Program-made: the position numbers and the translations under genes
The notes under the pieces: model-generated
What the model was told of the DNA's origin: nothing
Seen by the model: the letters and a program-made list of their open reading frames with translations, nothing else
Databases searched by the model: none
DNA from: an uncultured Phycisphaeraceae bacterium
GTDB taxonomy: Bacteria; Planctomycetota; Phycisphaerae; Phycisphaerales; UBA1924
NCBI GenBank assembly: GCA_964577425.1
Contig: CAZNZC010000003.1
Span: 73,803 to 137,802 of the forward strand
Direction: 5' to 3'
Length of the DNA: 64,000 nt
Shown: piece by piece, positions 1 through 64,000 of the stretch
How the letters are laid out: every line of letters begins with the position of its first letter
Numbering within the stretch: the stretch's first letter is position 1

Positions 1-31
1 CCCCGTCCCGCTGACCCCGGGCGAGTTCACC

Positions 32-499
32 GTGCGGGAGATCACGGAGGCCGACCGGCCCTTCGTGCAGAGCGTGCTGCGCCGGTACTGGGCCTCGCTG
101 ATCCAGGTCAGCAAGGGGCGCAGGCACCAGGCCGACGAGCTGCCCGGCTTTCTGGCCATGCGCGACGACGAGATCGTCGGGATGCTGACCTATGACATCC
201 GCGGCGACGAGTGCGAGATCGTCACACACAACTCGCTGGCCGGGCACGGCGGGATCGGCTCGTGCCTGATGGCCGCCGTGCGCGCCAAGGCCCGCGAGTC
301 GGGCTGCAAGCGGCTCTGGCTGGTGACCACCAACGACAACACCTCGGCGATCCGCTTCTACCAGCGGCGCGACTTCAACCTGGCGGCCGTCCACCGCGAC
401 GCCGTCAAACTCGCCCGCACGCTCAAGCCCGAGATCCCGGACATCGGGATGGACGGGATCCCGATCCGGCACGAGATTGAACTCGAATACATCCTCTGA
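32..499 (+). CDS. GNAT family N-acetyltransferase
   Basis: 155-aa ORF with a GNAT acetyl-CoA-binding core (GHGGIGSCLMAAVRAKARESGCKRLWLVTTNDNTSAIRFYQRRDF). The track start is GTG at 32, but the frame stays open back to base 2, so the 5' end may lie outside the window. Confidence 0.75.
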   Translation: MREITEADRPFVQSVLRRYWASLIQVSKGRRHQADELPGFLAMRDDEIVGMLTYDIRGDECEIVTHNSLAGHGGIGSCLMAAVRAKARESGCKRLWLVTTNDNTSAIRFYQRRDFNLAAVHRDAVKLARTLKPEIPDIGMDGIPIRHEIELEYIL

Positions 500-502
500 T
501 CC

Positions 503-529
503 GGTGACACAGGCGTCCCGCCTGTGCGG
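503..529 (+). repeat. Single REP-B hairpin module (GGTGaCACAGGCG-TCC-CGCCTGTGCGG)
   Basis: Near-identical to copies at 1425-1451, 13560-13584, 18833-18857, 18873-18897 (inverted) and 38788-38812 (inverted). Lies between the GNAT stop and the ALDH-like start. Confidence 0.85.
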
Positions 530-538
530 AGCAACCCC

Positions 539-1387
539 ATGCCCGAACGACTCAGCGTCACAAAGACCTACAAGCTCTTTATCGGGGGGAAGTTTCCGCG
601 CACCGAGTCCGGGCGGACGCTGGTTGTCACCGACCCGTCGAACGCGCTGGCGGCCCATGTGTGCCACGCCTCGCGCAAGGATCTGCGGGACGCCGTGGAA
701 GCGGCAACCAAGGCGCAGGACGGATGGGCCAACACCACGGCGTACCTGCGGTCCCAGATCATCTACCGGCTCGCCGAGATGATGGAGGGCAAGCGGGCGG
801 AACTGGCCGCGGCCGTGGGCGAGGGAGGCGAGGCCGAGACCGACGCCGCCATCGACCGCGTGGTCCACTTCGCGGGCTGGTGCGACAAGTTCTCGATGAT
901 CGCCGGCGGGGCCAACCCCGTCGCCGGGCCGTACCACAACTTCACCGTGCCCGGCCCCGTGGGCGTCACCGGCGTGCTCTGCCCCGATGCGCACCCGCTG
1001 CTGGCCCTCGTCACACTGGCCGCTCCCGTCCTCGCGATGGGCAACGCCTGCGTGGCGCTGGCCTCCGAGACCAACCCCATCCCCGCGATGGTCCTCGCCG
1101 AAGCGCTGGCCGTCAGCGACCTGCCCGCCGGCGTGGTCAACATCCTGACCGGCCGACGCGATGAACTGGCCCCCCACTTCGCCGGCCACCGCGGCATCAC
1201 CGCCGTCCACGCCGCGGGCGTGTCCGACGCCCAGCGAACCGCCCTGCGCCTGGGAGCCGCCGAGAACCTCAAGCGGGTGACCATCCGCGACGGGGTGGAC
1301 TTCACCGACGACGCCGCCTGCGAAGGCCCGGCGTGGTGCGAGCCGTTCGTGGAGTTCAAGACGATCTGGCATCCGAGCGCGGTGTGA
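539..1387 (+). CDS. Aldehyde dehydrogenase-like protein, NAD-binding half only (no catalytic domain)
   Basis: The ATG at 539 (MPERLSVTKTYKLFIGGKF) is preferred over the GTG at 524, which sits inside the REP-B hairpin. ALDH N-terminal features are present: FIGGKF, GVTGVLCP, VLAMGNACVALASE, LPAGVVNILTG. The ORF stops about 35 aa after NLKRVT, with no LELGGK Glu and no catalytic Cys region. Confidence 0.7.
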   Translation: MPERLSVTKTYKLFIGGKFPRTESGRTLVVTDPSNALAAHVCHASRKDLRDAVEAATKAQDGWANTTAYLRSQIIYRLAEMMEGKRAELAAAVGEGGEAETDAAIDRVVHFAGWCDKFSMIAGGANPVAGPYHNFTVPGPVGVTGVLCPDAHPLLALVTLAAPVLAMGNACVALASETNPIPAMVLAEALAVSDLPAGVVNILTGRRDELAPHFAGHRGITAVHAAGVSDAQRTALRLGAAENLKRVTIRDGVDFTDDAACEGPAWCEPFVEFKTIWHPSAV

Positions 1388-1388
1388 C

Positions 1389-1947
1389 TTGGTAGGTCGG
1401 CACTCCGTGCCGACTCTTTGTATTGGTGGCACAGGCGTCCCGCCTGTGCGGGCTGGCTTTGCACAAGCGGGACGGCTGTGCCAGCAAAGACCGGGCTTCG
1501 GGCTGTGCCCGAACGGGGGGGCAGGATGCCCCCCGCTCCGGGATACGGAAAGCGGCACAGGCAGGTGCCTGTGCCGCCGGAGGAGAAGCAAAGAGAAGGC
1601 CCGGCTCGCCCCCCCCGTCGAGCCGGGCCGCCAAGGCCGTGTGGGCGTTCCGCAAAAACGGAACTCCCATACCCCTTCGTGCGTCTGAGAGGCCCCAACC
1701 CCGCCACGATCTTGGAGATTTTTTGCTGGTGGCGTCAATAAGCCGGGTTTGTTCGGGTGGGTTTTGGTGGTTTTAGCTTTGGTGGCCCGGCTCGTGGGGC
1801 CGACTTCCAATCGGCCTCGGGGGGCAGGATGGCCCCCGCTCAGGGGATGGGGGGAGGGAGGGGATGGCCGACTGCAAGTCGGCCCCACGGGGGGCGGGGA
1901 ACCCCACGATTCGGGGACTCATCGTGGGCGTGACCTTGGAATCCGCA
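1389..1947. repeat. Gene-free array of concatenated hairpin modules (REP-A, REP-B and at least six other stem-loop types)
   Basis: Hairpins seen: GTAG+GTCGGCAC-TCC-GTGCCGAC (1392-1414); GCACAGGCG-TCC-CGCCTGTGC (1429-1449); TTCGGGC-TGT-GCCCGAA (1497-1513); GGGGGGGCA-GGA-TGCCCCCC (1515-1534); GGCACAGGCA-GG-TGCCTGTGCC (1554-1575); GGCCGACT-GCA-AGTCGGCC (1866-1884); CCCACGAT..ATCGTGGG (about 1903-1928). All ORFs here are translations of repeats that recur elsewhere. Confidence 0.85.
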
Positions 1948-2922
1948 TCACTGGAGCCTGCGGAGCAGGAGCTTGTCCGCCCGCAACCACGCCAGGGCGA
2001 TGCCCGCTCCGACCAGCCCGACGGCGGCCTCGGTGACGGAGACGAGCAGGATGCCGGTCAGCAGCGCGTCCCGCTGGGTCTCGGCCGAGGCCAGCCCCGC
2101 CCCGACGGCCATGCCCAACGCCCCGGCCTCGCGCGTGCCGACGGTGCCGAAGGGGCTGACGACCCCGACCACGAAGAACGCCATGCCGATCAGGACGGCC
2201 TCCTCGCCCGTGAGCGGGACGCCGAGGATGCGGGCGGCGATCCAGAAGCGCAGGCCGAAGCCGAGGATGTCAAGGATGCGGGCGATGGTGGTGGACCAGA
2301 CGGCGTGGGTGTCGCCGCCCATCGAGGCCCCGCCGTGGAGGCGTTGGAACCACTCGCGCCCGGCGATGGGATCGGGCAGGCCGAGGCGTTTCATGCGTTC
2401 GAGGCCGCGGGGGCCGCGGACGAGGCGCGCGGTCTGCCAGGCGACGGCGTGGGCGGCGGCGATGGCGCACGCGATGACGAACCACCACCAGCGCCCCGCT
2501 CCCTCGGGCCGGGCGAAAGCCAGCCACATGGGCGCGATCGTGACCACGGTGAGCACGGCCACGACGATGAACCACGCGCCGATGGTCAGCGTGTGGACGC
2601 CGTCACGCCGGTTGTGGATCAGCCAGCGGGTCAGGACGCTGATCTTGAACGGAAGATAGCTGAGAAAGGTGGCCAGCGCATTGACGGCCACCGTGTCGGA
2701 CAGGCGCAGCCGGTGCAGGGGCCGGATGGCCGACCAGAAGATGAAGCCGTTGAGGAAGATACTCGCCGCCGCCAGGCCGAGCAACGCGAGGATCTGCCCC
2801 GCCCCGGCCTGCTGCACCTTCTCCAGCGCGGCCTTGTTCTCGTCCGACATGACCACGCGGACGCACCAGACGAGCAGCGCGATCCCGATGCCGAAGCCGA
2901 GGAGTTGGACGGCGATGCGCAC
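1948..2922 (-). CDS. Polytopic membrane protein, UPF0104 / lysyl-PG-synthase-TM (flippase-like) family candidate
   Basis: This is the C-terminal, hydrophobic part of the 1262-aa track ORF (about 8 predicted TM segments, RIAVQLLGFGIGIALLVW...). The start is placed at the in-frame GTG at 2922 and is uncertain. The rest of the 1262-aa ORF is out of frame with the real gene at 3006..5204. Confidence 0.5.
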   Translation of the reverse strand: MRIAVQLLGFGIGIALLVWCVRVVMSDENKAALEKVQQAGAGQILALLGLAAASIFLNGFIFWSAIRPLHRLRLSDTVAVNALATFLSYLPFKISVLTRWLIHNRRDGVHTLTIGAWFIVVAVLTVVTIAPMWLAFARPEGAGRWWWFVIACAIAAAHAVAWQTARLVRGPRGLERMKRLGLPDPIAGREWFQRLHGGASMGGDTHAVWSTTIARILDILGFGLRFWIAARILGVPLTGEEAVLIGMAFFVVGVVSPFGTVGTREAGALGMAVGAGLASAETQRDALLTGILLVSVTEAAVGLVGAGIALAWLRADKLLLRRLQ

Positions 2923-3005
2923 GCCGCCGCGCGCCGGCCGCGGCGCGGGGGGGGCCGCGGGAGGCGTTTGCGGCCCGGTCTCCTGGATGTCGGGAATGGG
3001 GTCGT

Positions 3006-5204
3006 TCAGGGGTTGCTCCGGAGTCGGAAGAGGGCGCGTCCCTGGTCGGGCCACACGCGGACCGGATGACCGAGGGTATCCGTCCAAGCGGCGACGGCGT
3101 CGGGGGTCAGCGCGGGATCGTTCCAGCCCGAAGCGGCCAGACGGTCCAGCTCGGGGAAGGAGACCAGCGCCCAGCGCAGGCCGCGGGCGTGGAGTTCGGC
3201 GGTCCAGGCGGCGGGTTCGTTCGGGCGGACCCGCATGGCGTCGGCCAGCGGGTGCGTGTCCCAGACGGTGGCGTACACGACGGGGCGGCGGAGGTAGATG
3301 GGCGTTGCGTCGCCGACGAGCAGGAGCGGTTCGGAGGCGGGGGCGGTTTCGTTGACACCCGCCGAGATCACCATGCCGCCCAGGTTCTCGATCGGCAGGT
3401 CGCCGGTGAACACGCCGGGGCCGAGGGTGAGCAGGGCATGGGGGTCGGCGTTGCGTTGGGAGGCGAGGTTGGCGACGGACCAGACGGCGGAGGCGGCCAG
3501 GGCGAGGGGGGGGAGGAAGCGACGGAGGAACGAAGCGACGGAACGACGGAGAGAGGGAGGGGGGGAGGGGAGGAGAGGCCGAGTGGAACTCGGCTCTGCT
3601 TCCTCGTGGGGCCGAGTGGAAGTCGGCCCGATCAGCCCCACCGTCGCCGCCATCAGCGGGAGCAGCGGGATCAGGAAGCGGCTCTGGAGGTGGGTGAAGG
3701 CGTACCACGCCAGCAGGCCCGCGCCCAGGGCCATTGTCAGGGCGACGGCGATCGGTCGGAACGGCCGTCGCGCAAAGAGCAGCGGCAGCGCGATCAGCGT
3801 GAGCAACGGCGTGAGCGCCCACTGCGGGTTGGTCAAACCCCGCCACCGGACCACCGCCGGAGCGCCCGGCTCGGCGGCGGGCAGGATCAGGGTGGCAAGG
3901 CGTTGCGCGAGCGTGCCGTCGAAGGCGTGGCCCGCCGCGTAGCGGGCGGACTGGTCGGGCGTCCAGTGGGCGTGGGTGAGCAGCGCGTTGGCGTGCGGGA
4001 ACACCGGGTTGCCCGAGAACGCGGCGTTGCGGACCAGCCAGGGGGCGAGCGTCAGCAGGCCGACCGCGGCCCCGACGGAGAACATGACGGCCCAGGCACG
4101 GGCCGGGGTGGACATCGCCATGAACACGCCCGCGCCCGGGGCGAGGAACAGGATCGCCGTGGGTTTGCAGCCCGCGGCCGCGCCGATCAGCAACGCGACC
4201 AGCGTCGCCCGGCGGACGGGACCGAGGCCGGGGACCGCCGCCGCGAGCAGGCCCGCCGCGCCCAGCGCCAGCACGCCCGGCTCGTTGTAGGCAAGCGACC
4301 CGACCACCTGGGTCCACGGTGTCAGCAGCACGATCGCGCCGGCGAGGAAGGCCGCGGATGTGGACCCGGCGGTATCGATCCCGGCGCGGGCGGCCAGCAC
4401 GCCCGCGAACGCGCCGGTCCACCACGCGGCCAGCAGCGTCAGCCCGAAGGCCAGCAGGTGCGCGCCCATCAGCGGCGCGGCGTGGCCCGCGAGCAGGCCG
4501 GACAGGCCGCGGTCGGTCAGCGCCGGGGCGTTGGCGAGGTGGGCCAGGTGGAGGACGGCCGCTTCGTAATAGCCGGGCAGGAACGAATAGACATTGTGCT
4601 CCAGCGGGGTGATGCGCCCGACCTCGAGCCATTCGGCGGGGAGTTGGAGGTGGTAGCTCAGGCTGTCGTACCCGCCGAACTCGGAATCCCACAGCGCGCC
4701 CGGGGGAGACACGGCCGCTACGAGCATGACCGCGACGCCGACCGAGGCGAGCGCGGCGATGGTCCGGTTCAGCGGGGTGAGGGCGAGGCCGGGGAGGGAT
4801 GGTTTCCAACGCCGGTTGGCGAGGACGAGCAGGGCGAGGCCGCCGCCGGTGATGGTCCAGGCGGTGGCGGTGTTCAGCAGGCCGAGCGCGCCGAGGGCGT
4901 GGGTGGCGGTCAGCGTCAGGGCGAGGCCGACGGCGGCGTTGAGGGCGTTTGCGTGCGGCAGGGAGCGGGTCCAGGGGCGGGCGATCACACCCCAGCCGAT
5001 CGCGCCGAGCAGGTAGGCGGCCGGCATCCAGCCCGCGCCGAGGGCGGTGGTGAACAGGGCGATCAGGCGGGAGGCGAGCGGCTCGGGCTGGCCGAGGGAG
5101 ACCGTCACGAGCAAGGCGGCGGCGAACACAGCCGGGATCACCCAGCCGACGACGGAGCGGGCGGCGGGGAGGGGAGGGGGGTTGGCTGGGGACGCGTCGG
5201 GCAC
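3006..5204 (-). CDS. Large polytopic membrane protein, GT-C (ArnT/PMT-like) glycosyltransferase candidate
   Basis: 732-aa ORF with a GTG start at 5204. It has many TM helices in the first ~520 aa and a soluble C-terminal domain. Assignment rests on overall architecture only; I did not verify a catalytic motif. Confidence 0.5.
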   Translation of the reverse strand: MPDASPANPPPLPAARSVVGWVIPAVFAAALLVTVSLGQPEPLASRLIALFTTALGAGWMPAAYLLGAIGWGVIARPWTRSLPHANALNAAVGLALTLTATHALGALGLLNTATAWTITGGGLALLVLANRRWKPSLPGLALTPLNRTIAALASVGVAVMLVAAVSPPGALWDSEFGGYDSLSYHLQLPAEWLEVGRITPLEHNVYSFLPGYYEAAVLHLAHLANAPALTDRGLSGLLAGHAAPLMGAHLLAFGLTLLAAWWTGAFAGVLAARAGIDTAGSTSAAFLAGAIVLLTPWTQVVGSLAYNEPGVLALGAAGLLAAAVPGLGPVRRATLVALLIGAAAGCKPTAILFLAPGAGVFMAMSTPARAWAVMFSVGAAVGLLTLAPWLVRNAAFSGNPVFPHANALLTHAHWTPDQSARYAAGHAFDGTLAQRLATLILPAAEPGAPAVVRWRGLTNPQWALTPLLTLIALPLLFARRPFRPIAVALTMALGAGLLAWYAFTHLQSRFLIPLLPLMAATVGLIGPTSTRPHEEAEPSSTRPLLPSPPPSLRRSVASFLRRFLPPLALAASAVWSVANLASQRNADPHALLTLGPGVFTGDLPIENLGGMVISAGVNETAPASEPLLLVGDATPIYLRRPVVYATVWDTHPLADAMRVRPNEPAAWTAELHARGLRWALVSFPELDRLAASGWNDPALTPDAVAAWTDTLGHPVRVWPDQGRALFRLRSNP
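3508..3632. repeat. Repeat modules embedded in frame in CDS 3006..5204
   Basis: A purine-rich module, GGGAGGAAGCGACGGAGGAACGAAGCGACGGA...GGGAGGGGAGG (3511-3573), resembles 15275-15343. It is followed by two hairpins, GGCCGAGTGGAACTCGGC (3578-3595) and GGCCGAGTGGAAGTCGGCCC (3610-3629), of the same type as 1866-1884 and 26245-26297. Translated peptide: GPTSTRPHEEAEPSSTRPLLPSPPPSLRRSVASFLRRFLPP. Confidence 0.8.
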
Positions 5205-5247
5205 GCCGGGATTCTAACGGGGGCGGGCGGGGGCCGTAGAATACGCC
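5205..5247. promoter_or_regulatory. Divergent promoter region with a symmetric pair of TAGAAT -10-like boxes
   Basis: TAGAAT lies at 5237-5242, 5 nt before the fur-like ATG at 5248. Its inverted copy ATTCTA (5211-5216) reads TAGAAT on the minus strand, 6 nt before the GTG at 5204. No Shine-Dalgarno sequence fits in either gap. Confidence 0.35.
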
Positions 5248-5703
5248 ATGGCGCTGCAACCCACCGACCCGGCAATGACCGGTGACATCATCGAGCCGCT
5301 GTGCGCCGTATTCCGCCGGTCGCTGAAGGATGTCGGCCTCAAGTACACGCCCGAGCGGGCGCAGATCCTCGACACCATCATCGAGCTGGACGGGCTGTTC
5401 GAGGCCGACCAGTTGCTCGAAGAGGTCAAGGGCAAGGGGTTCCGGGTGTCGAAGGCCACGGTCTACCGCACGCTCAAGCTGCTGGAGGAGTCGGGCATCA
5501 TCCAGCGGGTGCTGTTCGACCGCGAGCAGTCGCACTACCAGCTCGCCTACGGACGCAAGGGCAACACGCTGCTGGTGCGGGTGGACACCGGCGAGGTCGA
5601 GGTGCTGGAACTGCCGGAACTGGTCGCCCTCCGCGACAAAATCTGCAAAGCCCGCGGCCTGCGCCCCGAGGGACACCGCCTCCAGATCTTCGCGACGAAG
5701 TGA
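5248..5703 (+). CDS. Fur-family (ferric uptake regulator fold) transcriptional regulator, metal ligands not conserved
   Basis: 151 aa. Has a winged-helix DNA-binding part (TPERAQILDTI..., SKATVYRTLKLLEESGIIQRV) and a dimerisation domain. The usual HHxH and CxxC positions read RKGN and RVDTG. Confidence 0.75.
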   Translation: MALQPTDPAMTGDIIEPLCAVFRRSLKDVGLKYTPERAQILDTIIELDGLFEADQLLEEVKGKGFRVSKATVYRTLKLLEESGIIQRVLFDREQSHYQLAYGRKGNTLLVRVDTGEVEVLELPELVALRDKICKARGLRPEGHRLQIFATK

Positions 5704-5710
5704 GGATTTT

Positions 5711-5951
5711 TTGAACGCGGAGGGCGCAAAGGTCACGCGGAGGACGCGGAGACAGGAAAAGAGGTTTCAACGCGAAGATCCGAAGATCGCGAAGAAACGC
5801 CTTGGACGAATGGTCGATGAACCATCAGACGCTTGTGTGCTCGGTTCAGGTTTGAATTGAATCGGTGATGGATCGCTTCGCGATCTTCGGATCTTCGTGT
5901 TCAAAGTCCTCTCCGCGTCCTCCGCGTGACCTTTGCGTGCTCTGCGTTCAA
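5711..5951. repeat. About 240-bp composite inverted-repeat (MITE-like) element
   Basis: The outer arms, 5711-5752 and 5910-5951, are reverse complements with 3 mismatches in 42 nt. The inner arms (5770-5795 and 5877-5902, CGCGAAGATCCGAAGATCGCGAAG) have 1 mismatch. The central ~80 nt is less GC-rich. It lies between the convergent fur-like and exbD genes. Confidence 0.8.
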
Positions 5952-5965
5952 TCCCCCGTTCGGCC

Positions 5966-6403
5966 TTACCGCAGCCGCACCTCCGCCCCCGCCGCGACCA
6001 GCGCGGCGTGCAGCCGGACCACCTCCGCATAAGGAGCCGTGTCGGCCGGTTCGATCTCCACCACCAGGCCCTTCGCCACGCTCGGGTCCATCGCGCCGAT
6101 CGAAGCGATCGCGTCGTCCAGCGGGCGTTCTGGCCCGATGCCCCGCACCAGTGTGACACCGTCGCGGATGAACACCTCGGCGCGGAGGATCGGGCTGGGC
6201 AGGGCCAGGGGGGCGGGGGGGGTGGGCGGTGCTGGCTCGGGCAGCCCGGCGCGCAGGAACCACTCCGGCCCGGTGATGGTGGCCGAGGCCATGAAGAAGA
6301 TCAGGATCACCAGCGTCACATCCACCATCGGCGTCATGTTGGGCACGCCCATGCCGGGGGCTCGATCGAGCACACTGCGCCGATGGAAGGTGCGCTGGCT
6401 CAT
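5966..6403 (-). CDS. exbD: Biopolymer transport protein ExbD/TolR (second copy)
   Basis: 145 aa from the ATG at 6403. Shows the ExbD signature NMTPMVDVTLVILIFFM and a periplasmic domain. The start overlaps the upstream stop (ATGA). Confidence 0.8.
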   Translation of the reverse strand: MSQRTFHRRSVLDRAPGMGVPNMTPMVDVTLVILIFFMASATITGPEWFLRAGLPEPAPPTPPAPLALPSPILRAEVFIRDGVTLVRGIGPERPLDDAIASIGAMDPSVAKGLVVEIEPADTAPYAEVVRLHAALVAAGAEVRLR

Positions 6404-6828
6404 CCTCCCCCCCCCCCACGCTGCGTGACGAGTTCCAGTTCGCGCACGCCCGCGCCCCGCGCGGCATCGAGCGCGGGGCGCACGGCCGAGTACGGCGCGG
6501 CCTCGTCGGCCCGCACCTCGACCCGGGCGTCCGGGTTGCGTGCCAGACGCCCGCTCAGCTCGCCGCGCAACCGGGCTGGCTCGATGGCCAGGCCGTCGAG
6601 CAGCAGTTCGCCATTGTCGCGCACGCCCAGCACGATCGGATCCGCCGGGGGGTTGATCCCGCGTGCGCCCTGGGGTGTCTCGGGGATGTCGATCCCCGCC
6701 GCCCGGTTGATCGCCAGCTGGCCCACCATCAGATAGAACACGATCAGGCACATGACCACATCGATCATGGGCACCACATTGACGCGCACACCGGCGTCAG
6801 CGCGGTCAAGAACGCTCCGCCGGTTCAC
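6400..6828 (-). CDS. exbD: Biopolymer transport protein ExbD/TolR (first copy)
   Basis: 142 aa from the GTG at 6828, which overlaps the exbB stop (GTGA). Signature NVVPMIDVVMCLIVFYLM. The C-terminus GGGGG is encoded by an 11-nt homopolymer (6407-6417). Confidence 0.75.
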   Translation of the reverse strand: MNRRSVLDRADAGVRVNVVPMIDVVMCLIVFYLMVGQLAINRAAGIDIPETPQGARGINPPADPIVLGVRDNGELLLDGLAIEPARLRGELSGRLARNPDARVEVRADEAAPYSAVRPALDAARGAGVRELELVTQRGGGGG

Positions 6829-7469
6829 GCCGCTTCCTCGGGCAGGCGTTCGACCAGCTCCGCGGCCTCGGCCATCGCCCTGTTGCACAACCGATCGAGA
6901 CGCGCGCGGAAGATGCTCGACGCCAGCACGCACGGGATGGCCAGCAGCAGCCCGAGCAGCGTGTGGAACAGCGCCTTGGAGATGCCCAGCGACAGGTCGG
7001 TCGGCCCCGCGCTGCCCCCCGTCTCGCCGAGCGTGACGAACGCCAGGATCATCCCCCACACCGTGCCCGCCAGCCCGACGAGCGGCCCCAGTTCGCCGAT
7101 CGTCCGCAGGATGTCCACCGGCCGCGTCCACCGCCCGCAGGCGTTGGACGCGGCGATCTCCGCCGCCTCGCGCATCGCCGCACGCCCCTTGTCCCGCGCC
7201 CGCCACGCCGCCCGCACGGCCGAGGCCACGATCCCGTCGTCCGTCCCCAGCACCTTCTCGATGCGGCCCGGCTCGTTGTCGAGTTGGTCGCGGATCTTCC
7301 GCCCCGGCGCCTCCGGCGCGACCACCCCCGCCCTGGTCTCCATCGCCAGCCGGGCGATCAGCGTTACGGCCACGAACGACCCGAGCACCAGCGTGATGGT
7401 GAACAGGTCGAAGCTCTCGCGGAAGAGCCAGAGAACGCCGCCGGTGGACTGCTGTGCGAGGGTTGGCAT
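6825..7469 (-). CDS. exbB: MotA/TolQ/ExbB proton-channel protein
   Basis: 214 aa with three TM segments and the conserved C-terminal half: GPLVGLAGTVWGMILAF...ISKALFHTLLGLLLAIP. Confidence 0.85.
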   Translation of the reverse strand: MPTLAQQSTGGVLWLFRESFDLFTITLVLGSFVAVTLIARLAMETRAGVVAPEAPGRKIRDQLDNEPGRIEKVLGTDDGIVASAVRAAWRARDKGRAAMREAAEIAASNACGRWTRPVDILRTIGELGPLVGLAGTVWGMILAFVTLGETGGSAGPTDLSLGISKALFHTLLGLLLAIPCVLASSIFRARLDRLCNRAMAEAAELVERLPEEAA

Positions 7470-7480
7470 GGGGGAGTTTA

Positions 7481-7516
7481 GGAAGAGACGGAGAGACGAG
7501 AGACGCAGAGACGAAG
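7481..7516. repeat. GAGACG-type short tandem repeat
   Basis: GGAAGAGACGGAGAGACGAGAGACGCAGAGACGAAG. A related copy, GGAAGAGACGGAGAGACGA, is at 48964-48982. Confidence 0.7.
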
Positions 7517-7538
7517 TTCGGGGAGAGGCGGAATGCGG

Positions 7539-8174
7539 TCACTCCTCGTCCAGATCCCGCTCCTCCATCGGCCGGGTGATCGTGTATTTCTCGCTGATCC
7601 ACCCGTGCAGGTCCGCCATCCGCGCCCGCTCGTCCGCGAACGGCCAGGTCGGGCTGTCCCCCGGCACCGCCCTCCCGGTGATCGGGCACACCGTATCCGG
7701 CGGCATCTCCAGCCCGGGAAAGCCCGCCCGCCCCTCCCAAGCCTCGGGCACCTCGATCGTGAACAACCGGGCGTGCTCATTGATCGGCTCGATCCGGACC
7801 CGTGCGGCCGATCCAGGCAAAGCCTTCTCAACCCGCTCCGCCCACTCGATCAGGATGATGGTCTCCCCATCCGTGATCTGGTCCCACCCCAGCGCATCGA
7901 GATCGTCCTCACCGGTCAGCCGGTAGCAGTCGAGGTGGGCGATCGGAGCGCCCTCCGCCGGTGCGTAAATGTTCATCAACACATAAGTCGGGCTGGACAC
8001 CGCGTCGGGATGGACCCCCCGCGCCTGGGCGATGGCCCGCACCAGCGTGGTCTTGCCCGCCCCCATCTCGCCCTCCAGCCGCACGATATCCCCCGCCCGC
8101 AGCACCGCCGCAATGTCCGCGGCCAGCCGGGCCGTGGATTCCAGACTGTGGCAAGGCCGGGCAAGAGTCAGCAT
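7539..8174 (-). CDS. tsaE: tRNA t6A37 biosynthesis ATPase TsaE with a C-terminal YacG-like extension
   Basis: The ATG at 8174 is preferred over the TTG at 8180. TsaE P-loop LEGEMGAGKTTLVRAI and SPTY..HLDCYRL are present. The last ~54 aa (7539..7703) align to the YacG pattern. Confidence 0.85.
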   Translation of the reverse strand: MLTLARPCHSLESTARLAADIAAVLRAGDIVRLEGEMGAGKTTLVRAIAQARGVHPDAVSSPTYVLMNIYAPAEGAPIAHLDCYRLTGEDDLDALGWDQITDGETIILIEWAERVEKALPGSAARVRIEPINEHARLFTIEVPEAWEGRAGFPGLEMPPDTVCPITGRAVPGDSPTWPFADERARMADLHGWISEKYTITRPMEERDLDEE

Positions 8175-8207
8175 GAACAAGGATAGAGCGGGTCTTCCTC
8201 ACGGAGC

Positions 8208-8246
8208 GGGGGGCATCCTGCCCCCCGTTCGGGCGCAGCCCGAAGC
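8208..8246. repeat. Two adjacent hairpin modules
   Basis: GGGGGGCATCCTGCCCCCC and GTTCGGGCGCAGCCCGAAGC. Both are inverted copies of modules seen at 1515-1534 and 1495-1514. Confidence 0.8.
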
Positions 8247-8249
8247 CAC

Positions 8250-9626
8250 TTACGGAGGAGATTGGGATCTTGTCCCCTCATAAAGATCAAAGCTCAACAA
8301 CCGACACTCGATGCTGCCGTTGAGAAACGCCCGCCGCCGCCCGGGCTTCAGCCCGATCCGCTTGGCCAGATGCGGACTCCCTGTGAACACATGCCCGGTC
8401 CACCCCGCGCACTCCCGCTTGAAGAAGTCCCCGATGGCGGCATAGGTCGCTTCCAGTTCGGCCGCATCGCCCATCCGCTCGCCGTACTCGGGATTCAGGA
8501 TGATGTGCCCCGTAGGTCGGCACTCCGTGCCGACTCTTTCTTTCTCCGACACGGAGTGCCGCTCTCCAACAGTCGGCACGGAGTGCCGACCTACCGGCAG
8601 CGGTGTCTTTCGAAAATCACACTCAACAAACCGGATCAGATGCTCCACCCCCGCGGCCTGAGCGTTCTTCCTCGCGGCATGAATCGCCCCCGGATCGTGG
8701 TCGCTGGCGACAATGGTAGGTCGGCACTCCGTGCCGACTCCTCTTGGTACATCGGCACTCCGTGCCGATTCTTCTCCCGATTGTCGCTCCGATTGCCGCT
8801 GCTTCGAAGATGTCGGCACGGAGTGCCGACCTACCCTGCGGCGAACGCCCTGCCACAACTCCCCCACATCCCAGTTTGTTTTCGTGATCGCATAGTCCGA
8901 CCGCAGCAACCCCGGCGCCCGCCCTGCCGCGATCAACGCCGCCTCGATCGCCAGCGTCCCCGCCCCGCACATCGGATTCACCAGCGGCGTGGTTCCATCA
9001 AATCCCGCCGCCAGCAGCACCGCCGCCGCCAGCGTCTCCCGCATCGGCGCCGCATGGGGCAGATGCCGATACCCCCGGTTGGACAAAGACTGCGCATTGA
9101 TATTCAAAAACACCGCGGCCCGGTCATCCTTCCAATACAGACTCAGCACCACCCCCCGCCGCTCCGGCCCGGCGTCGGGCCGAGCGCCGGTCTTCCTGAC
9201 CATCCGATCGCAGATCGCGTCCTTGACGACCAGGGCCGGATACATCTGGTTGTCGATCGTGGGCGTGTCGGAGGACGCCCGGATGGTGATGTAGCCGCCT
9301 TGGGAGGGGATGAGATCCTCCCACGGATACGCCGCGATCTCTTTGTAGAGCGCCTTGGGCGACGGGCAGCGGAAGCGGGCCAACTGCCACATGACATGGG
9401 TGGCGGTGCGCAGCCGCAGGGCCAGCTCCATCGCCTGCTCCAGCGTGGCCCCGACCTGGAGGTAGGTCGGGTGCTCCTCCTGGAACTCGGTCCCTTCCCG
9501 CCCCCAGCCGAACGCTTCCAACTCGGCCCGGAGAATGGGCGCGGTATGCGGAGCGCAGGTGATGCGGGTGGACGAGCGTTTGGTGGGGGGAGGGGGCACG
9601 GGTAGGGAAGGATAGGGATCGGCCAT
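8250..9626 (-). CDS. THUMP-domain class I SAM-dependent RNA methyltransferase (RlmL/RlmK N-domain-like, COG0116)
   Basis: 458 aa with an N-terminal THUMP-like region, SAM-binding PMCGAGTLAIEAAL and motif IV NPEYGERMG. The ATG at 9626 overlaps the upstream stop (TGATG). The CDS carries two in-frame repeat inserts. Confidence 0.8.
   Translation of the reverse strand: MADPYPSLPVPPPPTKRSSTRITCAPHTAPILRAELEAFGWGREGTEFQEEHPTYLQVGATLEQAMELALRLRTATHVMWQLARFRCPSPKALYKEIAAYPWEDLIPSQGGYITIRASSDTPTIDNQMYPALVVKDAICDRMVRKTGARPDAGPERRGVVLSLYWKDDRAAVFLNINAQSLSNRGYRHLPHAAPMRETLAAAVLLAAGFDGTTPLVNPMCGAGTLAIEAALIAAGRAPGLLRSDYAITKTNWDVGELWQGVRRRVGRHSVPTSSKQRQSERQSGEESARSADVPRGVGTECRPTIVASDHDPGAIHAARKNAQAAGVEHLIRFVECDFRKTPLPVGRHSVPTVGERHSVSEKERVGTECRPTGHIILNPEYGERMGDAAELEATYAAIGDFFKRECAGWTGHVFTGSPHLAKRIGLKPGRRRAFLNGSIECRLLSFDLYEGTRSQSPP
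8512..8595. repeat. REPIN-like inverted doublet of REP-A inside the methyltransferase CDS
   Basis: GTAGGTCGGCACTCCGTGCCGACTCT (8512-8537) faces GTCGGCACGGAGTGCCGACCTACC (8572-8595), with a degenerate copy between them. Encoded peptide: VGRHSVPTVGERHSVSEKERVGTECRPT. Confidence 0.9.
8713..8834. repeat. Second REPIN-like REP-A cluster inside the methyltransferase CDS
   Basis: REP-A (+) at 8713-8737, a variant at 8748-8769 and REP-A (-) at 8810-8834. Encoded peptide: GRHSVPTSSKQRQSERQSGEESARSADVPRGVGTECRPT. Confidence 0.9.
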
Positions 9627-10354
9627 CAGGATGGGGGGGGCAATCGGGAATGGGGTGCCGCCAGAACTCCCGAAGTTGGCGGCGGGGTGGCGGTGATGTA
9701 GTCCAGGCAGGCCCGGATTTGAAGGCGGGCGGCGATTTCGGTCATGGGGAGGCGGTCGAGGTGTTCGGACACCACGCGGATGTAGATCTCAAGCATGGCT
9801 TGCTCGTTGAGTACATGAAGAAGATAGCCGATGCCGCAGAGATGGCGGGGAAGTGTCGGCACTGGTCGCGTGTGGTAGGTCTTGCCATTCTGTTTCCAAG
9901 TTTGGCGGGGTATGCACCGGCCGATGACGGCGAGCATGCCTTCGTGGGTCCGCTTCGGTTCGATCTCGGCCTTCCAGAACCGGGCCGCGAGATCAGCGAT
10001 TTCGCGGGCGGCGTGGAGACAGGATGCCTCGTCCGTGAGCGGCCAGGCCTGCATGCAATCTGGGTACGGGCAGATGATGCGTCCGTCGAACGGGCAGGAG
10101 GAAGCACAGTACTGGTCGTCCCAAGAGGCTTCAAACAGAAACTGATCAAGATAAAGGGACCGCACAGCGATTTCGACATAGCGGAGCGTGAGATCGGCCG
10201 TCGAGTAGCGGTTTCCCCGCAGGCGGAGGTAGGCGAGGGAGATGTTATCTTCGACGACGAGATGCCCGTACTTTGGTTTCAGAAGCACGCCGCGGGCGAC
10301 CATCTCCTCATGGAGTCGGGCCATCAGGAGTTTGACGCGGTCCTTGGGGAGCAT
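9626..10354 (-). CDS. Hypothetical protein
   Basis: 242 aa from the ATG at 10354 (MLPKDRVKLL...). The track ORF extends to 10489, but that part is repeat-module sequence. I recognised no family. GC is moderately lower (74 of 120 by hand at 9841-9960). The stop overlaps the methyltransferase start. Confidence 0.5.
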   Translation of the reverse strand: MLPKDRVKLLMARLHEEMVARGVLLKPKYGHLVVEDNISLAYLRLRGNRYSTADLTLRYVEIAVRSLYLDQFLFEASWDDQYCASSCPFDGRIICPYPDCMQAWPLTDEASCLHAAREIADLAARFWKAEIEPKRTHEGMLAVIGRCIPRQTWKQNGKTYHTRPVPTLPRHLCGIGYLLHVLNEQAMLEIYIRVVSEHLDRLPMTEIAARLQIRACLDYITATPPPTSGVLAAPHSRLPPPS

Positions 10355-10399
10355 GGGCGGATTATTGGGCGACCCCGGTTCATACGGATCGCCCCTGAA

Positions 10400-10768
10400 T
10401 CTCGGGAGTGGCCAGACCGACAAGCCGCGCCCGCAAGGAAGCGGCCGAACTCGCGCGGGGGGCGGGAGAGCCGGGGTAGCCCGCCTCACCGAACTTGCCC
10501 CACGACGAGCCCGGAGCGTCAGCGACGGGGTCTTCTACAAGCCCCGAGCTTGAGCGAGGGGGAGGGAGGGGAGGAAGGGAGGGATCGAGGACTCATCATG
10601 GGCATGGCCTGAACGACAAGCCGCGACCGCAAGGGAGCGGCCGAGTGACGCACGCGATCGTTTCGCCCGGCAAACGACAGCGAGCCGGAAAACCCGCTCC
10701 CTTTCGACGAATGTTTGGTGGGGGGAGGAGTGGGTACGGAAGGGAAGGATAGGATCGGCCATCAGGGA
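10400..10768. repeat. Mosaic repeat spacer (modules D, G, purine-rich, F, D, and a duplicated start-codon segment)
   Basis: D-type module CGACAAGCCGCG.C.GCAAGG.AGCGGCCG at 10418-10447 and 10614-10644. The 45-nt module at 10505-10549 matches 33356-33400 with one mismatch. The F-like GAGGACTCATC module is at about 10578-10606. 10706-10767 duplicates the 5' end of the methyltransferase gene. Confidence 0.85.
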
Positions 10769-11542
10769 TCAGGGCCGCATCGCCCGGCTCACCGTCCTCG
10801 GGCTGACGCGGCGGCCTTGGTTGTCAAGAAACAGCCTTTGATTCGGGAACAGCCATTGAAGCCCGACATCGATATCGATGCCGTCCATCAGGCGTTCATA
10901 GATCAGGTTGTAGACCGTGCGTCGGGTCACGCGGGTGTAGGGGCCGACAAAGTGGTCGCCACCGTCATACCTGGGCTCGACCACCACGCGGCCCGTGGCG
11001 TCGATGTAGCCCGAGCGAAGCCGGTCTGCGTACGGGCCGGTGCCGCGTTCCGTGCGGACATGGGCCATGCCGTTGACGAACGGCTCGACATAGGGATACA
11101 CCGCCTCAAATGCCAGCGATCCATCGGCGCGAATGTAGCCGCGCGTGCCATCGGCGTGGCCGGTGAAGGCGAACCCCTCGGTGAACTCCTTCTGGGCGGT
11201 GCGATAGACGGCGGGGAGGACGATCTCGCCGACGCTGTTCTTGTAGCCCTGCATGTGTGAGGTGAAGCCGTGGGTGGTGCGGAACGGCTGGGATTCGTCG
11301 AAGAAATGGATCAGGTCAATGGGATCAGCGACCGGGCGGGTTGGGATGCCGGTCGCGTGGGCGTGGCCGAGGTAGCGGCCCCACACGCGGTCATGGGCGG
11401 CGTTGCTCAGGTGAATGGAGGCGACATGGATCGCGTAGAGGCTGGGGAGGAAGGCGACCCCCAGGACCACCCAGATCCAGCGACGGCGAGGTTTGGGGGT
11501 GGGTGCGGGCATTGGGGAGAATAGGGATCGGGGATCAGCCAT
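10769..11542 (-). CDS. WG-repeat-containing protein with an N-terminal membrane anchor
   Basis: 257 aa from the ATG at 11542. Has an N-terminal TM segment (WIWVVLGVAFLPSLYAI) and repeated motifs of the WG/KWG type: GYIRADGSLAFEAVYPY and GYIDATGRVVVEPRYDG. Confidence 0.65.
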   Translation of the reverse strand: MADPRSLFSPMPAPTPKPRRRWIWVVLGVAFLPSLYAIHVASIHLSNAAHDRVWGRYLGHAHATGIPTRPVADPIDLIHFFDESQPFRTTHGFTSHMQGYKNSVGEIVLPAVYRTAQKEFTEGFAFTGHADGTRGYIRADGSLAFEAVYPYVEPFVNGMAHVRTERGTGPYADRLRSGYIDATGRVVVEPRYDGGDHFVGPYTRVTRRTVYNLIYERLMDGIDIDVGLQWLFPNQRLFLDNQGRRVSPRTVSRAMRP

Positions 11543-11667
11543 CAAGATAAGCCAGTTGCAACGGTCGTACGAGATGTCATTCTGGATGATGGCGTACTCC
11601 GCTATCGAACAGGTCTCGGAGGCATTGTGGGCCTTGGTGGAGGTAGCGGTGGAGGCGGCGGTGGGGT

Positions 11668-11685
11668 AAAAAGGGGAGGCCCCTT
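11668..11685 (-). terminator. Candidate intrinsic terminator of the top6A / TM-ORF operon
   Basis: On the minus strand: AAGGGG-CCT-CCCCTT followed by TTT. It overlaps the TAA stop at 11684-11686. The stem is short (6 bp). Confidence 0.45.
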
Positions 11686-12319
11686 AGGTGTAATTGGGGT
11701 TCTGGGGCTCGGTCGAGCGGGCGGCGGCGGCGGAGGGTTCTGGAGTGGAGGCCATTCTGCTAACATTTAGGCTGCTCCCGTGGATGGTTACTGCGGAGGA
11801 TCTTGCAAGCGCGCTTAGGACAATCAGTACGATCCCGAGAATGAACGCAAAAAAACAAATAGAATTTAATTTGCTTGTCAATGTATCATGCTGTGGGAGC
11901 ATCGATTCGGACATTCGGCGATGCTCAACATCGAAAGCTCTCGGGAACTCCTGCCAGATACTATCTGTTTGTAACGAAAATTCTTTAGATTTGTTATAGG
12001 CGAGCGCCTTGGAAAGGAGCGCTACTATGATTGCTGTCGCAAAGCTTGCCGCGGCCCAGACCGCGATTGGTGATGGCTTGCCCGTACCAAAAACGACTGA
12101 TCCGGTTGCAAAGGCAACCCCTGCGCCCGACAGAGACAAGAGCCATTTATCTAGATTTTCGTATATGTAACGAGTCTGTTGAAAAGCTTGCTGTCGTGCT
12201 TCTAAAAAATACTGGTACTGTCTCTCTAGTACCGCGTAATCCTCATCGTCTACGGATCGGAGTGCTTCGGCCAGCGACTCGCTAGTTTCAGTTTCGTACT
12301 TGACCGGTTCGTCATCCAT
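11684..12319 (-). CDS. Low-GC small membrane protein (3 predicted TM), unknown family
   Basis: 211 aa from the ATG at 12319, which overlaps the top6A stop (TAATG). It has an acidic, helical N-terminal ~60 aa, then the TM segments WLLSLSGAGVAFATGSVVFG, IAVWAAASFATAIIVALL and ICFFAFILGIVLIVLSAL. Hand count at 11761-11880 gives 52 of 120 G+C. Confidence 0.6.
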   Translation of the reverse strand: MDDEPVKYETETSESLAEALRSVDDEDYAVLERQYQYFLEARQQAFQQTRYIYENLDKWLLSLSGAGVAFATGSVVFGTGKPSPIAVWAAASFATAIIVALLSKALAYNKSKEFSLQTDSIWQEFPRAFDVEHRRMSESMLPQHDTLTSKLNSICFFAFILGIVLIVLSALARSSAVTIHGSSLNVSRMASTPEPSAAAARSTEPQNPNYT

Positions 12320-13539
12320 TAATCCAACCAATCCTCAGCCTTCAACCGCGCCGGCACATACTCCTCCGTTACATAGGAGATGTCCTTCGTGATGAGGGAT
12401 TCTACCTCCATCTTGAACCCGTTGTCAAGCATCCGCTTGATCTCCTTCTGCCAGCCCTTGTGGTCCTTGAACCACGGGTAGGCCGCGATCTGCTTCGCCC
12501 GCTGGATGTCGCGGTCGTTCAGGTCGATCTTCACATCGTCGGAGAGTTCGCAGCGGTCGTAGTCCATCGCGCGGATGCCCATGAACTTCGCGTCGGGGAT
12601 GGCCAGGCGTTCGGACTCGAAGGCCAGCGAGATCGAGCCTTGCTTGATGACCGAGTAGATGTAGTGCCCCCACGGGTCGCAGTCGAGCAGGCAGTAGATG
12701 GGCAGGCCGTGCTCCTTGTTCAGCCGGTGGAGCAGGCGGCGGACGCCGCGGGGGGGCTGGCCGGAGCCTTCGGTCAGGATGCAGTTGTGCTTCTCCCAGA
12801 AGCGGTCCTCGTTGAAGCGCTGCCAGACGGTGTCCTTCTCGACATGCAGGACGAAGTCGGCCTGGACATTCTTGAACTGGAGGATGTCCGGCTCGCAGAT
12901 GGACGGGATGCCGTAGCCGCCGGTGCCCATGCGCCGGCAGTTGATCTCGTCGCCGTTGTCGATGACGGTGATGTTGCCGACCATCGTGCCCCGCTTCTTG
13001 GCGAAGACATGGAGTTCTTCACGCAGCGAGCCGAGCGTCACCTCGAGGTCTTCGAGCACCGAGTCGGACTCGGTCTGGTCGTCGAAGGTCTTCTCCTTGG
13101 TGCCCTCGATGGTGTGCAGCCCGGCGTAGAACATGCCGCGGAGGCTGGAGGTCTTGTTCTGCCCGATGAGGTTGATGATCCCGTTGGAGTGGATCAGCGT
13201 CTGCATGAACTTGCGGGCCTGGCCGAGGTTGAACAACTGCCGGGTGTTCGAGGCGTCGCCCATGCGGAGAATGCCGGCCTTCTTGTCCCACTTCGTGTTC
13301 GATGCGGCCCGGGTGGGGACCTCGAAGGCAGGCTCGACATTCGACAACGCCGCCGACACCACGCCCTCCGCCAACTGGTTGATGCGCCCGGCCGTGTGCT
13401 CGTCGCGGGCGGCGCGGTGGGCTGTCTTGGGCCGTGCCGGAGCCTTGGTGCCAATCCCTCCGCCCGTGGCCTTCTTGGAAGCCTTCTTGCCGGAGGAGGG
13501 GGAGGTCTTGGTGGATTTGGTGGTGGTCTTCTTGGCCAT
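12319..13539 (-). CDS. top6A: Type IIB DNA topoisomerase subunit A (Top6A / Spo11 family) with a Lys-rich N-terminal tail
   Basis: 406 aa. Candidate catalytic Tyr in SSLRGMFYAGL (5Y-CAP winged helix), Toprim Glu in DFVLHVEKDTVW, DxD in LLDCDPWGHYIY, and a C-terminal AYPWF..GWQKE..GFKMEVESL. The N-terminus reads MAKKTTTKSTKTSPSSGKKASKKATGGG. Confidence 0.85.
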   Translation of the reverse strand: MAKKTTTKSTKTSPSSGKKASKKATGGGIGTKAPARPKTAHRAARDEHTAGRINQLAEGVVSAALSNVEPAFEVPTRAASNTKWDKKAGILRMGDASNTRQLFNLGQARKFMQTLIHSNGIINLIGQNKTSSLRGMFYAGLHTIEGTKEKTFDDQTESDSVLEDLEVTLGSLREELHVFAKKRGTMVGNITVIDNGDEINCRRMGTGGYGIPSICEPDILQFKNVQADFVLHVEKDTVWQRFNEDRFWEKHNCILTEGSGQPPRGVRRLLHRLNKEHGLPIYCLLDCDPWGHYIYSVIKQGSISLAFESERLAIPDAKFMGIRAMDYDRCELSDDVKIDLNDRDIQRAKQIAAYPWFKDHKGWQKEIKRMLDNGFKMEVESLITKDISYVTEEYVPARLKAEDWLD

Positions 13540-13559
13540 GCGTGGACTTCTTCTCTGTT

Positions 13560-13628
13560 GGTGGCACAGGCATCCCGCCTGTGCAGAAGGGTATCGCGCC
13601 GCGGACGATCGGGGGGCAGGACACCCCC
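13560..13628. repeat. REP-B copy plus a G-rich hairpin module
   Basis: GGTGGCACAGGCATCCCGCCTGTGC (13560-13584) and GGGGGGCAGGACACCCCC (13611-13628), immediately upstream of top6A. Confidence 0.8.
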
Positions 13629-13682
13629 GCCCCCCGCTCCATCCAGGAAGAAGTCAGTCCCCCCCGTGCCGACCTGCCAAAG

Positions 13683-14372
13683 TTACACCGGGCCGGTCTT
13701 GGCTTGCAGGCCCTCGTCCATCACCAGACGCGGCTGGCCCTCCTTGGGCTGGCGGCTCCATTCGACCTCCAGGCGGATGTCGAAGAGGCGGGCGATGGCG
13801 TGGAGCTGGCGTTCGATGGCGTCGCGGGCCTGGGCGATGTAGCGGGGGTCGTTCTTCTCGAACAGTTCGGCGGCCTGGGTCTGGGCGGTGCGCATCAGTT
13901 CGGCCTGGCGCTCGGCGTTCATGTTGATCACATCGAGCAGGCCCAGCACGCGGCCCTGCTGGATGTCGTACGGCTCGACATCCATCAATCGCAGCGACCC
14001 GGCCACCGGCGGGAGGGTGACGCGGAAGCGGCCGTCGCCGAGATCCTTCACATCCCCCTCGGAGAGCGTGCCGAGTTCGACCGAGTACTGCTTCTCGAAC
14101 TGGAAGATCATGGCGATCTTGGCCTGGCTGAGGAGGATGGGCGGCAGCCAGTTCCAGCCGCGGGTGGCGGTGGCGATCTCCTTGGCGTGGACCTCCAGGC
14201 CGACCAAGCGTCCGACGGCCCGCACGCGCTCGGTGAGCATGCGCAGTTCCATGCGGTCGATGCCGGGGCCGTGGCGGCCGCGTTTGAGGGCGCTCAGACC
14301 CCAGACCGTGCCGCCGGCAATGAGGACAGCCAGCAGGGCGAGGATCACGATCGTCAGGACGAGTTCGTTCAC
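13683..14372 (-). CDS. DUF4230-like membrane-anchored protein
   Basis: 229 aa from the GTG at 14372 (VNELVLTIVILALLAVLIAGG). Single N-terminal TM followed by an alpha/beta domain. The family call rests on overall similarity and is not motif-proven. Confidence 0.55.
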   Translation of the reverse strand: MNELVLTIVILALLAVLIAGGTVWGLSALKRGRHGPGIDRMELRMLTERVRAVGRLVGLEVHAKEIATATRGWNWLPPILLSQAKIAMIFQFEKQYSVELGTLSEGDVKDLGDGRFRVTLPPVAGSLRLMDVEPYDIQQGRVLGLLDVINMNAERQAELMRTAQTQAAELFEKNDPRYIAQARDAIERQLHAIARLFDIRLEVEWSRQPKEGQPRLVMDEGLQAKTGPV

Positions 14373-14467
14373 GGTGGATTGTTGGCGGGCGGGGGACGGG
14401 GATTTTGCGGGGAATGGGAGAAGCCCGGAAGATCCCGGGGGAGGGTGCCGAACGGAAGGTCCGGGAA

Positions 14468-15211
14468 TCAGGGCTTGGCGGGGGAAGGGGGCGGCGCGTC
14501 GGGGCGGTCGGCGGGGGCGCGGCCGAGTTCGTAGGCGCGGATGAGCAGGTGGCCGCCGACGGAGATCAGGCCGATCAGGACCAGGCCGCCGAGGCAGAGC
14601 ATGAGGATGCGGGCGGCCTCCGCGCCGGGGGTGGCCCGGGCGGCTCCGAGGAAGCCCCCACCCCCGCTCCCACCGCTGACGCCGAGCCAGGCCAGCACCG
14701 CCGCGGCCGGGGCCAGCACGATCATTGCCTTGACCAGTGCCCGCCAGCACGCCGGGTTGCGGCTGAACACGGCCAGCGAGGCCAGCCCGGCGAAGCCCGC
14801 GGCCAGGGCCAGACGGAAGCCCAGGTACGGCTTCATCAGGCCCGCGTATGAAGGATGGCTGTTGAAGTTGGCCCGGAGTTCAACGAAGGCGAAGACAGCG
14901 CAGACGAGGGTGGTCCCGGCGACGCAGGCGAGGGAGAGCGCCCAGCCGTCGCGGAAACGCCCGGTCGCGGCGAGCACGCCGATGGCGGCCGCGGCGAGCG
15001 TGAGCAGTTCAAAGATCGTGGAGAACCAGAGCGTCGATTCGCCGGCGAAGAGGGTCAGCCAGAGGCCGGCCAGAGCGGAAACCCCAAGCACGGCGGAAAG
15101 GGCCATCGCGCCCCACCGGGCGATGGCGGGCGGCGGGGGGAGCTGGGTGGCCTCGGGAGGGATGGCGGGGGGGGGCTGGGTCATGGTTGCTGCTGGATGG
15201 GCGCTGGTCAT
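14468..15211 (-). CDS. Hypothetical polytopic membrane protein
   Basis: 247 aa from the ATG at 15211. About 6 hydrophobic segments. The upstream part of the track ORF is repeat-derived Pro/Ser-rich sequence. Confidence 0.5.
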   Translation of the reverse strand: MTSAHPAATMTQPPPAIPPEATQLPPPPAIARWGAMALSAVLGVSALAGLWLTLFAGESTLWFSTIFELLTLAAAAIGVLAATGRFRDGWALSLACVAGTTLVCAVFAFVELRANFNSHPSYAGLMKPYLGFRLALAAGFAGLASLAVFSRNPACWRALVKAMIVLAPAAAVLAWLGVSGGSGGGGFLGAARATPGAEAARILMLCLGGLVLIGLISVGGHLLIRAYELGRAPADRPDAPPPSPAKP

Positions 15212-15274
15212 TCCTTCGTCCGATTGTTGCCCGATGTTCAGGGCGGCGCGGGGATGGGCTGAAAACCGTGGCGG

Positions 15275-15343
15275 GGGGGGAGGAAGCGACGGAGCGACGA
15301 AGGGGGGGGAGGATAAGGAGGGGGGAGGGAAGGGGGAAGGGGG
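15275..15343. repeat. Purine-rich repeat module
   Basis: GGGGGGAGGAAGCGACGGAGCGACGAAGGGGGGGGAGGATAAGGAGGGGGGAGGGAAGGGGGAAGGGGG. Related to 3511-3573 and 10555-10590. Confidence 0.7.
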
Positions 15344-15435
15344 CGGCAGGGACTGCGCGGATGGGGCCGATCCCGCCGAACCGGGGCGCGGATCGTGCCG
15401 ATGTCCTGACGGCACGGCGGGTTGCGCCGCTCCGG

Positions 15436-15465
15436 TTCGACCCGGGGCGGGCGTCCGGCCGATAG
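15436..15465 (+). promoter_or_regulatory. Candidate sigma-28 (FliA) promoter upstream of fliD
   Basis: GCCGATAG at 15458-15465 matches 7 of 8 positions of the sigma-28 -10 consensus GCCGATAA. It lies 35 nt before the fliD ATG. The -35 region (TTCGA, around 15436-15440) is only a weak match to TAAA. Confidence 0.3.
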
Positions 15466-15499
15466 CCAGGCAGGGAACGGATTCCCCGAGGAGGCGGCC

Positions 15500-18334
15500 A
15501 TGGGCGGCATCACCAGCGGCATCGGGCTTTTCAGCGGCATCAACACCAGCCAGCTCATCGAGCAGCTGATCGCGTCGCAGTCGCGCCCGAAGGTGCTGGC
15601 GCAGACCCGGCTGATCCAGCTCCAGGGCCAGCAGGCGGCGTACCTGGACATCAACAGCCGCCTGAACGCCTTCAAGACCGCGGCGGCGGACTTCCGGGTC
15701 AACAAGATCTTCGACGCGAAACTGGCGGCCAGCTCGGACGACTCGGTGCTGACGGCCACGGCGGGCAACTCGGCGGTGAACGGCACCTACAACTTCATCG
15801 TCGATCGGCTGGTGACGACGCAGCAGATGCTGTCGCGGGGGTTCTCGAACCGCGGCGACACGCCGCTGGGGCTGCCCTCGATCACCTTTGAAAGCCCCGC
15901 GGCCCGGCTGGACCGGGACACCGACCTGAACACGCTGAACAACAACGAGGGCGTCAACCGCGGCACGATCGTGGTGAACGGGAAGGATGTGGACCTGTCC
16001 CGGGTGGCCACGGTGGGCGAGCTGCTCGACGCGATCAACGGCGCGGACACGGGCGCGACGGCGAGCGTGTCGAACGGGTCGTTCGTGCTCACCGGGGTGA
16101 CGGGCCTGACGAACAAGACCGGCTCGGATGTGCTGGCGAGCCTGGGGCTGTCGGCGCCGAGCGTCGACGGGAACATCTACACCGGCTCACAGGTGTACGG
16201 CCTGGGGACGAACACCGCGCTGACCTCGCTGAACGACGGGCGGGGTGTGGGGATGCGGAGCACTTCGGGCGTGGGGGTGAGCGACTTCACGATCCGGATC
16301 GGCGACGGCGAGGCGATCGGCGTGCGAATCGGGCAGATCGAGGAGATGGTGGACGACCGGCTCCAGGTGACGGCCGGGGCGGTCTCGACGATGGGCGGGG
16401 TGGTCGGACGGATCAACGACGCGCTGGCCGCGGCGGGGCAGACGGGGGTGTCGGCCTCGATCGATCAGGCGACCGGCTCGATCCGGTTCACGAACACGAC
16501 CGGCGAGAGCATCACGATCGCCAACACGCAGGTCGCGGGCAACGACGCCTCGACGACGGCGGCCGACCTGGGCATCGCGGGCGTCTTCGCCCCGGGCGGC
16601 TTCTCCGGGGCTCGCGTGCTGGCGGGGATGAACACGACGCTGGTGTCCAGCCTGAACGGCGGGCGCGGGCTGGCCGGCACGGACGGGCAGGTGACCTTCG
16701 CCACGCGCAGCGGGGCGAGCTTCACCGTCGATGTGTCCGGGGCGACGACCACGGCGGACCTGATCGACCTGATCAACAACAACGCGGGCAACGCGGGGCG
16801 TGTCACGGTGTCGCTGGACCGCACCGGGCGCGGGCTGACGGTGACGGACAACACGAACGGCGGGAACACGCTGACGATCAGCGGCACCGTGGGCGTGGAC
16901 GCGGCGGCGGCGCTGGGCATCGCGGGCGGTTTCCAGTCCGGCACGGCGTCGGGATCGAACCTGCAGATGGCGTACCTGGGGCGCTCGACGATGCTCTCGA
17001 CCCTGAACCGCGGGGAGGGGATCGGCGTGGGCAGGTTCGAGATCGTCGATTCCCTGTCCGGGAGCGCGACGATCAACATCACCGCCAACGACAAGACGCT
17101 CGGCGATGTGATCGACCAGATCAACGGGGCCGGGCTGGCGGTCCGGGCGAGGATCAACGACACCGGCGACGGCATCGTGATCGAGGAGGCCTCCGATCCG
17201 CCCGGCGGGGGCAAGATCCGCATCACGGACAGCGACGGATCGGTGGCGCGCAAGTTGCGCATCGCGGGCGAAGCGGCCGGAACGGGCGACGACAACAGGA
17301 TCAACGGCTCGTTCGAGCAGACCATCGAGTTCGCGCCCAACGCCACCCTCAACGATGTGATCGCCGCGATCAACAACGCCGGGGCCGGGGTCCGCGCCAC
17401 GGTCATCAACGACGGCAGCGGCGTGAACCCGTACCGGATCAGCCTCGTGTCGGAGTTCTCCGGGCGCGACGGGCGGTTCCTGGTGGACACCGGGGATTTC
17501 GACCTGGGGCTGAACCAGATCGAGGCCGGCCAGAACGCTCGGCTGTTCTACGGGTCCTCGGACCCCGCCAGGGCGATCCTGGTGTCCAGCTCGTCCAACA
17601 CCATCTCGGGGGTCATCGACGGTGTGTCGATCAGCCTGAAGAGGACCAGCGACACCCCGGTGAACCTCTCGATCACGACGAACACGGACGAGGTCGAGGC
17701 CAAGATCAACGCGATGGTCGAGGCGTTCAACAGCGTGATCTCGCGGATCGACTACCAGACCCGCTACAACAGCGAGACCAAGGAGAAGGGTCCGCTGCTG
17801 GGCGACGGCACCTTGCTGACGCTGCGCGGGCGCATGTTCGACTCGCTGCGTTCGAGCAACAACGGCTTCACGGACACATTCGACCGCCTGGCCCAGGTGG
17901 GGATCTCGGCCGGCGCGGGCGGGAAGATGGTCTTCGACGCGGGCAAGTTCCGGGATGCGTACGCGCAGGACCCCCGGGCGGTCGAGGCCCTGTTCACGCG
18001 CCGCGACATCCGCCCGGCCGACACCACGCCCGACGAGAACGGCGTGGTCGTCAACGATCCCGACCGGCCCACCGAGTTCGACGCCCTGGGCGTGGTGGCC
18101 CAGCTCGAGCAGTTGGCCGAGTCGTATGTCTCCACCATCGGCGGCACGCTGCAGAACCGCAGCAACGCGCTGAACAGCCAGATCACGCTCCAGCAGGACC
18201 GGATCGCGTCCATCGACAAGAACCTCGCCGTCCGCCGGGAGATCCTCCAGCGTCAGTTCCTGGCGATGGAGCAGGCCATCGCGGCGTTCCAGACCCAGTC
18301 CAGCGCGCTCGGGCAGATCAGTCTGATCGGGTGA
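15500..18334 (+). CDS. fliD: Flagellar filament capping protein FliD (hook-associated protein 2), unusually long
   Basis: 944 aa from the ATG at 15500, with RBS GAGGAGG upstream. FliD N-terminus (GLFSGINTSQLIEQLIASQSRP...LQGQQAAYLDINSRLNAFK) and C-terminal coiled coil (LNSQITLQQDRIASIDKNLAVRREILQRQFLAMEQAIAAFQ). fliS follows. Confidence 0.85.
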   Translation: MGGITSGIGLFSGINTSQLIEQLIASQSRPKVLAQTRLIQLQGQQAAYLDINSRLNAFKTAAADFRVNKIFDAKLAASSDDSVLTATAGNSAVNGTYNFIVDRLVTTQQMLSRGFSNRGDTPLGLPSITFESPAARLDRDTDLNTLNNNEGVNRGTIVVNGKDVDLSRVATVGELLDAINGADTGATASVSNGSFVLTGVTGLTNKTGSDVLASLGLSAPSVDGNIYTGSQVYGLGTNTALTSLNDGRGVGMRSTSGVGVSDFTIRIGDGEAIGVRIGQIEEMVDDRLQVTAGAVSTMGGVVGRINDALAAAGQTGVSASIDQATGSIRFTNTTGESITIANTQVAGNDASTTAADLGIAGVFAPGGFSGARVLAGMNTTLVSSLNGGRGLAGTDGQVTFATRSGASFTVDVSGATTTADLIDLINNNAGNAGRVTVSLDRTGRGLTVTDNTNGGNTLTISGTVGVDAAAALGIAGGFQSGTASGSNLQMAYLGRSTMLSTLNRGEGIGVGRFEIVDSLSGSATINITANDKTLGDVIDQINGAGLAVRARINDTGDGIVIEEASDPPGGGKIRITDSDGSVARKLRIAGEAAGTGDDNRINGSFEQTIEFAPNATLNDVIAAINNAGAGVRATVINDGSGVNPYRISLVSEFSGRDGRFLVDTGDFDLGLNQIEAGQNARLFYGSSDPARAILVSSSSNTISGVIDGVSISLKRTSDTPVNLSITTNTDEVEAKINAMVEAFNSVISRIDYQTRYNSETKEKGPLLGDGTLLTLRGRMFDSLRSSNNGFTDTFDRLAQVGISAGAGGKMVFDAGKFRDAYAQDPRAVEALFTRRDIRPADTTPDENGVVVNDPDRPTEFDALGVVAQLEQLAESYVSTIGGTLQNRSNALNSQITLQQDRIASIDKNLAVRREILQRQFLAMEQAIAAFQTQSSALGQISLIG

Positions 18335-18377
18335 TCCACGCTCAAGACCATCCTCCGAAGGGCCGATAGTTCCGCCG

Positions 18378-18812
18378 ATGAGCCACGCCGACACCACCAC
18401 CGCGTATCTGCGTTCCAAGGTCATGAGCGCTTCCCCGGAGGAGCTGCGCCTGATGCTGCTCGACGGCGCGCTGCGCTTCGCGCACCAGGCCCGCAACGGG
18501 CTGGAAACGAAGAACTTCGAGATGAGCTACTCGGGTTTCAGCCAGTGCCGGGCCATCATCGTCGAGCTGATGACCTCGATCAACGACGCGCCCAACCCCG
18601 AACTGGCCGAGCGCGTCAAGAGCCTCTACGGGTTCTTCTTCGCCGAGCTGATCGCGGCGAGCCATGAGAAGGACATCGAGCGGCTCGACAAGGTGATCGG
18701 GCTGCTCGAGTACGAACGCGAGACCTGGTCCATGCTGATGGACAAGCTGGCCGCCGAGCGGGCGCAGGCACGCGGCGCGGAGAAGCCGGCCAAGATCAGC
18801 CTGAGCGCGTGA
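18378..18812 (+). CDS. fliS: Flagellar export chaperone FliS
   Basis: 144 aa with a FliS four-helix pattern: YLRSKVMSASPEELRLMLLDGALRF...AIIVELMTSIN...LYGFFFAELI. Confidence 0.9.
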   Translation: MSHADTTTAYLRSKVMSASPEELRLMLLDGALRFAHQARNGLETKNFEMSYSGFSQCRAIIVELMTSINDAPNPELAERVKSLYGFFFAELIAASHEKDIERLDKVIGLLEYERETWSMLMDKLAAERAQARGAEKPAKISLSA

Positions 18813-18832
18813 TCCCTCCCCCCCCGCCCCCC

Positions 18833-18897
18833 GGTGGCACAGGCGTCCCGCCTGTGCGGGCACTTCTAAGAAGCACAGGCGGGACGCCTGTGCCACC
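18833..18897. repeat. REPIN-like perfect inverted doublet of REP-B
   Basis: GGTGGCACAGGCGTCCCGCCTGTGC, then a 15-nt spacer, then GCACAGGCGGGACGCCTGTGCCACC. Lies between the convergent fliS and holB genes and may act as a bidirectional terminator. Confidence 0.9.
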
Positions 18898-18933
18898 ATT
18901 TGCACCATACCCTGACTTCAGGCGTGATCCGCA

Positions 18934-20109
18934 TTACTTCTGTGACAGCCCCGCCGCGAGGTGGTCGAAGACCAGCTTGAGGTTGACATTCGCGTCGATC
19001 TCGCGCTGGGCGCGCCCGATCATCTCGACGGCGCGGATCGCCGACGGCGCGCGGCGCGGGTCGGCCAGGCCCGTGCGGACGCTGTCGCCCACCAGGCCCA
19101 GCATCCGGCGGGCGCCCAACCGGTTGGCGGCGTCCTTCGAGCGGTTCTCGCCCTTGGGGTCGCCCTCCTTGACCCAGGCGGCCGCCCACTGATCGACCAG
19201 TTGGGCCATCGTCGCGCCCAGGCCGATCGGATGAATCCCGCGCTCGGCCTCGCCCAGCAGCGGCGCGACCGCCCGGTACCAGGCGTACATGCCGGACCCG
19301 TGCATGGACTTGAGGCGCCCGGGCGAGCCATCGGCGGCCCGCAGCAGCCAGTCCCGCTCCTCCCCCGTCACGCCCAGCCCCGAGCCGGCCAGCCAGACCC
19401 GCATCGCCTCGTCCGGCAGGGGCGAGAAGGCGATCCGCTGGCAGCGGCTGCGGATGGTGGGCAGCAGGCGATCCTCGCTCGAAGTCACCAGGATGATGAC
19501 GGTGCCGGGGGCCGGCTCTTCCAGGGTTTTGAGGATGGCGTTCTGGGTGGTGGCGTTGGACTCGAAGCGGTCCATCAGCTCCGCCTCGTCCACGATGAAG
19601 ACCTTGCCCGCCATCGAGCCGGTGCGCATGACCGGGGCGAGGGAGGCGGGGCGGATCAGGTGGGTGTCCACCACATCCTTGGCGATGGTGGTCAGCTTGG
19701 AGCCGCGAACGCTGGCCTCGGACGAGAAGCGGGCCAGTTCCTTGACGATCACATGCAGGTCCGGGTGGGTACCGCTGGCGAGGAGGGTTTGCGTCTGGGA
19801 ATCAGGGTCCGGGGCGTAGCGGCCGGAGAGATCCTTGGCGGTGGTCGGGTCGAGCAGCATGGCCGCCCAGGACAGGGCGGTGGTGAACTTCCCGACCCCC
19901 TCCGGGCCGTGGAAGATCCAGGCGTGGTGCAGGCGGCCGGAGGCCATCGCGTCCTGCAACTGCCCGATGGCGCGGTCCTGCCCGATGAGCGAGCCGAGCG
20001 GCACGGGGGCGGGCAGGTCGAGGACGGCACGCTCCTCGGGCGGCCCGCCCATGACCTTGGCCTTGGTGGGTTTCTTGGCGGCGGATTTTTTGGCAACCTT
20101 TTTCGCCAT
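18934..20109 (-). CDS. holB: DNA polymerase III subunit delta prime
   Basis: 391 aa. AAA+ clamp-loader motifs HHAWIFHGPEGVGKFT, FIVDEAELM, NAILKTLEEP and SRCQRI. Lys-rich N-terminal tail MAKKVAKKSAAKKPTKAKV. Confidence 0.85.
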   Translation of the reverse strand: MAKKVAKKSAAKKPTKAKVMGGPPEERAVLDLPAPVPLGSLIGQDRAIGQLQDAMASGRLHHAWIFHGPEGVGKFTTALSWAAMLLDPTTAKDLSGRYAPDPDSQTQTLLASGTHPDLHVIVKELARFSSEASVRGSKLTTIAKDVVDTHLIRPASLAPVMRTGSMAGKVFIVDEAELMDRFESNATTQNAILKTLEEPAPGTVIILVTSSEDRLLPTIRSRCQRIAFSPLPDEAMRVWLAGSGLGVTGEERDWLLRAADGSPGRLKSMHGSGMYAWYRAVAPLLGEAERGIHPIGLGATMAQLVDQWAAAWVKEGDPKGENRSKDAANRLGARRMLGLVGDSVRTGLADPRRAPSAIRAVEMIGRAQREIDANVNLKLVFDHLAAGLSQK

Positions 20110-20235
20110 GCTCCGGTGAGGATACCCGTGCGGACGGCCCGGAGAGCCGTTCGCGTGGCGGGCGACCCGATAGGATCATGCTGAACCCCCTTCCTCCTCA
20201 CCCCCGCCCCCCGCCCCTTCCGGGATATCCCACCC

Positions 20236-23285
<3,050 letters not shown>

Positions 23286-23289
<4 letters not shown>

Positions 23290-23654
23290 CCGCCGAGGAA
23301 CCCGCCGATCAACGCCCGAGACGGGATCCGCGTCTGGAGATCCCCCAGGTGCTGCGTGAGCCTGTTCAGCACCCTTCTCTGGAGCCGAAAAAGCCGTCCG
23401 TGATGAGCGGATCGATCGGGGAGGCGGGCAAGGCCCTGGCCATCGGCATCGACTTTCTGGTGGTCATCGCCGCCGGGGGGGGATTGGGCTGGCTGGCGGA
23501 TCGCCAGTTCGGCTGGACGCCGGTGGGCCTCGTGATCGGGCTGTGCCTGGGGATGGTCGTCGGTCTGGTGCGACTGATCCACCGGCTCTCGAAGGAGGAT
23601 CGCGCGGCTGGTTCAAGCCCCTCCAAAGCCCCCGGGGCGGGCGCCAAGAAATAG
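23286..23654 (+). CDS. AtpZ/ATPase_gene1-like small membrane protein
   Basis: The ATG at 23286 overlaps the alaS stop. The C-terminal two-TM core (GIDFLVVIAAGGGLGWLADRQFGWTPVGLVIGLCLGMVVGLV) is typical of the small F0F1-associated subunit family. The true start could be the internal Met of ...PSVMSGSIG. Confidence 0.55.
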
Positions 23655-23821
23655 CGTCCCGACTCGCCCCCGCCGGACGACCCCCCTACCATCGCTCCCC
23701 ACCACGGGCGGTCTCGGGGCCGGGTGGGTTCGTCGGTTTTTCGCGCAGACCGGGCACCGTTTCGGAGTCGCAGTTGACCCTTCCTGTCGCCCCCATCCGC
23801 CGTCGCCGTTTCGCCCTGATC

Positions 23822-24244
23822 ATGGGCGTGGCGACCCTGTGTGCGCTGAGCATCGGCCTGGGTCTGGCGGCTCGGTCGGGGGCCGAGGGGTTCGCGCTGG
23901 CGAGCCTCGGCATGGTGATCGTGGTGGGCGGACTGCTGAGCGTGCCGGCCATGCTCGGGCCGTGGCTGCTGAAGGATGAGGTCTGGGGTCTGGGCGTGCT
24001 GGGCATCACCGGCGCGCGGACCCTGCTGGGCATGGTGGGCATGTTGGTGCTGATCGAGGTGCTGGGCCTGCCCCGCCGGCCCGTGGTCCACGCCCTGCTG
24101 TCCGCGATGATGATCCTGACCACCGCCGAGGCGTGCGTGGCGGTCTGGCAGCTCCAAGCCCGGGAGCGCACGATCAAACCCGAACTTTCCGAATCCACTT
24201 CGCCCCGGAGCGGTGCTGCCACGCCCGCTCGGAGGAGCCTCTGA
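23822..24244 (+). CDS. ATP synthase protein I-like membrane protein
   Basis: About 140 aa with four hydrophobic segments, directly upstream of atpB with a TGATG overlap. The start is uncertain and may lie further upstream at a non-ATG codon. Confidence 0.45.
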   Translation: MGVATLCALSIGLGLAARSGAEGFALASLGMVIVVGGLLSVPAMLGPWLLKDEVWGLGVLGITGARTLLGMVGMLVLIEVLGLPRRPVVHALLSAMMILTTAEACVAVWQLQARERTIKPELSESTSPRSGAATPARRSL

Positions 24245-25170
24245 TGCTGTCGAGTCCGCTTTCGAGCCTGTTCACGATGGCCGCGTCAAGCCCCGCGGAC
24301 CATGTGTACAACCACAAGTTCTGGGTGTCCGAGTCGGGCTACTGGCTGTGGTCGGGCAACCAGGGCAACCTGGTGCTCAGCCTGGTCATCATCGTGGTGG
24401 TCGGTCTGTGGTTCTCCCGCCAGGTGGCCACCGGCCCGGCGAGCGAGGGCGCCGAGGCTTATGTCACCAAGAACCGCTTCGCCCACGCCCTGGAAGTCAT
24501 CTGCGTCTATCTGCGTGAAGAGTTCGCCCGCCCGCTGCTGGGCGCCCGGACGGACAAGCTCATGCCGTTCCTGTGGACCATCTTCTGGTTCATCCTGGTC
24601 AACAACATGCTGGGGCTGGTGCCCATCCTCGACCTGCTCCACCTGGTCAACAGCGACTGGAGGGCGAACCACGCGACCCCGTTCGGCGGGACGGCCACCC
24701 AGAACATCTGGGTGACCGGCGTGCTGGCGGTGATCGCGATGGTGTTCTTCAACCTGATGGCGATCCGCCACCTGGGGGTCGTGGGCTTCTTCAAGCACAT
24801 GACCGCGGGGGCGCCGTTCCCGGCGTCGATCGTGGTCTTCGTGCTCGAACTGCTCGGGCAGTTCATCATCAAGCCGTTCGCCCTGGCGCTGCGTCTGTTC
24901 GCGAACATGACCGCGGGCCACATCCTGCTGGCGACGCTGATCGGCTTCGCGGGCATGGTGGTGGGCAAGGGCCTGCTTCTTCAGGGTCCGGTGACGCTGA
25001 TCGCGGTGGCGGGAGGATTCGCGATCTTCCTGCTGGAGGTGTTCGTGGCCTTCATGCAGGCGTTCATCTTCATGTTCCTCGTCACCGTGTTCATCGCCCT
25101 GATGGACCACGACCACGACGAGCACCACGATCACGCGCACGACCATCACGGCCACGCGGCGCACGCCTGA
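24244..25170 (+). CDS. atpB: F0F1 ATP synthase subunit a, with a His-rich C-terminal tail
   Basis: 308 aa. Contains the conserved subunit-a Arg region (LALRLFANMTAGHILL). The tail reads DHDHDEHHDHAHDHHGHAAHA. Confidence 0.9.
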   Translation: MLSSPLSSLFTMAASSPADHVYNHKFWVSESGYWLWSGNQGNLVLSLVIIVVVGLWFSRQVATGPASEGAEAYVTKNRFAHALEVICVYLREEFARPLLGARTDKLMPFLWTIFWFILVNNMLGLVPILDLLHLVNSDWRANHATPFGGTATQNIWVTGVLAVIAMVFFNLMAIRHLGVVGFFKHMTAGAPFPASIVVFVLELLGQFIIKPFALALRLFANMTAGHILLATLIGFAGMVVGKGLLLQGPVTLIAVAGGFAIFLLEVFVAFMQAFIFMFLVTVFIALMDHDHDEHHDHAHDHHGHAAHA

Positions 25171-25256
25171 CACGCCGTCACGCGTCCCGGAACGGGCGCG
25201 TCGAAACCCGCTTCTCGTATGACGATTCAGTCAACAGGTAAGGAAGGAACGAACGA

Positions 25257-25556
25257 ATGTCCCTGATCAGCAAGCTTCTCCCCGTCGGCGTCCTGGCCGC
25301 TCTCCCCGCCACCGCCATGGCCCAGGATGCCGTGGTCTCCGGCCCGAGCACGGGCAAGGGCCTCGCGGTCATCGGCGGCGGCCTGGCCGTCCTCGGCGCG
25401 GGCATCGGCATCGGCCTGATCGGCAAGGGCGCGACCGAGTCGATGGCCCGCCAGCCCGAGATGGCCGGCAAGATCCAGATCGCCGCGATCATTCTCGCGG
25501 TGTTCATCGAAGGCGCGACGCTCTTCGCCGTCGCCGCCGGCTTCCTCGCCGCCTGA
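25257..25556 (+). CDS. atpE: F0F1 ATP synthase subunit c, with an N-terminal signal-peptide-like extension
   Basis: 99 aa. Helical hairpin with the loop ARQPE and the carboxylate in FIEGATLF. About 25 extra N-terminal residues: MSLISKLLPVGVLAALPATAMAQ. Confidence 0.9.
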   Translation: MSLISKLLPVGVLAALPATAMAQDAVVSGPSTGKGLAVIGGGLAVLGAGIGIGLIGKGATESMARQPEMAGKIQIAAIILAVFIEGATLFAVAAGFLAA

Positions 25557-25630
25557 TCCAGACGATCCACCGCCGGGCCCGCCGGAAGGCGCGCCCGGCG
25601 GTTTGCCAACCTCGAACCACGGCCCCGGCC

Positions 25631-26230
25631 GTGCAGGAGCAACCCGATATGAGCATCCACCCTCGCGCTCTCGCGATCACCGTTCTGACCCTTGCCTGCA
25701 CCGCCGCCTCCGCCGCGGAGGAGGTCGGGGCCGTCCCGAGCAAGGCCCAGGGCATCGCCACCGGCGTCACCGCCCTGATCGTCTTCGCCCTCGCCGCGGC
25801 CTTCCTCGGCGTGGTGGTGTGGCCCAAGGTCACCGGCGCCCTCGACGAGCGGGCCGCCAAGATCCGCAGCGAGATCGAGTCCGCCGAGCAGGCCCGCAAG
25901 CAGGCGCGGGAGGCCCTCGACGAGTACGAGCGCAACCTGGCCGAGGCCCGCGCCGAGGCCCAGAAGATGCTCGAGGCCACCCGCTCGCAGCAGAACGCCA
26001 TGGCCGCCGAACTCAAGGCCAGGGCCGACGCGGACCTGAACGCGATGCGCGAGAAGGCCAAGGCCGACATCGAGGCCGCCAAGAAGCAGGCACTGGCCGA
26101 GATCTATTCCGAGTCCGTCCTCATCGCGACCGCCATGGCCGGCAAGATCCTCCAGCGGGAGGTCTCCGCCGGCGACCAGCAGCGTCTGATGGATGAGTCG
26201 CTGGCCGAACTCAAGGCCGCCAACGCCTGA
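25631..26230 (+). CDS. atpF: F0F1 ATP synthase subunit b
   Basis: 199 aa. N-terminal TM segments followed by a long charged helix (ERAAKIRSEIESAEQARKQAREALDEYERNLAEARAEAQKML). Positioned between atpE and atpH. Confidence 0.85.
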   Translation: MQEQPDMSIHPRALAITVLTLACTAASAAEEVGAVPSKAQGIATGVTALIVFALAAAFLGVVVWPKVTGALDERAAKIRSEIESAEQARKQAREALDEYERNLAEARAEAQKMLEATRSQQNAMAAELKARADADLNAMREKAKADIEAAKKQALAEIYSESVLIATAMAGKILQREVSAGDQQRLMDESLAELKAANA

Positions 26231-26244
26231 TCCGTTTTCTTGTG

Positions 26245-26297
26245 GGGCCGAGTTGCACTCGGCCTTCTGACGGAAGAGGCCGAGTGCAACTCGGCCC
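26245..26297. repeat. Inverted doublet of a GGCCGAG hairpin module inside the atp operon
   Basis: GGCCGAGTTGCACTCGGCC (26245-26263) and its reverse complement GGCCGAGTGCAACTCGGCC (26279-26297), separated by a 15-nt spacer. Lies between atpF and atpH. Confidence 0.85.
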
Positions 26298-26319
26298 TAC
26301 GGAACTACCGGAGACGACG

Positions 26320-26919
26320 ATGCCCCTGCTTGAGACCGCCCCCGACGCCCTGGCCAATGTCTACGCCCGCGCGATGTTCGAAGCCGCGGAGAAGACCGGC
26401 ACCACCGAGTCGGTCCTCGGCGAACTCGAGGACATCCTGGAGATGTCCCGGGCCGACAAGGACCTGTCCGAGGTGCTCGCCTCCCGCCTGATCGACGCCG
26501 GCAAGCGGGACGCGTTCCTCGCCAGGGTCTTCCAGGGCAAGATCTCCGACCAGACCCTCTCGTTCCTCCGTCTGCTCAACCGCAAGGAGCGGCTGGCCCA
26601 CCTGGCGCCCATCACCACCGCGCTGGACATGCTGGTGCAGGACCGCTTCGGACGCATCGAGGTCGATGTGTTCACCGCGGCCCCGATCGGCCAGGGTGAG
26701 CTGGACTCGATCAAACGCCGTCTGGCCGAGGCCCTGCACAAGGAAGTCGTCATCCACCCGTACACCGACGCCTCGATGATCGGCGGCATCAAGATCCGCA
26801 TGGGCGACCAGTTGATCGACGCCTCCGTCCGCGCCGAACTCAACCGCCTGCGTGACCGGCTGCTGTCGCAGACCGGCGCCGTCCGGGCCAAGTCCCGCGA
26901 CATCCTCGGCCAGAACTGA
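26320..26919 (+). CDS. atpH: F0F1 ATP synthase subunit delta (OSCP)
   Basis: 199 aa from the ATG at 26320. Delta/OSCP pattern: YARAMFEAA..., IEVDVFTAAP..., HPYTDASMIGGIKIRMGDQLIDASV. Confidence 0.85.
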   Translation: MPLLETAPDALANVYARAMFEAAEKTGTTESVLGELEDILEMSRADKDLSEVLASRLIDAGKRDAFLARVFQGKISDQTLSFLRLLNRKERLAHLAPITTALDMLVQDRFGRIEVDVFTAAPIGQGELDSIKRRLAEALHKEVVIHPYTDASMIGGIKIRMGDQLIDASVRAELNRLRDRLLSQTGAVRAKSRDILGQN

Positions 26920-27018
26920 CCCCCCCCCTCCCCCCCCGCGGCCGAGCCACATCCCCCAAGCACGCCGCCCGGCCGCGGCCGACAACGGCTCCGCCGGGCA
27001 CGACCCAGGAGCCGACCC

Positions 27019-28224
27019 ATGCCCAAGAACTCCATCGCCGCCGTCGATGTCACCGGCAAGCGCGTGTTCATCCGCGTGGACTTCAATGTTCCGCTCAAGG
27101 ACGGCCGGATCACCGACGACCGTCGCATCCGGGCCGCCATCCCCACCATCAGGTCCGTCATTGACCGCGGCGGGCGCGCCGTCCTCGCCAGCCACCTCGG
27201 ACGCCCGGACGGCACGGGATACCAGGCCGGGGACAGCCTCCGCCCCGTCGCCGAGCGCCTGGGCGAGCTGCTGGGCAAGCCGATCCATTTCCCCTCGCAG
27301 GACTGCACCGATCAGGCCGCCGCCGACGCCGTGGCCAGGCTCAACAACGGCGAGGCGCTGCTGCTGGAGAACCTCCGCTTCCACAAGGGCGAGAAGAAGG
27401 GCGACCCCGCCTTCGCCGCCAAACTCGCGGCCTACGCGGATGTCTATGTGAACGACGCCTTCGGCACCTGCCACCGCCCCGACGCCTCGATGGTGGCCCT
27501 GCCGCAGGCGATGTCGGGCAAGCCCCGCGTGTCCGGCTTCCTGGTCGAGAAGGAGATCAAGTACCTCTCCGAGGCGCTGGCCAACCCCGCCAAGCCCTTC
27601 ACGGTGGTGCTGGGCGGCGCGAAGGTCTCCGACAAGCTGCCCGCCATCGAGCACCTGCTGCCCAAGGCCGACAACATCATCGTCGGCGGGGCGATGGCCT
27701 ACACCTTCCTCAAGGCCCTGGGGCGCGAGGTGGGCGCCTCCCGCGTCGAGGAGGACCGCCTCGACGACGCCAAGCGCATCCTTGATCTGGCGGGCGAGTC
27801 CAGGACCGACCTGTTCCTGCCGACCGACCATGTGTGCTCGACCGTGTTCTCCGAGAGCGTCGGCGACATCAGCGAGTTCGAGGACCGCATCCCCGAGGGC
27901 TTCATGGGCCTGGACATCGGCCCCAAGACCCGGCACCAGTTCAGCCAGGTCATCAAGAGTTCCAGGACCATCGTCTGGAACGGCCCGATGGGCGTGTTCG
28001 AGTGGCGCCCGTTCCGCGTGGGCACCCGTGTGGTGGCCGAGGCCATCGCGGAGGCCACCGCAGCCGGGGCGGTCTCGATCGTCGGCGGCGGAGACTCCGC
28101 GGCCGCGGCCGAGGTCTTCGGCGTGGCCGACAGGCTCACCCATGTCTCCACCGGCGGCGGGGCCTCGCTGGAGATGCTCGAGGGCAAGCCCTTCCAGGCC
28201 GTCGCGCTGCTGGACAACGCCTGA
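27019..28224 (+). CDS. pgk: Phosphoglycerate kinase
   Basis: 401 aa. Motifs RVDFNVPL, SHLGRP, and a C-terminal GGGDS..STGGGASLE. Confidence 0.95.
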   Translation: MPKNSIAAVDVTGKRVFIRVDFNVPLKDGRITDDRRIRAAIPTIRSVIDRGGRAVLASHLGRPDGTGYQAGDSLRPVAERLGELLGKPIHFPSQDCTDQAAADAVARLNNGEALLLENLRFHKGEKKGDPAFAAKLAAYADVYVNDAFGTCHRPDASMVALPQAMSGKPRVSGFLVEKEIKYLSEALANPAKPFTVVLGGAKVSDKLPAIEHLLPKADNIIVGGAMAYTFLKALGREVGASRVEEDRLDDAKRILDLAGESRTDLFLPTDHVCSTVFSESVGDISEFEDRIPEGFMGLDIGPKTRHQFSQVIKSSRTIVWNGPMGVFEWRPFRVGTRVVAEAIAEATAAGAVSIVGGGDSAAAAEVFGVADRLTHVSTGGGASLEMLEGKPFQAVALLDNA

Positions 28225-28252
28225 CCGCCCACCACGCACCACCACCCCCACC

Positions 28253-28978
28253 GTGAGCACCACCGAGCCGAGTTCGAAGTTCGGCATCACCACGGGGCGC
28301 GTCCTCGCGGGCAAGTATCGCGTGGACGGTTTCATCGGCTCGGGCTGGGAGGGCGAGGTCTACCTCGTCACCGAACGCCTGACCGGCGCGCCCCGCGCCG
28401 CCAAGCTGTTCTTCCCCGAGCGCAACGAGAAGGACAAGGCGGCCGTCTACTACGCCCGCAAGCTCGAACGCCTGCGCGACTGCCCCATCGTCATCCAGTA
28501 CCACCACGCCGAGACCGTGCGCCTCCAGGGCCGCCCCGTCACGGTGCTGATCTCCGAGTTCGTCGAGGGACGCCTGCTGCCCGACTATGTCGCCGACGCG
28601 CCGGGAAAGCGTCTCTCCGTCTTCGAGGCCCTGCACCTGCTCTACGCCGTCTCCAGCGGCCTGGCCCTCATGCACGAGCGCAAGGAGTACCACGGCGACC
28701 TGCACGCGGGCAATGTCCTCGTCCGCCGCCGCGGCATCCACTTCGAGGTCAAGCTCGTCGATCTGTACGACCGTGGCAAGGTTGCCGGCTGGAACATCCG
28801 CGAGGATGTCGTCGATCTCGTCCGCATCTTCTACGACGCCGTCGGAGGGAAAAAAACCTACGCGGGCCAGCCGCCGATCGTCAAGTCGATCTGCTGCGGG
28901 CTGAAGCGCTCGCTGATCCACCAGCGTTTCCCAACCGCCTGGCACCTCTGCCGCCACCTCGACACCGTGGAGTGGTGA
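28253..28978 (+). CDS. Small atypical protein-kinase-like protein
   Basis: 241 aa from the GTG at 28253. G-loop-like GSGWEGEVY, Lys in AAKLF, catalytic-loop-like HGDLHAGNVLV. I could not recognise an activation segment or substrate lobe. Confidence 0.55.
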   Translation: MSTTEPSSKFGITTGRVLAGKYRVDGFIGSGWEGEVYLVTERLTGAPRAAKLFFPERNEKDKAAVYYARKLERLRDCPIVIQYHHAETVRLQGRPVTVLISEFVEGRLLPDYVADAPGKRLSVFEALHLLYAVSSGLALMHERKEYHGDLHAGNVLVRRRGIHFEVKLVDLYDRGKVAGWNIREDVVDLVRIFYDAVGGKKTYAGQPPIVKSICCGLKRSLIHQRFPTAWHLCRHLDTVEW

Positions 28979-29130
28979 CCGCCCGACACGATCGGACGCG
29001 GAACCCCCGTTCGGGGGGTTCCCATGTTTTTTCCGATTCATCCCGGACTCACGCCGGCTGCATCCCGGCATGGGAAGGTATGTCATCGCCGGTGGCATTC
29101 CGCCGCCGGCCCAAGACCCGGGAGGTTTTC

Positions 29131-29628
29131 ATGAGCAAGGTACTGACCGCGATCTTCGAGACGCACCCCGACGCGGCGCGAGCCCTGGAGTCCCTCGTGG
29201 CGGCCGGCTTCGAGGCGTCCAAGATCAGCTTCATCGCGTCCGACGACTTCGACGCCGACAGCTTCGGCGTCCAGTCGGGCAACAAGATGGCCGAGGGCGT
29301 CGCCATCGGCGCGGGCGCCGGCGGTGCCATCGGCGCGGTGGTGGCCGGGCTGACCCTGGTCGGCGCGGTGGCCACCGGCGGCGCGGGCCTGGTCGTCGCC
29401 GGGCCACTGATCGCGGCCCTGGCCGGCGCGGGCGCCGGCGCCGCGGGCGGCTCGGTGCTCGGCGGGCTGATCGGCCTGGCCATCCCCGAGCACGAGATCA
29501 AGCACTACGAGGACGCCATCGAACGCGGCAGCGTGCTCGTCGGCGTCGAGTGCGAGAACGCGGACGAGCGCAAGTCCGCCCGGGATGTCTTCGAGCGCCA
29601 CAACGCCCAGAAAGTCTCCCACGCCTGA
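29131..29628 (+). CDS. General stress protein (YflT/17M-like ends with a Gly/Ala-rich hydrophobic core)
   Basis: 165 aa with RBS GGAGG 5 nt upstream of the ATG. N-terminal motif VLTAIFETHPDAARALESLVAAGF and C-terminal motif PEHEIKHYEDAIERGSVLVGVEC. Confidence 0.55.
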   Translation: MSKVLTAIFETHPDAARALESLVAAGFEASKISFIASDDFDADSFGVQSGNKMAEGVAIGAGAGGAIGAVVAGLTLVGAVATGGAGLVVAGPLIAALAGAGAGAAGGSVLGGLIGLAIPEHEIKHYEDAIERGSVLVGVECENADERKSARDVFERHNAQKVSHA

Positions 29629-29705
29629 TCCCGGTTCCGGAGGTCGGCCGTCGGGCCGCTTGTCGGCCCGGCGTCCGCCTCCGCACGCAAGAAAGGAATC
29701 ACCCC

Positions 29706-30209
29706 ATGTCGGTCAAGCTCGATGATCTCCACAAAGTCTTCGTCTCCCAGCTCAAGGACATCTACAGCGCGGAGAACCAGCTCATCCAGGCCCTGCCGAA
29801 GATGGAGGCCGGGGCGACCAACCCCGAACTCAAGAAGGCCATCCGCGACCACCTCAAGCAGACCCGCGCCCACGCGACGCGGATCGAGACGATCTTCGGC
29901 ACGCTGGACTACCGCCCCGGCGGGCACCGCTGCAAGGCGATGGAAGGCCTGATCGAGGAAGGGTCCGAGATCCTCAAGGAAGAGGGCGAGCCCGACGCCC
30001 GCGACGCCGCGATCATCTGCGCGGCCCAGAAGGTCGAGCACTACGAGATCGCCACCTACGGCACCCTCCGCGCCTACGCCAAGCTGCTCGGCATGGATGA
30101 CGCCCACGCCCTCCTCACCCAGACGCTGGAAGAGGAGCGGCAGACCGACACCGATCTGACCAGGCTGGCCGAGTCCTCCATCAACCAGCTCGCCATGCAC
30201 GCGGGCTGA
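29706..30209 (+). CDS. Ferritin-like DUF892 (YciE/YciF-type) stress protein
   Basis: 167 aa. Typical DUF892 N-terminus LHKVFVSQLKDIYSAENQLIQALPKM and the HYEIATYGTL motif. Confidence 0.8.
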   Translation: MSVKLDDLHKVFVSQLKDIYSAENQLIQALPKMEAGATNPELKKAIRDHLKQTRAHATRIETIFGTLDYRPGGHRCKAMEGLIEEGSEILKEEGEPDARDAAIICAAQKVEHYEIATYGTLRAYAKLLGMDDAHALLTQTLEEERQTDTDLTRLAESSINQLAMHAG

Positions 30210-30232
30210 CCCCCCCGTCCCCTCCCAACAAC

Positions 30233-30259
30233 CACGGGCGCACGCTCGGCCCGTGTTTT
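30233..30259 (+). terminator. Intrinsic terminator after the DUF892 gene
   Basis: CACGGGC, a 9-nt loop, then GCCCGTG followed by TTTT. Confidence 0.6.
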
Positions 30260-30262
30260 CCA

Positions 30263-30296
30263 GAACGGCGTCGCGCCCACGCAGCGCGACGCCGTT
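30263..30296. terminator. 12-bp perfect hairpin between convergent genes
   Basis: AACGGCGTCGCG-cccacgca-CGCGACGCCGTT followed by TCTC. Could serve mutL and/or the DUF892 gene. The U-tract is weak. Confidence 0.4.
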
Positions 30297-30352
30297 TCTC
30301 GTGCGCGGAGGTTGGGACGCGGGGGGTGCGGGAGGCAGCGTCGGGTCCGGCC

Positions 30353-32341
30353 TCAGCGCCGGTCGAACAGGCGTTCCAGCTCGGCGATGGTCAGGCGCAC
30401 GGTGGTGGCCCGGCCGTGCGGGCAACTGCCGGATCGCTCCACGGTCTCGCGCAGGCGCATCAGCTCGTCCATCTCGTCGTCGCTGAGCCGGTCGCCAGCC
30501 TTGACGGCGGCCTTGCAGGCCATCATGTCCAACACCTCGTGCAGAGCCTCCTCGCTGTCGGGTGTGAAGCCCTCCTCAACGGCCCTGTCCAGAAGTTCTT
30601 CGACAAACGCGCCGGGTTCCACGCCGCGGGAGACCAGGAACGAAGGCACCGCCCGCACGCCGACCGAGCGTGGCCCAAGCGCCGCGATCTCGAAGCCGAG
30701 CCGATCGAACAGCGGCGTGAGTTCCTCCAACGCGCCGACCGTGTCCCGGTTCGACTCGATCACGATGGGCGTGAGGAGTTGCTGGCGTTCCAGCCCCCCC
30801 GCCCCCCCGCCCCCCCCGGAGCCGGTCACGCGGGCCAGCAGTTTTTCGAACATCACGCGCTCGTGCAGGGCGTGCTGGTCGATGATGACCACGCCGTGCG
30901 CGTCCTGGGTGATGAGATAACTGGAGTGAACCTGCAAGACCCGATCGGCCGGACGGACACGCGGCATCTCGCCGGTCGGCACCCCGTGCCGACGCTCTTC
31001 CTCACCCCACTCACCCCACCCCCCCCCCGCGAGCGCGCCCGGCACCGGCTCGTCCAGCACGCGGCGGATCTCCTCGCGCAGGCGTTCCGGCTCCTCGGTC
31101 TCCGGCGTCTCCGGCGTGGGCCGCGCCCGGAGAAACTCGACCAGCCGGTCCACCTGCTGCTCCACCGGCACGGGCGGGCGGGCGGCCCCGGGATACGACG
31201 GCGGCAGGATCGCCGTTCCCCCACCCCCCCCACCACTCCCAAAGCCGGACCCCAGCCCCGGCAGGCGCTGCAACGCCGTCGGCGTGACATCGGCCTTGCG
31301 GAGCGCATCGCGCACGCCGTGGTAGATCGCCCGGTGGACCATCGACTGGTCGCGGAACCGGACCTCCAGCTTGGCCGGGTGGACATTGACATCCACCGCG
31401 CCGGGCGACATCTCGATCATCAGCACGGCCGTGGGGTGCCGCCCCGGCTCGATCAGCCCGCGGTAGGCCTCGCGCAGGGCGTGCTGGACCGTGCGGTCCC
31501 GGATGGTGCGCCCGTTGAGGAACAGGTGCTGGGCCTTGGCCGTGGCGCGGGCGATGGACGGCAGGCCGACAAGCCCCCAGACCAGCACGCCGCGGTCGTC
31601 GCCCATCCGATCGACGGACACTTCCAGCAACTGCCCGTCGAGTTCCTTGCCGAGGATCGCCAGGGCGCGATCGCGGGGGGTCTGGTCCGGCGGAAGATCC
31701 AGCCGGGCCGTGCCGTCGCACACGCAGCGGACGGCCAGCGCGGGGTGGGCCATCGCCAGGTCCTTGATCCAGTCGAGGCAGCGGGTCTGCTCGGTGCCGG
31801 GCGTGCGGAGGAACTTGCGCCGCGCCGGGGTGTTGAAGAAGAGATTGCGAACCTCGACCGTAGTGCCCACCGCCCGCGCGGCCGGGCGCGGCTCGGCGGC
31901 GTGGTCGCCCTCCACCGAAATCTCCCGTCCCTCCGCCTCGCCCCGGGCACGCGACAGGATGCGCAGGCGGGACACCGAGGCGATCGACGCCAACGCCTCC
32001 CCCCGGAATCCCATCGTGCCGATCCGGTCGAGGTCGTCGGCCGCTTGGATCTTGCTGGTGGCGTGCGGGGCCACGGCCAGGGGCATCTGGTCCGGAGGAA
32101 TGCCGTGGCCGTCGTCCGAGACGCGGATCAGTTCGACCCCCCCGCCCTCCAGGTCCACCACGATGCGGGTCGCGCCGGCGTCGATGGCGTTCTCCACGAC
32201 CTCCTTGACCACGGAGGCCGGGCGCTCGATCACCTCACCCGCGGCGATCTGATTCACCAGCAGGGTGGGCAGCCGCCGGATAACGGCGCGCGGCGGCGCA
32301 TCGGTCGGGGCGGACGCCGGGATGGTCCCCTCCGTGGGCAT
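30353..32341 (-). CDS. mutL: DNA mismatch repair protein MutL
   Basis: GHKL ATPase N-domain (LVNQIAAGEVIERPASVVKEVVENAIDAG, GFRGEALASI) and a C-terminal dimerisation domain. ATG at 32341; the alternative start is 32365. The linker contains a REP-A-like hairpin and G-runs. Confidence 0.9.
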   Translation of the reverse strand: MPTEGTIPASAPTDAPPRAVIRRLPTLLVNQIAAGEVIERPASVVKEVVENAIDAGATRIVVDLEGGGVELIRVSDDGHGIPPDQMPLAVAPHATSKIQAADDLDRIGTMGFRGEALASIASVSRLRILSRARGEAEGREISVEGDHAAEPRPAARAVGTTVEVRNLFFNTPARRKFLRTPGTEQTRCLDWIKDLAMAHPALAVRCVCDGTARLDLPPDQTPRDRALAILGKELDGQLLEVSVDRMGDDRGVLVWGLVGLPSIARATAKAQHLFLNGRTIRDRTVQHALREAYRGLIEPGRHPTAVLMIEMSPGAVDVNVHPAKLEVRFRDQSMVHRAIYHGVRDALRKADVTPTALQRLPGLGSGFGSGGGGGGTAILPPSYPGAARPPVPVEQQVDRLVEFLRARPTPETPETEEPERLREEIRRVLDEPVPGALAGGGWGEWGEEERRHGVPTGEMPRVRPADRVLQVHSSYLITQDAHGVVIIDQHALHERVMFEKLLARVTGSGGGGGAGGLERQQLLTPIVIESNRDTVGALEELTPLFDRLGFEIAALGPRSVGVRAVPSFLVSRGVEPGAFVEELLDRAVEEGFTPDSEEALHEVLDMMACKAAVKAGDRLSDDEMDELMRLRETVERSGSCPHGRATTVRLTIAELERLFDRR
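30974..30999. repeat. REP-A variant inside the mutL linker
   Basis: GGTCGGCACCCCGTGCCGACGCTCTT. On the coding strand it translates to EEERRHGVPTG. Confidence 0.75.
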
Positions 32342-32416
32342 GGACGATTCTACGCACCCCTTCACTTCCCGCCCCCTCGGCCCGGAACCGGGGCCGCTCC
32401 CCCACTACGATGGGCC

Positions 32417-32869
32417 ATGACTGACTCCATCTTCTCGAAAATCATCCGCAACGAAGTCCCCGCCCACAAGATCTACGAGGACGACCATGTCATCGCCATC
32501 CTCGACATCAACCCCCTGAGCGAGGGCCACGCGCTGGTCATCCCCAAGGAGCCGGCCGAGACCATCGACACGCTGTCCGACGAGTACGCGGCGGCCGTGG
32601 GCAGGGTTCTGCCCCGCATCGTGCGCGCCCTCAGGAAGATCACCGGGGCCGAATCCGTCAACATCCTCCAGAACAACGGGGCCGACGCCGGCCAGGCCGT
32701 GCCCCATGTCCACTTCCATGTCATCCCCCGCTTCAAGGGCCGCGGCATCCCCGTGCAGGGCAAGCCGGACAAGGAGAACGGACCCGGCCTGGAGTTCCAG
32801 TGGCGTCCCGGCACGCTGACGCAGGAAGAGGCGGTGGAGATCGGCAAGCACATCAAGCGGCTGCTGTGA
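32417..32869 (+). CDS. HIT-family (histidine triad) nucleotide hydrolase
   Basis: 150 aa. N-terminus FSKIIRNEVPAHKIYEDDHVIAILDINP and the triad HVHFHVIP. Confidence 0.9.
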   Translation: MTDSIFSKIIRNEVPAHKIYEDDHVIAILDINPLSEGHALVIPKEPAETIDTLSDEYAAAVGRVLPRIVRALRKITGAESVNILQNNGADAGQAVPHVHFHVIPRFKGRGIPVQGKPDKENGPGLEFQWRPGTLTQEEAVEIGKHIKRLL

Positions 32870-32922
32870 CCGCGTTTCTCGCATTTCCGTGTTCACGGGC
32901 AAGCTTTAGGTATCACTTGATC

Positions 32923-33282
32923 ATGAGCGACACACGCTTCATTTTGCCCGAAACGATGCGTCCCTCTTGGCTGACCTACCCGAGATCATTCTGTCGGCTG
33001 GTCGAACAAGGGATTATTCACCTCACGCCTTGGCATCTCATGGAAGGTGAACAAGCGCTGGAAGACGCCCGGGGCTTGGCGCGCAGGTACACGGATCGCC
33101 AACTCTTTCCGTTCGCTTTCAGGCAGGACTGCGACGATGTCGCCTGCTGGGAAAAGGGTCATGGAGAGAAAGTGTTCATCGTGCATGACTTCGCCTCCCC
33201 CGGCTGGGAACAGCGTGAGACATTCGACGATGTGTGGTCCTGGTTCCGGATGGCGGTGGGAGAAACAATCGATTGGGACTGA
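32923..33282 (+). CDS. SMI1/KNR4 (SUKH)-like small protein
   Basis: 119 aa with visibly lower GC. SUKH-like pattern: LPETMRPSWLTY..., LFPFAFRQDCDDVACW, VFIVHDF...TFDDVWSWF. This is a family guess only. Confidence 0.45.
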   Translation: MSDTRFILPETMRPSWLTYPRSFCRLVEQGIIHLTPWHLMEGEQALEDARGLARRYTDRQLFPFAFRQDCDDVACWEKGHGEKVFIVHDFASPGWEQRETFDDVWSWFRMAVGETIDWD

Positions 33283-33290
33283 TCCACATC

Positions 33291-33503
33291 AAAGCCCCGA
33301 AGGGGCGAGCGTGAGTAGCCACGGGTGGAGCGCAGCGCAACCCGTGGAACGCATGACGAGCCCGGAGCGTCAGCGACGGGGTGTTCTACAAGCCCCGAGC
33401 GTCAGCGAGCGGGGGAGGAGAACCCCACGATTCGAGGACTCATCGCGGGCGTGACCTTGTCATCCAAGCCACGCCCGGGATTCAAGTGCGATCCGTATCA
33501 TCC
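33291..33503. repeat. Mosaic repeat array (hairpins plus modules G, F and H)
   Basis: GCCCCGAAGGGGC and CCACGGGT..ACCCGTGG hairpins. 33356-33400 matches 10505-10549. AACCCCACGATTCGAGGACTCATCGCGGGCGTGACCTTG (33421-33459) matches about 1900-1938. CCACGCCCGGGATTCAAG (33469-33486) also occurs at 34447-34464. ATCCGTATCAT also occurs at 50947-50957. Confidence 0.85.
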
Positions 33504-34294
33504 CCTGCCGTGGTCGTCCGATCGACCGGCAAGGCACGCTCGCCCACGGTGATCGAGTCGAGCGGATCAATCGCCGTCACCACGCCCTCGACCCGCTCCC
33601 CCCCCACCACGAACGCCCGGCGCGTGCCGACCATCGCGTCGTGCGCGGCCCAGTGTTCCCGCACCGCCTCATCATCCGCCGCCAGCCAGCGGCTCATGGC
33701 CGCGACCAGGTCGATCGTGAGCATGAGGCGGTTGGTCTTGCCGCCGAGCATGGCGAGCGAGCACGCGCCGGGCAGCCCGTGCTCCGCCAGTTCCCCGGCT
33801 GTCTGCGACACATTGACGCCAACGCCCACGATGGCCGCGCCGTCGCGCCGTTCGATCAGCACGCCCGCGAGCTTGCGGTCGCCGGATGCGTCCCGTGCCA
33901 CGATGTCGTTGGGCCACTTGATGCGGATGTCCGCGCCCCCCCCGGGGGCGGCCAGTCGGCAGGCGTCCAGCGCGGCCAGCCCGGCGCGGGCCGAGAGGGC
34001 GACATCGGTGAGGTCGGTGCACAGCGCGAACGACACGGGCAGTGTTCTCGCGTCGCCGTCCTGCCAGCGACGCCCACGCTGGCCGCGGCCGTCGGTCTGG
34101 ATCGAGGCGACCACGACCACGCCGCCGGCTTCCGGGGTCTGGGGTCGGTGCCGCCACGCGGCGTCCTGCGTGCTGCCGGTCTTGGCGTAGACAACGACGC
34201 GCGACACGCAGCAGCGGTCGATGCCGGGCAACGCCGATTCGATGGCCGTCGCCCAGCCGGTCAGATCCTCGGGGTGGCCATGCTGCCCGTTCAT
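33482..34294 (-). CDS. birA: Biotin--[acetyl-CoA-carboxylase] ligase
   Basis: 270 aa from the ATG at 34294. Motifs TGSTQD, QTDGRGQRGRRW and KWPNDI....KLAGVLIE. Confidence 0.8.
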   Translation of the reverse strand: MNGQHGHPEDLTGWATAIESALPGIDRCCVSRVVVYAKTGSTQDAAWRHRPQTPEAGGVVVVASIQTDGRGQRGRRWQDGDARTLPVSFALCTDLTDVALSARAGLAALDACRLAAPGGGADIRIKWPNDIVARDASGDRKLAGVLIERRDGAAIVGVGVNVSQTAGELAEHGLPGACSLAMLGGKTNRLMLTIDLVAAMSRWLAADDEAVREHWAAHDAMVGTRRAFVVGGERVEGVVTAIDPLDSITVGERALPVDRTTTAGDDTDRT

Positions 34295-34339
34295 GCGGAT
34301 CCCGCTTGATTTTCGGGTGTGGTTCCTGTCCATCCACCA

Positions 34340-34464
34340 GCCGCGACCGCAAAGGAACAGGCTTTCACTCCGCTGTCGTTTGCACGCCGCGACGGCCGTG
34401 TTGCGTCGAGCGGCCGCTCCCTTGCAGTCGCGGCTTGTCGTCCGGACCACGCCCGGGATTCAAG
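34340..34464. repeat. Inverted pair of D-type modules plus an H module
   Basis: D-like variant CCAGCCGCGACCGCAAAGGAACAGGC (about 34340-34372), inverted D CGGCCGCTCCCTTGCAGTCGCGGCTTGTCG (34411-34440), and CCACGCCCGGGATTCAAG (34447-34464). Confidence 0.75.
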
Positions 34465-34475
34465 GGGGAGTCGGT

Positions 34476-35420
34476 TCACACCGCGTCCAGACCGAGGTCG
34501 AGCGACACCGCCTGGTGGGTCAGGCCGCCGACGGAGATGCGGTCCACGCCGGTCTCGGCGATGGCGCGGACGGTGTCCATCGTCACGCCGCCGGAGGCTT
34601 CCAGGATCAGGCGCGGCGCTTGCGCGTCACGCCGCCGGACGGCCTCGCGCAGCATCTCGGGTGTCATGTTGTCCAGCAGCGCCATGTCGATCAGCCCGGC
34701 GGGGAGGCCCAGCACATGGTCGAACTGCTCCAGCGTGTCCGTCTCGACCTGCACGAAGCGGAGCATCCCGCCGCCGCTCCTGGCCTTCGCCGCGACATCG
34801 GCGAGCATCGCAGCCAGACGCTCCGGGGCCACGCCCGCGATGTGGTTGTCCTTGACCAGCACGGCGTCGTGCAGGCCCAGCCGGTGGCACACGCCGCCGC
34901 CGCAGCGCACGGCGTACTTCTCCAGCAGGCGCATGCCCGGCGTGGTCTTGCGGGTGTCGCAGATGCAAGCCCTGGTGCCGTCAATCGCCCGGACGAACGC
35001 GGCGGTGCGCGTGGCCACGCCGCAGAGCCGGGCGGTCAGGTTCAGCAGCGTCCGCTCGATGCGGACGATGGCCCGGGCGCTGCCCTCCAGCTCGGCCAGC
35101 GTGTCGCCGGGGCGGATCGGCTCGGCGTCGTGGCGCAGGCCCCGGAACGCGATCGGCTCCCCGGCCTCCGCGAAGATCGAGATGATCTTGGGGAGAAACG
35201 CCAGACCCGCGGCCACGCCGGGCGAGCGGGCGACCAGACGCACCCGCCGGCGGTCGTCCCGGGAGAAGGTCAGCTCCCCCGTCAGGTCGCGCGGGGGCAC
35301 GCCCAGGTCCTCATCGCGGGCCAGTTCGAGCAGGCGGCGGACATACCCCGTGCGTGAAACCGCCGCCGCCAGATCGGACAGCGGGACCGCGTTGGGATCG
35401 ATGGTGTCGATCGTGAGCAT
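34476..35420 (-). CDS. nadC: Nicotinate-nucleotide diphosphorylase (carboxylating)
   Basis: 314 aa. QPRTase pattern: ICDTRKTTPGMRLLEKYAVRCGGG..HRLGL.DAVLVKDNH and a C-terminal EASGG...ISVGGLTH. Confidence 0.9.
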   Translation of the reverse strand: MLTIDTIDPNAVPLSDLAAAVSRTGYVRRLLELARDEDLGVPPRDLTGELTFSRDDRRRVRLVARSPGVAAGLAFLPKIISIFAEAGEPIAFRGLRHDAEPIRPGDTLAELEGSARAIVRIERTLLNLTARLCGVATRTAAFVRAIDGTRACICDTRKTTPGMRLLEKYAVRCGGGVCHRLGLHDAVLVKDNHIAGVAPERLAAMLADVAAKARSGGGMLRFVQVETDTLEQFDHVLGLPAGLIDMALLDNMTPEMLREAVRRRDAQAPRLILEASGGVTMDTVRAIAETGVDRISVGGLTHQAVSLDLGLDAV

Positions 35421-35546
35421 CGGGCGATGCTACGCGGGCCGGTTTCCTATGATGCCCGTGGCCCGGTGGCCCGGCTCGCCGAGCCGGGTCTCTTGATCCG
35501 GGAAAGAAGAACCGGCTCGGAGAGCCGGTCTACCTAAGGAGTCGGC

Positions 35547-36329
35547 ATGGGTCTTCTGGACGGCAAGCAGGGTCTGATCGTCGGGGTCGCCAACGACCGG
35601 TCGTACGCATTCCACATCGCCCAGGCCCTGACCGAGCACGGCGCGACCTGCGCCTACGCCCACATCCCCGGCGAGAAGAACGAGCGGCGGACCGGCAAGG
35701 CGGTCGAGAAGATCGCCCCCAACCCCTGGCTGTGCCCCTGCGACGCAGGCAAGGACGATGATCTCGACGCCCTCTTCGAGCGGTACAAGAAGGATTTTCC
35801 CCGTCTGGACTTCCTGGTTCATTCCATCGCCTTCGCCGACCGGGAATGGCTCCAGCCGGGCAAGTTCTGCCACACGCCGCGGAAGGCGTACCTCGACGCG
35901 GTGGACATCTCGGCCTACACCCTCTCGGCCATGGCCGGGCGGGCGAAGGAGCAGATGGCCGCGGGCGGGGGCGGGTCCATCATGGCGATGAGCTACTACG
36001 GGGCGGAAAAAGTGGTCCCCGGTTACAATGTGATGGGCGTGGCCAAGGCCGCTTTGGAGGCCACCAGCCGCTACCTGGCGTTCGAGCTGGGCGAGTACGG
36101 CATCCGGGTCAACACGATCTCCGGTGGATACCTCAGGACCCTGGCCAGCTCGGCCGTGGGCGGCGTGGACATGATGGACGAGATGGCCCGCACCAAAGGC
36201 CCCCTCCGGCGCGGCGTGGAAGGATCGGATGTGGGCAAGACCGCCGTCTACCTGGCCAGCGACCTCGCCAGCGGCGTGACCGGCGAGAACATCTATGTGG
36301 ACTGCGGGATGAATACGCTGGGGATCTGA
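35547..36329 (+). CDS. fabI: Enoyl-[acyl-carrier-protein] reductase (NADH)
   Basis: 260 aa. Motifs LLDGKQGLIVGVAN.RS, active-site Y...K region (MSYYGAEKVVPGYNVMGVAKAALE) and IRVNTISGG. Confidence 0.9.
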   Translation: MGLLDGKQGLIVGVANDRSYAFHIAQALTEHGATCAYAHIPGEKNERRTGKAVEKIAPNPWLCPCDAGKDDDLDALFERYKKDFPRLDFLVHSIAFADREWLQPGKFCHTPRKAYLDAVDISAYTLSAMAGRAKEQMAAGGGGSIMAMSYYGAEKVVPGYNVMGVAKAALEATSRYLAFELGEYGIRVNTISGGYLRTLASSAVGGVDMMDEMARTKGPLRRGVEGSDVGKTAVYLASDLASGVTGENIYVDCGMNTLGI

Positions 36330-36378
36330 CCCATTTCCCCTCCTCCCCCGCACGAATCTCAAGCAAGCACCCTCCGCG

Positions 36379-36398
36379 GACCCTCCCTTTGGAGGGTT
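36379..36398 (+). terminator. Candidate terminator hairpin after fabI
   Basis: ACCCTCC-CTTT-GGAGGGT followed by TCGTGTCT. The U-tract is poor. Confidence 0.35.
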
Positions 36399-36558
36399 CG
36401 TGTCTGCCCGGGGGCAAGCGTGAGCACGACGCTCTGGGGAACATGGAGAAATGGGAGGATTTCTGCTGACTTGGCTGGCACATGCGTTTTTATGGGGCAC
36501 ATTCCTTCCACACCAGAACCCGCCACATCCGGCGGCACTGACCACATGGGAGTGTGCG

Positions 36559-37239
36559 ATGAGAGATGCAAAGATTCTGACGGCAGTGAGCGCCGTCGCG
36601 CTGATCGCAGGCGCGGCCGCGGCCGGCTTCAGCGGCGGACCTTACAAGATCGCCGACTCGTTCGAGGATTTCAACGGCAACCAGGGTGAGAACGGCTGGA
36701 CTTACGGGTACTACGACGGCAATGTCGATGCCGCGTACACCCCGGCCGACTTCGAGGTGATGACCAACTGGGATGCTTCCCTGGGTCGTTGGTGGGTGGA
36801 CAACACCCCTGGGGGTCCGCTGACCCTGATCGACTCGGTGTTCATGCACCCCTGGGCGTACGCGGTCGAAGGCGAGGGCACTGACCACTGGGCCGTCCGC
36901 CGGTGGACCAGCAACATGTCCGGCCCGGTCGAGATCGCCATCGACATGCTCCGCGGCCCTTCCCACAACCTCGGTGACGGCGTGCGTCTGCATGTCTTCG
37001 TCGATGGGGTCAAGCAGCTCATCGCCGATCTGAACCCCGATAACTCGGCCGGCCTGTCCCTGATGCTCTTCCAGAACATCAGCATCGGCTCAGTGATCGA
37101 CTTCGCGATCGACCCGATCGACAGCGCCCATTTCGACGGCACGCGGTTCAACGCCGTGATCACCAGCAGCGTTCCCAGCCCCTCCTCCATGGCCTTGGTG
37201 GGCCTGGGCGTGCTGGCGATGGGCAAGCGCCGCCGATAA
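36559..37239 (+). CDS. PEP-CTERM sorting-domain protein (paralog 1)
   Basis: 226 aa with a signal peptide. The C-terminus VPSPSSMALVGLGVLAMGKRRR has the PEP-CTERM layout. Shares IADS..D.NG.QGENGW.YGYY and RRW.S..SG.V with 37847..38575. Confidence 0.7.
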   Translation: MRDAKILTAVSAVALIAGAAAAGFSGGPYKIADSFEDFNGNQGENGWTYGYYDGNVDAAYTPADFEVMTNWDASLGRWWVDNTPGGPLTLIDSVFMHPWAYAVEGEGTDHWAVRRWTSNMSGPVEIAIDMLRGPSHNLGDGVRLHVFVDGVKQLIADLNPDNSAGLSLMLFQNISIGSVIDFAIDPIDSAHFDGTRFNAVITSSVPSPSSMALVGLGVLAMGKRRR

Positions 37240-37263
37240 CCTACGGCATCCCCCTGCAAAATC

Positions 37264-37297
37264 ACCCGCGTCGGCTGGCCCGGCGCGGGTTTCTTTG
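37264..37297 (+). terminator. Intrinsic terminator after PEP-CTERM paralog 1
   Basis: ACCCGCG, a 13-nt loop, then CGCGGGT followed by TTCTTTGT. Confidence 0.5.
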
Positions 37298-37312
37298 TCG
37301 ATACTGTGGGTG

Positions 37313-37600
37313 ATGCTGGATCCGATCACCAACCAGATCGCGGCACAGGCCGCTCATCGGGCCGCCGTGAGCAGAAGGCCGGAGGAAGCCAGGGCGAAGT
37401 CGTCGGGCAAGGGCCGAGCCGCGGAATCGGATCGGTTCGAGACCATCCTGGGCGAAGTTGAGGCTCTCGGACCTGTCCGGGCGCTGGCGGACGCGGACCA
37501 GGAAGAGGCGCGGGAGGATCGGATCGAGCACCGGTCTGGCGCGACGGATCAGCGGGGCCACGAAGACCGGCCCGGGGGCGTGCTGGATCTGACGGCCTGA
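37313..37600 (+). CDS. Possible small hypothetical protein
   Basis: 95 aa from the ATG at 37313. GC3-rich codons, but no clear RBS and no recognisable family. Weak call. Confidence 0.25.
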   Translation: MLDPITNQIAAQAAHRAAVSRRPEEARAKSSGKGRAAESDRFETILGEVEALGPVRALADADQEEAREDRIEHRSGATDQRGHEDRPGGVLDLTA

Positions 37601-37846
37601 CCGCCCCCCCCGCTCCTCCCCGTTCCCACAAATGGGGCGTTGGGACCAGGCCGCAGCGCTTGAGACAAACTTCTAAGTCTTGGCGCTCAAGGACTTCCGA
37701 GTGAAGTATTTTTTGCGCTTTGGGTTGCCCCCCCGATCCGGTGTGGCATCTTCTCCGTATCGGATCGGTCGGTTCGCTCGTCATGCGTATCAGGCCGGAC
37801 GAGCCCCGGCGGGCCAAACCCGTCGTGTGCCAAAGGAGGAGAAGAT

Positions 37847-38575
37847 ATGGACATGGCCAAAAAGGTCTGCGCGGTTGTAGCGCTCGCGGGGATCTGCGGG
37901 GGGGCTTTGGCGAACCCGGTACTGATCGCCGACTCGGTCGCCGACTACAACGGCGCACAGGGCGAGAACGGCTGGCATTACGGCTACTACAACCTCGAGG
38001 ACATCAACACCTCCGGCGGGGTGTCGGTGGCGATCTCGGAGTTCCGCCAGCTCTCGTCGTACGACTCGACCACCGGCTGGTGGGCGATCAACTCCGAGGC
38101 CGCGTCGGGCAATCCCGCGAACGGCAGCGTTCCCGGCTCGTACGCGGTCATCACCCGCAGCCGCATGCACCCCAACGCCCCCTGGTCCAGCGCGAATGTG
38201 GTGGCGGAGGAGCAGTGGGCTTCGCGTCGCTGGGTGAGCACCGTGAGCGGCGAGGTGACGCTGAGCGGCCTGATCGCCCATCACGAGTACTTCGGGCTGA
38301 ACATGGTCGGCGACGGCACCGAGGCGCACATCCTCGTCGATGGCGAGGCGGTGTTCAGCTACGATGTCGGCCTGATGGACTTCCAGGGCATCTCGTACTC
38401 GCTGTCGCTCGATGTGGTCGAGGGCAGCGTGATCGAGATGGTGATCGGCGCGAAGGACAACCCGCTCTATGACGCGACGATCTTCACGATGCGGGTCACG
38501 CAGGTGCCCGCCCCCGGCGCGATGGCTCTGCTGGGCCTGGGCGGGATCATGGTCGGCGGGCGTCGCCGGCGCTGA
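37847..38575 (+). CDS. PEP-CTERM sorting-domain protein (paralog 2)
   Basis: 242 aa with RBS AGGAGG upstream and a signal peptide. C-terminus VPAPGAMALLGLGGIMVGGRRRR. Confidence 0.7.
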   Translation: MDMAKKVCAVVALAGICGGALANPVLIADSVADYNGAQGENGWHYGYYNLEDINTSGGVSVAISEFRQLSSYDSTTGWWAINSEAASGNPANGSVPGSYAVITRSRMHPNAPWSSANVVAEEQWASRRWVSTVSGEVTLSGLIAHHEYFGLNMVGDGTEAHILVDGEAVFSYDVGLMDFQGISYSLSLDVVEGSVIEMVIGAKDNPLYDATIFTMRVTQVPAPGAMALLGLGGIMVGGRRRR

Positions 38576-38626
38576 GTTTTCCGGGCCGATCATCCCATTC
38601 GCAACATATCCACCCCCACCACCACG

Positions 38627-38815
38627 CCCCCGTCGTGCCTGCGACGGGGGCGGTTGGATTTTTGGTAGGTCGGCGCTCCGTGCCGGCTCTTTCTCTGACG
38701 CTTTGGGCCTGCTTCGGGGGAAAGGGAATCCGCCGATTTCATCGGCGGCGTCACGGAGGCGAACCGCTGGTCGCCCCGCGGGGCGAACACAGGCGGGACG
38801 CCTGTGCCACCACAG
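38627..38815. repeat. Mosaic hairpin array (including REP-A and inverted REP-B)
   Basis: CCCCCGTCG-tgcctg-CGACGGGGG (38627-38650). REP-A variant GGTAGGTCGGCGCTCCGTGCCGGCTCT (38664-38690). CCGCCGAT-TTC-ATCGGCGG. The palindrome TCGCCCCGCGGGGCGA. REP-B (-) at 38788-38812. Confidence 0.85.
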
Positions 38816-38817
38816 CT

Positions 38818-39666
38818 CTAGCGGCCTTTGAAGAAGCGGGTGAAGGCGTGGACGGTGGTTCCGCGTCCGATGGCGGCGATGGACTCGGTCAGGGGGATGC
38901 CCTTGGGGCAGACCTTGACGCAGTTCTGGGCGTTGCCGCACTCGGAAACGCCGCCGGGGCCCATCAGGGCTTCCAGGCGGTCGGGCTTGAGGCGCTTGCC
39001 GGTCTCGTGCTCGTTGAAGAGGCGGGCCTGGCTGAGGGCGGCGGCCCCGATGAAGGCGTTGTTCCAGTCGGCGGGGTCCTCTTCCTTGAGGTACTGGGGG
39101 CAGGCTTCGAGGCAGCAGCCGCAGGTCATGCACTCGGAGAGGGCGTAGCGCATCTGGTGCTGTTCGGGGGTTTCCTTGGGGCCGGCGCCGAGGTTGTAGG
39201 TGCCGTCGATGGGGACCCAGGCGCGGACGCGCTTGAGGGAATCGAACATGCGTTCACGATCGACCCAGAGGTCGCGGATGACCGGGAACTTGCTCATGGG
39301 TTCGAGGGTGAGGGTGTCGCCCTCCTCGGGGGCGTACTCGTCGATGAGGCAGGAGCAGGACTGGCGGACGCGGCCGTTGATGACCATCGTGCATGCGCCG
39401 CAGACCTCTTCCAGGCAGCCGGAATCCCAGACGACGGGGGTGGTCCTTTTGCCGTCGGTGGTGACGGGGTTGGCCGCGATCCACTTGAGGCAGGAGATGA
39501 CATTGGAGCCGGACTCGGTGGGAACCTTGAAGGACTCCCAGCGGTCGGGCTTGCCGGGGCCGTCGCAGCGCCTGATTTTGAGGACGACCGAGCGGCCGGG
39601 CTTGGCGCGTTCGCGGTTGGCTTTGCGGATCTCTGCGTCGAAGGCGTGGGCTGGGGCGCCGGTCAT
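38818..39666 (-). CDS. sdhB: Succinate dehydrogenase/fumarate reductase iron-sulfur subunit
   Basis: 282 aa. Cys clusters for [2Fe-2S] (CLEEVCGAC...C), [4Fe-4S] (CMTCGCCLEAC) and [3Fe-4S] (CGNAQNCVKVCP). Confidence 0.9.
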   Translation of the reverse strand: MTGAPAHAFDAEIRKANRERAKPGRSVVLKIRRCDGPGKPDRWESFKVPTESGSNVISCLKWIAANPVTTDGKRTTPVVWDSGCLEEVCGACTMVINGRVRQSCSCLIDEYAPEEGDTLTLEPMSKFPVIRDLWVDRERMFDSLKRVRAWVPIDGTYNLGAGPKETPEQHQMRYALSECMTCGCCLEACPQYLKEEDPADWNNAFIGAAALSQARLFNEHETGKRLKPDRLEALMGPGGVSECGNAQNCVKVCPKGIPLTESIAAIGRGTTVHAFTRFFKGR

Positions 39667-39684
39667 GATGGGTGCCTTTCGGGA

Positions 39685-41655
39685 TTACGAGGCGGCCGCG
39701 GCGGGCTGGGGCTTGGGATCGGATTTGGCGTCGGTCTTTCCGTAGGTGCGGGACCGGGGCTGGACGAGCGGACCCTTGACGGGGACGAACTCGATGTCGG
39801 ACGAGTTGGTGCCGGGGTTGAAGCGGGCGACGGAGGTTTTGTAGAAGTTCACATCGTCGCGGTCGGGGTAGTCCTTGCGGTAGTGCGCGCCGCGGGACTC
39901 CTTGCGGAGCAGGCCGGCCTTGAGGATGGCCTCGGCCATGATGAGCATGTCGCCGATGGCGCGGGCGTAGGAGAGGGACTGGTTGGTCCAGCCGGCGGCG
40001 TCGTCGAGTTCGGCCTTGGCGTAGCGTTCGCGGAGTTGGGCGAGCTTGGCCAGGGCGCGTTCGAGGCGTTCCCCGGTCTTGACGACGGTGGAGGCGGCGG
40101 TCATCTCGTCGCCGAGTTCCTTGCCGATCTGGTAGGGGTTGAAGGCCGGGTTTCCGGTGCCGCCGGAGGCGGAGGCGACGAGGCGGTCGTGCTTGGCCTG
40201 CTCCTGCCTGACGACGCGGTCGTACACGCCCTGGTCCAGGGCATCGACGCCGGGCAGGCCCGAGTCGCGGATGTAGTTGACGACGGACACGCCGTTGCAC
40301 AGGCCGTCGAAGATGCAGGAGAGCAGGGCGTTGGCGCCGAGGCGGTTCGCGCCGTGGTAGGCGAAGTTGACCTCGCCGAAGGCGTAGAGACCCTGGATGT
40401 TGGTCATCATGTTGCCGGGCGCGCCGATGGTCAGGCCGTGGCCGGGCTGCTGATCGACGGGGATGGGGGCGCCGGACTTGTGGGCGGGCAGGGGGGCGGC
40501 GGGGGTGTAATCGCCGGGGGTGTAGTCGGTCCAGAGGCCGCCCATCGAGTAGTGGACGGCGGGGAAGATGCGCATGGGGGTGAAGCGGGGGTTCTCGCCG
40601 ACGAACTTCTCGTAGATATCGAGGATGCCGCCGAGCTTCATGGTGAGGTAGTCGGGGTCGCGGTGGGTCAGGTCGAGGTAGACCTCGTTCCGGCCGCCGA
40701 CGCCGAGGCCCTCGTTGACGCAGATGTCGAAGATCTCGCGGGTGGCGATGTCGCGGGGGACGATGTTGCCGTACTTGGGGTAGCGTTCCTCGAGGAAGTA
40801 GTAGCGTTCGGACTCGGGGATGTCCTTGGGGCGGCGGGCGTCGCCCTTGGTGCGGGGCACCCAGACGCGCCCGCCCTCGCCGCGGGCGGACTCGGACATG
40901 AGACGGAGCTTGTCCGCGCCCGGGATGGCGGTCGGGTGGACCTGGACCATCTCGGGGTTGCCGTACCACGCGCCTTCCTGGTAGCAGCGGGAGGCCGCGC
41001 CGCCGGTGCAGATGACCGAGTTGGTGGACTTGCCGAAGACGAGGCCGTTGCCGCCGGTGGCCATGACCACGGCCGCGCCGCGGAAGGCGCGGATCTGCAT
41101 GGTGCGCATGTCCTGGGCGACGATGCCGACGCAGCGCTTGTCCGAGCCTTCACCCGTGGTCACGGGCCAGAGGAACTCCCAGAACTCGTACTTCTTGACC
41201 TTGCCCTCGGCTTCGTAGCGGCGGGTCTGCTCGTCCAGGGCGTAGAGGAGCTGCTGGCCGGTGGTGGCGCCGGAGAAGTGGGTGCGTTTGAAGAGCGAGC
41301 CGCCGAACAGGCGGAGGTCGCGGAAGCCCTCGGCGGTGCGGTTGAAGGGCACGCCCATGCGGTCGAGCAGGTCGATGATCTTGGGCGCCCAGTTGGCCAT
41401 CTCGAGGACGGGGTGCTGGTCGGCCAGGAAGTCGCCGCCGTAGATGGTCTCGTCGAAGTGCTCGTACTCGGAGTAGCCCTGCTGGCGGGCGACCTCGTTG
41501 CAGGCGTTGATGCCGCCCTGGGCGCACACGGAGTGGGAGCGTTTGACGGGGACCATGCTGAAGAGGTCCACGGGGACGCCCGCCTCGGCGATGCGGACGG
41601 ACGCCGCCAGGCCCGCAAGCCCGCCACCGACCACGATCACACGCTGTTCAGCCAT
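39685..41655 (-). CDS. sdhA: Succinate dehydrogenase/fumarate reductase flavoprotein subunit
   Basis: 656 aa from the ATG at 41655. FAD-binding VIVVGGGLAGLAAS, RSHSVCAQGG (His for covalent FAD) and HYSMGG. Confidence 0.9.
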   Translation of the reverse strand: MAEQRVIVVGGGLAGLAASVRIAEAGVPVDLFSMVPVKRSHSVCAQGGINACNEVARQQGYSEYEHFDETIYGGDFLADQHPVLEMANWAPKIIDLLDRMGVPFNRTAEGFRDLRLFGGSLFKRTHFSGATTGQQLLYALDEQTRRYEAEGKVKKYEFWEFLWPVTTGEGSDKRCVGIVAQDMRTMQIRAFRGAAVVMATGGNGLVFGKSTNSVICTGGAASRCYQEGAWYGNPEMVQVHPTAIPGADKLRLMSESARGEGGRVWVPRTKGDARRPKDIPESERYYFLEERYPKYGNIVPRDIATREIFDICVNEGLGVGGRNEVYLDLTHRDPDYLTMKLGGILDIYEKFVGENPRFTPMRIFPAVHYSMGGLWTDYTPGDYTPAAPLPAHKSGAPIPVDQQPGHGLTIGAPGNMMTNIQGLYAFGEVNFAYHGANRLGANALLSCIFDGLCNGVSVVNYIRDSGLPGVDALDQGVYDRVVRQEQAKHDRLVASASGGTGNPAFNPYQIGKELGDEMTAASTVVKTGERLERALAKLAQLRERYAKAELDDAAGWTNQSLSYARAIGDMLIMAEAILKAGLLRKESRGAHYRKDYPDRDDVNFYKTSVARFNPGTNSSDIEFVPVKGPLVQPRSRTYGKTDAKSDPKPQPAAAAS

Positions 41656-41725
41656 ACTGCGAACCTCGATTCTTGCGGGCCGGCCGTTCATCGGGGCCGG
41701 CCGGGGCGTTGTGAACAGGCATCGT

Positions 41726-42613
41726 TCAGGGCTGGGAGTCCGGATCGACCGCGGCCCGGACGGTTTGTGTGTCGAGCACATGAGGCTCGGTGTGATGGAC
41801 TCCCCCGAGGCGCTCTTCGATGGATTTGGCCTTGTTGTAGTCACCGACGAAGGCGGCGCCGAGGGCGGACCACGCGGCGGCCATCAGGCCGATGCCGACC
41901 ATCGTGCAGACCGCGCCCCACCGCTTCTGGGCCTGGGCGGAGACGGTCAGGCCCCAGGTGATGGCCGCGGTCCACAGCCCGTTGGCGAAGTGGAAGACCA
42001 GCAGCGACACCCCGATGAAGTAGCCGAGGGAGACGGCGAGGCCCGCGGCGGTCCAGCCCTCGGTCGAGCCTTGCAGGGCGGCGACGAGGGTGGAGGCGGA
42101 GAAATCGTGGGACCATCTGGTGCCGCCGGGGACCAGGAAGGTCCAGCCCCAGCGCAGGGTGGCGACATGGTAGAAGATGAAGAGGATGCCGATGTAGCCG
42201 GAGATGCGCTGGAGGGTGTAGCGCCGGTTGTCCTGGTAGGGGTAGCGGGCGGTGTTGGACTTGCCGGTGCGGGCGTAGTAGAAACCGAAGATGGAGTGGA
42301 AACCGATGGAGACCCAGAGGGTGATCTCGATCAGCAGCAGGTGCGGGACCTCGGTGTTGATCCAGGAGACTTCCTTCTGGAAGTACTCGTAACCGCCGTC
42401 CTGGATGCCCATGCCCGCGCCGTCGGCACGCAGGCCGAGCTTGCCCCAGGCGAGGGACGAGTTGGTGACCAGGTGGGCGATCAGGAAGACACCGATGGGC
42501 ACGATGCCGGTGAGCGAGTGCAGGCGTCGGATCAGGAAGTGGTGTTTTTCGAGGAACCCTGGGTGGTCGGTCACGGGTGGCGGCTCCGGATTGTCGGCGT
42601 CGTCCGCCCCCAA
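41726..42613 (-). CDS. sdhC: Succinate dehydrogenase cytochrome b subunit (single large b558-type)
   Basis: Five TM segments with conserved His residues (RRLHSLTG..., FHSIFG, FYHVATL, FHFANG). The track start is TTG at 42613; GTG at 42574 is an alternative. Confidence 0.75.
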   Translation of the reverse strand: MGADDADNPEPPPVTDHPGFLEKHHFLIRRLHSLTGIVPIGVFLIAHLVTNSSLAWGKLGLRADGAGMGIQDGGYEYFQKEVSWINTEVPHLLLIEITLWVSIGFHSIFGFYYARTGKSNTARYPYQDNRRYTLQRISGYIGILFIFYHVATLRWGWTFLVPGGTRWSHDFSASTLVAALQGSTEGWTAAGLAVSLGYFIGVSLLVFHFANGLWTAAITWGLTVSAQAQKRWGAVCTMVGIGLMAAAWSALGAAFVGDYNKAKSIEERLGGVHHTEPHVLDTQTVRAAVDPDSQP

Positions 42614-42658
42614 ACCCGAGACAGCCCGCGGGGAGGACGGCGGAACGGCGTGTTTGCT

Positions 42659-43123
42659 CTATCGGCCCATCGGGGGCTGGCCCGGCATCGGGCCGGGGCT
42701 GAAACCTCTGGCGACCTGCTGGGCGCTGATCTTGCCCTCGGCCTGGGCCTGCATGACGGCCTCGTAGACCTCGACGAAGATGGCGCGGAGTTCGGCCAGG
42801 GTGCCCTTGAGCAGGGTGGTCTCGTCCTCGGTCAGGTTGCCCCTGGTCTTCTCTTCGAGCACGCCGAGCAGGTCGATCTGCATCTTGGCGATGTCGAGGG
42901 CGACCACCCCGCGTCCGGACTGATCCGGAATTTGCCCCATATACATCAGGCCCTGGGAGGCGAGCAGGCTGACCAGGTGCTCCAGGGAGGGCTGGTCGGG
43001 CATGGCGTCGTCGTCGGGGGCCTGGCGGGCGGTCTCGGTCTGGGCCAGCTTTTCCTTCTCGGCCCGGGCCGCCGACTTCCAGTCGTCATCGACGATAATC
43101 TTGGGCTGCTGGTTGTCCGCCAC
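42659..43123 (-). CDS. DUF1844 domain-containing protein
   Basis: 154 aa. Typical pattern: SLEHLVSLLASQGLMYMGQIPD...DIAKMQIDLLGVLEEKTRGNLTEDE..LL...LAELR. Confidence 0.75.
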   Translation of the reverse strand: MADNQQPKIIVDDDWKSAARAEKEKLAQTETARQAPDDDAMPDQPSLEHLVSLLASQGLMYMGQIPDQSGRGVVALDIAKMQIDLLGVLEEKTRGNLTEDETTLLKGTLAELRAIFVEVYEAVMQAQAEGKISAQQVARGFSPGPMPGQPPMGR

Positions 43124-43197
43124 GGGGCCTCCTCGGTTGGGATGAAACAGGTCATGGTAGGCCGAAAATGGGTCCGGACCGGGGCCGAGCGAAGGGA

Positions 43198-44544
43198 ATG
43201 AACATGCTCGAACGACTGACGGCGGCTTTGGCGGTGGCGGGAATGCTGGCCGTGGCGGGGTGTGGCATGGTCGGCGGCGGGGATGGGAGAGGGGCCGCGG
43301 GCGAAGGGACGCGCCGGGTCAGCCCGGAGGCGTTCGCCGGCGTGCCCGGTTCTTCGGGGACAGCCGGGGTGAACCAGGCTCCGGGAGAACAGGGGGGCGC
43401 GGGGCGGGGCGACATCGGGGCGGTCGCGGCGGATGCGGCCGATATCGGCGCGCCGCCGCGAGCGACGGGGCGTACACGGGCCGATGATCCGGGGGGGGCG
43501 TTCGGGGCCGAGCCGGTGGTGGTGCGGGGCATGGCACCGGTGTCCGCGGCCCCGCAAGCGCCGGTGCGCAGGGCGGCGGGGCTGGAGCTGGTCGATGCGA
43601 AGGTCGGGGACATCAACGGGCGGCCGATCTTCGCGAGCAGCTTCTTCGAGCCGATCGAGGCGCGTCTGATCGCCGAGGCGGCGCGGCTGGACCGCAACGC
43701 CTGGATCAAGCTGGCCGCGGAGGATGTGATCGTCCCGCGTCTGGACGGGCTGATCGCCGATGAGCTGCTGCGGGCGGAAGCGCTGTCCGCGCTGTCTCCC
43801 GCGCAGCGGCAGGGGCTGCGCTCGTTCCTGGTGGGGTTCCGGCGCGACCTGCTCAGCGAGAACATGGGATCGGAGCAGCTCGCGCGGCGGCGCCTGGAGG
43901 AGGGCACCGGGCAGTCGTTGGACGACACGCTGCGGGCGAAGGAGACGGACACGCTGATCCGGCTGGCGCTGGCGCAGCAGATCAACCGGCGGATCAATGT
44001 GTCGTGGCGGGACATCCGGCAGCGGTACGAGCGGGACCAGCACATCTACAACCCGCCGCCGACGGCGCGGTTCCGCATGATCCGCGTGCCGACGGCGCGG
44101 GCGGAGGATGTGGCCCGGATCAACGAACGGCTGGCGGCGGGCGAGCCGTTCGAGGTCGTGGCGACGGACCCGGCGAACGGGTACGAGCGCGAGCAGGGCG
44201 GGCTGTACGAGCGGGCCTTCACGGGGGAGTTCTCCCAGGCCGAGTTCTTCGGGGCGGCCGCGTTGAACGAGCGGGCGCGGGCTCTCTCGCCGGGGGAGTC
44301 CAGCGGGGCGTTCCAGGTGGGCAACAGCACGACCTGGCTGTATCTGGACGATATCACGCGGACCGGCATTTCGCTGTACGACGCGCAGCTCCGCATCAAC
44401 CAGGAACTGACGCTGGAACGGCGGCGGCGCGAGCAGCAACTCTACATGAACCGGCTGATCGAGCGGGCGCGCATGAGCACCCGCGACGAGATGCTGCTGC
44501 GCCTGCTGGCGATCGCCGAGGAACGCTACGGGCCGCGGGGATGA
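43198..44544 (+). CDS. SurA-like lipoprotein with a parvulin-type PPIase domain
   Basis: 448 aa from the ATG at 43198. Lipobox LAVAGC. C-terminal parvulin-like region: ARFRMIRVPT...GGLYERAF. Confidence 0.65.
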   Translation: MNMLERLTAALAVAGMLAVAGCGMVGGGDGRGAAGEGTRRVSPEAFAGVPGSSGTAGVNQAPGEQGGAGRGDIGAVAADAADIGAPPRATGRTRADDPGGAFGAEPVVVRGMAPVSAAPQAPVRRAAGLELVDAKVGDINGRPIFASSFFEPIEARLIAEAARLDRNAWIKLAAEDVIVPRLDGLIADELLRAEALSALSPAQRQGLRSFLVGFRRDLLSENMGSEQLARRRLEEGTGQSLDDTLRAKETDTLIRLALAQQINRRINVSWRDIRQRYERDQHIYNPPPTARFRMIRVPTARAEDVARINERLAAGEPFEVVATDPANGYEREQGGLYERAFTGEFSQAEFFGAAALNERARALSPGESSGAFQVGNSTTWLYLDDITRTGISLYDAQLRINQELTLERRRREQQLYMNRLIERARMSTRDEMLLRLLAIAEERYGPRG

Positions 44545-44981
44545 GGCTGTGGCCGGGGCCGCGGGAGGACCAGCGGGGCGTGTGGGCTCGCGGCGAGCGG
44601 GCCGCGGCGCGGGCGATGCGCCGGGCGGGCTGCCGCGTGCTGGCGCGGAACCTGGTGCTCGGGCCGGGGGAGATCGACCTGCTGTGCTTCGACAGGCGGG
44701 CGGGAGAGTTCGTGGTGGTCGAGGTCAAGGCGCGGATCGACCACGCCGACGGGCGGCGCCCGGAGGACGCGATCACGGCGGCCAAGAAGAGGAAACTGGT
44801 GCAGCTGGTCCGGGCGTTGCAGCGGGAAGAACGGGTGCGCGGGCGGCCGATCCGGGTGGATGTGGTGGCGGTGGTGTTCGCGCCGGGGCGGCGCCGGGCG
44901 GTGGAGGTGCGGCGGTACGAGCGGGCGGTGCGGGATGAGACGGGGATGGGGCGGGTGCAAACCCCGCGGTCAATCCGTTGA
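44541..44981 (+). CDS. YraN-family (UPF0102) endonuclease-fold protein
   Basis: 146 aa. ATGA overlap with the upstream stop. Pattern GERAAARAMRRAGCRVLARN......GEIDLLCFD....VVVEVKAR. Confidence 0.8.
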   Translation: MRLWPGPREDQRGVWARGERAAARAMRRAGCRVLARNLVLGPGEIDLLCFDRRAGEFVVVEVKARIDHADGRRPEDAITAAKKRKLVQLVRALQREERVRGRPIRVDVVAVVFAPGRRRAVEVRRYERAVRDETGMGRVQTPRSIR

Positions 44982-45452
44982 TCGGGGCAGCAGGTCGAGA
45001 AGTTCGTCGATCGTCTGCGGCTGTCCTTCGAGCGGCAGTGCCGCACGGGAGAGGGCATCCCGTGTTGCTGACCAATCCACCATGCCCGTCCGAATCAATC
45101 GGGTGATGCGATCGGCAACCTCCGCTTTCACTTCCCCCGTCGCGTTCATGCGTTCGAGGTTCAGACCGATCAAGCGGACAGGCTCCAGCTCCGGCCGGGT
45201 CGCAGCAGCCGGCGGAGTGAACGAACCAAGGACGGCGATCCAGCGGCCCTGATCGCCCGGAACCCCGGGGGTGATCCATGTGTCATGCTCGGTGGATTTC
45301 AGAACAATGCCGAACCAGACATGGGAACGACGCTCACGGATTCGTTCCGGGTCGATCTCCACTCGGTTCGGGCTGTAGGGGAACAACAACAGTCCCGCCA
45401 GCACGATGACAACGCCGCAGGCCGTCGGAATCATGCGCCATGGGAGATTCAT
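44970..45452 (-). CDS. Hypothetical membrane-anchored protein
   Basis: 160 aa from the ATG at 45452 (TGATG overlap with the miaB stop). One N-terminal TM segment. Its 3' end overlaps the convergent yraN-like gene by 12 nt. Confidence 0.45.
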   Translation of the reverse strand: MNLPWRMIPTACGVVIVLAGLLLFPYSPNRVEIDPERIRERRSHVWFGIVLKSTEHDTWITPGVPGDQGRWIAVLGSFTPPAAATRPELEPVRLIGLNLERMNATGEVKAEVADRITRLIRTGMVDWSATRDALSRAALPLEGQPQTIDELLDLLPRSTD

Positions 45453-47101
45453 CAAATCACCCGTGAACCATGCAGCGCCAGGCGGTCAGCGGCGGTGACC
45501 TCGACCTGCACGATCGTGCCGAGCATCCGCTTCGCCCGCGCGCTGGGGGCATCGAAGAAGACGATCAGGTCAGAATCGGTGCGGCCGGAGAGCTGGACGG
45601 TTTCCTCGGTGTCAGGAAGTTCGAGGGTTGCGGCGGCGGCGGGGTCGCGGCCGCCGACGGTGATGCCGACCATGCCGCTGCCGGGCTTGATATCGGTGCC
45701 GCGTTTCTTCATCTCGCTGCGGCTGACGCCCTCGACGAAGACCTCGAACCGCCGGCCGACCTGCTCGCGGCTGATCGCGTCGGAGACCTCGGTCTGCAAC
45801 GCGAGGAGTTCGTTGTTGCGACGACGCTTGACGCTGTCGGGCACATCGTCCGGGATGCGGTCGTAGGCCGCCGTGCCGGGGCGGGGGGAGTACTTGAAGA
45901 TGAACTGGTTCTTGCAGCGGGAGCGGACAAGCATGTCCTTCGTCGCTCGGTGGTCCTCCTCGGTCTCGGTGGGGAAGCCGACGATGATGTCGCCCGAGAG
46001 CATCAGCGGGCGGCCGATCTCGGGCTGGTCGAGGATGGAGCGGGCGCGGGCGATGAACTCGTCGTACTCGGCGATGGTGTAGCCGCGGTTCATCATCTTG
46101 AGGATGCGGTCGCTGCCGGACTGGGCGGGGACATGCAGGTAGCGGCAGATGCGGGGGTGGTCGCGGATGACCTCCAGCACATCGTCGCCGAAGTCACGGG
46201 GGTAGCTGGTGACGAAGCGGAGTCGCCGGACGGCGGGGACTTCGTCGTGGATGCGGCGGAGCAGGTCGGCGAAGGTGGTGGCGCCGGCCCCGGCGAAGGC
46301 GTCGCGATGATGGCTGCCCTTGTAGGTCCGGCCCTTCTGCGGCTGGGTGACGCCGTCGATCAGCACGGCCGCGCCGTGCTCGAAGCGGTAGTGGTTGACG
46401 GTCTGGCCGAGCAGGGTGATCTCGATCACGCCGGCGTCGGCGAGTTTCTTGCACTCGTCGATGATGTGGTCGGGCGGGCGGTGGATCTCCGCGCCGCGGG
46501 TGTGGGGGACGACGCAGTAGGTGCAGAACTTGTTGCAGCCGCGGGTGATGCGGACATAGGCCGAACGCTTCGAGTCCGCGTCGGTCGGGGACACGGCCCG
46601 GGAGAGGTCAAGCATCTCCAGCTGGTCCTCGGCGGCGGCCAGCGTGGAGGAACGGCGCGACGCCGAGCCTTGCAGGGCGGCGACCTTCGCCGAACGGACG
46701 GCGGCCAGGGAGGGGTCGTCCGAGATGAGCGCGGCGCGGGTGCGGACGGCGTTGTCGAGCAGGGCGGGGAGTTTGTCGAGTTCGGCGGGGCCACACATGA
46801 GATCGACCACCGGCATGCGCTTCATCAGGTCCGTGCCGTCGCGTTCGGCCATGCAGCCGAGGACGCCGACCACCAGGCCGGGGCGGTCGGCCTTCTCGGC
46901 CTTGAGCGCGCCCAGGCGGCTCCAGACCTTCTGCTCGGCCCGCTCGCGGACGGAGCAGGTGTTGTAGAGGACGATGTCGGCCTGGTCGGAATCGGTGGTG
47001 AAGGAGTAGCCCAGGGCCGCGAGCTGGCCCGCGACCAGTTCGGAATCCAGCTCGTTCATCTGGCAGCCGAAGGTTTCGAGATAGACGCGCTTGAGGGCCA
47101 T
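45452..47101 (-). CDS. miaB: tRNA (N6-isopentenyl-A37-C2)-methylthiotransferase, MiaB family
   Basis: 549 aa. UPF0004 N-domain (YLETFGCQMNELDSE), radical-SAM CNKFCTYC and a TRAM C-terminal domain. Confidence 0.85.
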   Translation of the reverse strand: MALKRVYLETFGCQMNELDSELVAGQLAALGYSFTTDSDQADIVLYNTCSVRERAEQKVWSRLGALKAEKADRPGLVVGVLGCMAERDGTDLMKRMPVVDLMCGPAELDKLPALLDNAVRTRAALISDDPSLAAVRSAKVAALQGSASRRSSTLAAAEDQLEMLDLSRAVSPTDADSKRSAYVRITRGCNKFCTYCVVPHTRGAEIHRPPDHIIDECKKLADAGVIEITLLGQTVNHYRFEHGAAVLIDGVTQPQKGRTYKGSHHRDAFAGAGATTFADLLRRIHDEVPAVRRLRFVTSYPRDFGDDVLEVIRDHPRICRYLHVPAQSGSDRILKMMNRGYTIAEYDEFIARARSILDQPEIGRPLMLSGDIIVGFPTETEEDHRATKDMLVRSRCKNQFIFKYSPRPGTAAYDRIPDDVPDSVKRRRNNELLALQTEVSDAISREQVGRRFEVFVEGVSRSEMKKRGTDIKPGSGMVGITVGGRDPAAAATLELPDTEETVQLSGRTDSDLIVFFDAPSARAKRMLGTIVQVEVTAADRLALHGSRVI

Positions 47102-47135
47102 GGGAGGCGATTGTAGGGGGCGAAGGGACGGGGGT

Positions 47136-48848
47136 TTACGGGCAGCCGGCGTTGAACAGGGTCATGAACAGGCTGACATCGAAGAAGTTGATGAGGCCGT
47201 CGTTGTTGAGGTCGGCGGCGGGGTCTTGGTCCGTGTACAGGGTCAGGTAGGCCGCGACATCGAAGAAGTTGAGCACGCCGAAGGGGGGGGCCAGGTCGGG
47301 CACGCAGACCTGGCCGCCGACCGCGCCGGTCAGGCGGAGGGTCAGGGTCTGGGCGGGGCCGGGCTGGGCGAAGAGCCCGCGGTCGTTGTACGCGGCGAAG
47401 GTGAAGACGGCCTCGAAGTCGCCCTCGGCGGCGTCGGACAGGGCGGCGGTGAACAGTTCGCCCTGGCCCGCGGGCAGGGACAGCACCGGGGCGAAGTCGA
47501 TGCTGATCGCGCCCGTGTCGCCGGTCGCGGAAAGCAGCTCGATGTCCATCGGCGCGCCGAAGGCGTCGGGCGCGATGTTGAACAGGCCCAGGGCCAGCAC
47601 CGCGTCGCCCGAGCCGAGGTCGATCACGCCGAAGTCCAGCAGGACATCGGACAGCGGCTGGTCGGCGGTGAAGGAGGCCACGGCCGGCTCGTAGACATGG
47701 ATCGAGATGTTCATCACATCGTCCGCGTCCTGTGCGCCCATGCCCGGGCCGGCGCCGGTGGTGACATCCAGGTTGTCCACCACGATCGTGGCGGCGTGGA
47801 AGCCGGCGGCCAGCGCGGGGTCGGGGGTGATCTGGATCGGGCGGACATCGGGGCCGCCGATGGGGAAGGCGTTGTGGCGGCCGGTGAGGGACGAGGTCAC
47901 GGGGCCGTCCACGGTGACGGAGAAGTAGGCGCCGTCCTGGCCGTCCTTGTTCAGGGTGACGATCGTGGAGGGGAGCGTCTGGCCGACCAGGGCGTTGATG
48001 GACAGGCCGATCACCGAGCCGCCGTCGGCGTCCGGGGTGGCGGGCGCGTTGCCGAGCCAGAGGGTGGTGTCGTTGTTCTGACCGACGAAAACGGACCAGA
48101 CGGTCTCGGGCAGGTCTACGAAGGCGTTGCGGTTGTTGGTGTAGTAAGCGGGATTGATCTGCTGGCTGAAGATGTGGTGGTTGCGCCGGCGCTCGAAAGC
48201 GTCCGGCGGGTCGAGGTAATGCCAGGCGACGAGGGCGGAGAGCTGGCCCATCTGGTTGCCGGACGGGAGCGTGTCCACCAGCAGCAGGCCGGTGGAGCCG
48301 TAGCGGGTTTCCGAGTAGAAGAGGCTGCGGGCGATGTCGCCCTTGTCGCTGTCGCCGGGGAAGTAGTAGGTTCCGAGGCTGCCGAAGGAGCCGGTGGTGT
48401 CGGCGAAGCCGAAGGGCTTGTTGCCGCGCGAGGAGTTGATGGAGGGGTTGGCGGGGCGCAGGGCGTGGGGGTCGCCCAGGCTGCCGCGGGTGGTGTTGGA
48501 GACGCTGCCGGGCTGGCGGGACTCGGGCCAGACATGCTCGCGGTTCCAGGTGATGCCGGCGTCCCAGGCAGCAAGGACGGAGGCGCGGTTGTAGACGAGC
48601 AGGATGCGGGTGGGGTCGTTGGGGTCGGTGTCGGTGATGAGCGCGGCGTAGCGGTAGTCGCCGTAGGTGCGCTGGACATGCCCGGCGGACATGGCCGCGC
48701 CGAGCTGGGTCTGGAGCAGCAAGCCCGTGCCGGTGACACCCGCGTAGTACCCCTCCGGGGGTGCGTACGGGTCGGACCGGGCCGAGGCGAGGCCGACGGT
48801 CAGGGCGAGGGCAAGGGGCAGCATCACGACGGCGGCTTGGTCACGCAT
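47136..48848 (-). CDS. Secreted endonuclease I-family nuclease with a C-terminal GC-type dockerin-like domain
   Basis: 570 aa from the ATG at 48848, with a signal peptide. Endonuclease_1-like motifs: WNREHVWPES, SSRGNKPF, DKGDIARSLFY, NPAYYTNNRNAF. The C-terminus is Cys-bracketed: CVPDLAPPFGVLNFFDV...DLNNDGLINFFDVSLFMTLFNAGCP. Confidence 0.7.
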   Translation of the reverse strand: MRDQAAVVMLPLALALTVGLASARSDPYAPPEGYYAGVTGTGLLLQTQLGAAMSAGHVQRTYGDYRYAALITDTDPNDPTRILLVYNRASVLAAWDAGITWNREHVWPESRQPGSVSNTTRGSLGDPHALRPANPSINSSRGNKPFGFADTTGSFGSLGTYYFPGDSDKGDIARSLFYSETRYGSTGLLLVDTLPSGNQMGQLSALVAWHYLDPPDAFERRRNHHIFSQQINPAYYTNNRNAFVDLPETVWSVFVGQNNDTTLWLGNAPATPDADGGSVIGLSINALVGQTLPSTIVTLNKDGQDGAYFSVTVDGPVTSSLTGRHNAFPIGGPDVRPIQITPDPALAAGFHAATIVVDNLDVTTGAGPGMGAQDADDVMNISIHVYEPAVASFTADQPLSDVLLDFGVIDLGSGDAVLALGLFNIAPDAFGAPMDIELLSATGDTGAISIDFAPVLSLPAGQGELFTAALSDAAEGDFEAVFTFAAYNDRGLFAQPGPAQTLTLRLTGAVGGQVCVPDLAPPFGVLNFFDVAAYLTLYTDQDPAADLNNDGLINFFDVSLFMTLFNAGCP

Positions 48849-49066
48849 CCGCTCCACCTCATACGGGGTCTTTGGGCCGGCCAGAAGGCTCATCGTAGTC
48901 GCGGGCGGGGGGGAACTTCGGCGGATTCGCGGGACTTTGCGGGATTTTCATGCTTCCGAGGGGGGAAGAGACGGAGAGACGATGGGGAGATGGGGGGTGG
49001 AGGGGCGGGGGGGCTGAGCCAGGCTCAATCCACGCGCGGGGAAGCCTTTCCCTAAACTGGTGCCGC

Positions 49067-50749
49067 GTGAGCCGCATTGAAGATATCCGGGCCTGGTTTT
49101 CGGAGCTGTCGCTTGCGACCAAGTGCCTGCTGCTGTTCGGCGCAGCCTCGGCGGGGATCATCGCCATCGCGCTGACCCCGACGCTGGTGCGGATGAACGG
49201 GCTGGTGGGGGCTTCCGAGCTGGAGGTGGCCCGGACGGTGTACGCCTCGTGGGTCCGTCTGGAGGAAACCCAGGGCACGCAAGCCGGCTTCGCGGGGGCG
49301 AACATCCGCACGCTGACCCCGCAGCAGGCCCGGCAAGAGTCCGAGAACGCACGGTTCCTCCGCCGGGCGCTGGAGGCGATGGGCGAGGGCGAGGAGGCGG
49401 GGACGGGGGGGACGGGGGGGGGAGGGGGGCGGCTGGAGTTCTTCGATGCGGACTGGTCGGGGTGGAACCGGGTCTTCCGGTACGCCCGGGCCAGGCGGGG
49501 GCCGGACGGGATGATGCGCGACATGGTGCTGATCGAGCACCGCACGGACGGCGCGGCCCGGACGCTGCTGGTGAACTTTCTGTCCGTGCTGGCCGCGGGG
49601 GCGGTCGTGCTGGCGGTGGCGCTGGTGGTCTTCGCGGCGTTGACCAGCCGGCTGATCCTGCGGCCCGTGCTCAGCCTGCAGCGGACGGCCGAGCGGGTGC
49701 GCGAGGGCCACCTGGACACGCGGTCGCACATCGACACGGGGGACGAGTTCCAGGAGCTGGCCGAGACGATCAACCTGATGCTGGCGGGGCTGGAACGCCA
49801 GCAGGATCAGCTCCGGTCCGCGAACATCGCGATGGACTCGCGTGTGAACGAGCTGATCGAGGCGAACAGCGCGCTGGCGGAATCCTCACGGTTGAAGGGA
49901 GAGTTCCTGGCCAGCGTGTCGCACGAGCTGCGCACGCCGCTGAACGCGATCATCGGGTTCGCGGAGCTGCTGCTGGAGATCGCAAGATCGGACATCGCCA
50001 CGATCGCGGGGGGGCGGCCGATCGTGCCCGGGCCGGACGCGCTGGCCAAGCGGGAGCGCTACCTGGTGAACATCGTCAGCGCGGGGCGGACGCTGCTGGA
50101 GATGATCGAGACGCTGCTGGAGATGGCCAAGATCGAGGCCGGGCGGGTGGAGATCCACCCCGGCGTGGTGCAGGTGGGCGAGGCGTGCCAGGCGCTGGCG
50201 GGGCTGATCCACCCGCTGGCCCGCAAGAAGGATGTGGAAGTGACCCTGGACCTGCCGGCCGACCCGCCGGTGATCGTGACCGATCCCAAGAAGTTCAACC
50301 AGGTCGTCTTCAACCTGCTGTCCAACGCGGTCAAGTTCTCGGGCGGGACGGAGCTGGGACGCCCGGGCAAGGTGGTGGTGCGTGTCGAGCGGCTGGCGGG
50401 CACGGGGGGAGGGGACGGGGAGGACGGGGAGAAGGTCCGCGTCTCGGTCATTGACAACGGACCCGGCATCGCGCCCGAGGACCAGAAGCGGATCTTCGAC
50501 AAGTTCCAGCAGGTGGACAGCTCGCACACACGCGCGCACGCGGGCACGGGGCTGGGGCTGGCGATCGTGTCCGAGCTGGTCCGGCTCCTGCAGGGCGAGG
50601 TGCAGCTCGAGTCCGAGCTGGGGCAGGGGTCGATGTTCTCGGTCATCATGCCCGTGCGCCTGGACATGCAGGCGGTCGAGGAGGCGAAGCTGGAGGGCAA
50701 GCTCCGCGGCGCGCTGGCGCCGGTGGCGCGGGAGGGGTCTCGGGGCTGA
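49067..50749 (+). CDS. Sensor histidine kinase (TM-HAMP-HisKA-HATPase)
   Basis: H-box SHELRTPLNAIIGFAELL, N-box NLLSNAVKF and G-boxes DNGPGI / GTGLGLAIV. The start is set at GTG 49067 and is uncertain. No response regulator is adjacent. Confidence 0.8.
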   Translation: MSRIEDIRAWFSELSLATKCLLLFGAASAGIIAIALTPTLVRMNGLVGASELEVARTVYASWVRLEETQGTQAGFAGANIRTLTPQQARQESENARFLRRALEAMGEGEEAGTGGTGGGGGRLEFFDADWSGWNRVFRYARARRGPDGMMRDMVLIEHRTDGAARTLLVNFLSVLAAGAVVLAVALVVFAALTSRLILRPVLSLQRTAERVREGHLDTRSHIDTGDEFQELAETINLMLAGLERQQDQLRSANIAMDSRVNELIEANSALAESSRLKGEFLASVSHELRTPLNAIIGFAELLLEIARSDIATIAGGRPIVPGPDALAKRERYLVNIVSAGRTLLEMIETLLEMAKIEAGRVEIHPGVVQVGEACQALAGLIHPLARKKDVEVTLDLPADPPVIVTDPKKFNQVVFNLLSNAVKFSGGTELGRPGKVVVRVERLAGTGGGDGEDGEKVRVSVIDNGPGIAPEDQKRIFDKFQQVDSSHTRAHAGTGLGLAIVSELVRLLQGEVQLESELGQGSMFSVIMPVRLDMQAVEEAKLEGKLRGALAPVAREGSRG

Positions 50750-50790
50750 GGCTTGTGCGGACCACCTTTGGATCTCGGGCGCGGCCGCAT

Positions 50791-50928
50791 CGACAAGCCG
50801 CGACTGCAAGGGAGCGGCCGAGACCGCCAAACGACGACCTGATGCCGGACGATCGGCCACGACCGATCAATCGGCATACTCCACTGCGCACGCAACCGCG
50901 GCCGCTCCCTTGCAGTCGCGGCTTGTCG
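50791..50928. repeat. Inverted pair of D modules flanking ~78 bp (MITE-like)
   Basis: CGACAAGCCGCGACTGCAAGGGAGCGGCCG (50791-50820) and its reverse complement (50899-50928). Lies between the convergent kinase and VWA genes. Confidence 0.85.
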
Positions 50929-50952
50929 CCCAAGATTCAAGGAGAATCCGTA

Positions 50953-53922
50953 TCATTCCTCGAAGCGTTTGCGGGCGCGGCGTTTGGCGGCGAGGAGGCC
51001 GCTCTCGTCGGCTTCGGGCGCGTCGGTGGATGGAGGGGCATCCGCCCCCCCCACCCCCGCGGCGGAAGCGGCGGGGCGGGCCTGGTCGCGCAGTTCGGCG
51101 ATGCGGCGCTGGTGGCGCTCGCGTTCGATCCGCAGGCGTTCGGCGTTGGCGTCGGTCTCGATGACGGGGCCGGAAGCGGCCGCGCTCGGGCGCCGCTCGC
51201 GGAGTTGCGACAAGGAGCCGGGGTCGGCGGCGCGGGTGGCGGCGATGGTTCCCTCGCGGGCGTCCTGCACCCAGCGGTCCCAGGCGAGCCGGCGCATGGC
51301 GACATCGAGCAGGAACAGCGCCAGCGCGACCGCCAGCAGGGCGGGCCAGAGCGCGGTGCGGAGCACGCGGGGGCGGTCGCGCCGCTCGAACAGCGACGCG
51401 GGATCGGACCAGTCGAGGACGCGGCCGCCGGTGCGGGCGGCGAGGCGCACCAGCCCGGCCTCGTCGCTGGTCAGGTGCTGGTCCTCGGCCCCGGCGCGCA
51501 CGGCGATGCCCGCGATGGCCGGGGGCAGCGATTCGCCGGCCCGCTCGGCCCTGGCCGCGGCGACGATGACCCCCGCGGGCAGGTTGCGGGACTGGCCCTC
51601 GTACCGGCCCGGGCCGGTCTGGCGGAGTTCGACCGCGCGGGAGGAGCCGTCGGGCAGGTACAGGTTGGCGGTGACGCGCATGGCGTCGAGCGGCTCGCCG
51701 GATTCGGACTGGGCCTCGTAGACCAGGTCGGCGGCGTCGCCGCGGGCGAGCAGGCGGAGGTCGCCGGGCGTGTCGTCCACGGCGCGGGCGGTCCAGGCGG
51801 TCAGGTTGGTCCAGAAGCGTGCGAAGCCGGGGGTGTCGGCCCAGCGGGCGGACCATTCGTGTGCGTCGGTGGTGACGACGGCGGTGCGTCCGAGTTCGAC
51901 GGGCCAGTGGGCGACGACCGGCTCGTCGTCGGGCGTGACGACCGGGGTGGCGGCGCGGTCGCGCCGGGTGGAGAGCACCACGCCGCCGAGCGTGGGCAGC
52001 GGGCCGACGCCGGACATGGCGGGCGAGTCCGGGTCGAGCACGATGGGCGTGAAGGGCGTGTCGCGGATGGCCGGCTCGCGCATCAGGCGGATGGCGCGGA
52101 TGAAGACCTGGGGCAGGACCGCCGGGTTCACCACGCGGTAGAACACGCCGCCGCCCTGCTCGGCCACGGTGCGGAGGGTGTTGAAGTCCGCATCGTCGCC
52201 GATGGCGATGGTGGAGACCTTCGCGCCGGCATCGCGGAGTTGCGCGGCAAGGCCCGGCAGGCGTTCCGGCTCAAGGCTCATGCCGTCGGACAGGACGATG
52301 ACATGGCGGGTGCGGGTCTGCACGGTCTGGAACTGGGTGATGGCGGCCTGCAACGCCAGGGCGAGGTTGGTGCCGCCGGAGGGGGCGATGCCCAGGACGG
52401 CGTTCTTCGTGGCCTCGGGGTTGTCGTTCGGGCCGAGGGGGACGATGATGGATGGGGTGTTGGAGAAGGCGATCACGCCCACCTGGTCGCCGGGATCGAG
52501 CGTCTCGATGGCGCCGACCGCCGCCCGGTTGGCGATCTCCTGCTGCGACCGCGAGGAGCCGAGCACCGGGCGAGACATGGAGCCGGAGCGGTCGAGCACG
52601 AAGATCACCGCGGCCTCGGGCATGACGACGCGGTCGGGGATCTCCAGACGGACGGGCAGAGCGTCCTCAATGGCCGAGCCTCGCCAGCCGCCGGCGGTCA
52701 GGGCGTTGCGTCCGCCGACGAAGATCACGCCGCCGCCGAAGTCACGGGTGTAGGCGTTGAGGCGCTCGGCCGAGCCGTTGGGCAGCGCGTCGAAGGGGAC
52801 ATCGTCGAGCAGCACCAGGTCGAAGCCTTCCAGGTCGAGCAGGTCCGGGGGGAAGGCGGACGGCACGACCAGTTCGACCTGCCGCCCCGCGGCGCGGAGC
52901 GTGCGGGCCAGCACGCCCTGCTCGCCCCGGCCCGTCGCATCGACCAGCAGCACCGCGCCGGGGGCGCGGGAGATGGTGAACGCCTCGGCCCGGTTGTTGC
53001 TGACGGAGGTGTCGCCGAAGAGCAGCGTGCCCGCGTCGGTCACGGCCCGGTCCGGCTCAAAAACCGCCTCGTACCGGTGCACGCGCCCGTCGGGCAGGGG
53101 GAAGCGGACGGGGACGACATGGCGACCGCTCGCGTCGGTCTCGACGCGGACGCCGACGCCGTCCGCGTCGGGGCTGAGGTCGATCGGGCGTCCGTCGCGG
53201 AGGACGGTGACGACGCCGCGGACGGGGCCGGTGGAGCGGAGGACGACGCGGCCCTCGACCTCGGCGTTGGCCGCGGCACGGGAGGGCAGGTCGAAGGACT
53301 CGACGATGGTCTCGCGCTCCACGCGGTAGATGATGGGGGCCACATCGACGGGCACATCCATCGTGATGTCGTCCAGGGTGGCGCGGGTGGAGCGGCCGTC
53401 GGAGATCAGGACGATGCGGCCCTCGGCGTCGGCCGGGAGCATGGCGCGGGCCAGACGAAGGGCCGCGAGCGTGTCCGTGCCGTCGGCGGGGGTGTAAGAG
53501 GGCGAGCGGGCGAGCGGGTCGTCCACGGTGGGCGTGGCCAGGGCGACCGGGCGAGCGTCGAAGGCGATCAGGCCGAACGGGTCGTCCGGCCTGCGCCCCT
53601 CGGCCGCGCGGGCGAGCAGATCCCACGCGGCCTCCTGCGCGGAGATGATGCGACCCTCCGCGTCGCGCCCGAAATCAGCGAAGGCCAGCACCGACCCCGA
53701 GAGGTCCACCACGCCGACCACCGCGACACGATCCGAGCGCCGATCCGCGTGCAGACCGGCCAGCGCCAGGGCGCACGCCGCGGCGAGCAGCACACGGGCC
53801 AGCACGGCCGGGGCGCGCCGGATGCGCGGCACCGCGCGCAGCCATCGCCACCCGAGCACGGCACACACGACGCCCACCACAACGAGCAGCAGCCAACGCG
53901 GATCGTCCACGGACCAGTTCAT
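50953..53922 (-). CDS. Large membrane-anchored VWA-domain protein (BatA-like N-terminus)
   Basis: 989 aa. N-terminal TM segments and two DxSxS MIDAS-type motifs (VVDLSGS, VLDRSGSM). Arg/Glu-rich C-terminal tail. Confidence 0.7.
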   Translation of the reverse strand: MNWSVDDPRWLLLVVVGVVCAVLGWRWLRAVPRIRRAPAVLARVLLAAACALALAGLHADRRSDRVAVVGVVDLSGSVLAFADFGRDAEGRIISAQEAAWDLLARAAEGRRPDDPFGLIAFDARPVALATPTVDDPLARSPSYTPADGTDTLAALRLARAMLPADAEGRIVLISDGRSTRATLDDITMDVPVDVAPIIYRVERETIVESFDLPSRAAANAEVEGRVVLRSTGPVRGVVTVLRDGRPIDLSPDADGVGVRVETDASGRHVVPVRFPLPDGRVHRYEAVFEPDRAVTDAGTLLFGDTSVSNNRAEAFTISRAPGAVLLVDATGRGEQGVLARTLRAAGRQVELVVPSAFPPDLLDLEGFDLVLLDDVPFDALPNGSAERLNAYTRDFGGGVIFVGGRNALTAGGWRGSAIEDALPVRLEIPDRVVMPEAAVIFVLDRSGSMSRPVLGSSRSQQEIANRAAVGAIETLDPGDQVGVIAFSNTPSIIVPLGPNDNPEATKNAVLGIAPSGGTNLALALQAAITQFQTVQTRTRHVIVLSDGMSLEPERLPGLAAQLRDAGAKVSTIAIGDDADFNTLRTVAEQGGGVFYRVVNPAVLPQVFIRAIRLMREPAIRDTPFTPIVLDPDSPAMSGVGPLPTLGGVVLSTRRDRAATPVVTPDDEPVVAHWPVELGRTAVVTTDAHEWSARWADTPGFARFWTNLTAWTARAVDDTPGDLRLLARGDAADLVYEAQSESGEPLDAMRVTANLYLPDGSSRAVELRQTGPGRYEGQSRNLPAGVIVAAARAERAGESLPPAIAGIAVRAGAEDQHLTSDEAGLVRLAARTGGRVLDWSDPASLFERRDRPRVLRTALWPALLAVALALFLLDVAMRRLAWDRWVQDAREGTIAATRAADPGSLSQLRERRPSAAASGPVIETDANAERLRIERERHQRRIAELRDQARPAASAAGVGGADAPPSTDAPEADESGLLAAKRRARKRFEE

Positions 53923-56192
53923 GGGGCAGCGTCCCGGCCCTGGGGCGCGACGGAGCCAACCTCGTCGGCCCGGCGTTCGACCCGCTCGAAGACGCGCTGC
54001 ACGAGGTCACGGTACCGCCGGGGCACCTGCTGGTTCTCCACCGCGTCGCGGGCGCGCCGGGCGGCCTGACGCATCTCGCCCGCGGCGGCCTGGCGCTCGC
54101 CGGGCGGCAGTTCGGTGCGGTCGGGATCGAACCACTCCCCCACCACGCGGCCGGGGTCGTCGCCGGCGGGCCGGCCGCGGGTGGCGTCGACCGGCTCGAA
54201 GTGTGCGGGGTCGTCGGTGAGGGGGCGGCGGGCGATGGGCGCGTCCGGGTCCGCGCTGCCCGCGCCGGTGGTGTCGCGGGGCTGGTGGTCGGGGTCGATC
54301 AGGCTCTGGGCACGGTCACGGAGCGATTCGGCCACCTGCTGGTTCTGCCGGCGGGCCTGCTGCTGGTTCTGCATCTCCTGCACCGCCCGCTCGACCGGGC
54401 CGGGCGGCGGACTCTCCGGCTGGCCCTCGCCCGGGGCTTGTTCCTGGGCTTGCGCCCGGCCCGGCTGGGATTGTTGATCCGGTGTGGTTTGCTGGCCCGG
54501 CTGCGGCTGTTGGCCTGGCTGAGGCTCGACCTGTTGTGGTTGGTCGCCCGGTTGGGGTTGTTCGCCGGGCTGCGGTTGCTGGCCCCGTGGTTCCGGTTGC
54601 GGCTCCTGGCCGGGTTGGGGCTGCTCACTTGATTGAGGCTGCTCGCCGGGTTCGCCTTGCGGAGACTCGGCGGGCTGTGACGGCCGGTTCGGATCACGCG
54701 GCTGGTTGGAGTCGGGGGATTGGTTCGGGTCGGGACGCGGCTCGTTGCGGAGTTGTTCGGCGCGTTCGCGCAGGGCATCGGGGACCGAGCGAGCGCCTTC
54801 CTTGCCCTCGTCGCCTTGTTCGTTGCCGGGCTGTTCGCGGGATTGGTCGCCGGGTCGGTCGCCCGTTTCTTCGGGTTGCGCCGTCGGCTGGGTGGATGGA
54901 TCCTGCCCCGGCCGCTCGCCGGGTTGTTGCTCGGGCTGGTCGGTGGGCTGGTCGGGCTGGTTGCCGGGTTCCGGAGTGTCGGGGTCGGGGCGCGGCTGAT
55001 CGGAGGGCTGGTCGGCGGGTTGGTCCGCCGGTTGGTCCGCCGGTTGGTCGCGTGGTTGATCGGGGCTTGGAGCGGGTTGGTCGCGCGACTGATCCGGGGG
55101 AGTTTGATCCGGCTGGGGCTGCTCGGGGCGTGGGGGCGCGGGATCGTGCGGGTCGAGTGTGGAGGCGAGGTCTTCCAAGGCGTCGGACAAGGCCCGGAGT
55201 TCCTCATCAGTCATGGATTCGGCGGCACGGTCGATCTCGCGGGCGGCCTCCTGCGCGCGGAGCAGGTCGTTGCGGGCCAGCGCGTCGGCCAGGCGTTGGG
55301 AGAGTTCGGCGGCCCGCGTCCGTTCGGGAGGGGAGGAAGCAGGCTCGAAGGAAGCGGCACGATCGCGCAGTTCCTGCTCTGCGCGGGCGGCGAGTTCGGA
55401 CTGGCGGTCGAGTTCCTCGGCCGTCTCGTTGAGCGCGGCGGCGGTGCGGGCGGGTGCGTCCTCGCCCGCGTCGCCGCGACGGAGTTCCTCCTCCAGGGCC
55501 TCCAGCTCCGCCTTGGCACGCGACCACGCCCGAGGCTCGGGCAGGGCGGATTCGTTGACGGCTTCGGCCTCGGCCTGGGCCGTGGTGACCGCTTCGGCGG
55601 CACGCTGGACGAGCGGAGAGGGATCGGGGCGGGACCGGACACGGTTCCAGTCGGCCTGCGGAATCAAAAGACCGGCGGCCAGGCACGCGCCCGCCGCGCC
55701 CAAGGCCCACCACCAGCCATCGACCCGCGCCGGGCGAACCGCGCGGGCGGCGTCCGCACTCGCCGCGACGGACTCGCCCCGGGCGCGGGCCAGGGCGACG
55801 AAGACAGGCTCGCCGTCCGCGTCGCCGATCTCCAACGCGGTGCGGAGCGCGCCCTCGGTGGCGTTGGCGCGATCGACCTCTCCGGCGGCGTGTGGGATCG
55901 ACCAGCGCCGGGACCAGACCAAGACGGCCGTGATCGCGCCGGCCGCGCCAGCCAGCACGGCGGGAACCGCCCACCACCACGGCGCGCCGGACCAGAGACG
56001 CACACCGATCACGCCGAGCAGGGAAGCGCCCAACGCGCCCGCCACCGACCACCCGGCCAATGTCACGAGCCGGTTCCGGGCGTGGAGGGCACGAGCGGCC
56101 GCGGCGACGCGCGCCACGCCAACGCTCTGAGCGCGAACGGGCGTGCGGGTTGGATCGCGGGCGGGCATCCCCTCATCGTACAGGCACGGCAC
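53919..56192 (-). CDS. Hypothetical membrane protein with a long Pro/Gln/Asp-rich low-complexity region
   Basis: 757 aa with an ATGA overlap to the downstream VWA gene. Two N-terminal TM segments, a coiled-coil-like middle, then (QPADQP)n and (QPQPG)n tracts. The start could be the Met at 56168. Confidence 0.5.
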   Translation of the reverse strand: MPCLYDEGMPARDPTRTPVRAQSVGVARVAAAARALHARNRLVTLAGWSVAGALGASLLGVIGVRLWSGAPWWWAVPAVLAGAAGAITAVLVWSRRWSIPHAAGEVDRANATEGALRTALEIGDADGEPVFVALARARGESVAASADAARAVRPARVDGWWWALGAAGACLAAGLLIPQADWNRVRSRPDPSPLVQRAAEAVTTAQAEAEAVNESALPEPRAWSRAKAELEALEEELRRGDAGEDAPARTAAALNETAEELDRQSELAARAEQELRDRAASFEPASSPPERTRAAELSQRLADALARNDLLRAQEAAREIDRAAESMTDEELRALSDALEDLASTLDPHDPAPPRPEQPQPDQTPPDQSRDQPAPSPDQPRDQPADQPADQPADQPSDQPRPDPDTPEPGNQPDQPTDQPEQQPGERPGQDPSTQPTAQPEETGDRPGDQSREQPGNEQGDEGKEGARSVPDALRERAEQLRNEPRPDPNQSPDSNQPRDPNRPSQPAESPQGEPGEQPQSSEQPQPGQEPQPEPRGQQPQPGEQPQPGDQPQQVEPQPGQQPQPGQQTTPDQQSQPGRAQAQEQAPGEGQPESPPPGPVERAVQEMQNQQQARRQNQQVAESLRDRAQSLIDPDHQPRDTTGAGSADPDAPIARRPLTDDPAHFEPVDATRGRPAGDDPGRVVGEWFDPDRTELPPGERQAAAGEMRQAARRARDAVENQQVPRRYRDLVQRVFERVERRADEVGSVAPQGRDAAP
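55008..55067. repeat. 12-nt tandem repeat (about 5 units) inside CDS 53919..56192
   Basis: GCTGGTCGGCGG GTTGGTCCGCCG GTTGGTCCGCCG GTTGGTCGCGTG GTTGATCGGGGC. Encodes (P)ADQPADQPADQPSDQP on the minus strand. Confidence 0.8.
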
Positions 56193-56240
56193 GGGCGGGG
56201 TTCGTCGGCACGGAGATGGGGCGGGGGACTACCCTCTGCC

Positions 56241-57305
56241 ATGCCCGAAAACGCCATCCCGATCGAAGAGACGCTCGCCCGGCTGGCCGCGGGCGGGACG
56301 CTGGACGAGGCCGCCAGCGAGGCGGTCTTCGGGTGGCTGCTGGCCGGTGAGATGGACCCGGCCCAGATCGCCGCGCTGCTCTCCATGCTCCAGGCCCGCC
56401 CGGGCGGCGTGACGCCGGACGAGCTGACCGGCGCGGCGCGGGTGATGCGTGCCAGGGTTGAGCGGGTGCCCTATGCAGCGCCCGCCGGCACCGTGGTGGT
56501 GGACACCTGCGGCACCGGGGGCGCGCCCAAGACCTTCAATGTCTCGACCGCCGCCGCGTTCGTGGTGGCGGGGGCCAGGCCGGAATCCGGGAGCGGCGTG
56601 GAGCGTGTCGTGGTGGCCAAGCACGGCAACCGGTCGCGCACGGGGCGGGGCTCGGCCGAGGTGCTGGCGCGGCTTGGCGTGAACATCGACGCCTCGCCCG
56701 CGACGCAGGCGGCGTGTCTGGACGCGGCAGGCGTGTGCTTCTGCTTCGCGATCCATCATCACCCGGCGATGAAGCACGCCGCGCCTGTGCGCCGGGCGCT
56801 GGGCTTCCCGACCGTGTTCAACCTGCTCGGGCCGCTGACGAACCCGTGCGGCGCGCGCCGCCAGCTCATCGGCGTGTACCGCCCGGAGTTCGTCGGGCTG
56901 GTGTCCGAGACGCTGCGCCGGCTGGGGGCCGAGCACGCGATGGTGGCGCACTCGGACGACGGGCTGGACGAACTGACCGTGACCGCGCCAGCCACGATCG
57001 GCGTGGTCGAGGCGGGGCGGGTGCGCACCGAGCGGGTCGATCCGGCGGCGCTGGGACTGCACGCCGCCACGATCGAATCGCTTCGGGCCAGGGACGAGGC
57101 TCACGCGGCGGAGATGGTGCGGGGCGCGCTCGCGGGCGAGGCCGGGCCCGCGCTGGACATGGTGCTGCTCACGGCCGGGGCCGCGCTGGTCGTGGCCGGG
57201 GCCGCGCCCACGATCGCGTCGGGCATCGAGCTGGCGCGGGAGGCGGTTGCGTCGGGGCGGGCGGCAGGAGCGTTGGAGGCGTTGGCGCGGGTTTCGCGGG
57301 GTTGA
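56241..57305 (+). CDS. trpD: Anthranilate phosphoribosyltransferase
   Basis: 354 aa. Motifs VDTCGTGG, KHGNRS and AHSDDGLDE. Confidence 0.9.
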   Translation: MPENAIPIEETLARLAAGGTLDEAASEAVFGWLLAGEMDPAQIAALLSMLQARPGGVTPDELTGAARVMRARVERVPYAAPAGTVVVDTCGTGGAPKTFNVSTAAAFVVAGARPESGSGVERVVVAKHGNRSRTGRGSAEVLARLGVNIDASPATQAACLDAAGVCFCFAIHHHPAMKHAAPVRRALGFPTVFNLLGPLTNPCGARRQLIGVYRPEFVGLVSETLRRLGAEHAMVAHSDDGLDELTVTAPATIGVVEAGRVRTERVDPAALGLHAATIESLRARDEAHAAEMVRGALAGEAGPALDMVLLTAGAALVVAGAAPTIASGIELAREAVASGRAAGALEALARVSRG

Positions 57306-57306
57306 T

Positions 57307-57431
57307 CGACAAGCCGCGACTGCAAGGGAGCGGCCGCGGCTCTTGGTAGGTCGGCACTCCGTGCCGACTCTTCCCCCAGTGACCGGCTCACCACGCAAAC
57401 CCGGCCGCTCCCTTGCAGTCGCGGCTTGTCG
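57307..57431. repeat. Composite element: D module, REP-A, inverted D module
   Basis: D (+) at 57307-57335, GGTAGGTCGGCACTCCGTGCCGACTCT at 57345-57371, D (-) at 57403-57431. Lies between the convergent trpD and kinase genes. Confidence 0.9.
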
Positions 57432-57432
57432 A

Positions 57433-59769
57433 TCAGGGGGCGTAGCCGTTGCCCGCCAGCACGCGGACGAACTGCTCGGGCGCGTGCTTCCACCCCAGGC
57501 GGGTGAAGAACCGGTCGGTCACCAGCACGGCCCTTGGCTCGGCTCCGCCATCGGGATCGGGGGCAATGAACAGCACGCCGTCGAACGGCCCCCCCTCACC
57601 CCCGCCCAGCCAGGCGCGGGCGCGCACGGGCAGCTCGTCGGAGTCGATCGGCACGCTGCCGCGGTCGCGGCGGAGGGCGGCGATGAGTTCGATCATGCCC
57701 GCGTCGTCCGAGCCGGTCAGGTCGCCGAACAGCTCCGCGCCGCTGCGCTCGATGCGCGACAGGCCGTCGAGCACGCCGGCGCGGGTCTCCGCGGAGAGCG
57801 GCAGCGTCAGGTCCGACACGACCAGCAGGGTGGCCTGGACCGTGCGGCTCTCACCGGCCGCGAAGGAAGGGGCCGGGGGGAACGGCGGGAGCGGGCGATC
57901 CGGGGCGGCGAGCGATCCCGTGTCCGGGAAGATGGTCGTGCCCGGGAACGGGGACGAGCCTTCGGGCAGGGCCGCGTGCGGCGGCTCGATCCCGCCCGGG
58001 CCGTCCTTGAGCTGGCCCTTCGAGACGAGCACAAACGCGACGATCCCCAGAGCGAAGACCACCGCCAGCCCGAGGAAACCCGCGAGCACCACGCCCGCCC
58101 CGGGGGAGTTGCTGTAGCTCGGGTGCGTGCCGCGCCGTCCGGCGATGCGTTCGTGGGCGGACATGCGCCGGGCGCGGGCGCGCGCCCGGGCCTCGCGGAC
58201 CTGGTCGGCCGCGCTGCGCCGGCCTTCGACAGGGGTCAGCGGGCGGCGCCGGAACGCCGGCGCGGGCGGAACCGGCGCCCGTCTCCCCCCCGCGGGCTGC
58301 GGGCGGCCCGCGACGCTGTACCGCCCCGACCACCAGTCGGACACCGTCAGACGGGGACGGCCCGCCGGAACGGGCGGCGGAGGCGGGATCGGGGTGCCGC
58401 GCGGCGTGGGCGCGCCGATGGGATCGAAGGGCTGCGGGGCGGGCGGGGGGGCGGGGTCGAATCCGGCGGAGCCGCCGCCGACGGAGGGCAGGTCCACGGG
58501 CTTGAGGCGGAAAGGGTCGGGCGCATTGCGCACGACGCGCAGGTCGGCGAGCATCTCGGCCGCGCTTGCGTAGCGCCGGTCGTAGTCCGTCATGGCGCGG
58601 CGGACGATCCAGCGCAGGGCCTCGGGGCATCGCTTGGTCGTCTGGCTGAGACCGCCGTGGGCGGGGAAGGAGTTCTCGATCACGGAGAACAGGACCGCGC
58701 CGGCGGCGTAGATGTCGAACCGGGAGCCGTCGATCTGGTGGACCTTCACGCCCCGCAGCGCCTGACGGACCAGCTCGGGATCGCGGAAGTATTCGGTGCC
58801 GTGGGTGGTCAGCGTCATGGCCGACCGCAGCGGCGTGACCAGACCGAAATCGACGAGGTGTGCCCTGTGGTCGTGCGCGTCCACGATGATGTTGTCCGGC
58901 TTGACATCCTTGTGCCACAGGCCGGCGCGGTGGTAGGCGTCCAGCGAGGCGACGAGGTCGCAGGCGTAGCCCAGCGCGGCGGACAGACGCCGGCCGTCCA
59001 GGCCCTCGGCAGGAGATTCGGCGTGCAGACGCTGCGTCACCACGGCCAGCGAATCGCCGGGCACATACCGCATGACATAGAAGAACCGTTCGGGCGTCAG
59101 CTCGTGCTCAAGCACCAGGCCGAGCTTCTTCGCGGCGTCGAGCGCACGGGACTCACGCACGATCTGCGGCAGGCTGGACCCGTCCTTGAGGCTGAAGACC
59201 TTGATGACCACGCGGTCCACATCGGCCAGACCCTGCCGGGCGAAGCCCGCCCGCTTGATCGCGTCCGGCTCGGCGATGTACAGGCGGCTGCCGGACCCCC
59301 CGCCCTGCAACGACCCGACGATCGAGTAGCCGTCGAACTGCCCGGCGCGCCCGGCGGGCTTGTCCCTGCCCGGGGCGGCGGCCAAGGCCTGCGGCACGCG
59401 CTGCTCAATGCCCTCGAGCGCGGTGCCCAGCCCGAACAGGCGGGCCGGGTTGCCCACGAACACGCGGTACGCCGCCGTCCCGGCCGCGGTCATCTCGGAC
59501 CAGAACGCGCCGGCGAAGTGGCGCGAGGCCGACCACCGCCCGATCACGATGTTCAACAGCACCAGCGGCGCGAACAGCAGCCCCGACAGCACCGCCCCCA
59601 CGAACCGCAGCGTGTCCCCGATCTCCGACCCGATGAACCGGAAGATGTTGCCCAGAACCCGCCAGCCCAGCCCGAAGAGCTTGGCGAACAGAAAGATGAA
59701 CGCGGCCAGCAGGAAGGGGATGGCCAGGACCCCCAGGATCATCAGCGGCACTGTGACGACGCCGTTCAT
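57433..59769 (-). CDS. Membrane-bound Ser/Thr protein kinase
   Basis: 778 aa. N-terminal TM segments, Hanks kinase core (VIKVF, HKDVKPDNIIV, VDFGLV, GTEYFRDPE), a second TM segment and a C-terminal domain. Confidence 0.85.
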   Translation of the reverse strand: MNGVVTVPLMILGVLAIPFLLAAFIFLFAKLFGLGWRVLGNIFRFIGSEIGDTLRFVGAVLSGLLFAPLVLLNIVIGRWSASRHFAGAFWSEMTAAGTAAYRVFVGNPARLFGLGTALEGIEQRVPQALAAAPGRDKPAGRAGQFDGYSIVGSLQGGGSGSRLYIAEPDAIKRAGFARQGLADVDRVVIKVFSLKDGSSLPQIVRESRALDAAKKLGLVLEHELTPERFFYVMRYVPGDSLAVVTQRLHAESPAEGLDGRRLSAALGYACDLVASLDAYHRAGLWHKDVKPDNIIVDAHDHRAHLVDFGLVTPLRSAMTLTTHGTEYFRDPELVRQALRGVKVHQIDGSRFDIYAAGAVLFSVIENSFPAHGGLSQTTKRCPEALRWIVRRAMTDYDRRYASAAEMLADLRVVRNAPDPFRLKPVDLPSVGGGSAGFDPAPPPAPQPFDPIGAPTPRGTPIPPPPPVPAGRPRLTVSDWWSGRYSVAGRPQPAGGRRAPVPPAPAFRRRPLTPVEGRRSAADQVREARARARARRMSAHERIAGRRGTHPSYSNSPGAGVVLAGFLGLAVVFALGIVAFVLVSKGQLKDGPGGIEPPHAALPEGSSPFPGTTIFPDTGSLAAPDRPLPPFPPAPSFAAGESRTVQATLLVVSDLTLPLSAETRAGVLDGLSRIERSGAELFGDLTGSDDAGMIELIAALRRDRGSVPIDSDELPVRARAWLGGGEGGPFDGVLFIAPDPDGGAEPRAVLVTDRFFTRLGWKHAPEQFVRVLAGNGYAP

Positions 59770-59785
59770 CGCGGCCCCTCTCCGT

Positions 59786-60580
59786 TCAACAGCCGGACGC
59801 CAGATCCCGGTCGTCGGCCCGCAACTGCATCTGCCGGTGGTAGATCTCCGCGATCGCCTCGTCGAACGCCAGATCCGCGGAGCGGTCGGCAGGCCCGGCC
59901 GGCCCGTCCGATCCGACAGCGGTATTGGGGTTCAGGGTCAGGCCGTTTCGCTCGGCCTCCTCCAGCTCCTCCTTTGTGAAGGAATAAGTGGTCACGACCT
60001 CCCGCAGGCGAACCCGCAGCAGATCCCGGACCTTGGCCAGGCGGCGGGACACGGTCGGCTCGGACACCCCCACCGCCTCGGCGACCTCCTTGCCCGGCTG
60101 GCCGTCGAAGACCCTCATGCGGTAGATCGCAAAGTCGGTAAAGTCGCACTCGCCCTCCACCGCCCGGATGGCGGCCTCGACCTTGGCCCGGAAGACGGCC
60201 GCCTCGTAGGCCGCGTCGGCCCCCGGGCCGTTGCTGGCGACCATCCACGACTCGTCGAAGGCGGCGTTGGACTTGCCGCCCCCCCTTTTCATGGCCATGC
60301 GACGGTCGATCTCGTCCCCCAGCACATGCTTGGCGATCGCCAGCAGCCAGGTGCTGAACCGCGCCCCGCGGCTGGGGTCGTACCGGTCGATCGAGTTGGA
60401 CAGGGCGGCCAGCGTTTCCTGGGACAGATCCCGGACGGTCTCCACGCCCACCCGTCCCTTGCCCCACTTCATGAGCTGGGCGCGGATGACCGGGCCGAAG
60501 GTCTCCCACAGCTCGAACCACGCCGCTTCGTCGTTCGCGCGGAGCCGCTGGATGAACCCGGTGGTCATGTTGCTGAGCAT
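59786..60580 (-). CDS. ECF-type RNA polymerase sigma factor with a C-terminal extension
   Basis: 264 aa from the ATG at 60580. Region 2 (DLSQETLAALSNSIDRYDPSRGARFSTWLLAIAKHV) and region 4 HTH (GKEVAEAVGVSEPTVSRRLAKVRDLL), plus about 70 extra residues. It lies 17 nt upstream of the kinase gene. Confidence 0.8.
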   Translation of the reverse strand: MLSNMTTGFIQRLRANDEAAWFELWETFGPVIRAQLMKWGKGRVGVETVRDLSQETLAALSNSIDRYDPSRGARFSTWLLAIAKHVLGDEIDRRMAMKRGGGKSNAAFDESWMVASNGPGADAAYEAAVFRAKVEAAIRAVEGECDFTDFAIYRMRVFDGQPGKEVAEAVGVSEPTVSRRLAKVRDLLRVRLREVVTTYSFTKEELEEAERNGLTLNPNTAVGSDGPAGPADRSADLAFDEAIAEIYHRQMQLRADDRDLASGC

Positions 60581-60913
60581 CGGTGTCGGTTCCCGTGTGG
60601 GTGGGTTCCGGGGCCTCAAATCGGCCCGGGGAGGTGGGGGGTGTTCATGGGGGTCCGGGACGGTGGGTTTCGGCCCGGATTTGGGGGTTTGCCTGTCGGG
60701 ATGGCCCCATGAGCATACCCGCCCGGGGCCGGATCCCGAGCCGCGGAAGCCTTGGGAGCGCGAAATCCGCGCGGACGCTGAAATCCCGCCGGGCGGACTC
60801 CCACCAACGGCTTGACGGTCCCCCAAGTCGGGCCGCCCGAGAAACCAAAGCCCGGCCCCCGCCGGGAGAAGCCAACGCCGGGCCTCGGCCCGGGAATGCG
60901 GAAGGAGTTCGTC

Positions 60914-61864
60914 ATGGGATGCATTGGCAAGACGGTGGTCCGGGGCGTGGTGATCACGGCGCTGGCCGGCGGCGTTCTGGTGGCGGTCGCCGGGCCGCAG
61001 CGGGTGGGCGCGCTGGTGACCCAGACCCGCGGCGGGATCCAGGCCGTGATCGACTCGAACATCCAGGACCCGGTGCTGCTCCGCACCCAGATCCGCCAGT
61101 TGGAGAGCCAGTACCCGAAGAAGATCGCCGAGGTCCGCACCGACCTGGGCGAAGTCCGCTCCCAGGTCTCCCAGCTCGAACGCGAGCGCCAGGTGGCCGA
61201 GAAGGTCGTCCAGCTCGCCACGCTGGACCTGGAGCAGGTGGACACCCAGCTCGAACAGGCCCGGGCCACCCAGCTGGCCAACCCGGGTGCCATCGTCCGG
61301 GTCGCCTTCGACGGCAGCCGGGCGATCAACCTGGACGATGCCTACGGGCGTCGCCAGCAGATCGAGCAGACCCGCGACCTCTACGCCGGGCGGGCGCGTG
61401 ACCTGGCCACCGACCTGACCTACCTCGTCGATCAGGAGGCCCAGCTGGCCGACCTGCTGGCCCGGCTGGAGACCGAGCGGTCGGAGTTCCAGGCCAAACT
61501 GTTCCAGCTCGACGCCCAGATCGACACCATCGCCCGCAACGAGCGGATGATCACCATGATGGAGGGGCGTCAGGCCACCATCGACGAGCACAGCCGCTTC
61601 CAGGCCAACTCCCTCGACCAGCTCAACGGGCGTCTGTCCCAGATCCGCAACGAGCAGCGTTCGCGTCTCGAATCCATCTCCCGCAAGGAGAAGGGGCGCG
61701 ACTATGTGAACGAGGCGGAGTTCCTCATCCAGCGCGACGGCGCGGCGGTCGAGTCCCGCAAGGCCCTGCCCAGCCCCCTCCCCGTGATCGAGACCGCGCC
61801 GAGGGTGATCGAGGTCCGCCCGGAAACCCCCTCGGGCAAGGCTCAGGCGTCCAACAGCCTCTGA
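60914..61864 (+). CDS. Membrane-anchored coiled-coil protein (possibly PspA/IM30-like)
   Basis: 316 aa with RBS GAAGGAG 6 nt upstream. N-terminal TM segment followed by long heptad-rich helices. The PspA-like call is only a resemblance. Confidence 0.5.
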   Translation: MGCIGKTVVRGVVITALAGGVLVAVAGPQRVGALVTQTRGGIQAVIDSNIQDPVLLRTQIRQLESQYPKKIAEVRTDLGEVRSQVSQLERERQVAEKVVQLATLDLEQVDTQLEQARATQLANPGAIVRVAFDGSRAINLDDAYGRRQQIEQTRDLYAGRARDLATDLTYLVDQEAQLADLLARLETERSEFQAKLFQLDAQIDTIARNERMITMMEGRQATIDEHSRFQANSLDQLNGRLSQIRNEQRSRLESISRKEKGRDYVNEAEFLIQRDGAAVESRKALPSPLPVIETAPRVIEVRPETPSGKAQASNSL

Positions 61865-61927
61865 CCCCCCCCCACCCCTACCCCGGCAGCCCGGGACCAC
61901 GATCCGGGCCGCCGACTGATTCTCTCC

Positions 61928-61966
61928 CGCGTGCCCGCCGGAACGCCCGGCGGGCACGCGATTTTT
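61928..61966 (+). terminator. Strong intrinsic terminator
   Basis: CGCGTGCCCGCCGG, a 5-nt loop, then CCGGCGGGCACGCG (14-bp perfect stem) followed by ATTTTTG. Confidence 0.8.
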
Positions 61967-62118
61967 GCGCTCCCCGGCCTCGCCCCCCCGGAACAGCGTG
62001 CCCGCGTGCGATTTCCGGCGATTTACGGTATGGTCTGCGCTAGGATTCACCCAATGCGTCCCCGGACCGCACGGCCCGCACGCACCCCGACCTTTTTCGC
62101 ACGGAGATCCTCCCCCCA

Positions 62119-63168
62119 GTGTGGTACGAACGCCTCCTCGGAGCCTTCAGCGTCGACATGGGCATCGACCTGGGCACCTGCAACACACTCGTTGCGGTGC
62201 GCGGGCAGGGCATCGTGCTCAACGAGCCTTCGGTGGTCGCCGTGAAGAAGGGCACCAACCAGGTGCTCAAGAACGGCCAGGCCGTGGGCTGGGTCGCCAA
62301 GGAGATGCTGGGCAAGACCCCCGGCTCCATCACCGCCATCCGCCCGCTCAAGGACGGCGTGATCTCCGACTTTGAGATCACCGAGGCGATGCTCAACTAC
62401 TTCATCACGAAGGTCACGGGGAGGGCGCGGTTCCTGGCCCCGCGGGTGGTCATCTCGATCCCCTCGGGCATCACGGCCGTGGAGAAGCGGGCCGTGTTCG
62501 ACTCGGCCGAGCGGGCCGGCGCGCGGCGCACCTACCTGCTGGAAGAGCCGATCGCGGCCGCCATCGGCGCCGGCCTGCCCTTCGCCGAGCCGACGGCCTC
62601 CATGATCGTGGACATCGGCGGCGGCACCACCGAGGTCGCCATCATGTCCCTGGCCGACATCGCCACCTGCGAGTCCGTCCGCGTCGCCGGCGACGACATG
62701 GACGAGGCCATCATGAGCTACATGAAGCGGACCTACAACCTGATGATCGGCGAGCAGACCGCCGAGCGCATCAAGATCCAGATCGGCTCGGCCGCCCCCA
62801 TCGGCGAGGAGACCGAGATGGAGGTCCGCGGGCGCGACATGGTCTCCGGCCTGCCCCGCAAGACCGGCATCACCAGCGCCGAGATCCGCGAGGCGCTTCA
62901 GGAACCCGTCACCGCCATCATCGAGGCCGTCACCCGCACGCTCGAACGGGCCGAGCCTGAACTCTCCGCCGACCTTGTCGAGAACGGCATCACCCTGGCC
63001 GGCGGCGGCTCGCTGCTCCGGGGCCTGCCCGCCCGCGTCCAGCAGGCCACCGGCCTGGAGGTCACGCTCGCCGAGGACCCGCTCACCTGTGTGGCCCGCG
63101 GCACCGCGATCTACCTCGAGAACATCGAGCTGTGGAAGGACACGCTCGAGAACAACCTGGAGACCTGA
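62119..63168 (+). CDS. mreB: Rod shape-determining protein MreB
   Basis: 349 aa. Actin-fold motifs: GIDLGTCNTLV, EPSVVAV, LLEEPIAAAIGAG, VDIGGGTTEVA, LAGGGSLLRGL. Confidence 0.95.
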   Translation: MWYERLLGAFSVDMGIDLGTCNTLVAVRGQGIVLNEPSVVAVKKGTNQVLKNGQAVGWVAKEMLGKTPGSITAIRPLKDGVISDFEITEAMLNYFITKVTGRARFLAPRVVISIPSGITAVEKRAVFDSAERAGARRTYLLEEPIAAAIGAGLPFAEPTASMIVDIGGGTTEVAIMSLADIATCESVRVAGDDMDEAIMSYMKRTYNLMIGEQTAERIKIQIGSAAPIGEETEMEVRGRDMVSGLPRKTGITSAEIREALQEPVTAIIEAVTRTLERAEPELSADLVENGITLAGGGSLLRGLPARVQQATGLEVTLAEDPLTCVARGTAIYLENIELWKDTLENNLET

Positions 63169-63223
63169 CCTCCCCGCCCCCCCGGTCGTTCCCACCGGCG
63201 TCGGCGGCGCACGCCCCAGACCG

Positions 63224-64000
63224 ATGGCCAGACCCCCCCACGCACACCCGCTCGCACGATGGTCCCTGCCGCTGGCGGTCGGGACGCTCCTCGTGACGGC
63301 GGTGCTGCCGATCCGCTGGCTGGGGTGGGCTGGCTGGTTCTCCGCCCAGGCCTTCGTCGTCGTCTCTCCCATCGCGCACCCCATCACCCGCGCCGTCGAT
63401 CTGCTCATCCCCGCGTCCCGCGCGGGGACCGAAGCCACCGACCGCGAACGCACCCTCCGCGACGAGCTCGAACGGGTCCGCGTCCGCCTGCTCCAGTCCG
63501 AGCAGCGCGTCGCCGAGATGGAGGGCCTGGTCGAGCAGCTCAGCCGCGGATCGCTGCTGCACCCGGATGTCGAGGTCAGCCAGTTGCCCCGCAGCATCGT
63601 GTCCCAGGCCGGCGAGATGCTGGTGGTCCGCACGGGCACGCACGAGGGGGTCTATCGCGGCGCGGTCATCACCGCCCAGTCCGTCCAGCTCATCGGGCGG
63701 GTGGCCGAGGCCCACGACCGCACCGTGCTCGTCCAGCCGATCACGGCCCGCGGCGCGCTCAAGCTGCTGGGCGTGGTGATCCTCGACGAGCAGTCCGGCC
63801 GGCGCGCCACCTGCGTGCTCGACCCCGCCGGTGACGGCACACTGGTCGGCGAGGTCTCACCCCCCGAGGACGGCCGGGCCGAGGAGATCCAGGTCGGCCA
63901 GACCGTCCGCCTCTTCGACGAGCAGTGGCCCCGCCACGCCCAGATGCTGGTCATCGGCGAGGTGGTGCGCGTCGAGCCGAGCGCCATGCAGCCCCTGCGC
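63224..64000 (+). CDS. mreC: Rod shape-determining protein MreC (3' partial, runs off the window)
   Basis: My own translation from the ATG at 63224 stays open to 64000; the ORF is absent from the track because there is no stop. It has a TM segment (LAVGTLLVTAVL), a coiled coil (LRDELERVRVRLLQSEQRVAEMEGLVEQL), then a beta-rich part (VYRGAVITAQSVQLIGRVAEAHDRTVLVQPI). It sits directly after mreB. Confidence 0.65.
   Translation, partial: MARPPHAHPLARWSLPLAVGTLLVTAVLPIRWLGWAGWFSAQAFVVVSPIAHPITRAVDLLIPASRAGTEATDRERTLRDELERVRVRLLQSEQRVAEMEGLVEQLSRGSLLHPDVEVSQLPRSIVSQAGEMLVVRTGTHEGVYRGAVITAQSVQLIGRVAEAHDRTVLVQPITARGALKLLGVVILDEQSGRRATCVLDPAGDGTLVGEVSPPEDGRAEEIQVGQTVRLFDEQWPRHAQMLVIGEVVRVEPSAMQPLR

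Follow-up and report, generated by a model that had tools for sequence, protein, structure and literature searches.

Two in-frame clusters of a short palindromic repeat lie within the gene for an RlmL-like RNA methyltransferase in the 64-kb window (the whole stretch of Phycisphaerales DNA that was analysed). We consider it likely that both clusters are recent insertions of a GTAG-type REP, tolerated in two permissive loops; the gene has probably kept its function. The features are listed in Table 1.

Table 1. Host gene, repeat inserts and repeat units in the window
Feature	Position	Strand	Details
RlmL-like methyltransferase CDS	8250..9626	minus	Open ORF, 458 aa, Phycisphaerales bacterium
Insert A	8511..8594	minus	84 nt, 28 codons, residues 345-372, VGRHSVPTVGERHSVSEKERVGTECRPT; REP cluster
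REP unit A1	8512..8534	plus	Exact GTAG + GTCGGCAC-TCC-GTGCCGAC
REP unit A2	8545..8561	minus	Inner, degenerate, headless core CGACACGGAGTGCCG
REP unit A3	8572..8594	minus	Exact; inverted relative to A1, heads outward
Insert B	8715..8834	minus	120 nt, 40 codons, residues 265-304, VGRHSVPTSSKQRQSERQSGEESARSADVPRGVGTECRPT; REP cluster
REP unit B1	8716..8738	plus	Exact
REP unit B2	8747..8769	plus	Inner, degenerate direct tandem variant, GTAC-ATCGGCAC-TCC-GTGCCGAT
REP unit B3	8812..8834	minus	Exact; inverted relative to B1
Intergenic exact copy	1392..1414	plus	4 nt past the stop of ORF 524-1387; followed by a second-family REPIN
Intragenic copy, mutL	30975..30993	plus	1 mismatch, without GTAG head, in frame as RHGVPT
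Intergenic degenerate copy	38665..38687	plus	2 mismatches; between convergent genes
Intergenic exact copy	57346..57368	plus	Between convergent genes, enclosed by the arms of a larger 29-nt inverted repeat

The host protein combines THUMP with a UPF0020 class I SAM-dependent RNA methyltransferase and resembles the RlmL (m2G2445) half of RlmKL, in agreement with the initial annotation. It was matched by PF01170 (E 2.2e-36, 125.8 bits, cutoff 22.3) and by positions 5-386 of the 704-position RlmKL model NF008748 (265.9 bits), the equivalog cutoff of the latter (466 bits) not being reached. The THUMP profile match is weak (17.7 bits, below the cutoff of 20.6); the THUMP fold is seen in the AF2 model (overall pLDDT 88), whose top Foldseek match is PDB 3V97 (E 1.8e-31, TMq 0.76). 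By sequence and fold, the protein is RlmL-like. Motif I, the acidic β2 residue and the NPxY motif IV of the UPF0020/RlmL family are all present, and residues G221/G223, D309 and N378-Y381 are invariant across the homologue alignments. Escherichia coli RlmL (N-terminal half of RlmKL/YcbY; PDB 3V97, 3V8V) is likewise built of THUMP and a class I methyltransferase, with motif I (PMCGxGT), an acidic β2 end and the NPxY motif IV. Different from E. coli RlmKL, the host protein stands alone without an RlmK half; different from the host protein, E. coli RlmL contains no REP inserts. The gene neighbours tsaE/exbB/exbD have a common order in the window and in the locus of the closest orthologue, L001. 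No second methyltransferase copy was found within the 64-kb window.

The initial annotation reported inverted repeat clusters in this CDS, and they are real. Its limits, 8713-8834 and 8512-8595, are slightly shifted in codon terms (Table 1), and its two-copy anatomy is incomplete: each insert consists of two exact outer REPs, inverted with the heads outward, and one degenerate inner REP that had been overlooked. The inverted arms are 8512-8534/8812-8834 (23 nt, 100% identity), 8715-8738/8812-8835 (24 nt, 100%) and 8509-8538/8568-8597 (30 nt, 93%). In unit B2 the first and last stem bases were altered jointly, so the pairing of the stem is kept by a compensated change. The mirror peptides VGRHSVPT...VGTECRPT are read twice in the same open frame of the minus-strand ORF, and insert B follows PMCGAGT whereas insert A directly precedes NPEYGERMG, both as first described. 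The reading frame is indeed kept open. However, the initial annotation overstated the weight of this observation as evidence, since two of the three frames are stop-free in each cluster, in either orientation, and the gene is also open over its full length on the antisense strand, for 447 codons.

At the RNA level, inserts A and B are predicted to form hairpins of -69.2 kcal/mol (z -9.6) and -79.6 kcal/mol (z -9.4), respectively. Stems of this kind in the mRNA, perfectly paired over 24 bp and rich in GC, could reduce expression. An intrinsic terminator inside the gene was rejected: the sense strand has no U-tract 3′ of either hairpin, and the sole terminator-like match is antisense. A known RNA family was rejected as well, as Rfam returned only sub-threshold miRNA-precursor matches (33 bits, gathering score 98), which are typical of any long hairpin.

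The consensus of the repeat is G-GTAG-GTCGGCAC-TCC-GTGCCGAC, with an 8-bp GC stem and the 3-nt loop TCC. Its exact core, GTCGGCACTCCGTGCCGAC, occurs at 1396, 8516, 8572(-), 8720, 8812(-) and 57350; near copies are present at 8751 (2 mismatches), 30975 (1) and 38669 (2). Sixteen strand-hits of the core were observed against 0.15 expected from shuffles, none of which attained 16, and the family amounts to 10 units at 6 sites within the 64 kb. The GTAG head is carried by all four outer intragenic units and by the copies at 1392, 38665 and 57346, and is missing in the mutL copy; among 57 aligned copies, G-GTAG is conserved, including the G preceding the head. The repeat has the 5′ GT(A/G)G beside a palindrome and the GC-rich stem of 5-13 bp (here 8 bp) with a small loop that define GTAG-REPs. 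It is a GTAG-REP by this definition, though not by extragenic location, as seven of its ten units in the window lie inside CDSs. Five of the six frames of the element family are open and give hydrophilic peptides. The repeat had been described as otherwise intergenic, which holds at 1392, 38665 and 57346 but not at 30975-30993, where the headless copy is in frame in mutL (30353-32365, minus), in the linker between domains, with MutL Pfam domains on both sides. A second family in the window, GTGG-CACAGGCG-TCC-CGCCTGTG, yields the peptide GTGVPPV. No convincingly coding intragenic copy was found for the other GT(A/G)G REP families of the window.

Homologues were aligned in sets of 21 and 118 sequences, and insert presence was checked in 117 homologues. 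Both repeat inserts are absent from all 117, including the syntenic L001, so the segments are derived and are insertions of a dispersed palindromic repeat, as the initial annotation had proposed. It had also allowed for an ancient conserved protein segment unrelated to the repeat, which the two alignments rejected. Loop A is 3 aa long in most homologues (mode; 77 of 118) and, with 28 aa, longest in the window. The mode of loop B is 14 aa; its 42 aa between R262 and I305 in the window rank third. The site of insert A is empty in L001 and L003, and the closest relatives have KKSGGTGGAPVSADSVPP in loop B in place of insert B. The sites of L001 are empty though its genome has the same REP elsewhere (L006, L032, L040, L049). 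Loop B of other orthologues contains unrelated palindromic repeats, and three unrelated repeat families use this loop across orthologues; the orthologues' GGGAGAGGG repeat is absent from the window. The inserts do not split the ancestral loop residues (17-18 aa in B, 3 aa in A), which are gone; each event was therefore an insertion plus a deletion, or a replacement. Because of these missing residues, and because the GTAG-to-CTAC elements (83 nt and 119 nt) are both 3n+2, the insertion boundaries are ambiguous; exact junctions and target-site duplications were sought and could not be defined at either cluster. All four outer copies match the consensus at 23/23 positions despite a dS of 0.58 to the nearest orthologue, which on sequence grounds makes the insertions recent.

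In the AF2 model both inserts are low-confidence coil without secondary structure (pLDDT about 57-60 for A and about 47-51 for B), located before β4 and β2, respectively. Insert B lies in the variable loop between the post-motif-I helix and β2 and adjoins strand β2 (E305-309, with D309). Insert A adjoins strand β4 (E374-377), which leads into N378-P-E-Y381; its end is 5 residues away from the catalytic NPEY motif. These are the two most variable loops of the family, and in a phmmer alignment with E. coli RlmL it is precisely the two inserts that are skipped. In the class I methyltransferase fold, the N-terminal strand ends form the sheet edge opposite the SAM/substrate pocket. On the model, with the position relative to the active site taken from the order of secondary structures and textbook class I topology, the inserts occupy permissive loops, B at the N-terminal end of β2 and A at that of β4.

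The same repeat is found in related genomes. About a dozen Phycisphaerales MAGs have the exact 23-mer, at 47 loci in all and in 1-8 copies per MAG among the loci fetched; of about 53 exact copies, at least 8 are inside CDSs. In-frame copies occur in thrS, leuS, an sdhA-like gene, sucD, uvrB, nadE and a carboxyltransferase gene; in these seven genes and in mutL, Pfam or PDB matches flank the in-frame REP. At locus L014, inverted heads-out copies of the 23-mer, 1985-2007(+) and 2629-2651(-), flank a RAYT ORF, which was matched by NCBIfam NF047646 'REP-associated tyrosine transposase' (86.7 bits, cutoff 80) and has TnpA-REP 4ER8 as its best PDB match. This arrangement, a RAYT between two inverted copies of one REP (a REPtron), was observed in the related genome only; tblastn with the L014 RAYT detected no RAYT in the 64-kb window. 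A complete REP-RAYT-REP unit lies in frame inside leuS of MAG CoA8_V101, and the leuS in-frame case was recovered in two differently assembled contigs. The unit is present in JAJTHN010000004.1 and Ga0209972_10000014. A protein search with the RAYT gave 5 distant matches and no further REP-flanked copy, and a metagenome scan for RAYTs returned the same leuS locus and distant RAYTs without the window's REP. In the related SJ514 genome, a doublet of 100 nt recurs at five or more loci with its 54-nt spacer conserved; among the window and the fetched loci, conserved-spacer doublets were seen only in SJ514 and STL-PLA9. In the same comparison, no relationship was seen between the spacers of A and B, nor between either spacer and the doublets of other loci; being unique, these spacers give no evidence of the doublet as a mobile unit.

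These data suggest how the inserts might have arisen and persisted. A GTAG REP is the sort of short hairpin that is recognised by RAYTs (HUH/Y1) and mobilised as single-stranded DNA, and such RAYT-mediated mobilisation may also have operated in the genome of the window. The two inserts probably persist because they passed three filters: the net length change of each is a multiple of three, the frame used is not the sole stop-containing one, in which the GTAG head gives TAG, and each site is a permissive loop. Their hydrophilic peptides would most likely be disordered passengers without a function of their own, and neutral.

The initial annotation offered two alternatives, recent inactivation and regulatory RNA hairpins; neither gained positive support, and both were retained as rivals. 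Under the first, the REP clusters broke folding or expression of a gene whose open frame has not yet decayed, which we regard as unlikely. Open frames are cheap at 69% GC, as seen above, and two insertions in one gene, the loss of ancestral loop residues, 12 unique amino-acid changes on the window branch against 4 on the P0002 branch (a small sample) and the position of insert A right beside β4/NPEY would all fit relaxed constraint. However, both net length changes are divisible by three, which chance would give about 1/9 of the time, and the inserts sit exactly in the family's two most variable loops. The 58 family-invariant columns are all retained, and of the 147 columns conserved at 90% or more only 4 deviate, conservatively, compared with 1-8 in insert-free relatives. 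The dN/dS of the host gene against P0002 is 0.14, although this ratio and residue conservation are blind to inactivation if the insertions are very recent. By these measures the protein outside the inserts has not decayed, and it has probably retained its enzyme activity. In addition, the same REP is in frame in essential genes such as thrS, leuS and sucD, whose inactivation would kill the cell.

We find it rather doubtful that the hairpins were co-opted, either for RNA-level tuning (ribosome pausing, RNase III cleavage or mRNA stabilisation) or for RNA contacts of the charged peptides. The hairpins are predicted to be extremely stable at the RNA level, the outer copies show perfect conservation, the two inserts contain 5 and 7 Lys+Arg, and REP/MITE hairpins are known as endoribonuclease targets and modulators of flanking-gene expression (PMC3733652, discussion). 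Yet the inserts are absent in all relatives, so nothing shows selection on them, and recency explains the perfect stems equally well. The hairpins are neither intrinsic terminators nor members of an Rfam family above threshold, and a loop that accepts three unrelated repeat families in orthologues argues for tolerance over a specific function. Scarcely credible is an ancient protein sequence merely resembling the intergenic repeat, or an assembly artefact at the repeat: the contig does come from a metagenome assembly and the protein's database cluster has one member only, but the segments are missing from every homologue examined, their DNA is 23/23 identical to dispersed copies in the window and in other genomes, both flanks continue the gene in frame, as collapse or chimerism would not, and the comparable leuS case stands in two differently assembled contigs.

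Taken as recent, tolerated REP insertions, the two clusters are a clean case, with filled and empty sites side by side, of how a transposase-dependent REP enters coding sequence in the PVC superphylum, and they reveal positions of the class I methyltransferase fold that accept 28-40 extra residues. Peptides such as VGRHSVPT, GTECRPT, RSALRAD and SARSADL identify REP-derived segments of Phycisphaerales proteins, and such segments should be masked in alignments and phylogenies. With three repeat families in one loop and the same REP in several essential genes, 'extragenic' is a poor term for this clade, where REP spread would be limited mainly by protein tolerance. A bolder idea, to which we give little credence, is that the REP/RAYT system of this Phycisphaerales clade has shifted to a gene-invading lifestyle, with loops of essential genes as safe harbours and the methyltransferase inserts belonging to a family whose frames were shaped to be translatable. 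If so, these inserts would be no accidents, and the leuS unit, as the extreme case, would be a transposase translated as an internal domain of an essential enzyme; its RAYT would be shielded from loss, because only precise deletion would be viable, giving an intein-like persistence without splicing. The leuS REPtron merits a separate study.

Hairpin insertions that encode protein had been called unusual; they are rare but already documented, as intragenic GTAG/CGTC REPs and as Rickettsia RPEs (PMC3733652, PMC3184786), and the leuS REP-RAYT-REP unit is the most unusual by-product of our analysis. The RPEs (Ogata et al. 2000), as PMC3184786 and PMC3733652 describe them, are palindromic, AT-rich, about 105-146 bp long and confined to Rickettsia, and are in frame in many unrelated housekeeping genes, where they are translated as extra, tolerated peptide segments. 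The short ones, RPE-4 and RPE-6, were classed as CGTC-type, for which Di Nocera et al. found no dedicated transposase (PMC3733652). The window inserts behave analogously; their sequence is unrelated, being GC-rich, GTAG-headed and hosted by Phycisphaerales. REPIN-RAYT systems (Bertels and Rainey 2011) have pairs of inverted REPs that fold into a single long hairpin, and REPINs are described as extragenic (PMC3116915). Clusters A and B are REPIN-like in shape, with 24-bp perfect outer stems; unlike REPINs, they contain an extra inner unit, and their spacers, unique among the window and the fetched loci, do not mark them as copies of one replicating doublet. Like REPIN-RAYT systems, the window's REP flanks a RAYT in a relative (L014).

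The closest precedent is the set of intragenic GTAG-tagged REPs of Di Nocera, De Gregorio and Rocco (2013, BMC Genomics 14:522; PMC3733652), a class that is associated with RAYT genes and whose intragenic members are most numerous in Opitutus terrae of the PVC superphylum. These occur as singles, dimers and groups inside known genes, including uvrA/uvrB, tRNA synthetases and methylases, sometimes at two sites per ORF; the in-frame units encode 20-30 aa and the clusters 43-82 aa. Neutrality was proposed there on the grounds that the insertions fall in flexible linkers or loops. The window repeat shares the GTAG head, the GC-rich stem-loop, the in-frame insertion and the two sites per ORF, and GTGVPPV of the window's second family is a peptide listed for O. 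terrae GTAG-19 (PMC3733652). GTCGGCAC-TCC-GTGCCGAC was not found in the supplementary files of that paper, and the word Phycisphaera is in neither its main text nor its supplements. Different from the cases in PMC3733652, the inserts described here belong to another sequence family and reside in an RlmL-like gene, and, going beyond those cases, they are placed by the empty sites of orthologues together with a structure model.

Our analysis suggests that clusters of a REP (a GTAG-headed palindromic repeat) of the type associated with RAYTs (REP-associated tyrosine transposases) were recently inserted into the methyltransferase gene and are tolerated as disordered loops, and that the RlmL-like product is probably functional. 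The window is 69% in G+C; it contains 16 strand-hits of the core GTCGGCACTCCGTGCCGAC, against 0.15 expected by chance, and none of the shuffles attained this number. The core copies within the methyltransferase ORF are grouped as two clusters, A and B, both with outward-facing GTAG heads, and the gene-frame translation of each starts with VGRHSVPT and ends with VGTECRPT. With these copies and peptides, the two in-frame palindromic-repeat clusters described by the initial annotation proved correct; its coordinates were slightly shifted, and the inner units were not listed. The variant unit of cluster B is GTAC-ATCGGCAC-TCC-GTGCCGAT, both stem ends being altered together with pairing preserved.

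Positions of repeat copies, host genes and related features (L numbers, fetched loci of related genomes; P numbers, homologous proteins)
Feature	Position	Description
Methyltransferase ORF	window 8250..9626 (minus)	458 aa
Shadow ORF	window 8262-9605 (+)	447 codons
Core, exact copies	window 1396, 8516, 8572(-), 8720, 8812(-), 57350	
Core, near copies	window 8751, 30975, 38669	
Cluster A	window 8512-8594 (GTAG-to-CTAC); 8511-8594 (codon terms)	28 codons of the minus-strand ORF; exact forward unit, headless degenerate reverse core (8545-8561), exact reverse unit
Cluster B	window 8716-8834 (GTAG-to-CTAC); 8715-8834 (codon terms)	40 codons of the minus-strand ORF; exact forward unit, tandem variant (8747-8769), 42-nt spacer, exact reverse unit
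Copy in mutL	window 30975-30993; mutL 30353-32365 (minus)	headless core, read as RHGVPT
REP plus next 16 nt	window 1392-1441; L040 6745-6790	
Large inverted repeat	window 57308-57433	arms CAAGCCGCGACTGCAAGGGAGCGGCCG ... CGGCCGCTCCCTTGCAGTCGCGGCTTG; REP 57346 in its loop
Further REP families	window 1426-1486, 13561, 18834-18918, 38788-38810; 1866-1888, 26242-26300; 35466-35533	CACAGGCG-TCC-CGCCTGTG; GGCCGAST-TGC-ASTCGGCC; CCGGCTC-type
In-frame REP, thrS (ThrRS)	L012	
In-frame REP, leuS (LeuRS)	L014	
In-frame REP, SdhA-like flavoprotein	L020	doublet GRSALRADTSSGMSARSADLP
In-frame REP, SucD	L022	
In-frame REP, UvrB	L025	
In-frame REP, NadE	L028	
In-frame REP, carboxyltransferase	L050	
REP-RAYT-REP in leuS	L014 1985-2651 (JAJTHN010000004.1); L053 2816-3482 (JGI Ga0209972_10000014)	
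RAYT with own palindromes	L003 2334-2849 (minus)	palindromes CGTGCTCTTCG.CTTCGAAGAGCACG at 2223-2248 and 2869-2894
Loop-B hairpin	P0007, L003 3001-4290; P0011, L052 143-1411	(CC)CTCCCG...CGGGAGAGGG then CCGGGGTGAGGG; GEGRGEG peptides
Loop-B REP	P0009, L051 1992-3314	GTGG-GACGGGCT-TCC-AGCCCGTC; TGFQPV peptide

The annotation of the host as an RlmL-like RNA methyltransferase holds. The protein matches PF01170 (UPF0020/RMKL-like methyltransferase domain) with an E value of 2e-36 and, weakly, THUMP; in NCBIfam it aligned to the RlmK/RlmL model (704 positions) over positions 5-386, with 265.9 bits, below the equivalog cutoff of 466. By sequence, its nearest solved structures are those of E. coli RlmL (3V97 and 3V8V). 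The phmmer alignment to E. coli RlmL falls into pieces 72-263, 305-348 and 371-457, and thus leaves out exactly the two inserts. The AlphaFold2 model, based on 118 homologues, has a mean pLDDT of 88 and a pTM of 0.87; Foldseek matched it best to 3V97 (E 1.8e-31, TMq 0.76). The named homologues belong to MAGs of Phycisphaerales and Planctomycetota.

The gene might be a recent pseudogene. Lineage-specific changes number 12 in the window protein versus 4 in P0002, the closest orthologue (88% identity over aligned columns), a mild excess in small numbers. However, the constraint data favour a functional gene. The dN/dS against P0002 is 0.14 (dS 0.58, Nei-Gojobori), and none of the 58 columns invariant in the 118-sequence alignment is altered; at columns of at least 90% conservation the protein deviates in 4 of 147, all conservatively, and insert-free relatives in 1-8. 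Each cluster is free of stops in two of the three frames in either orientation (the sole closed frame reads GTAG as TAG), and over the entire gene the antisense strand is open as well, so the open frame alone is weak proof. The informative point on frame is the net length change, which is a multiple of three at both sites. From these sequence data, which could miss a very recent inactivation, we favour a functional gene and consider a pseudogene unlikely. The antisense ORF is a shadow, since its G+C peaks at codon position 1, not 3; it illustrates the low weight of open frames in this genome.

A co-opted function of the inserts, as RNA or protein, is quite improbable. The RNA of both insert regions folds into hairpins with perfect 24-bp outer stems (predicted free energies -69.2 and -79.6 kcal/mol, z ~ -9.5), and neither hairpin has an Rfam match above threshold. 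A role as intrinsic terminators was ruled out, because the sense strand has no U-tract after the hairpins; the sole terminator-like match is antisense. Ribosome pausing or RNase III cleavage at the predicted hairpins could plausibly impose a cost on expression.

In the AlphaFold2 model, insert B (residues 265-304, pLDDT ~47-51) is without secondary structure, with helix 255-267 on one side and strand 305-309 on the other; the last residue of this strand is the invariant acidic residue of motif II, D309. Insert A (residues 345-372, pLDDT ~57-60) is coil; a single residue separates its end from strand 374-377, and the invariant motif IV residues N378-P-E-Y381 come after this strand. In the class I methyltransferase fold, SAM and substrate are bound at the C-terminal ends of β1, β2 and β4, so the loops entering β2 and β4 lie at the opposite sheet edge, where both inserts would be placed. 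Both peptides are hydrophilic, rich in Ser, Thr, Gly, Pro and charged residues; only 5 of the 28 residues of insert A and 4 of the 40 of insert B are hydrophobic. Such segments may be tolerated as disordered loops.

We compared loop lengths across two alignments, with 21 and 118 homologues. The insert-A loop is 3 aa in 77 of the 118 sequences and 28 aa, the longest, in the window protein; the insert-B loop is 14 aa in 58 of the 118 and 42 aa (R262 to I305), the third longest, in the window protein. In both alignments the window protein alone has the REP peptides. The P0002 locus (L001) is in synteny with the window (methyltransferase, tsaE, exbB, exbD), and both sites are empty, reading ...MPAHPGHIIL... 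for insert A and ...RARVKKSGGTGGAPVSADSVPPIIAS... for insert B; the inserts are indeed missing from orthologues. An artefact or ancient sequence is hardly credible. The P0002 genome (CAZXGL01) carries the same REP elsewhere (L006, L032, L040 and L049), and the two sites are a filled-versus-empty difference between related species that both carry the repeat. The ancestral loop residues are absent from the window protein, not split; therefore, each event removed a few codons as well as inserting sequence, and the exact junctions are undefinable.

The 57 copies aligned, taken from 47 loci and the window, have the consensus G-GTAG-GTCGGCAC-TCC-GTGCCGAC-(T/G)C(T/C)T, with a GTAG head, a GC-rich 8-bp stem and a 3-nt loop. 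This fits the published GTAG-type REP definition of GTAG head, GC-rich stem and small loop (PMC3733652). The exact 23-mer is present in ~12 Phycisphaerales MAGs. A single copy lies on a contig binned as Lysobacteraceae (L035, JANJTY010000451.1), probably by binning error or transfer; the other hits are all Phycisphaerales/Planctomycetota. The 64-kb window contains no RAYT. In MAG CoA8_V101 (L014), an ORF is enclosed by two 23-mer copies, inverted and heads-out; it scores 86.7 bits in the NCBIfam equivalog 'REP-associated tyrosine transposase', above the cutoff of 80, matches PF01797, has E. coli TnpA-REP (4ER8) as best PDB match and contains HUH (PDHVHWIV) and Tyr (RYVVRNP) motifs, which ties the REP family to a RAYT. 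Another bona fide RAYT (NF047646, 94.5 bits), flanked by palindromes of its own, is found ~150 nt upstream of P0007's orthologous methyltransferase gene.

All doublets seen are heads-out, and in this architecture the clusters are REPIN-like, as first described; with their unique spacers, nothing marks them as copies of one replicating doublet. A 100-nt heterodimer of MAG SJ514 (L007, L018, L021, L026 and L046) is a true REPIN: it joins a GTAG-GTCGGCAC unit to a GTGG-GTCGGCGC unit through a 54-nt spacer conserved at no fewer than five loci. A copy of the same length and similar sequence occurs in STL-PLA9 (L023), and this REPIN is the strongest candidate for the form in which the family is actively copied. 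The window has at least three further GT(A/G)G-headed REP families with 8-bp stems and 3-nt loops, several as inverted doublets, all apparently intergenic or in 5' leaders. One intergenic REP, between two convergent genes, lies within the loop of a perfect inverted repeat that is larger (~29 nt). Another is identical, together with its next 16 nt (TCTTTGTATTGGTGGC, a second-family REP start), to L040 in the genome of the closest orthologue, which points to an orthologous site or to a composite of two families that has been conserved.

Across this clade, REP insertion into genes is a general phenomenon. The initial annotation listed two intragenic sites; the window contains a third, in the mutL linker, with the ATPase/transducer domains on one side and the C-terminal domain on the other. 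The exact REP is in frame in seven genes of related MAGs, with Pfam/PDB matches on either side; all except the leuS copy are singles or short heterodimers with the GTCGGCTC variant. At least 8 of ~53 exact copies are intragenic, a lower bound, as only spanning ORFs with a coding-like GC3 pattern were counted as coding. In leuS of CoA8_V101, a full REP-RAYT-REP unit of ~667 nt is in frame as a 227-aa insert, between residues equivalent to 529 and 532 of T. thermophilus LeuRS; the remainder is intact, including HIGH-type and KMSKS-type motifs. Two contigs, different in length and assembly, agree at 100% identity over the 5.6-kb region. Our full-text literature search, limited as evidence, found no paper on an in-frame RAYT within a host gene.

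Loop B holds other palindromic repeats in other orthologues: a CTCCCG-type hairpin in P0007 and P0011 and, judged from peptides, in P0003, P0005 and P0014; a GTGG-type REP in P0009 and, judged from its peptide, P0008. As it holds three unrelated repeat families, the loop is likely to be simply permissive. P0009 carries another insert, of 24 aa, in its insert-A loop, made up of directly repeated GATCCCGGCTCGGCG. The in-frame REPtron (a RAYT flanked by inverted copies of the same REP) in leuS and the colonisation of essential genes throughout the clade give the methyltransferase case somewhat wider interest.

The initial annotation was right in observation and main interpretation; the unusualness was overstated, given published in-frame REPs. 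Di Nocera et al. (2013) described GTAG- and CGTC-tagged REPs within genes of several species, most numerous in Opitutus terrae (PVC superphylum) and R. conorii (RPE-4 and RPE-6), as singles, dimers or groups of 20-30 aa (clusters 43-82 aa), sometimes two per ORF; uvrA/uvrB, tRNA synthetases, helicases and methylases are among the hosts, and the insertions were proposed to be neutral because they lie in linkers or loops (PMC3733652). In-frame repeat-gene fusions from Ogata et al. 2000 onward were reviewed by Delihas in 2011 (PMC3184786). Compared to these cases, the methyltransferase inserts represent the same, already described kind of event; what they add is a new sequence family, a new host clade and a new host gene, with better evidence on empty sites and structural placement.

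What the first reader, a model, noticed from the sequence alone, without database searches (positions are those of the whole stretch)
11684..12319. Low-GC 3-TM ORF translationally coupled to top6A and closed by its own terminator
A hand count at 11761-11880 gives 52 of 120 G+C, against 46 of 60 in a housekeeping stretch. This is the sharpest compositional drop in the window. The ATG overlaps the top6A TAA (TAATG at 12317-12321). A short hairpin plus T-run (11668-11685) overlaps the stop codon. The two genes therefore look like a self-contained bicistronic cassette. The protein has an acidic helical head (ETETSESLAEALRSVDDEDYAVLERQYQYFLEARQQAF) and three TM helices. That architecture is reminiscent of small membrane effector or anchor proteins of conflict systems, including 2-TM SLATT-like effectors, but I cannot assign a family. 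The compositional mismatch between the two coupled genes is itself odd.
Basis: partly seen in the sequence, partly recalled or inferred. Interest (0 to 1): 0.65.

Follow-up and report, generated by a model that had tools for sequence, protein, structure and literature searches.

The report
Foreign two-gene membrane cassette after top6A
The low-GC gene is real, but it is horizontally acquired cargo in a hypervariable, defence-gene-rich slot that begins at the stop codon of the housekeeping gene top6A, and it comes with a hidden, overlapping, never-annotated gene for a small proline-rich protein.

Summary
A 211-aa ORF (11684-12319, minus strand) starts on the top6A stop codon (TAATG) and is the window's sharpest GC trough (GC3 0.52, against 0.92 for top6A).

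The gene is real. It belongs to a rare unnamed family, about 20 representatives among 1.8 billion proteins. The family has a DKWLLTLSGG motif and a confident three-long-helix model: N-terminus inside, three TM helices, C-terminus outside.

The "terminator" is not one. Its letters encode K-G-P-P-L-F of a second ORF in the +1 frame (11602-11766, 54 aa, proline-rich). That ORF follows family members in at least seven of the ten loci examined, and no gene finder has called it.

top6A is not part of the cassette. It is the conserved core gene, normally in a top6B-top6A operon. In close relatives (top6A about 90% nt identity) homology breaks exactly at the stop codon and other cargo sits there. One sister genome carries a family allele only 23% identical. 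Across Phycisphaerales, 19 of 78 loci have a low-GC gene welded to that stop codon, including AbiGi, HEPN, FRG, PD-(D/E)xK and DUF2971 genes. Three loci keep a duplicated top6A 3' end.

SLATT membership is not supported, and the function is untested. My best guess is a conflict module built around a membrane effector.

The parts
11684..12319 (-). Gene for a 211-aa membrane protein (P0001). It has an acidic N-terminal helix, the motif ENLDKWLLSLSGAG, three TM helices and a Ser/Thr/Ala-rich tail. GC is 0.50 and GC3 is 0.52.
   Evidence: Translation. A full HMMER scan of 1.84 billion representatives found 20 family members. Alignment A1: D57 is invariant, W59, L61, F93 and K104 nearly so. AF2 mean pLDDT is 82, with helices 14-77, 84-124 and 126-179. 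Charge distribution fits N-in/C-out. GC3.
11602..11766 (-). Unannotated overlapping ORF in the +1 frame, 54 aa: MLAEWPPLQNPPPPPPARPSPRTPITPKGPPLFTPPPPPPLPPPRPTMPPRPVR. It overlaps the last 83 nt of the 3-TM gene and runs 82 nt past its stop. It is the second gene of the module.
   Evidence: The ORF is listed. The same +1-frame arrangement is seen in the other family loci with DNA in hand. Synonymous codon variation in the motif (Leu as CTT/CTA/TTG/CTC, Gly as GGG/GGA/GGC) shows selection in the +1 frame, and the main frame has stops there. In L097 it is a separate ORF with its own ATG 2 nt after the 3-TM stop. The motif occurs only behind family genes in 1.03 Mb of loci. It is absent from a 15-billion-protein collection.
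12317..12321 (-). TAATG: the top6A stop codon overlaps the start codon of the 3-TM gene by one base. This is the left border of the variable slot.
   Evidence: DNA homology to six close relatives ends at 12318-12324. Contigs of runs X4 and X9 replace everything from 12319/12321 onward.
12319..13539 (-). top6A (DNA topoisomerase VI subunit A, 406 aa). It is a host-typical core gene (GC3 0.92). It serves as the docking site and is not part of the cargo.
   Evidence: NCBIfam NF003333 equivalog scores 515 bits against a cut-off of 465. Pfam gives TP6A_N, Topo_VI_alpha and Toprim. Orthologs are 70-95% identical, and top6B is found in the fetched flank of most loci, directly upstream in nearly all.
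11668..11685 (-). It is really the codons K-G-P-P-L-F of the proline-rich ORF.
11546..11601 (-). 56-nt spacer between the proline-rich ORF and the WG-repeat gene. It holds a weak, candidate relic of the top6A 3' end. 11568-11592 matches 12374-12398 at 20 of 25 bases, reading I-x-x-D-I-S-Y in frame.
   Evidence: The match is not significant on its own (z = 2.3). It is read by analogy with the clear duplications in L035, L074 and L037.
10769..11545 (-). WG-repeat protein gene. It forms the right flank of the slot.
   Evidence: Pfam WG_beta_rep. Homology to relatives L090 and L094 resumes at 11488 and 11512.
12399..12428 (-). Promoter-like match TTGACA-18 nt-TAGAAT (11 of 12) inside the top6A 3' end, about 80 nt upstream of the cargo start codon. 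Its significance is unknown.
   Evidence: One site was found against 0.7 expected in shuffles, and it lies in conserved coding sequence.

Best explanation
The ORF is the first gene of a horizontally acquired two-gene module.

Gene 1 encodes an inner-membrane protein: N-terminus in the cytoplasm, three TM helices continuous with a cytoplasmic three-helix stalk, C-terminus outside. Gene 2 overlaps it in the +1 frame and encodes a 54-aa proline-rich protein carrying the motif PKGPPLFTPPPPPP.

The module sits in a hypervariable slot that begins exactly at the stop codon of the core gene top6A. In Phycisphaerales that slot repeatedly receives promoterless, low-GC cargo, much of it of anti-phage or immunity type. 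The cargo is presumably expressed by read-through and translational coupling from top6A.

Cargo appears to arrive by recombination at the conserved 3' end of top6A, which some loci still show duplicated behind the cargo.

Shown here:
- the gene and its family are real;
- the second ORF is real;
- the composition is foreign;
- close relatives replace the cargo at this exact site;
- three other genomes keep the 3'-end duplication.

Inferred: the function. I think the membrane protein most likely oligomerises into a membrane-perturbing effector. The co-translated, disordered, poly-proline partner would bind its cytoplasmic stalk and keep it inactive, which makes this a toxin-antitoxin-like or abortive-infection-like module. 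I do not think it is a partner of topoisomerase VI.

The confidence of 0.6 is for the whole statement. I put the structural and evolutionary parts at about 0.85 and the functional guess at about 0.35.
For: The gene is real:
- 20 relatives turned up in a full HMMER scan.
- The motif and three nearly charge-free helices are conserved across the family.
- The AF2 model has mean pLDDT 82.

It is foreign:
- GC3 is 0.52 against 0.92 for top6A.
- Every family gene examined has a lower GC than its host locus. The gap is 2 points in the short low-GC contig L083 and 6-17 points in the others.

The second gene is real.

The slot is variable:
- In relatives with top6A about 88-91% nt identical, homology stops at the stop codon. 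It resumes in the WG or THUMP gene, with unrelated sequence between.
- The cargo found there includes a 424-aa ORFan, 302-, 385- and 220-aa ORFans, and an FRG/PDC-S15 gene.
- The sister genome L090 (Top6A 95% aa identity) has a family allele only 22.7% identical to P0001, with GC3 0.51 and its own proline-rich ORF.

The pattern is lineage-wide:
- 19 of 78 species-level loci have a gene welded within 12 nt of the top6A stop. Their GC3 is on average 0.25 below that of top6A.
- That cargo includes DUF2971/PDC-S31, PDDEXK_4/PDC-S26, DUF1877, DinB, AbiGi and HEPN genes.

Insertion mechanism: direct repeats of the last 155, 91 and 97 nt of top6A bracket the cargo in L035, L074 and L037.

Not a Topo VI partner:
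- Only 1 of the 80 species-level top6A loci carries the family.
- Four of 10 family loci follow unrelated core genes: a thiolase, an RNase HII-like gene, a succinyl-CoA-ligase-like gene and a peptidase M29 gene.
Against: - There is no functional evidence of any kind. No RNA run holds the stretch.
- No PADLOC, PHROG or Pfam family matches above threshold. No PDB or viral fold matches. The defence or TA role therefore rests on neighbourhood alone.
- Six of 10 family loci lie behind top6A, in both deep subtypes. That bias is strong, and a functional link to top6A would also explain it.
- The window itself shows no significant top6A 3' duplication (z = 2.3).
- The top6A 3' end is not mosaic relative to close relatives. 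The insertion mechanism is therefore inferred from other genomes.
- Three distant family members carry a proline-rich tail in frame, on the predicted outer side of the membrane. That fits poorly with a cytoplasmic partner.
Confidence: 0.6

Rival explanations
1. The proline-rich segment is not a separate protein. A programmed +1 ribosomal frameshift near the end of the 3-TM ORF appends it as an extracytoplasmic, TonB-like proline-rich tail. The module would then be one gene making two products.
For: - The proline-rich frame is +1 relative to the 3-TM frame in all nine distinct loci examined.
- The distant members P0017, P0016 and P0009 carry proline-rich tails in frame.
- The C-terminus is predicted to lie outside the membrane, where a proline-rich spacer makes sense, and the small ORF has no signal peptide.
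- Several main ORFs end in CCC-stop, a context known from the literature to be prone to +1 slippage.
Against: - Every +1 ORF has an ATG at or just before the start of its proline-rich part. That ATG sits at the same position in subtype B: MRQPVLEQ, MCQIVLEQ and MTIPMLEQ.
- In L097 the ORFs do not overlap, and the ATG lies 2 nt after the stop.
- The Pro-stop contexts lie at non-homologous positions. They follow automatically from reading CCN-rich sequence one base out of frame.
- No shared slip site was found.
Confidence: 0.18
2. The membrane protein is a functional accessory of topoisomerase VI, for example a membrane tether or regulator of Top6A. That would explain why it is translationally coupled to top6A.
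For: - Six of 10 family loci lie downstream of top6A, and both deep subtypes are among them.
- Start codons overlap the top6A stop in the window, L014 and L090.
- In this genome top6B is not next to top6A.
Against: - Only 1 of the 80 species-level top6A loci has the family.
- Close relatives with 92-95% identical Top6A carry unrelated cargo in the slot.
- Four family loci follow unrelated core genes.
- GC3 is foreign.
- Alleles at 23% identity sit beside a 95% identical Top6A. That is not how interacting partners co-evolve.
Confidence: 0.07
3. The pair is a peptide-toxin system. The small Pro/Arg-rich peptide resembles ribosome-targeting proline-rich antimicrobial peptides and would be the active agent. 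The 3-TM protein would be its immunity or export factor.
For: - Subtype-B peptides read RRPPQPRPRPNPNP and PQPRPHPQPKGPPVRRPPQPRP. To my knowledge these look like PRP-repeat antimicrobial peptides.
- Deeply divergent alleles at one locus in sister genomes are typical of bacteriocin-immunity pairs.
Against: - There is no leader peptide, double-glycine motif, ABC exporter or modification enzyme in any locus.
- The window's own peptide is poly-Pro rather than Pro-Arg.
- No family hit supports this reading.
Confidence: 0.1
4. The ORF is a spurious reading frame in an AT-rich spacer downstream of top6A.
For: - The first word-based search of 5.8 billion clusters found only the query itself.
- No annotated family matches.
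Against: - Twenty homologs have a conserved motif and conserved hydrophobic helices.
- The structure model is confident.
- Gene callers found the ORF independently in two runs.
Confidence: 0.01

Closest known systems
Core defence hotspots and defence islets flanked by core genes (for example the cDHS of Pseudomonas aeruginosa, Johnson et al. 2023, PMC10250203)
   Same: This is a fixed chromosomal site between conserved core genes. Related genomes carry different, mostly low-GC cargo there, including known or candidate anti-phage genes, and no mobility genes are in sight.
   Different: - The slot is tiny, one or two genes.
- It begins at the very stop codon of the upstream core gene.
- The cargo is often start-stop overlapped with top6A, which implies expression from the core gene's own transcript.
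- Three loci keep a duplicated core-gene 3' end.
Genomic islands that integrate into the 3' end of a tRNA, tmRNA or protein gene and restore it, leaving a partial direct repeat (from my own knowledge, including the 'tycheposons' of marine cyanobacteria)
   Same: Direct repeats of the last 91-155 nt of the target gene bracket the inserted DNA in L035, L074 and L037. The target gene stays intact.
   Different: - No integrase is present.
- The inserts are only 0.46-1.4 kb.
- RecA-dependent Campbell-type recombination of small circles would explain the repeats equally well.
- No clear repeat survives in the window itself.
SLATT 2-TM effector domains (Burroughs et al. 2015; Pfam SLATT_1-5, NCBIfam NF0336xx)
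   Same: A small membrane protein with flanking helices, found in a conflict-type neighbourhood.
   Different: - SLATT models do not match (best E = 0.03 for one member and 0.89 for P0001).
- There are three TM helices, not two.
- No nucleotide-signalling, TIR or RT partner appears in any of the 10 loci.
Pfam PF24838, '8xMP' octameric membrane protein family
   Same: Eight family members, including the L090 allele, give colinear, nearly full-length matches to the 136-position model. The best are E = 2.3e-4 (L090 allele) and 0.0027 (P0012).
   Different: - All scores (14-21 bits) lie below the gathering cut-off of 30 bits.
- P0001 itself does not match.
- I found no paper that describes the family, so I cannot say what it does.
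Two-gene toxin-antitoxin and abortive-infection pairs such as AbiGi/AbiGii
   Same: Two small, overlapping, co-oriented genes with a patchy distribution and foreign composition. In L083 an AbiGi gene sits between top6A and the family member.
   Different: - No toxicity or neutralisation has been shown.
- The partner is a low-complexity poly-proline peptide encoded by overprinting. To my knowledge that matches no described antitoxin.

Membership tests
SLATT domain effectors | Significant match to a SLATT profile (Pfam SLATT_1-5 or NCBIfam SLATT models) | tested here: not met
   P0001 against SLATT_4 gives E = 0.89 over 23 residues. Among the 20 members, only one hits SLATT_1, at E = 0.031. No Pfam SLATT hit is listed.
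SLATT domain effectors | Two-TM core | tested here: not met
   Three nearly charge-free hydrophobic helices are conserved across the family. The AF2 model shows three long helices.
SLATT domain effectors | Fusion or adjacency to SMODS, SLOG, TIR, RT or other sensor or nucleotide-signal generators | tested here: not met
   None is present in the 10 family loci. The only conflict-type neighbour is AbiGi, in L083.
Pfam PF24838 (8xMP) | Score at or above the gathering threshold (30 bits) | tested here: not met
   The best score is 21.4 bits (L090 allele). P0012 scores 18.0. P0001 has no hit.
Pfam PF24838 (8xMP) | Remote homology shown by consistent, colinear, sub-threshold matches | tested here: inconclusive
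   Seven of 20 members plus the L090 allele match. Where the span was listed (six proteins), the match covers roughly positions 3-135 of the 136-position model.
Pfam PF24838 (8xMP) | Octameric assembly | not testable with these tools
   Only monomer prediction is available.
DNA topoisomerase VI subunit A (the neighbouring gene) | Equivalog-level profile match with the 5Y-CAP and Toprim domains | tested here: met
   NF003333 scores 515.5 bits against a cut-off of 465. Pfam gives TP6A_N, Topo_VI_alpha and TOP6A-Spo11_Toprim.
DNA topoisomerase VI subunit A (the neighbouring gene) | Adjacent top6B partner | tested here: not met
   tblastn found no Top6B in the 64-kb window. Most related loci have top6B in the fetched flank, directly upstream in nearly all.
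Core-gene-flanked defence hotspot | The same flanks in related genomes with different cargo between them | tested here: met
Core-gene-flanked defence hotspot | Known or candidate defence genes among the alternative cargo | tested here: met
   AbiGi, PDC-S15, PDC-S26 and PDC-S31. HEPN. DUF2971 and PDDEXK_4.
Core-gene-flanked defence hotspot | The cargo in this window protects against phage | not testable with these tools
   There is no PADLOC hit and no experiment.
Intrinsic (Rho-independent) terminator at 11668-11685 | Stable GC-rich stem followed by a U-tract, conserved among homologous loci | tested here: not met
   The scan did not list it. The fold z-score of the surrounding stretch is -0.86. 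Homologous loci spell the same codons without a hairpin or T-run.
Two-gene toxin-antitoxin module | Two small, adjacent or overlapping, co-oriented genes that are inherited together | tested here: met
   The proline-rich ORF follows the family gene in nine of the ten distinct loci, all except L089. The KGPP motif itself is found in seven of them and nowhere else in 1.03 Mb.
Two-gene toxin-antitoxin module | One product is toxic and the other neutralises it | not testable with these tools
   This needs expression experiments.

The most novel reading that the evidence does not exclude
The stop codon and conserved 3' end of the housekeeping gene top6A act as an integrase-free docking site. Phycisphaerales exchange small promoterless defence cassettes through it, by recombination that duplicates the gene's last 90-155 nt. 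One of these cassettes is a previously undescribed two-gene module: a stalked 3-TM membrane effector plus an overprinted poly-proline micro-protein. The micro-protein's translation depends on EF-P, so it could act as a sensor of translational takeover.
Probability: 0.25. Interest if true: 0.8.

Novelty: new variant of a known kind. Interest (0 to 1): 0.58.

Why it matters
1. The finding adds an unnamed membrane-protein family. It also adds a conserved overlapping micro-protein gene that no gene finder has called among 15 billion predicted proteins. This shows that low-complexity tails of small membrane proteins can hide a second gene.

2. It documents a very small but very active variable slot, welded to the stop codon of an essential-type gene in a poorly studied bacterial order. 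Known and candidate anti-phage genes sit among its cargo. In three genomes a duplicated target end points to how the cargo gets in. Such slots are cheap places to mine for new defence genes in uncultured lineages.

3. It corrects a tempting misreading. Translational coupling to top6A does not make the two genes a functional pair.

Tried and rejected
- The word-indexed search with P0001 found only the query itself. The profile version added little.
With A2 it gave one locus, which duplicates L084.
- The viral contig scan found nothing.
- The PDB sequence profile search gave nothing below E = 0.4. Foldseek against PDB and BFVD returned only generic long-helix bundles, with no hit at E ≤ 0.001 (best 0.015).
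- PADLOC and PHROGs on all 20 members showed no consistent family.
- Literature searches for 8xMP/PF24838 found no description.
- No RNA-seq run holds the stretch, so co-transcription could not be tested.
- I tested whether the top6A 3' end in the window is a mosaic brought in with the cargo. It is not.
  - The lower GC3 of the last 30 codons is shared by all relatives, whatever cargo they carry.
  - Identity to close relatives stays at 93-94% up to the stop codon.
- I tested whether Pro-stop endings mark a frameshift site. They lie at non-homologous positions and follow from frame geometry.
- I looked for duplicated upstream-gene ends behind the module in the other nine family loci. None was clear.
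- There is no synteny between the window's wider flanks and the 80 species-level loci.
I could therefore not look for top6B or further family copies elsewhere in this genome.
Full report
**The observation**

The ORF at 11684-12319 on the minus strand translates to 211 residues. Its ATG shares one base with the TAA of the upstream gene, as TAATG at 12317-12321.

This is the only place in the window where a gene-sized stretch drops below 0.56 GC. The minimum is 0.483, against a window mean of 0.692.

The contrast is clearest at third codon positions. GC3 is 0.52 for this ORF, 0.92 for top6A and 0.73-0.96 for seven other neighbours.

Read depth in the source metagenome is flat across the junctions and shows no alternative joints (run X1). 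The arrangement is therefore fixed in the sampled population.

**The upstream gene is a genuine, host-typical top6A**

It passes the NCBIfam equivalog cut-off (515 bits against 465) and has all three Pfam Top6A domains.

Orthologs at 68-83% identity occur in 80 species-level Phycisphaerales genomes, and metagenomic relatives reach 95%. In most of the related loci top6B lies in the fetched flank, directly upstream in nearly all, so the ancestral unit is a top6B-top6A operon.

In this window no Top6B is found, and homology to relatives ends about 13540-13583.

**The ORF is a real gene of a rare, unnamed family**

A word-indexed search found only the query itself. A full HMMER scan of 1.84 billion representatives found 20 proteins, six at E ≤ 1e-10 including the query.

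The proteins align over their whole length and share these features:
- an invariant Asp;
- a nearly invariant Trp, in a motif that reads E-N-x-D-K-W-L-L-T-L-S-G-G in the majority consensus;
- a nearly invariant Lys at the end of the second helix;
- three hydrophobic helices almost free of charge (1.3-2.6 K+R per 100 residues).

By contrast, the N-terminal region has 12.9 K+R per 100 residues and the loop between helices 2 and 3 has 16.7. By the positive-inside rule the topology is N-terminus inside, C-terminus outside.

AlphaFold2 run on the family alignment gives mean pLDDT 82, above 90 in the core. It shows three long helices (14-77, 84-124, 126-179). Each crosses the membrane and continues into a cytoplasmic three-helix stalk.

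No solved or viral predicted structure resembles the model beyond generic helical bundles. No PDB sequence is related.

**Family assignment**

- SLATT models do not match (E = 0.03-0.9).
- PADLOC and PHROGs give nothing consistent.
- The only recurrent signal is a colinear, nearly full-length but sub-threshold match to Pfam PF24838, '8xMP'. Seven of 20 members and the L090 allele show it, at 14-21 bits against a cut-off of 30. I treat this as a lead for remote homology, not as membership.
- I found no paper describing that family.

**A second, hidden gene**

I was looking at the spacer behind the ORF when tblastx showed that the letters around its stop codon are conserved in other family loci, but in another frame.

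In nine of the ten distinct loci for which I have DNA, all except L089, the +1 frame is open over the end of the 3-TM gene and beyond it. The open stretch overlaps the last 74-237 nt of the 3-TM gene in eight of them and runs 67-217 nt past its stop in seven. In L097 it only begins after the stop, and in L083 the 3-TM frame has no stop there. An ATG stands at or just before the start of the proline-rich part. The frame encodes a proline-rich peptide of 39-63 residues (98 in L087).

In the window this is 11766..11602: MLAEWPPLQNPPPPPPARPSPRTPITPKGPPLFTPPPPPPLPPPRPTMPPRPVR.

Evidence that the +1 frame is the one under selection:
- The motif P-K-G-P-P-L-(F/Y)-T-P-P-P-P is kept while its codons vary synonymously. 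Leu appears as CTT, CTA, TTG and CTC. Gly appears as GGG, GGA and GGC. Pro appears as CCT, CCG, CCA and CCC.
- In the main frame the same stretch contains stop codons or lies behind the stop.
- In L097 the 3-TM protein ends right after its third helix. The proline-rich ORF starts with its own ATG two bases after that stop, so it is a separate gene there.

Across 1.03 Mb of fetched loci the motif occurs only directly behind family genes. None of five such peptides exists in a collection of 15 billion predicted proteins.

It is not in the terminator scan, and the stretch around it folds no better than shuffles. It is not a hairpin in the other loci.

A +1 frameshift that fuses the two products remains possible. 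Three distant members carry proline-rich tails in frame. I rate this at about 0.18.

**The slot**

DNA homology between the window and six close relatives runs through top6A at 88-91% and stops at 12318-12324, the stop codon. It resumes only in the WG-repeat gene (11488-11512) or in the THUMP methyltransferase gene.

Contigs of two other metagenomes show the same thing. Other letters (946 and 1702 of them) replace the 965 and 888 bases of the window.

The replacements are:
- a 424-aa ORFan whose ATG overlaps the top6A TGA;
- ORFans of 302, 385 and 220 aa;
- an FRG-domain gene that hits PADLOC PDC-S15 at 7e-65.

The closest relative of all is L090 (Top6A 95% identical). Its slot was left uncalled by the gene finder. 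It actually holds a 213-aa member of the same family with a TTG start overlapping the TGA, GC3 of 0.51 and its own proline-rich ORF. That allele is only 22.7% identical to P0001 and 57% identical to P0014.

Two sister genomes thus carry deeply divergent alleles of one module at one site.

**The pattern across the order**

Among 78 species-level loci with usable flank, 19 have a gene starting within 12 nt of the top6A stop. Their GC3 is on average 0.25 below that of top6A. For non-welded neighbours the gap is 0.13 (Mann-Whitney p = 3e-4).

Identified cargo:
- DUF2971 (PDC-S31);
- PDDEXK_4 (PDC-S26);
- DUF1877;
- DinB;
- AbiGi;
- a HEPN protein.

DUF3800 and SUKH immunity genes sit just upstream of top6A, between top6B and top6A.

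No conserved sequence follows the stop codon.

In three genomes the cargo is followed by a direct repeat of the end of top6A:

| Locus | Repeat length | Identity | Insert | Cargo |
|---|---|---|---|---|
| L035 | 155 nt | 95% | 1.4 kb | HEPN gene |
| L074 | 91 nt | 96% | 461 nt | 152-aa ORF of unknown function |
| L037 | 97 nt | 78% | 581 nt | DUF1877 gene |

Insertion therefore duplicates the target's 3' end. Elements that integrate into gene ends do this, and so would Campbell-type homologous recombination of a small circle carrying that end.

The window has only a weak candidate relic. 11568-11592 matches 12374-12398 at 20 of 25 bases and reads I-x-x-D-I-S-Y in frame. The match is not significant on its own.

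The top6A 3' end in the window is not mosaic.

**Site bias of the family**

Of 10 distinct family loci, six lie behind top6A, and they include both deep subtypes. In L083 an AbiGi gene sits between top6A and the family member.

The other four follow a thiolase, an RNase HII-like gene, a gene end that I read as succinyl-CoA ligase beta, and a peptidase M29 gene. These junctions range from overlapping to about 120 nt apart.

Conversely, only 1 of the 80 species-level top6A loci carries the family.

Every family gene examined has a GC of 0.42-0.51, lower than its host locus (0.45-0.67). The gap is 2 points in the short contig L083 and 6-17 points in the others. I read this as cargo from a shared mobile pool with a preference for, or easy recombination at, the well-conserved top6A end. 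I do not read it as a Topo VI partner.

**What it does**

Nothing here tests function.

The anatomy is a small oligomer-style membrane protein with a cytoplasmic stalk, plus a co-translated, disordered, poly-proline partner. The behaviour is patchy distribution, foreign composition, allelic hyperdivergence, and residence in a slot full of abortive-infection and immunity genes.

Together these point to a conflict module. My preferred mechanism is a membrane-perturbing effector restrained by the micro-protein. Runs of six or seven prolines need EF-P for translation, which is established knowledge. The partner's supply would therefore fall quickly when translation is disturbed.

All of this is inference. 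I give the functional part about one chance in three.

**Earlier notes of this scan**

- One note recorded the lack of top6B beside this top6A. That agrees with my result, and relatives show where top6B normally sits.
- Another described a repeated start-codon-bearing segment at 9626, 10762 and 11542. I confirmed that copies 1 and 2 share about 70 nt. They bracket the block between the WG and THUMP genes, the same style of target-end duplication.
- A third note, on another Phycisphaerales genome, described a low-GC HEPN-like gene welded to the stop codon of a mutase gene in a defence slot. That agrees with the pattern found here.

Noticed in passing
window 13540-13583, with L092, L094 and L096: In close relatives the order is ndk - top6B - (0 to 3 inserted genes) - top6A. 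In the window, homology stops about 13540-13583. Upstream lie a DUF4230 gene, a membrane protein gene and fliD/fliS instead. top6B is not in the 64-kb window.
   Followed up: partly
L092 2960-3763; L094 2126-3986; L085 182-706; gaps listed: The top6B-top6A intergenic region is a second variable slot. It is 150-350 nt in most genomes but over 600 nt in about 20 of 72. The inserted genes there include DUF3800, a SUKH-like gene and ORFans. The L085 SUKH/SMI1_KNR4 gene lies just upstream of top6A, but top6B is not on that short contig.
   Followed up: partly
window 9556-9630 and 10690-10766, with a weaker copy at 11480-11545: About 70 nt covering the start codon and first codons of the THUMP methyltransferase gene (ATGGCCGATCC...CCCCCCACCAAAC) are repeated at 10762. 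The two copies bracket the 'hyp' block at 9626-10489, which L090 and L092 lack. This looks like the same target-end duplication as at top6A, but at a gene's 5' end.
   Followed up: partly
L035 7037-7191 and 8591-8745; L074 7049-7139 and 7605-7695; L037 7126-7222 and 7806-7900: Direct repeats of the top6A 3' end bracket small cargo: a HEPN gene, a 152-aa ORF and a DUF1877 gene. The downstream copies still read as Top6A C-termini. They are intact in L035 and L074 and decayed in L037.
   Followed up: yes
L083 76-828 and 867-2219: An AbiGi gene (PADLOC E = 3e-10) overlaps the top6A stop. A 450-aa family member follows it, in which the 3-TM frame runs on into a fourth TM helix and a C-terminal domain of about 165 aa with no known family. 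The proline-rich +1 ORF lies inside it.
   Followed up: partly
window 12399-12428 (minus strand): A near-consensus sigma-70-like promoter match (TTGACA, 18 nt, TAGAAT) lies inside the conserved coding end of top6A, about 80 nt before the cargo start codon. It could give the slot its own promoter, or it could be chance.
   Followed up: no
last 30 codons of top6A in the window and in L014, L085, L087, L090, L092, L094 and L096: GC3 of the last 30 codons of top6A is lower (0.60-0.80) than that of the block just upstream in each of these eight genes, whatever cargo follows. The reason is unknown. It could be mRNA accessibility for coupled translation, or a recombination-prone segment.
   Followed up: partly
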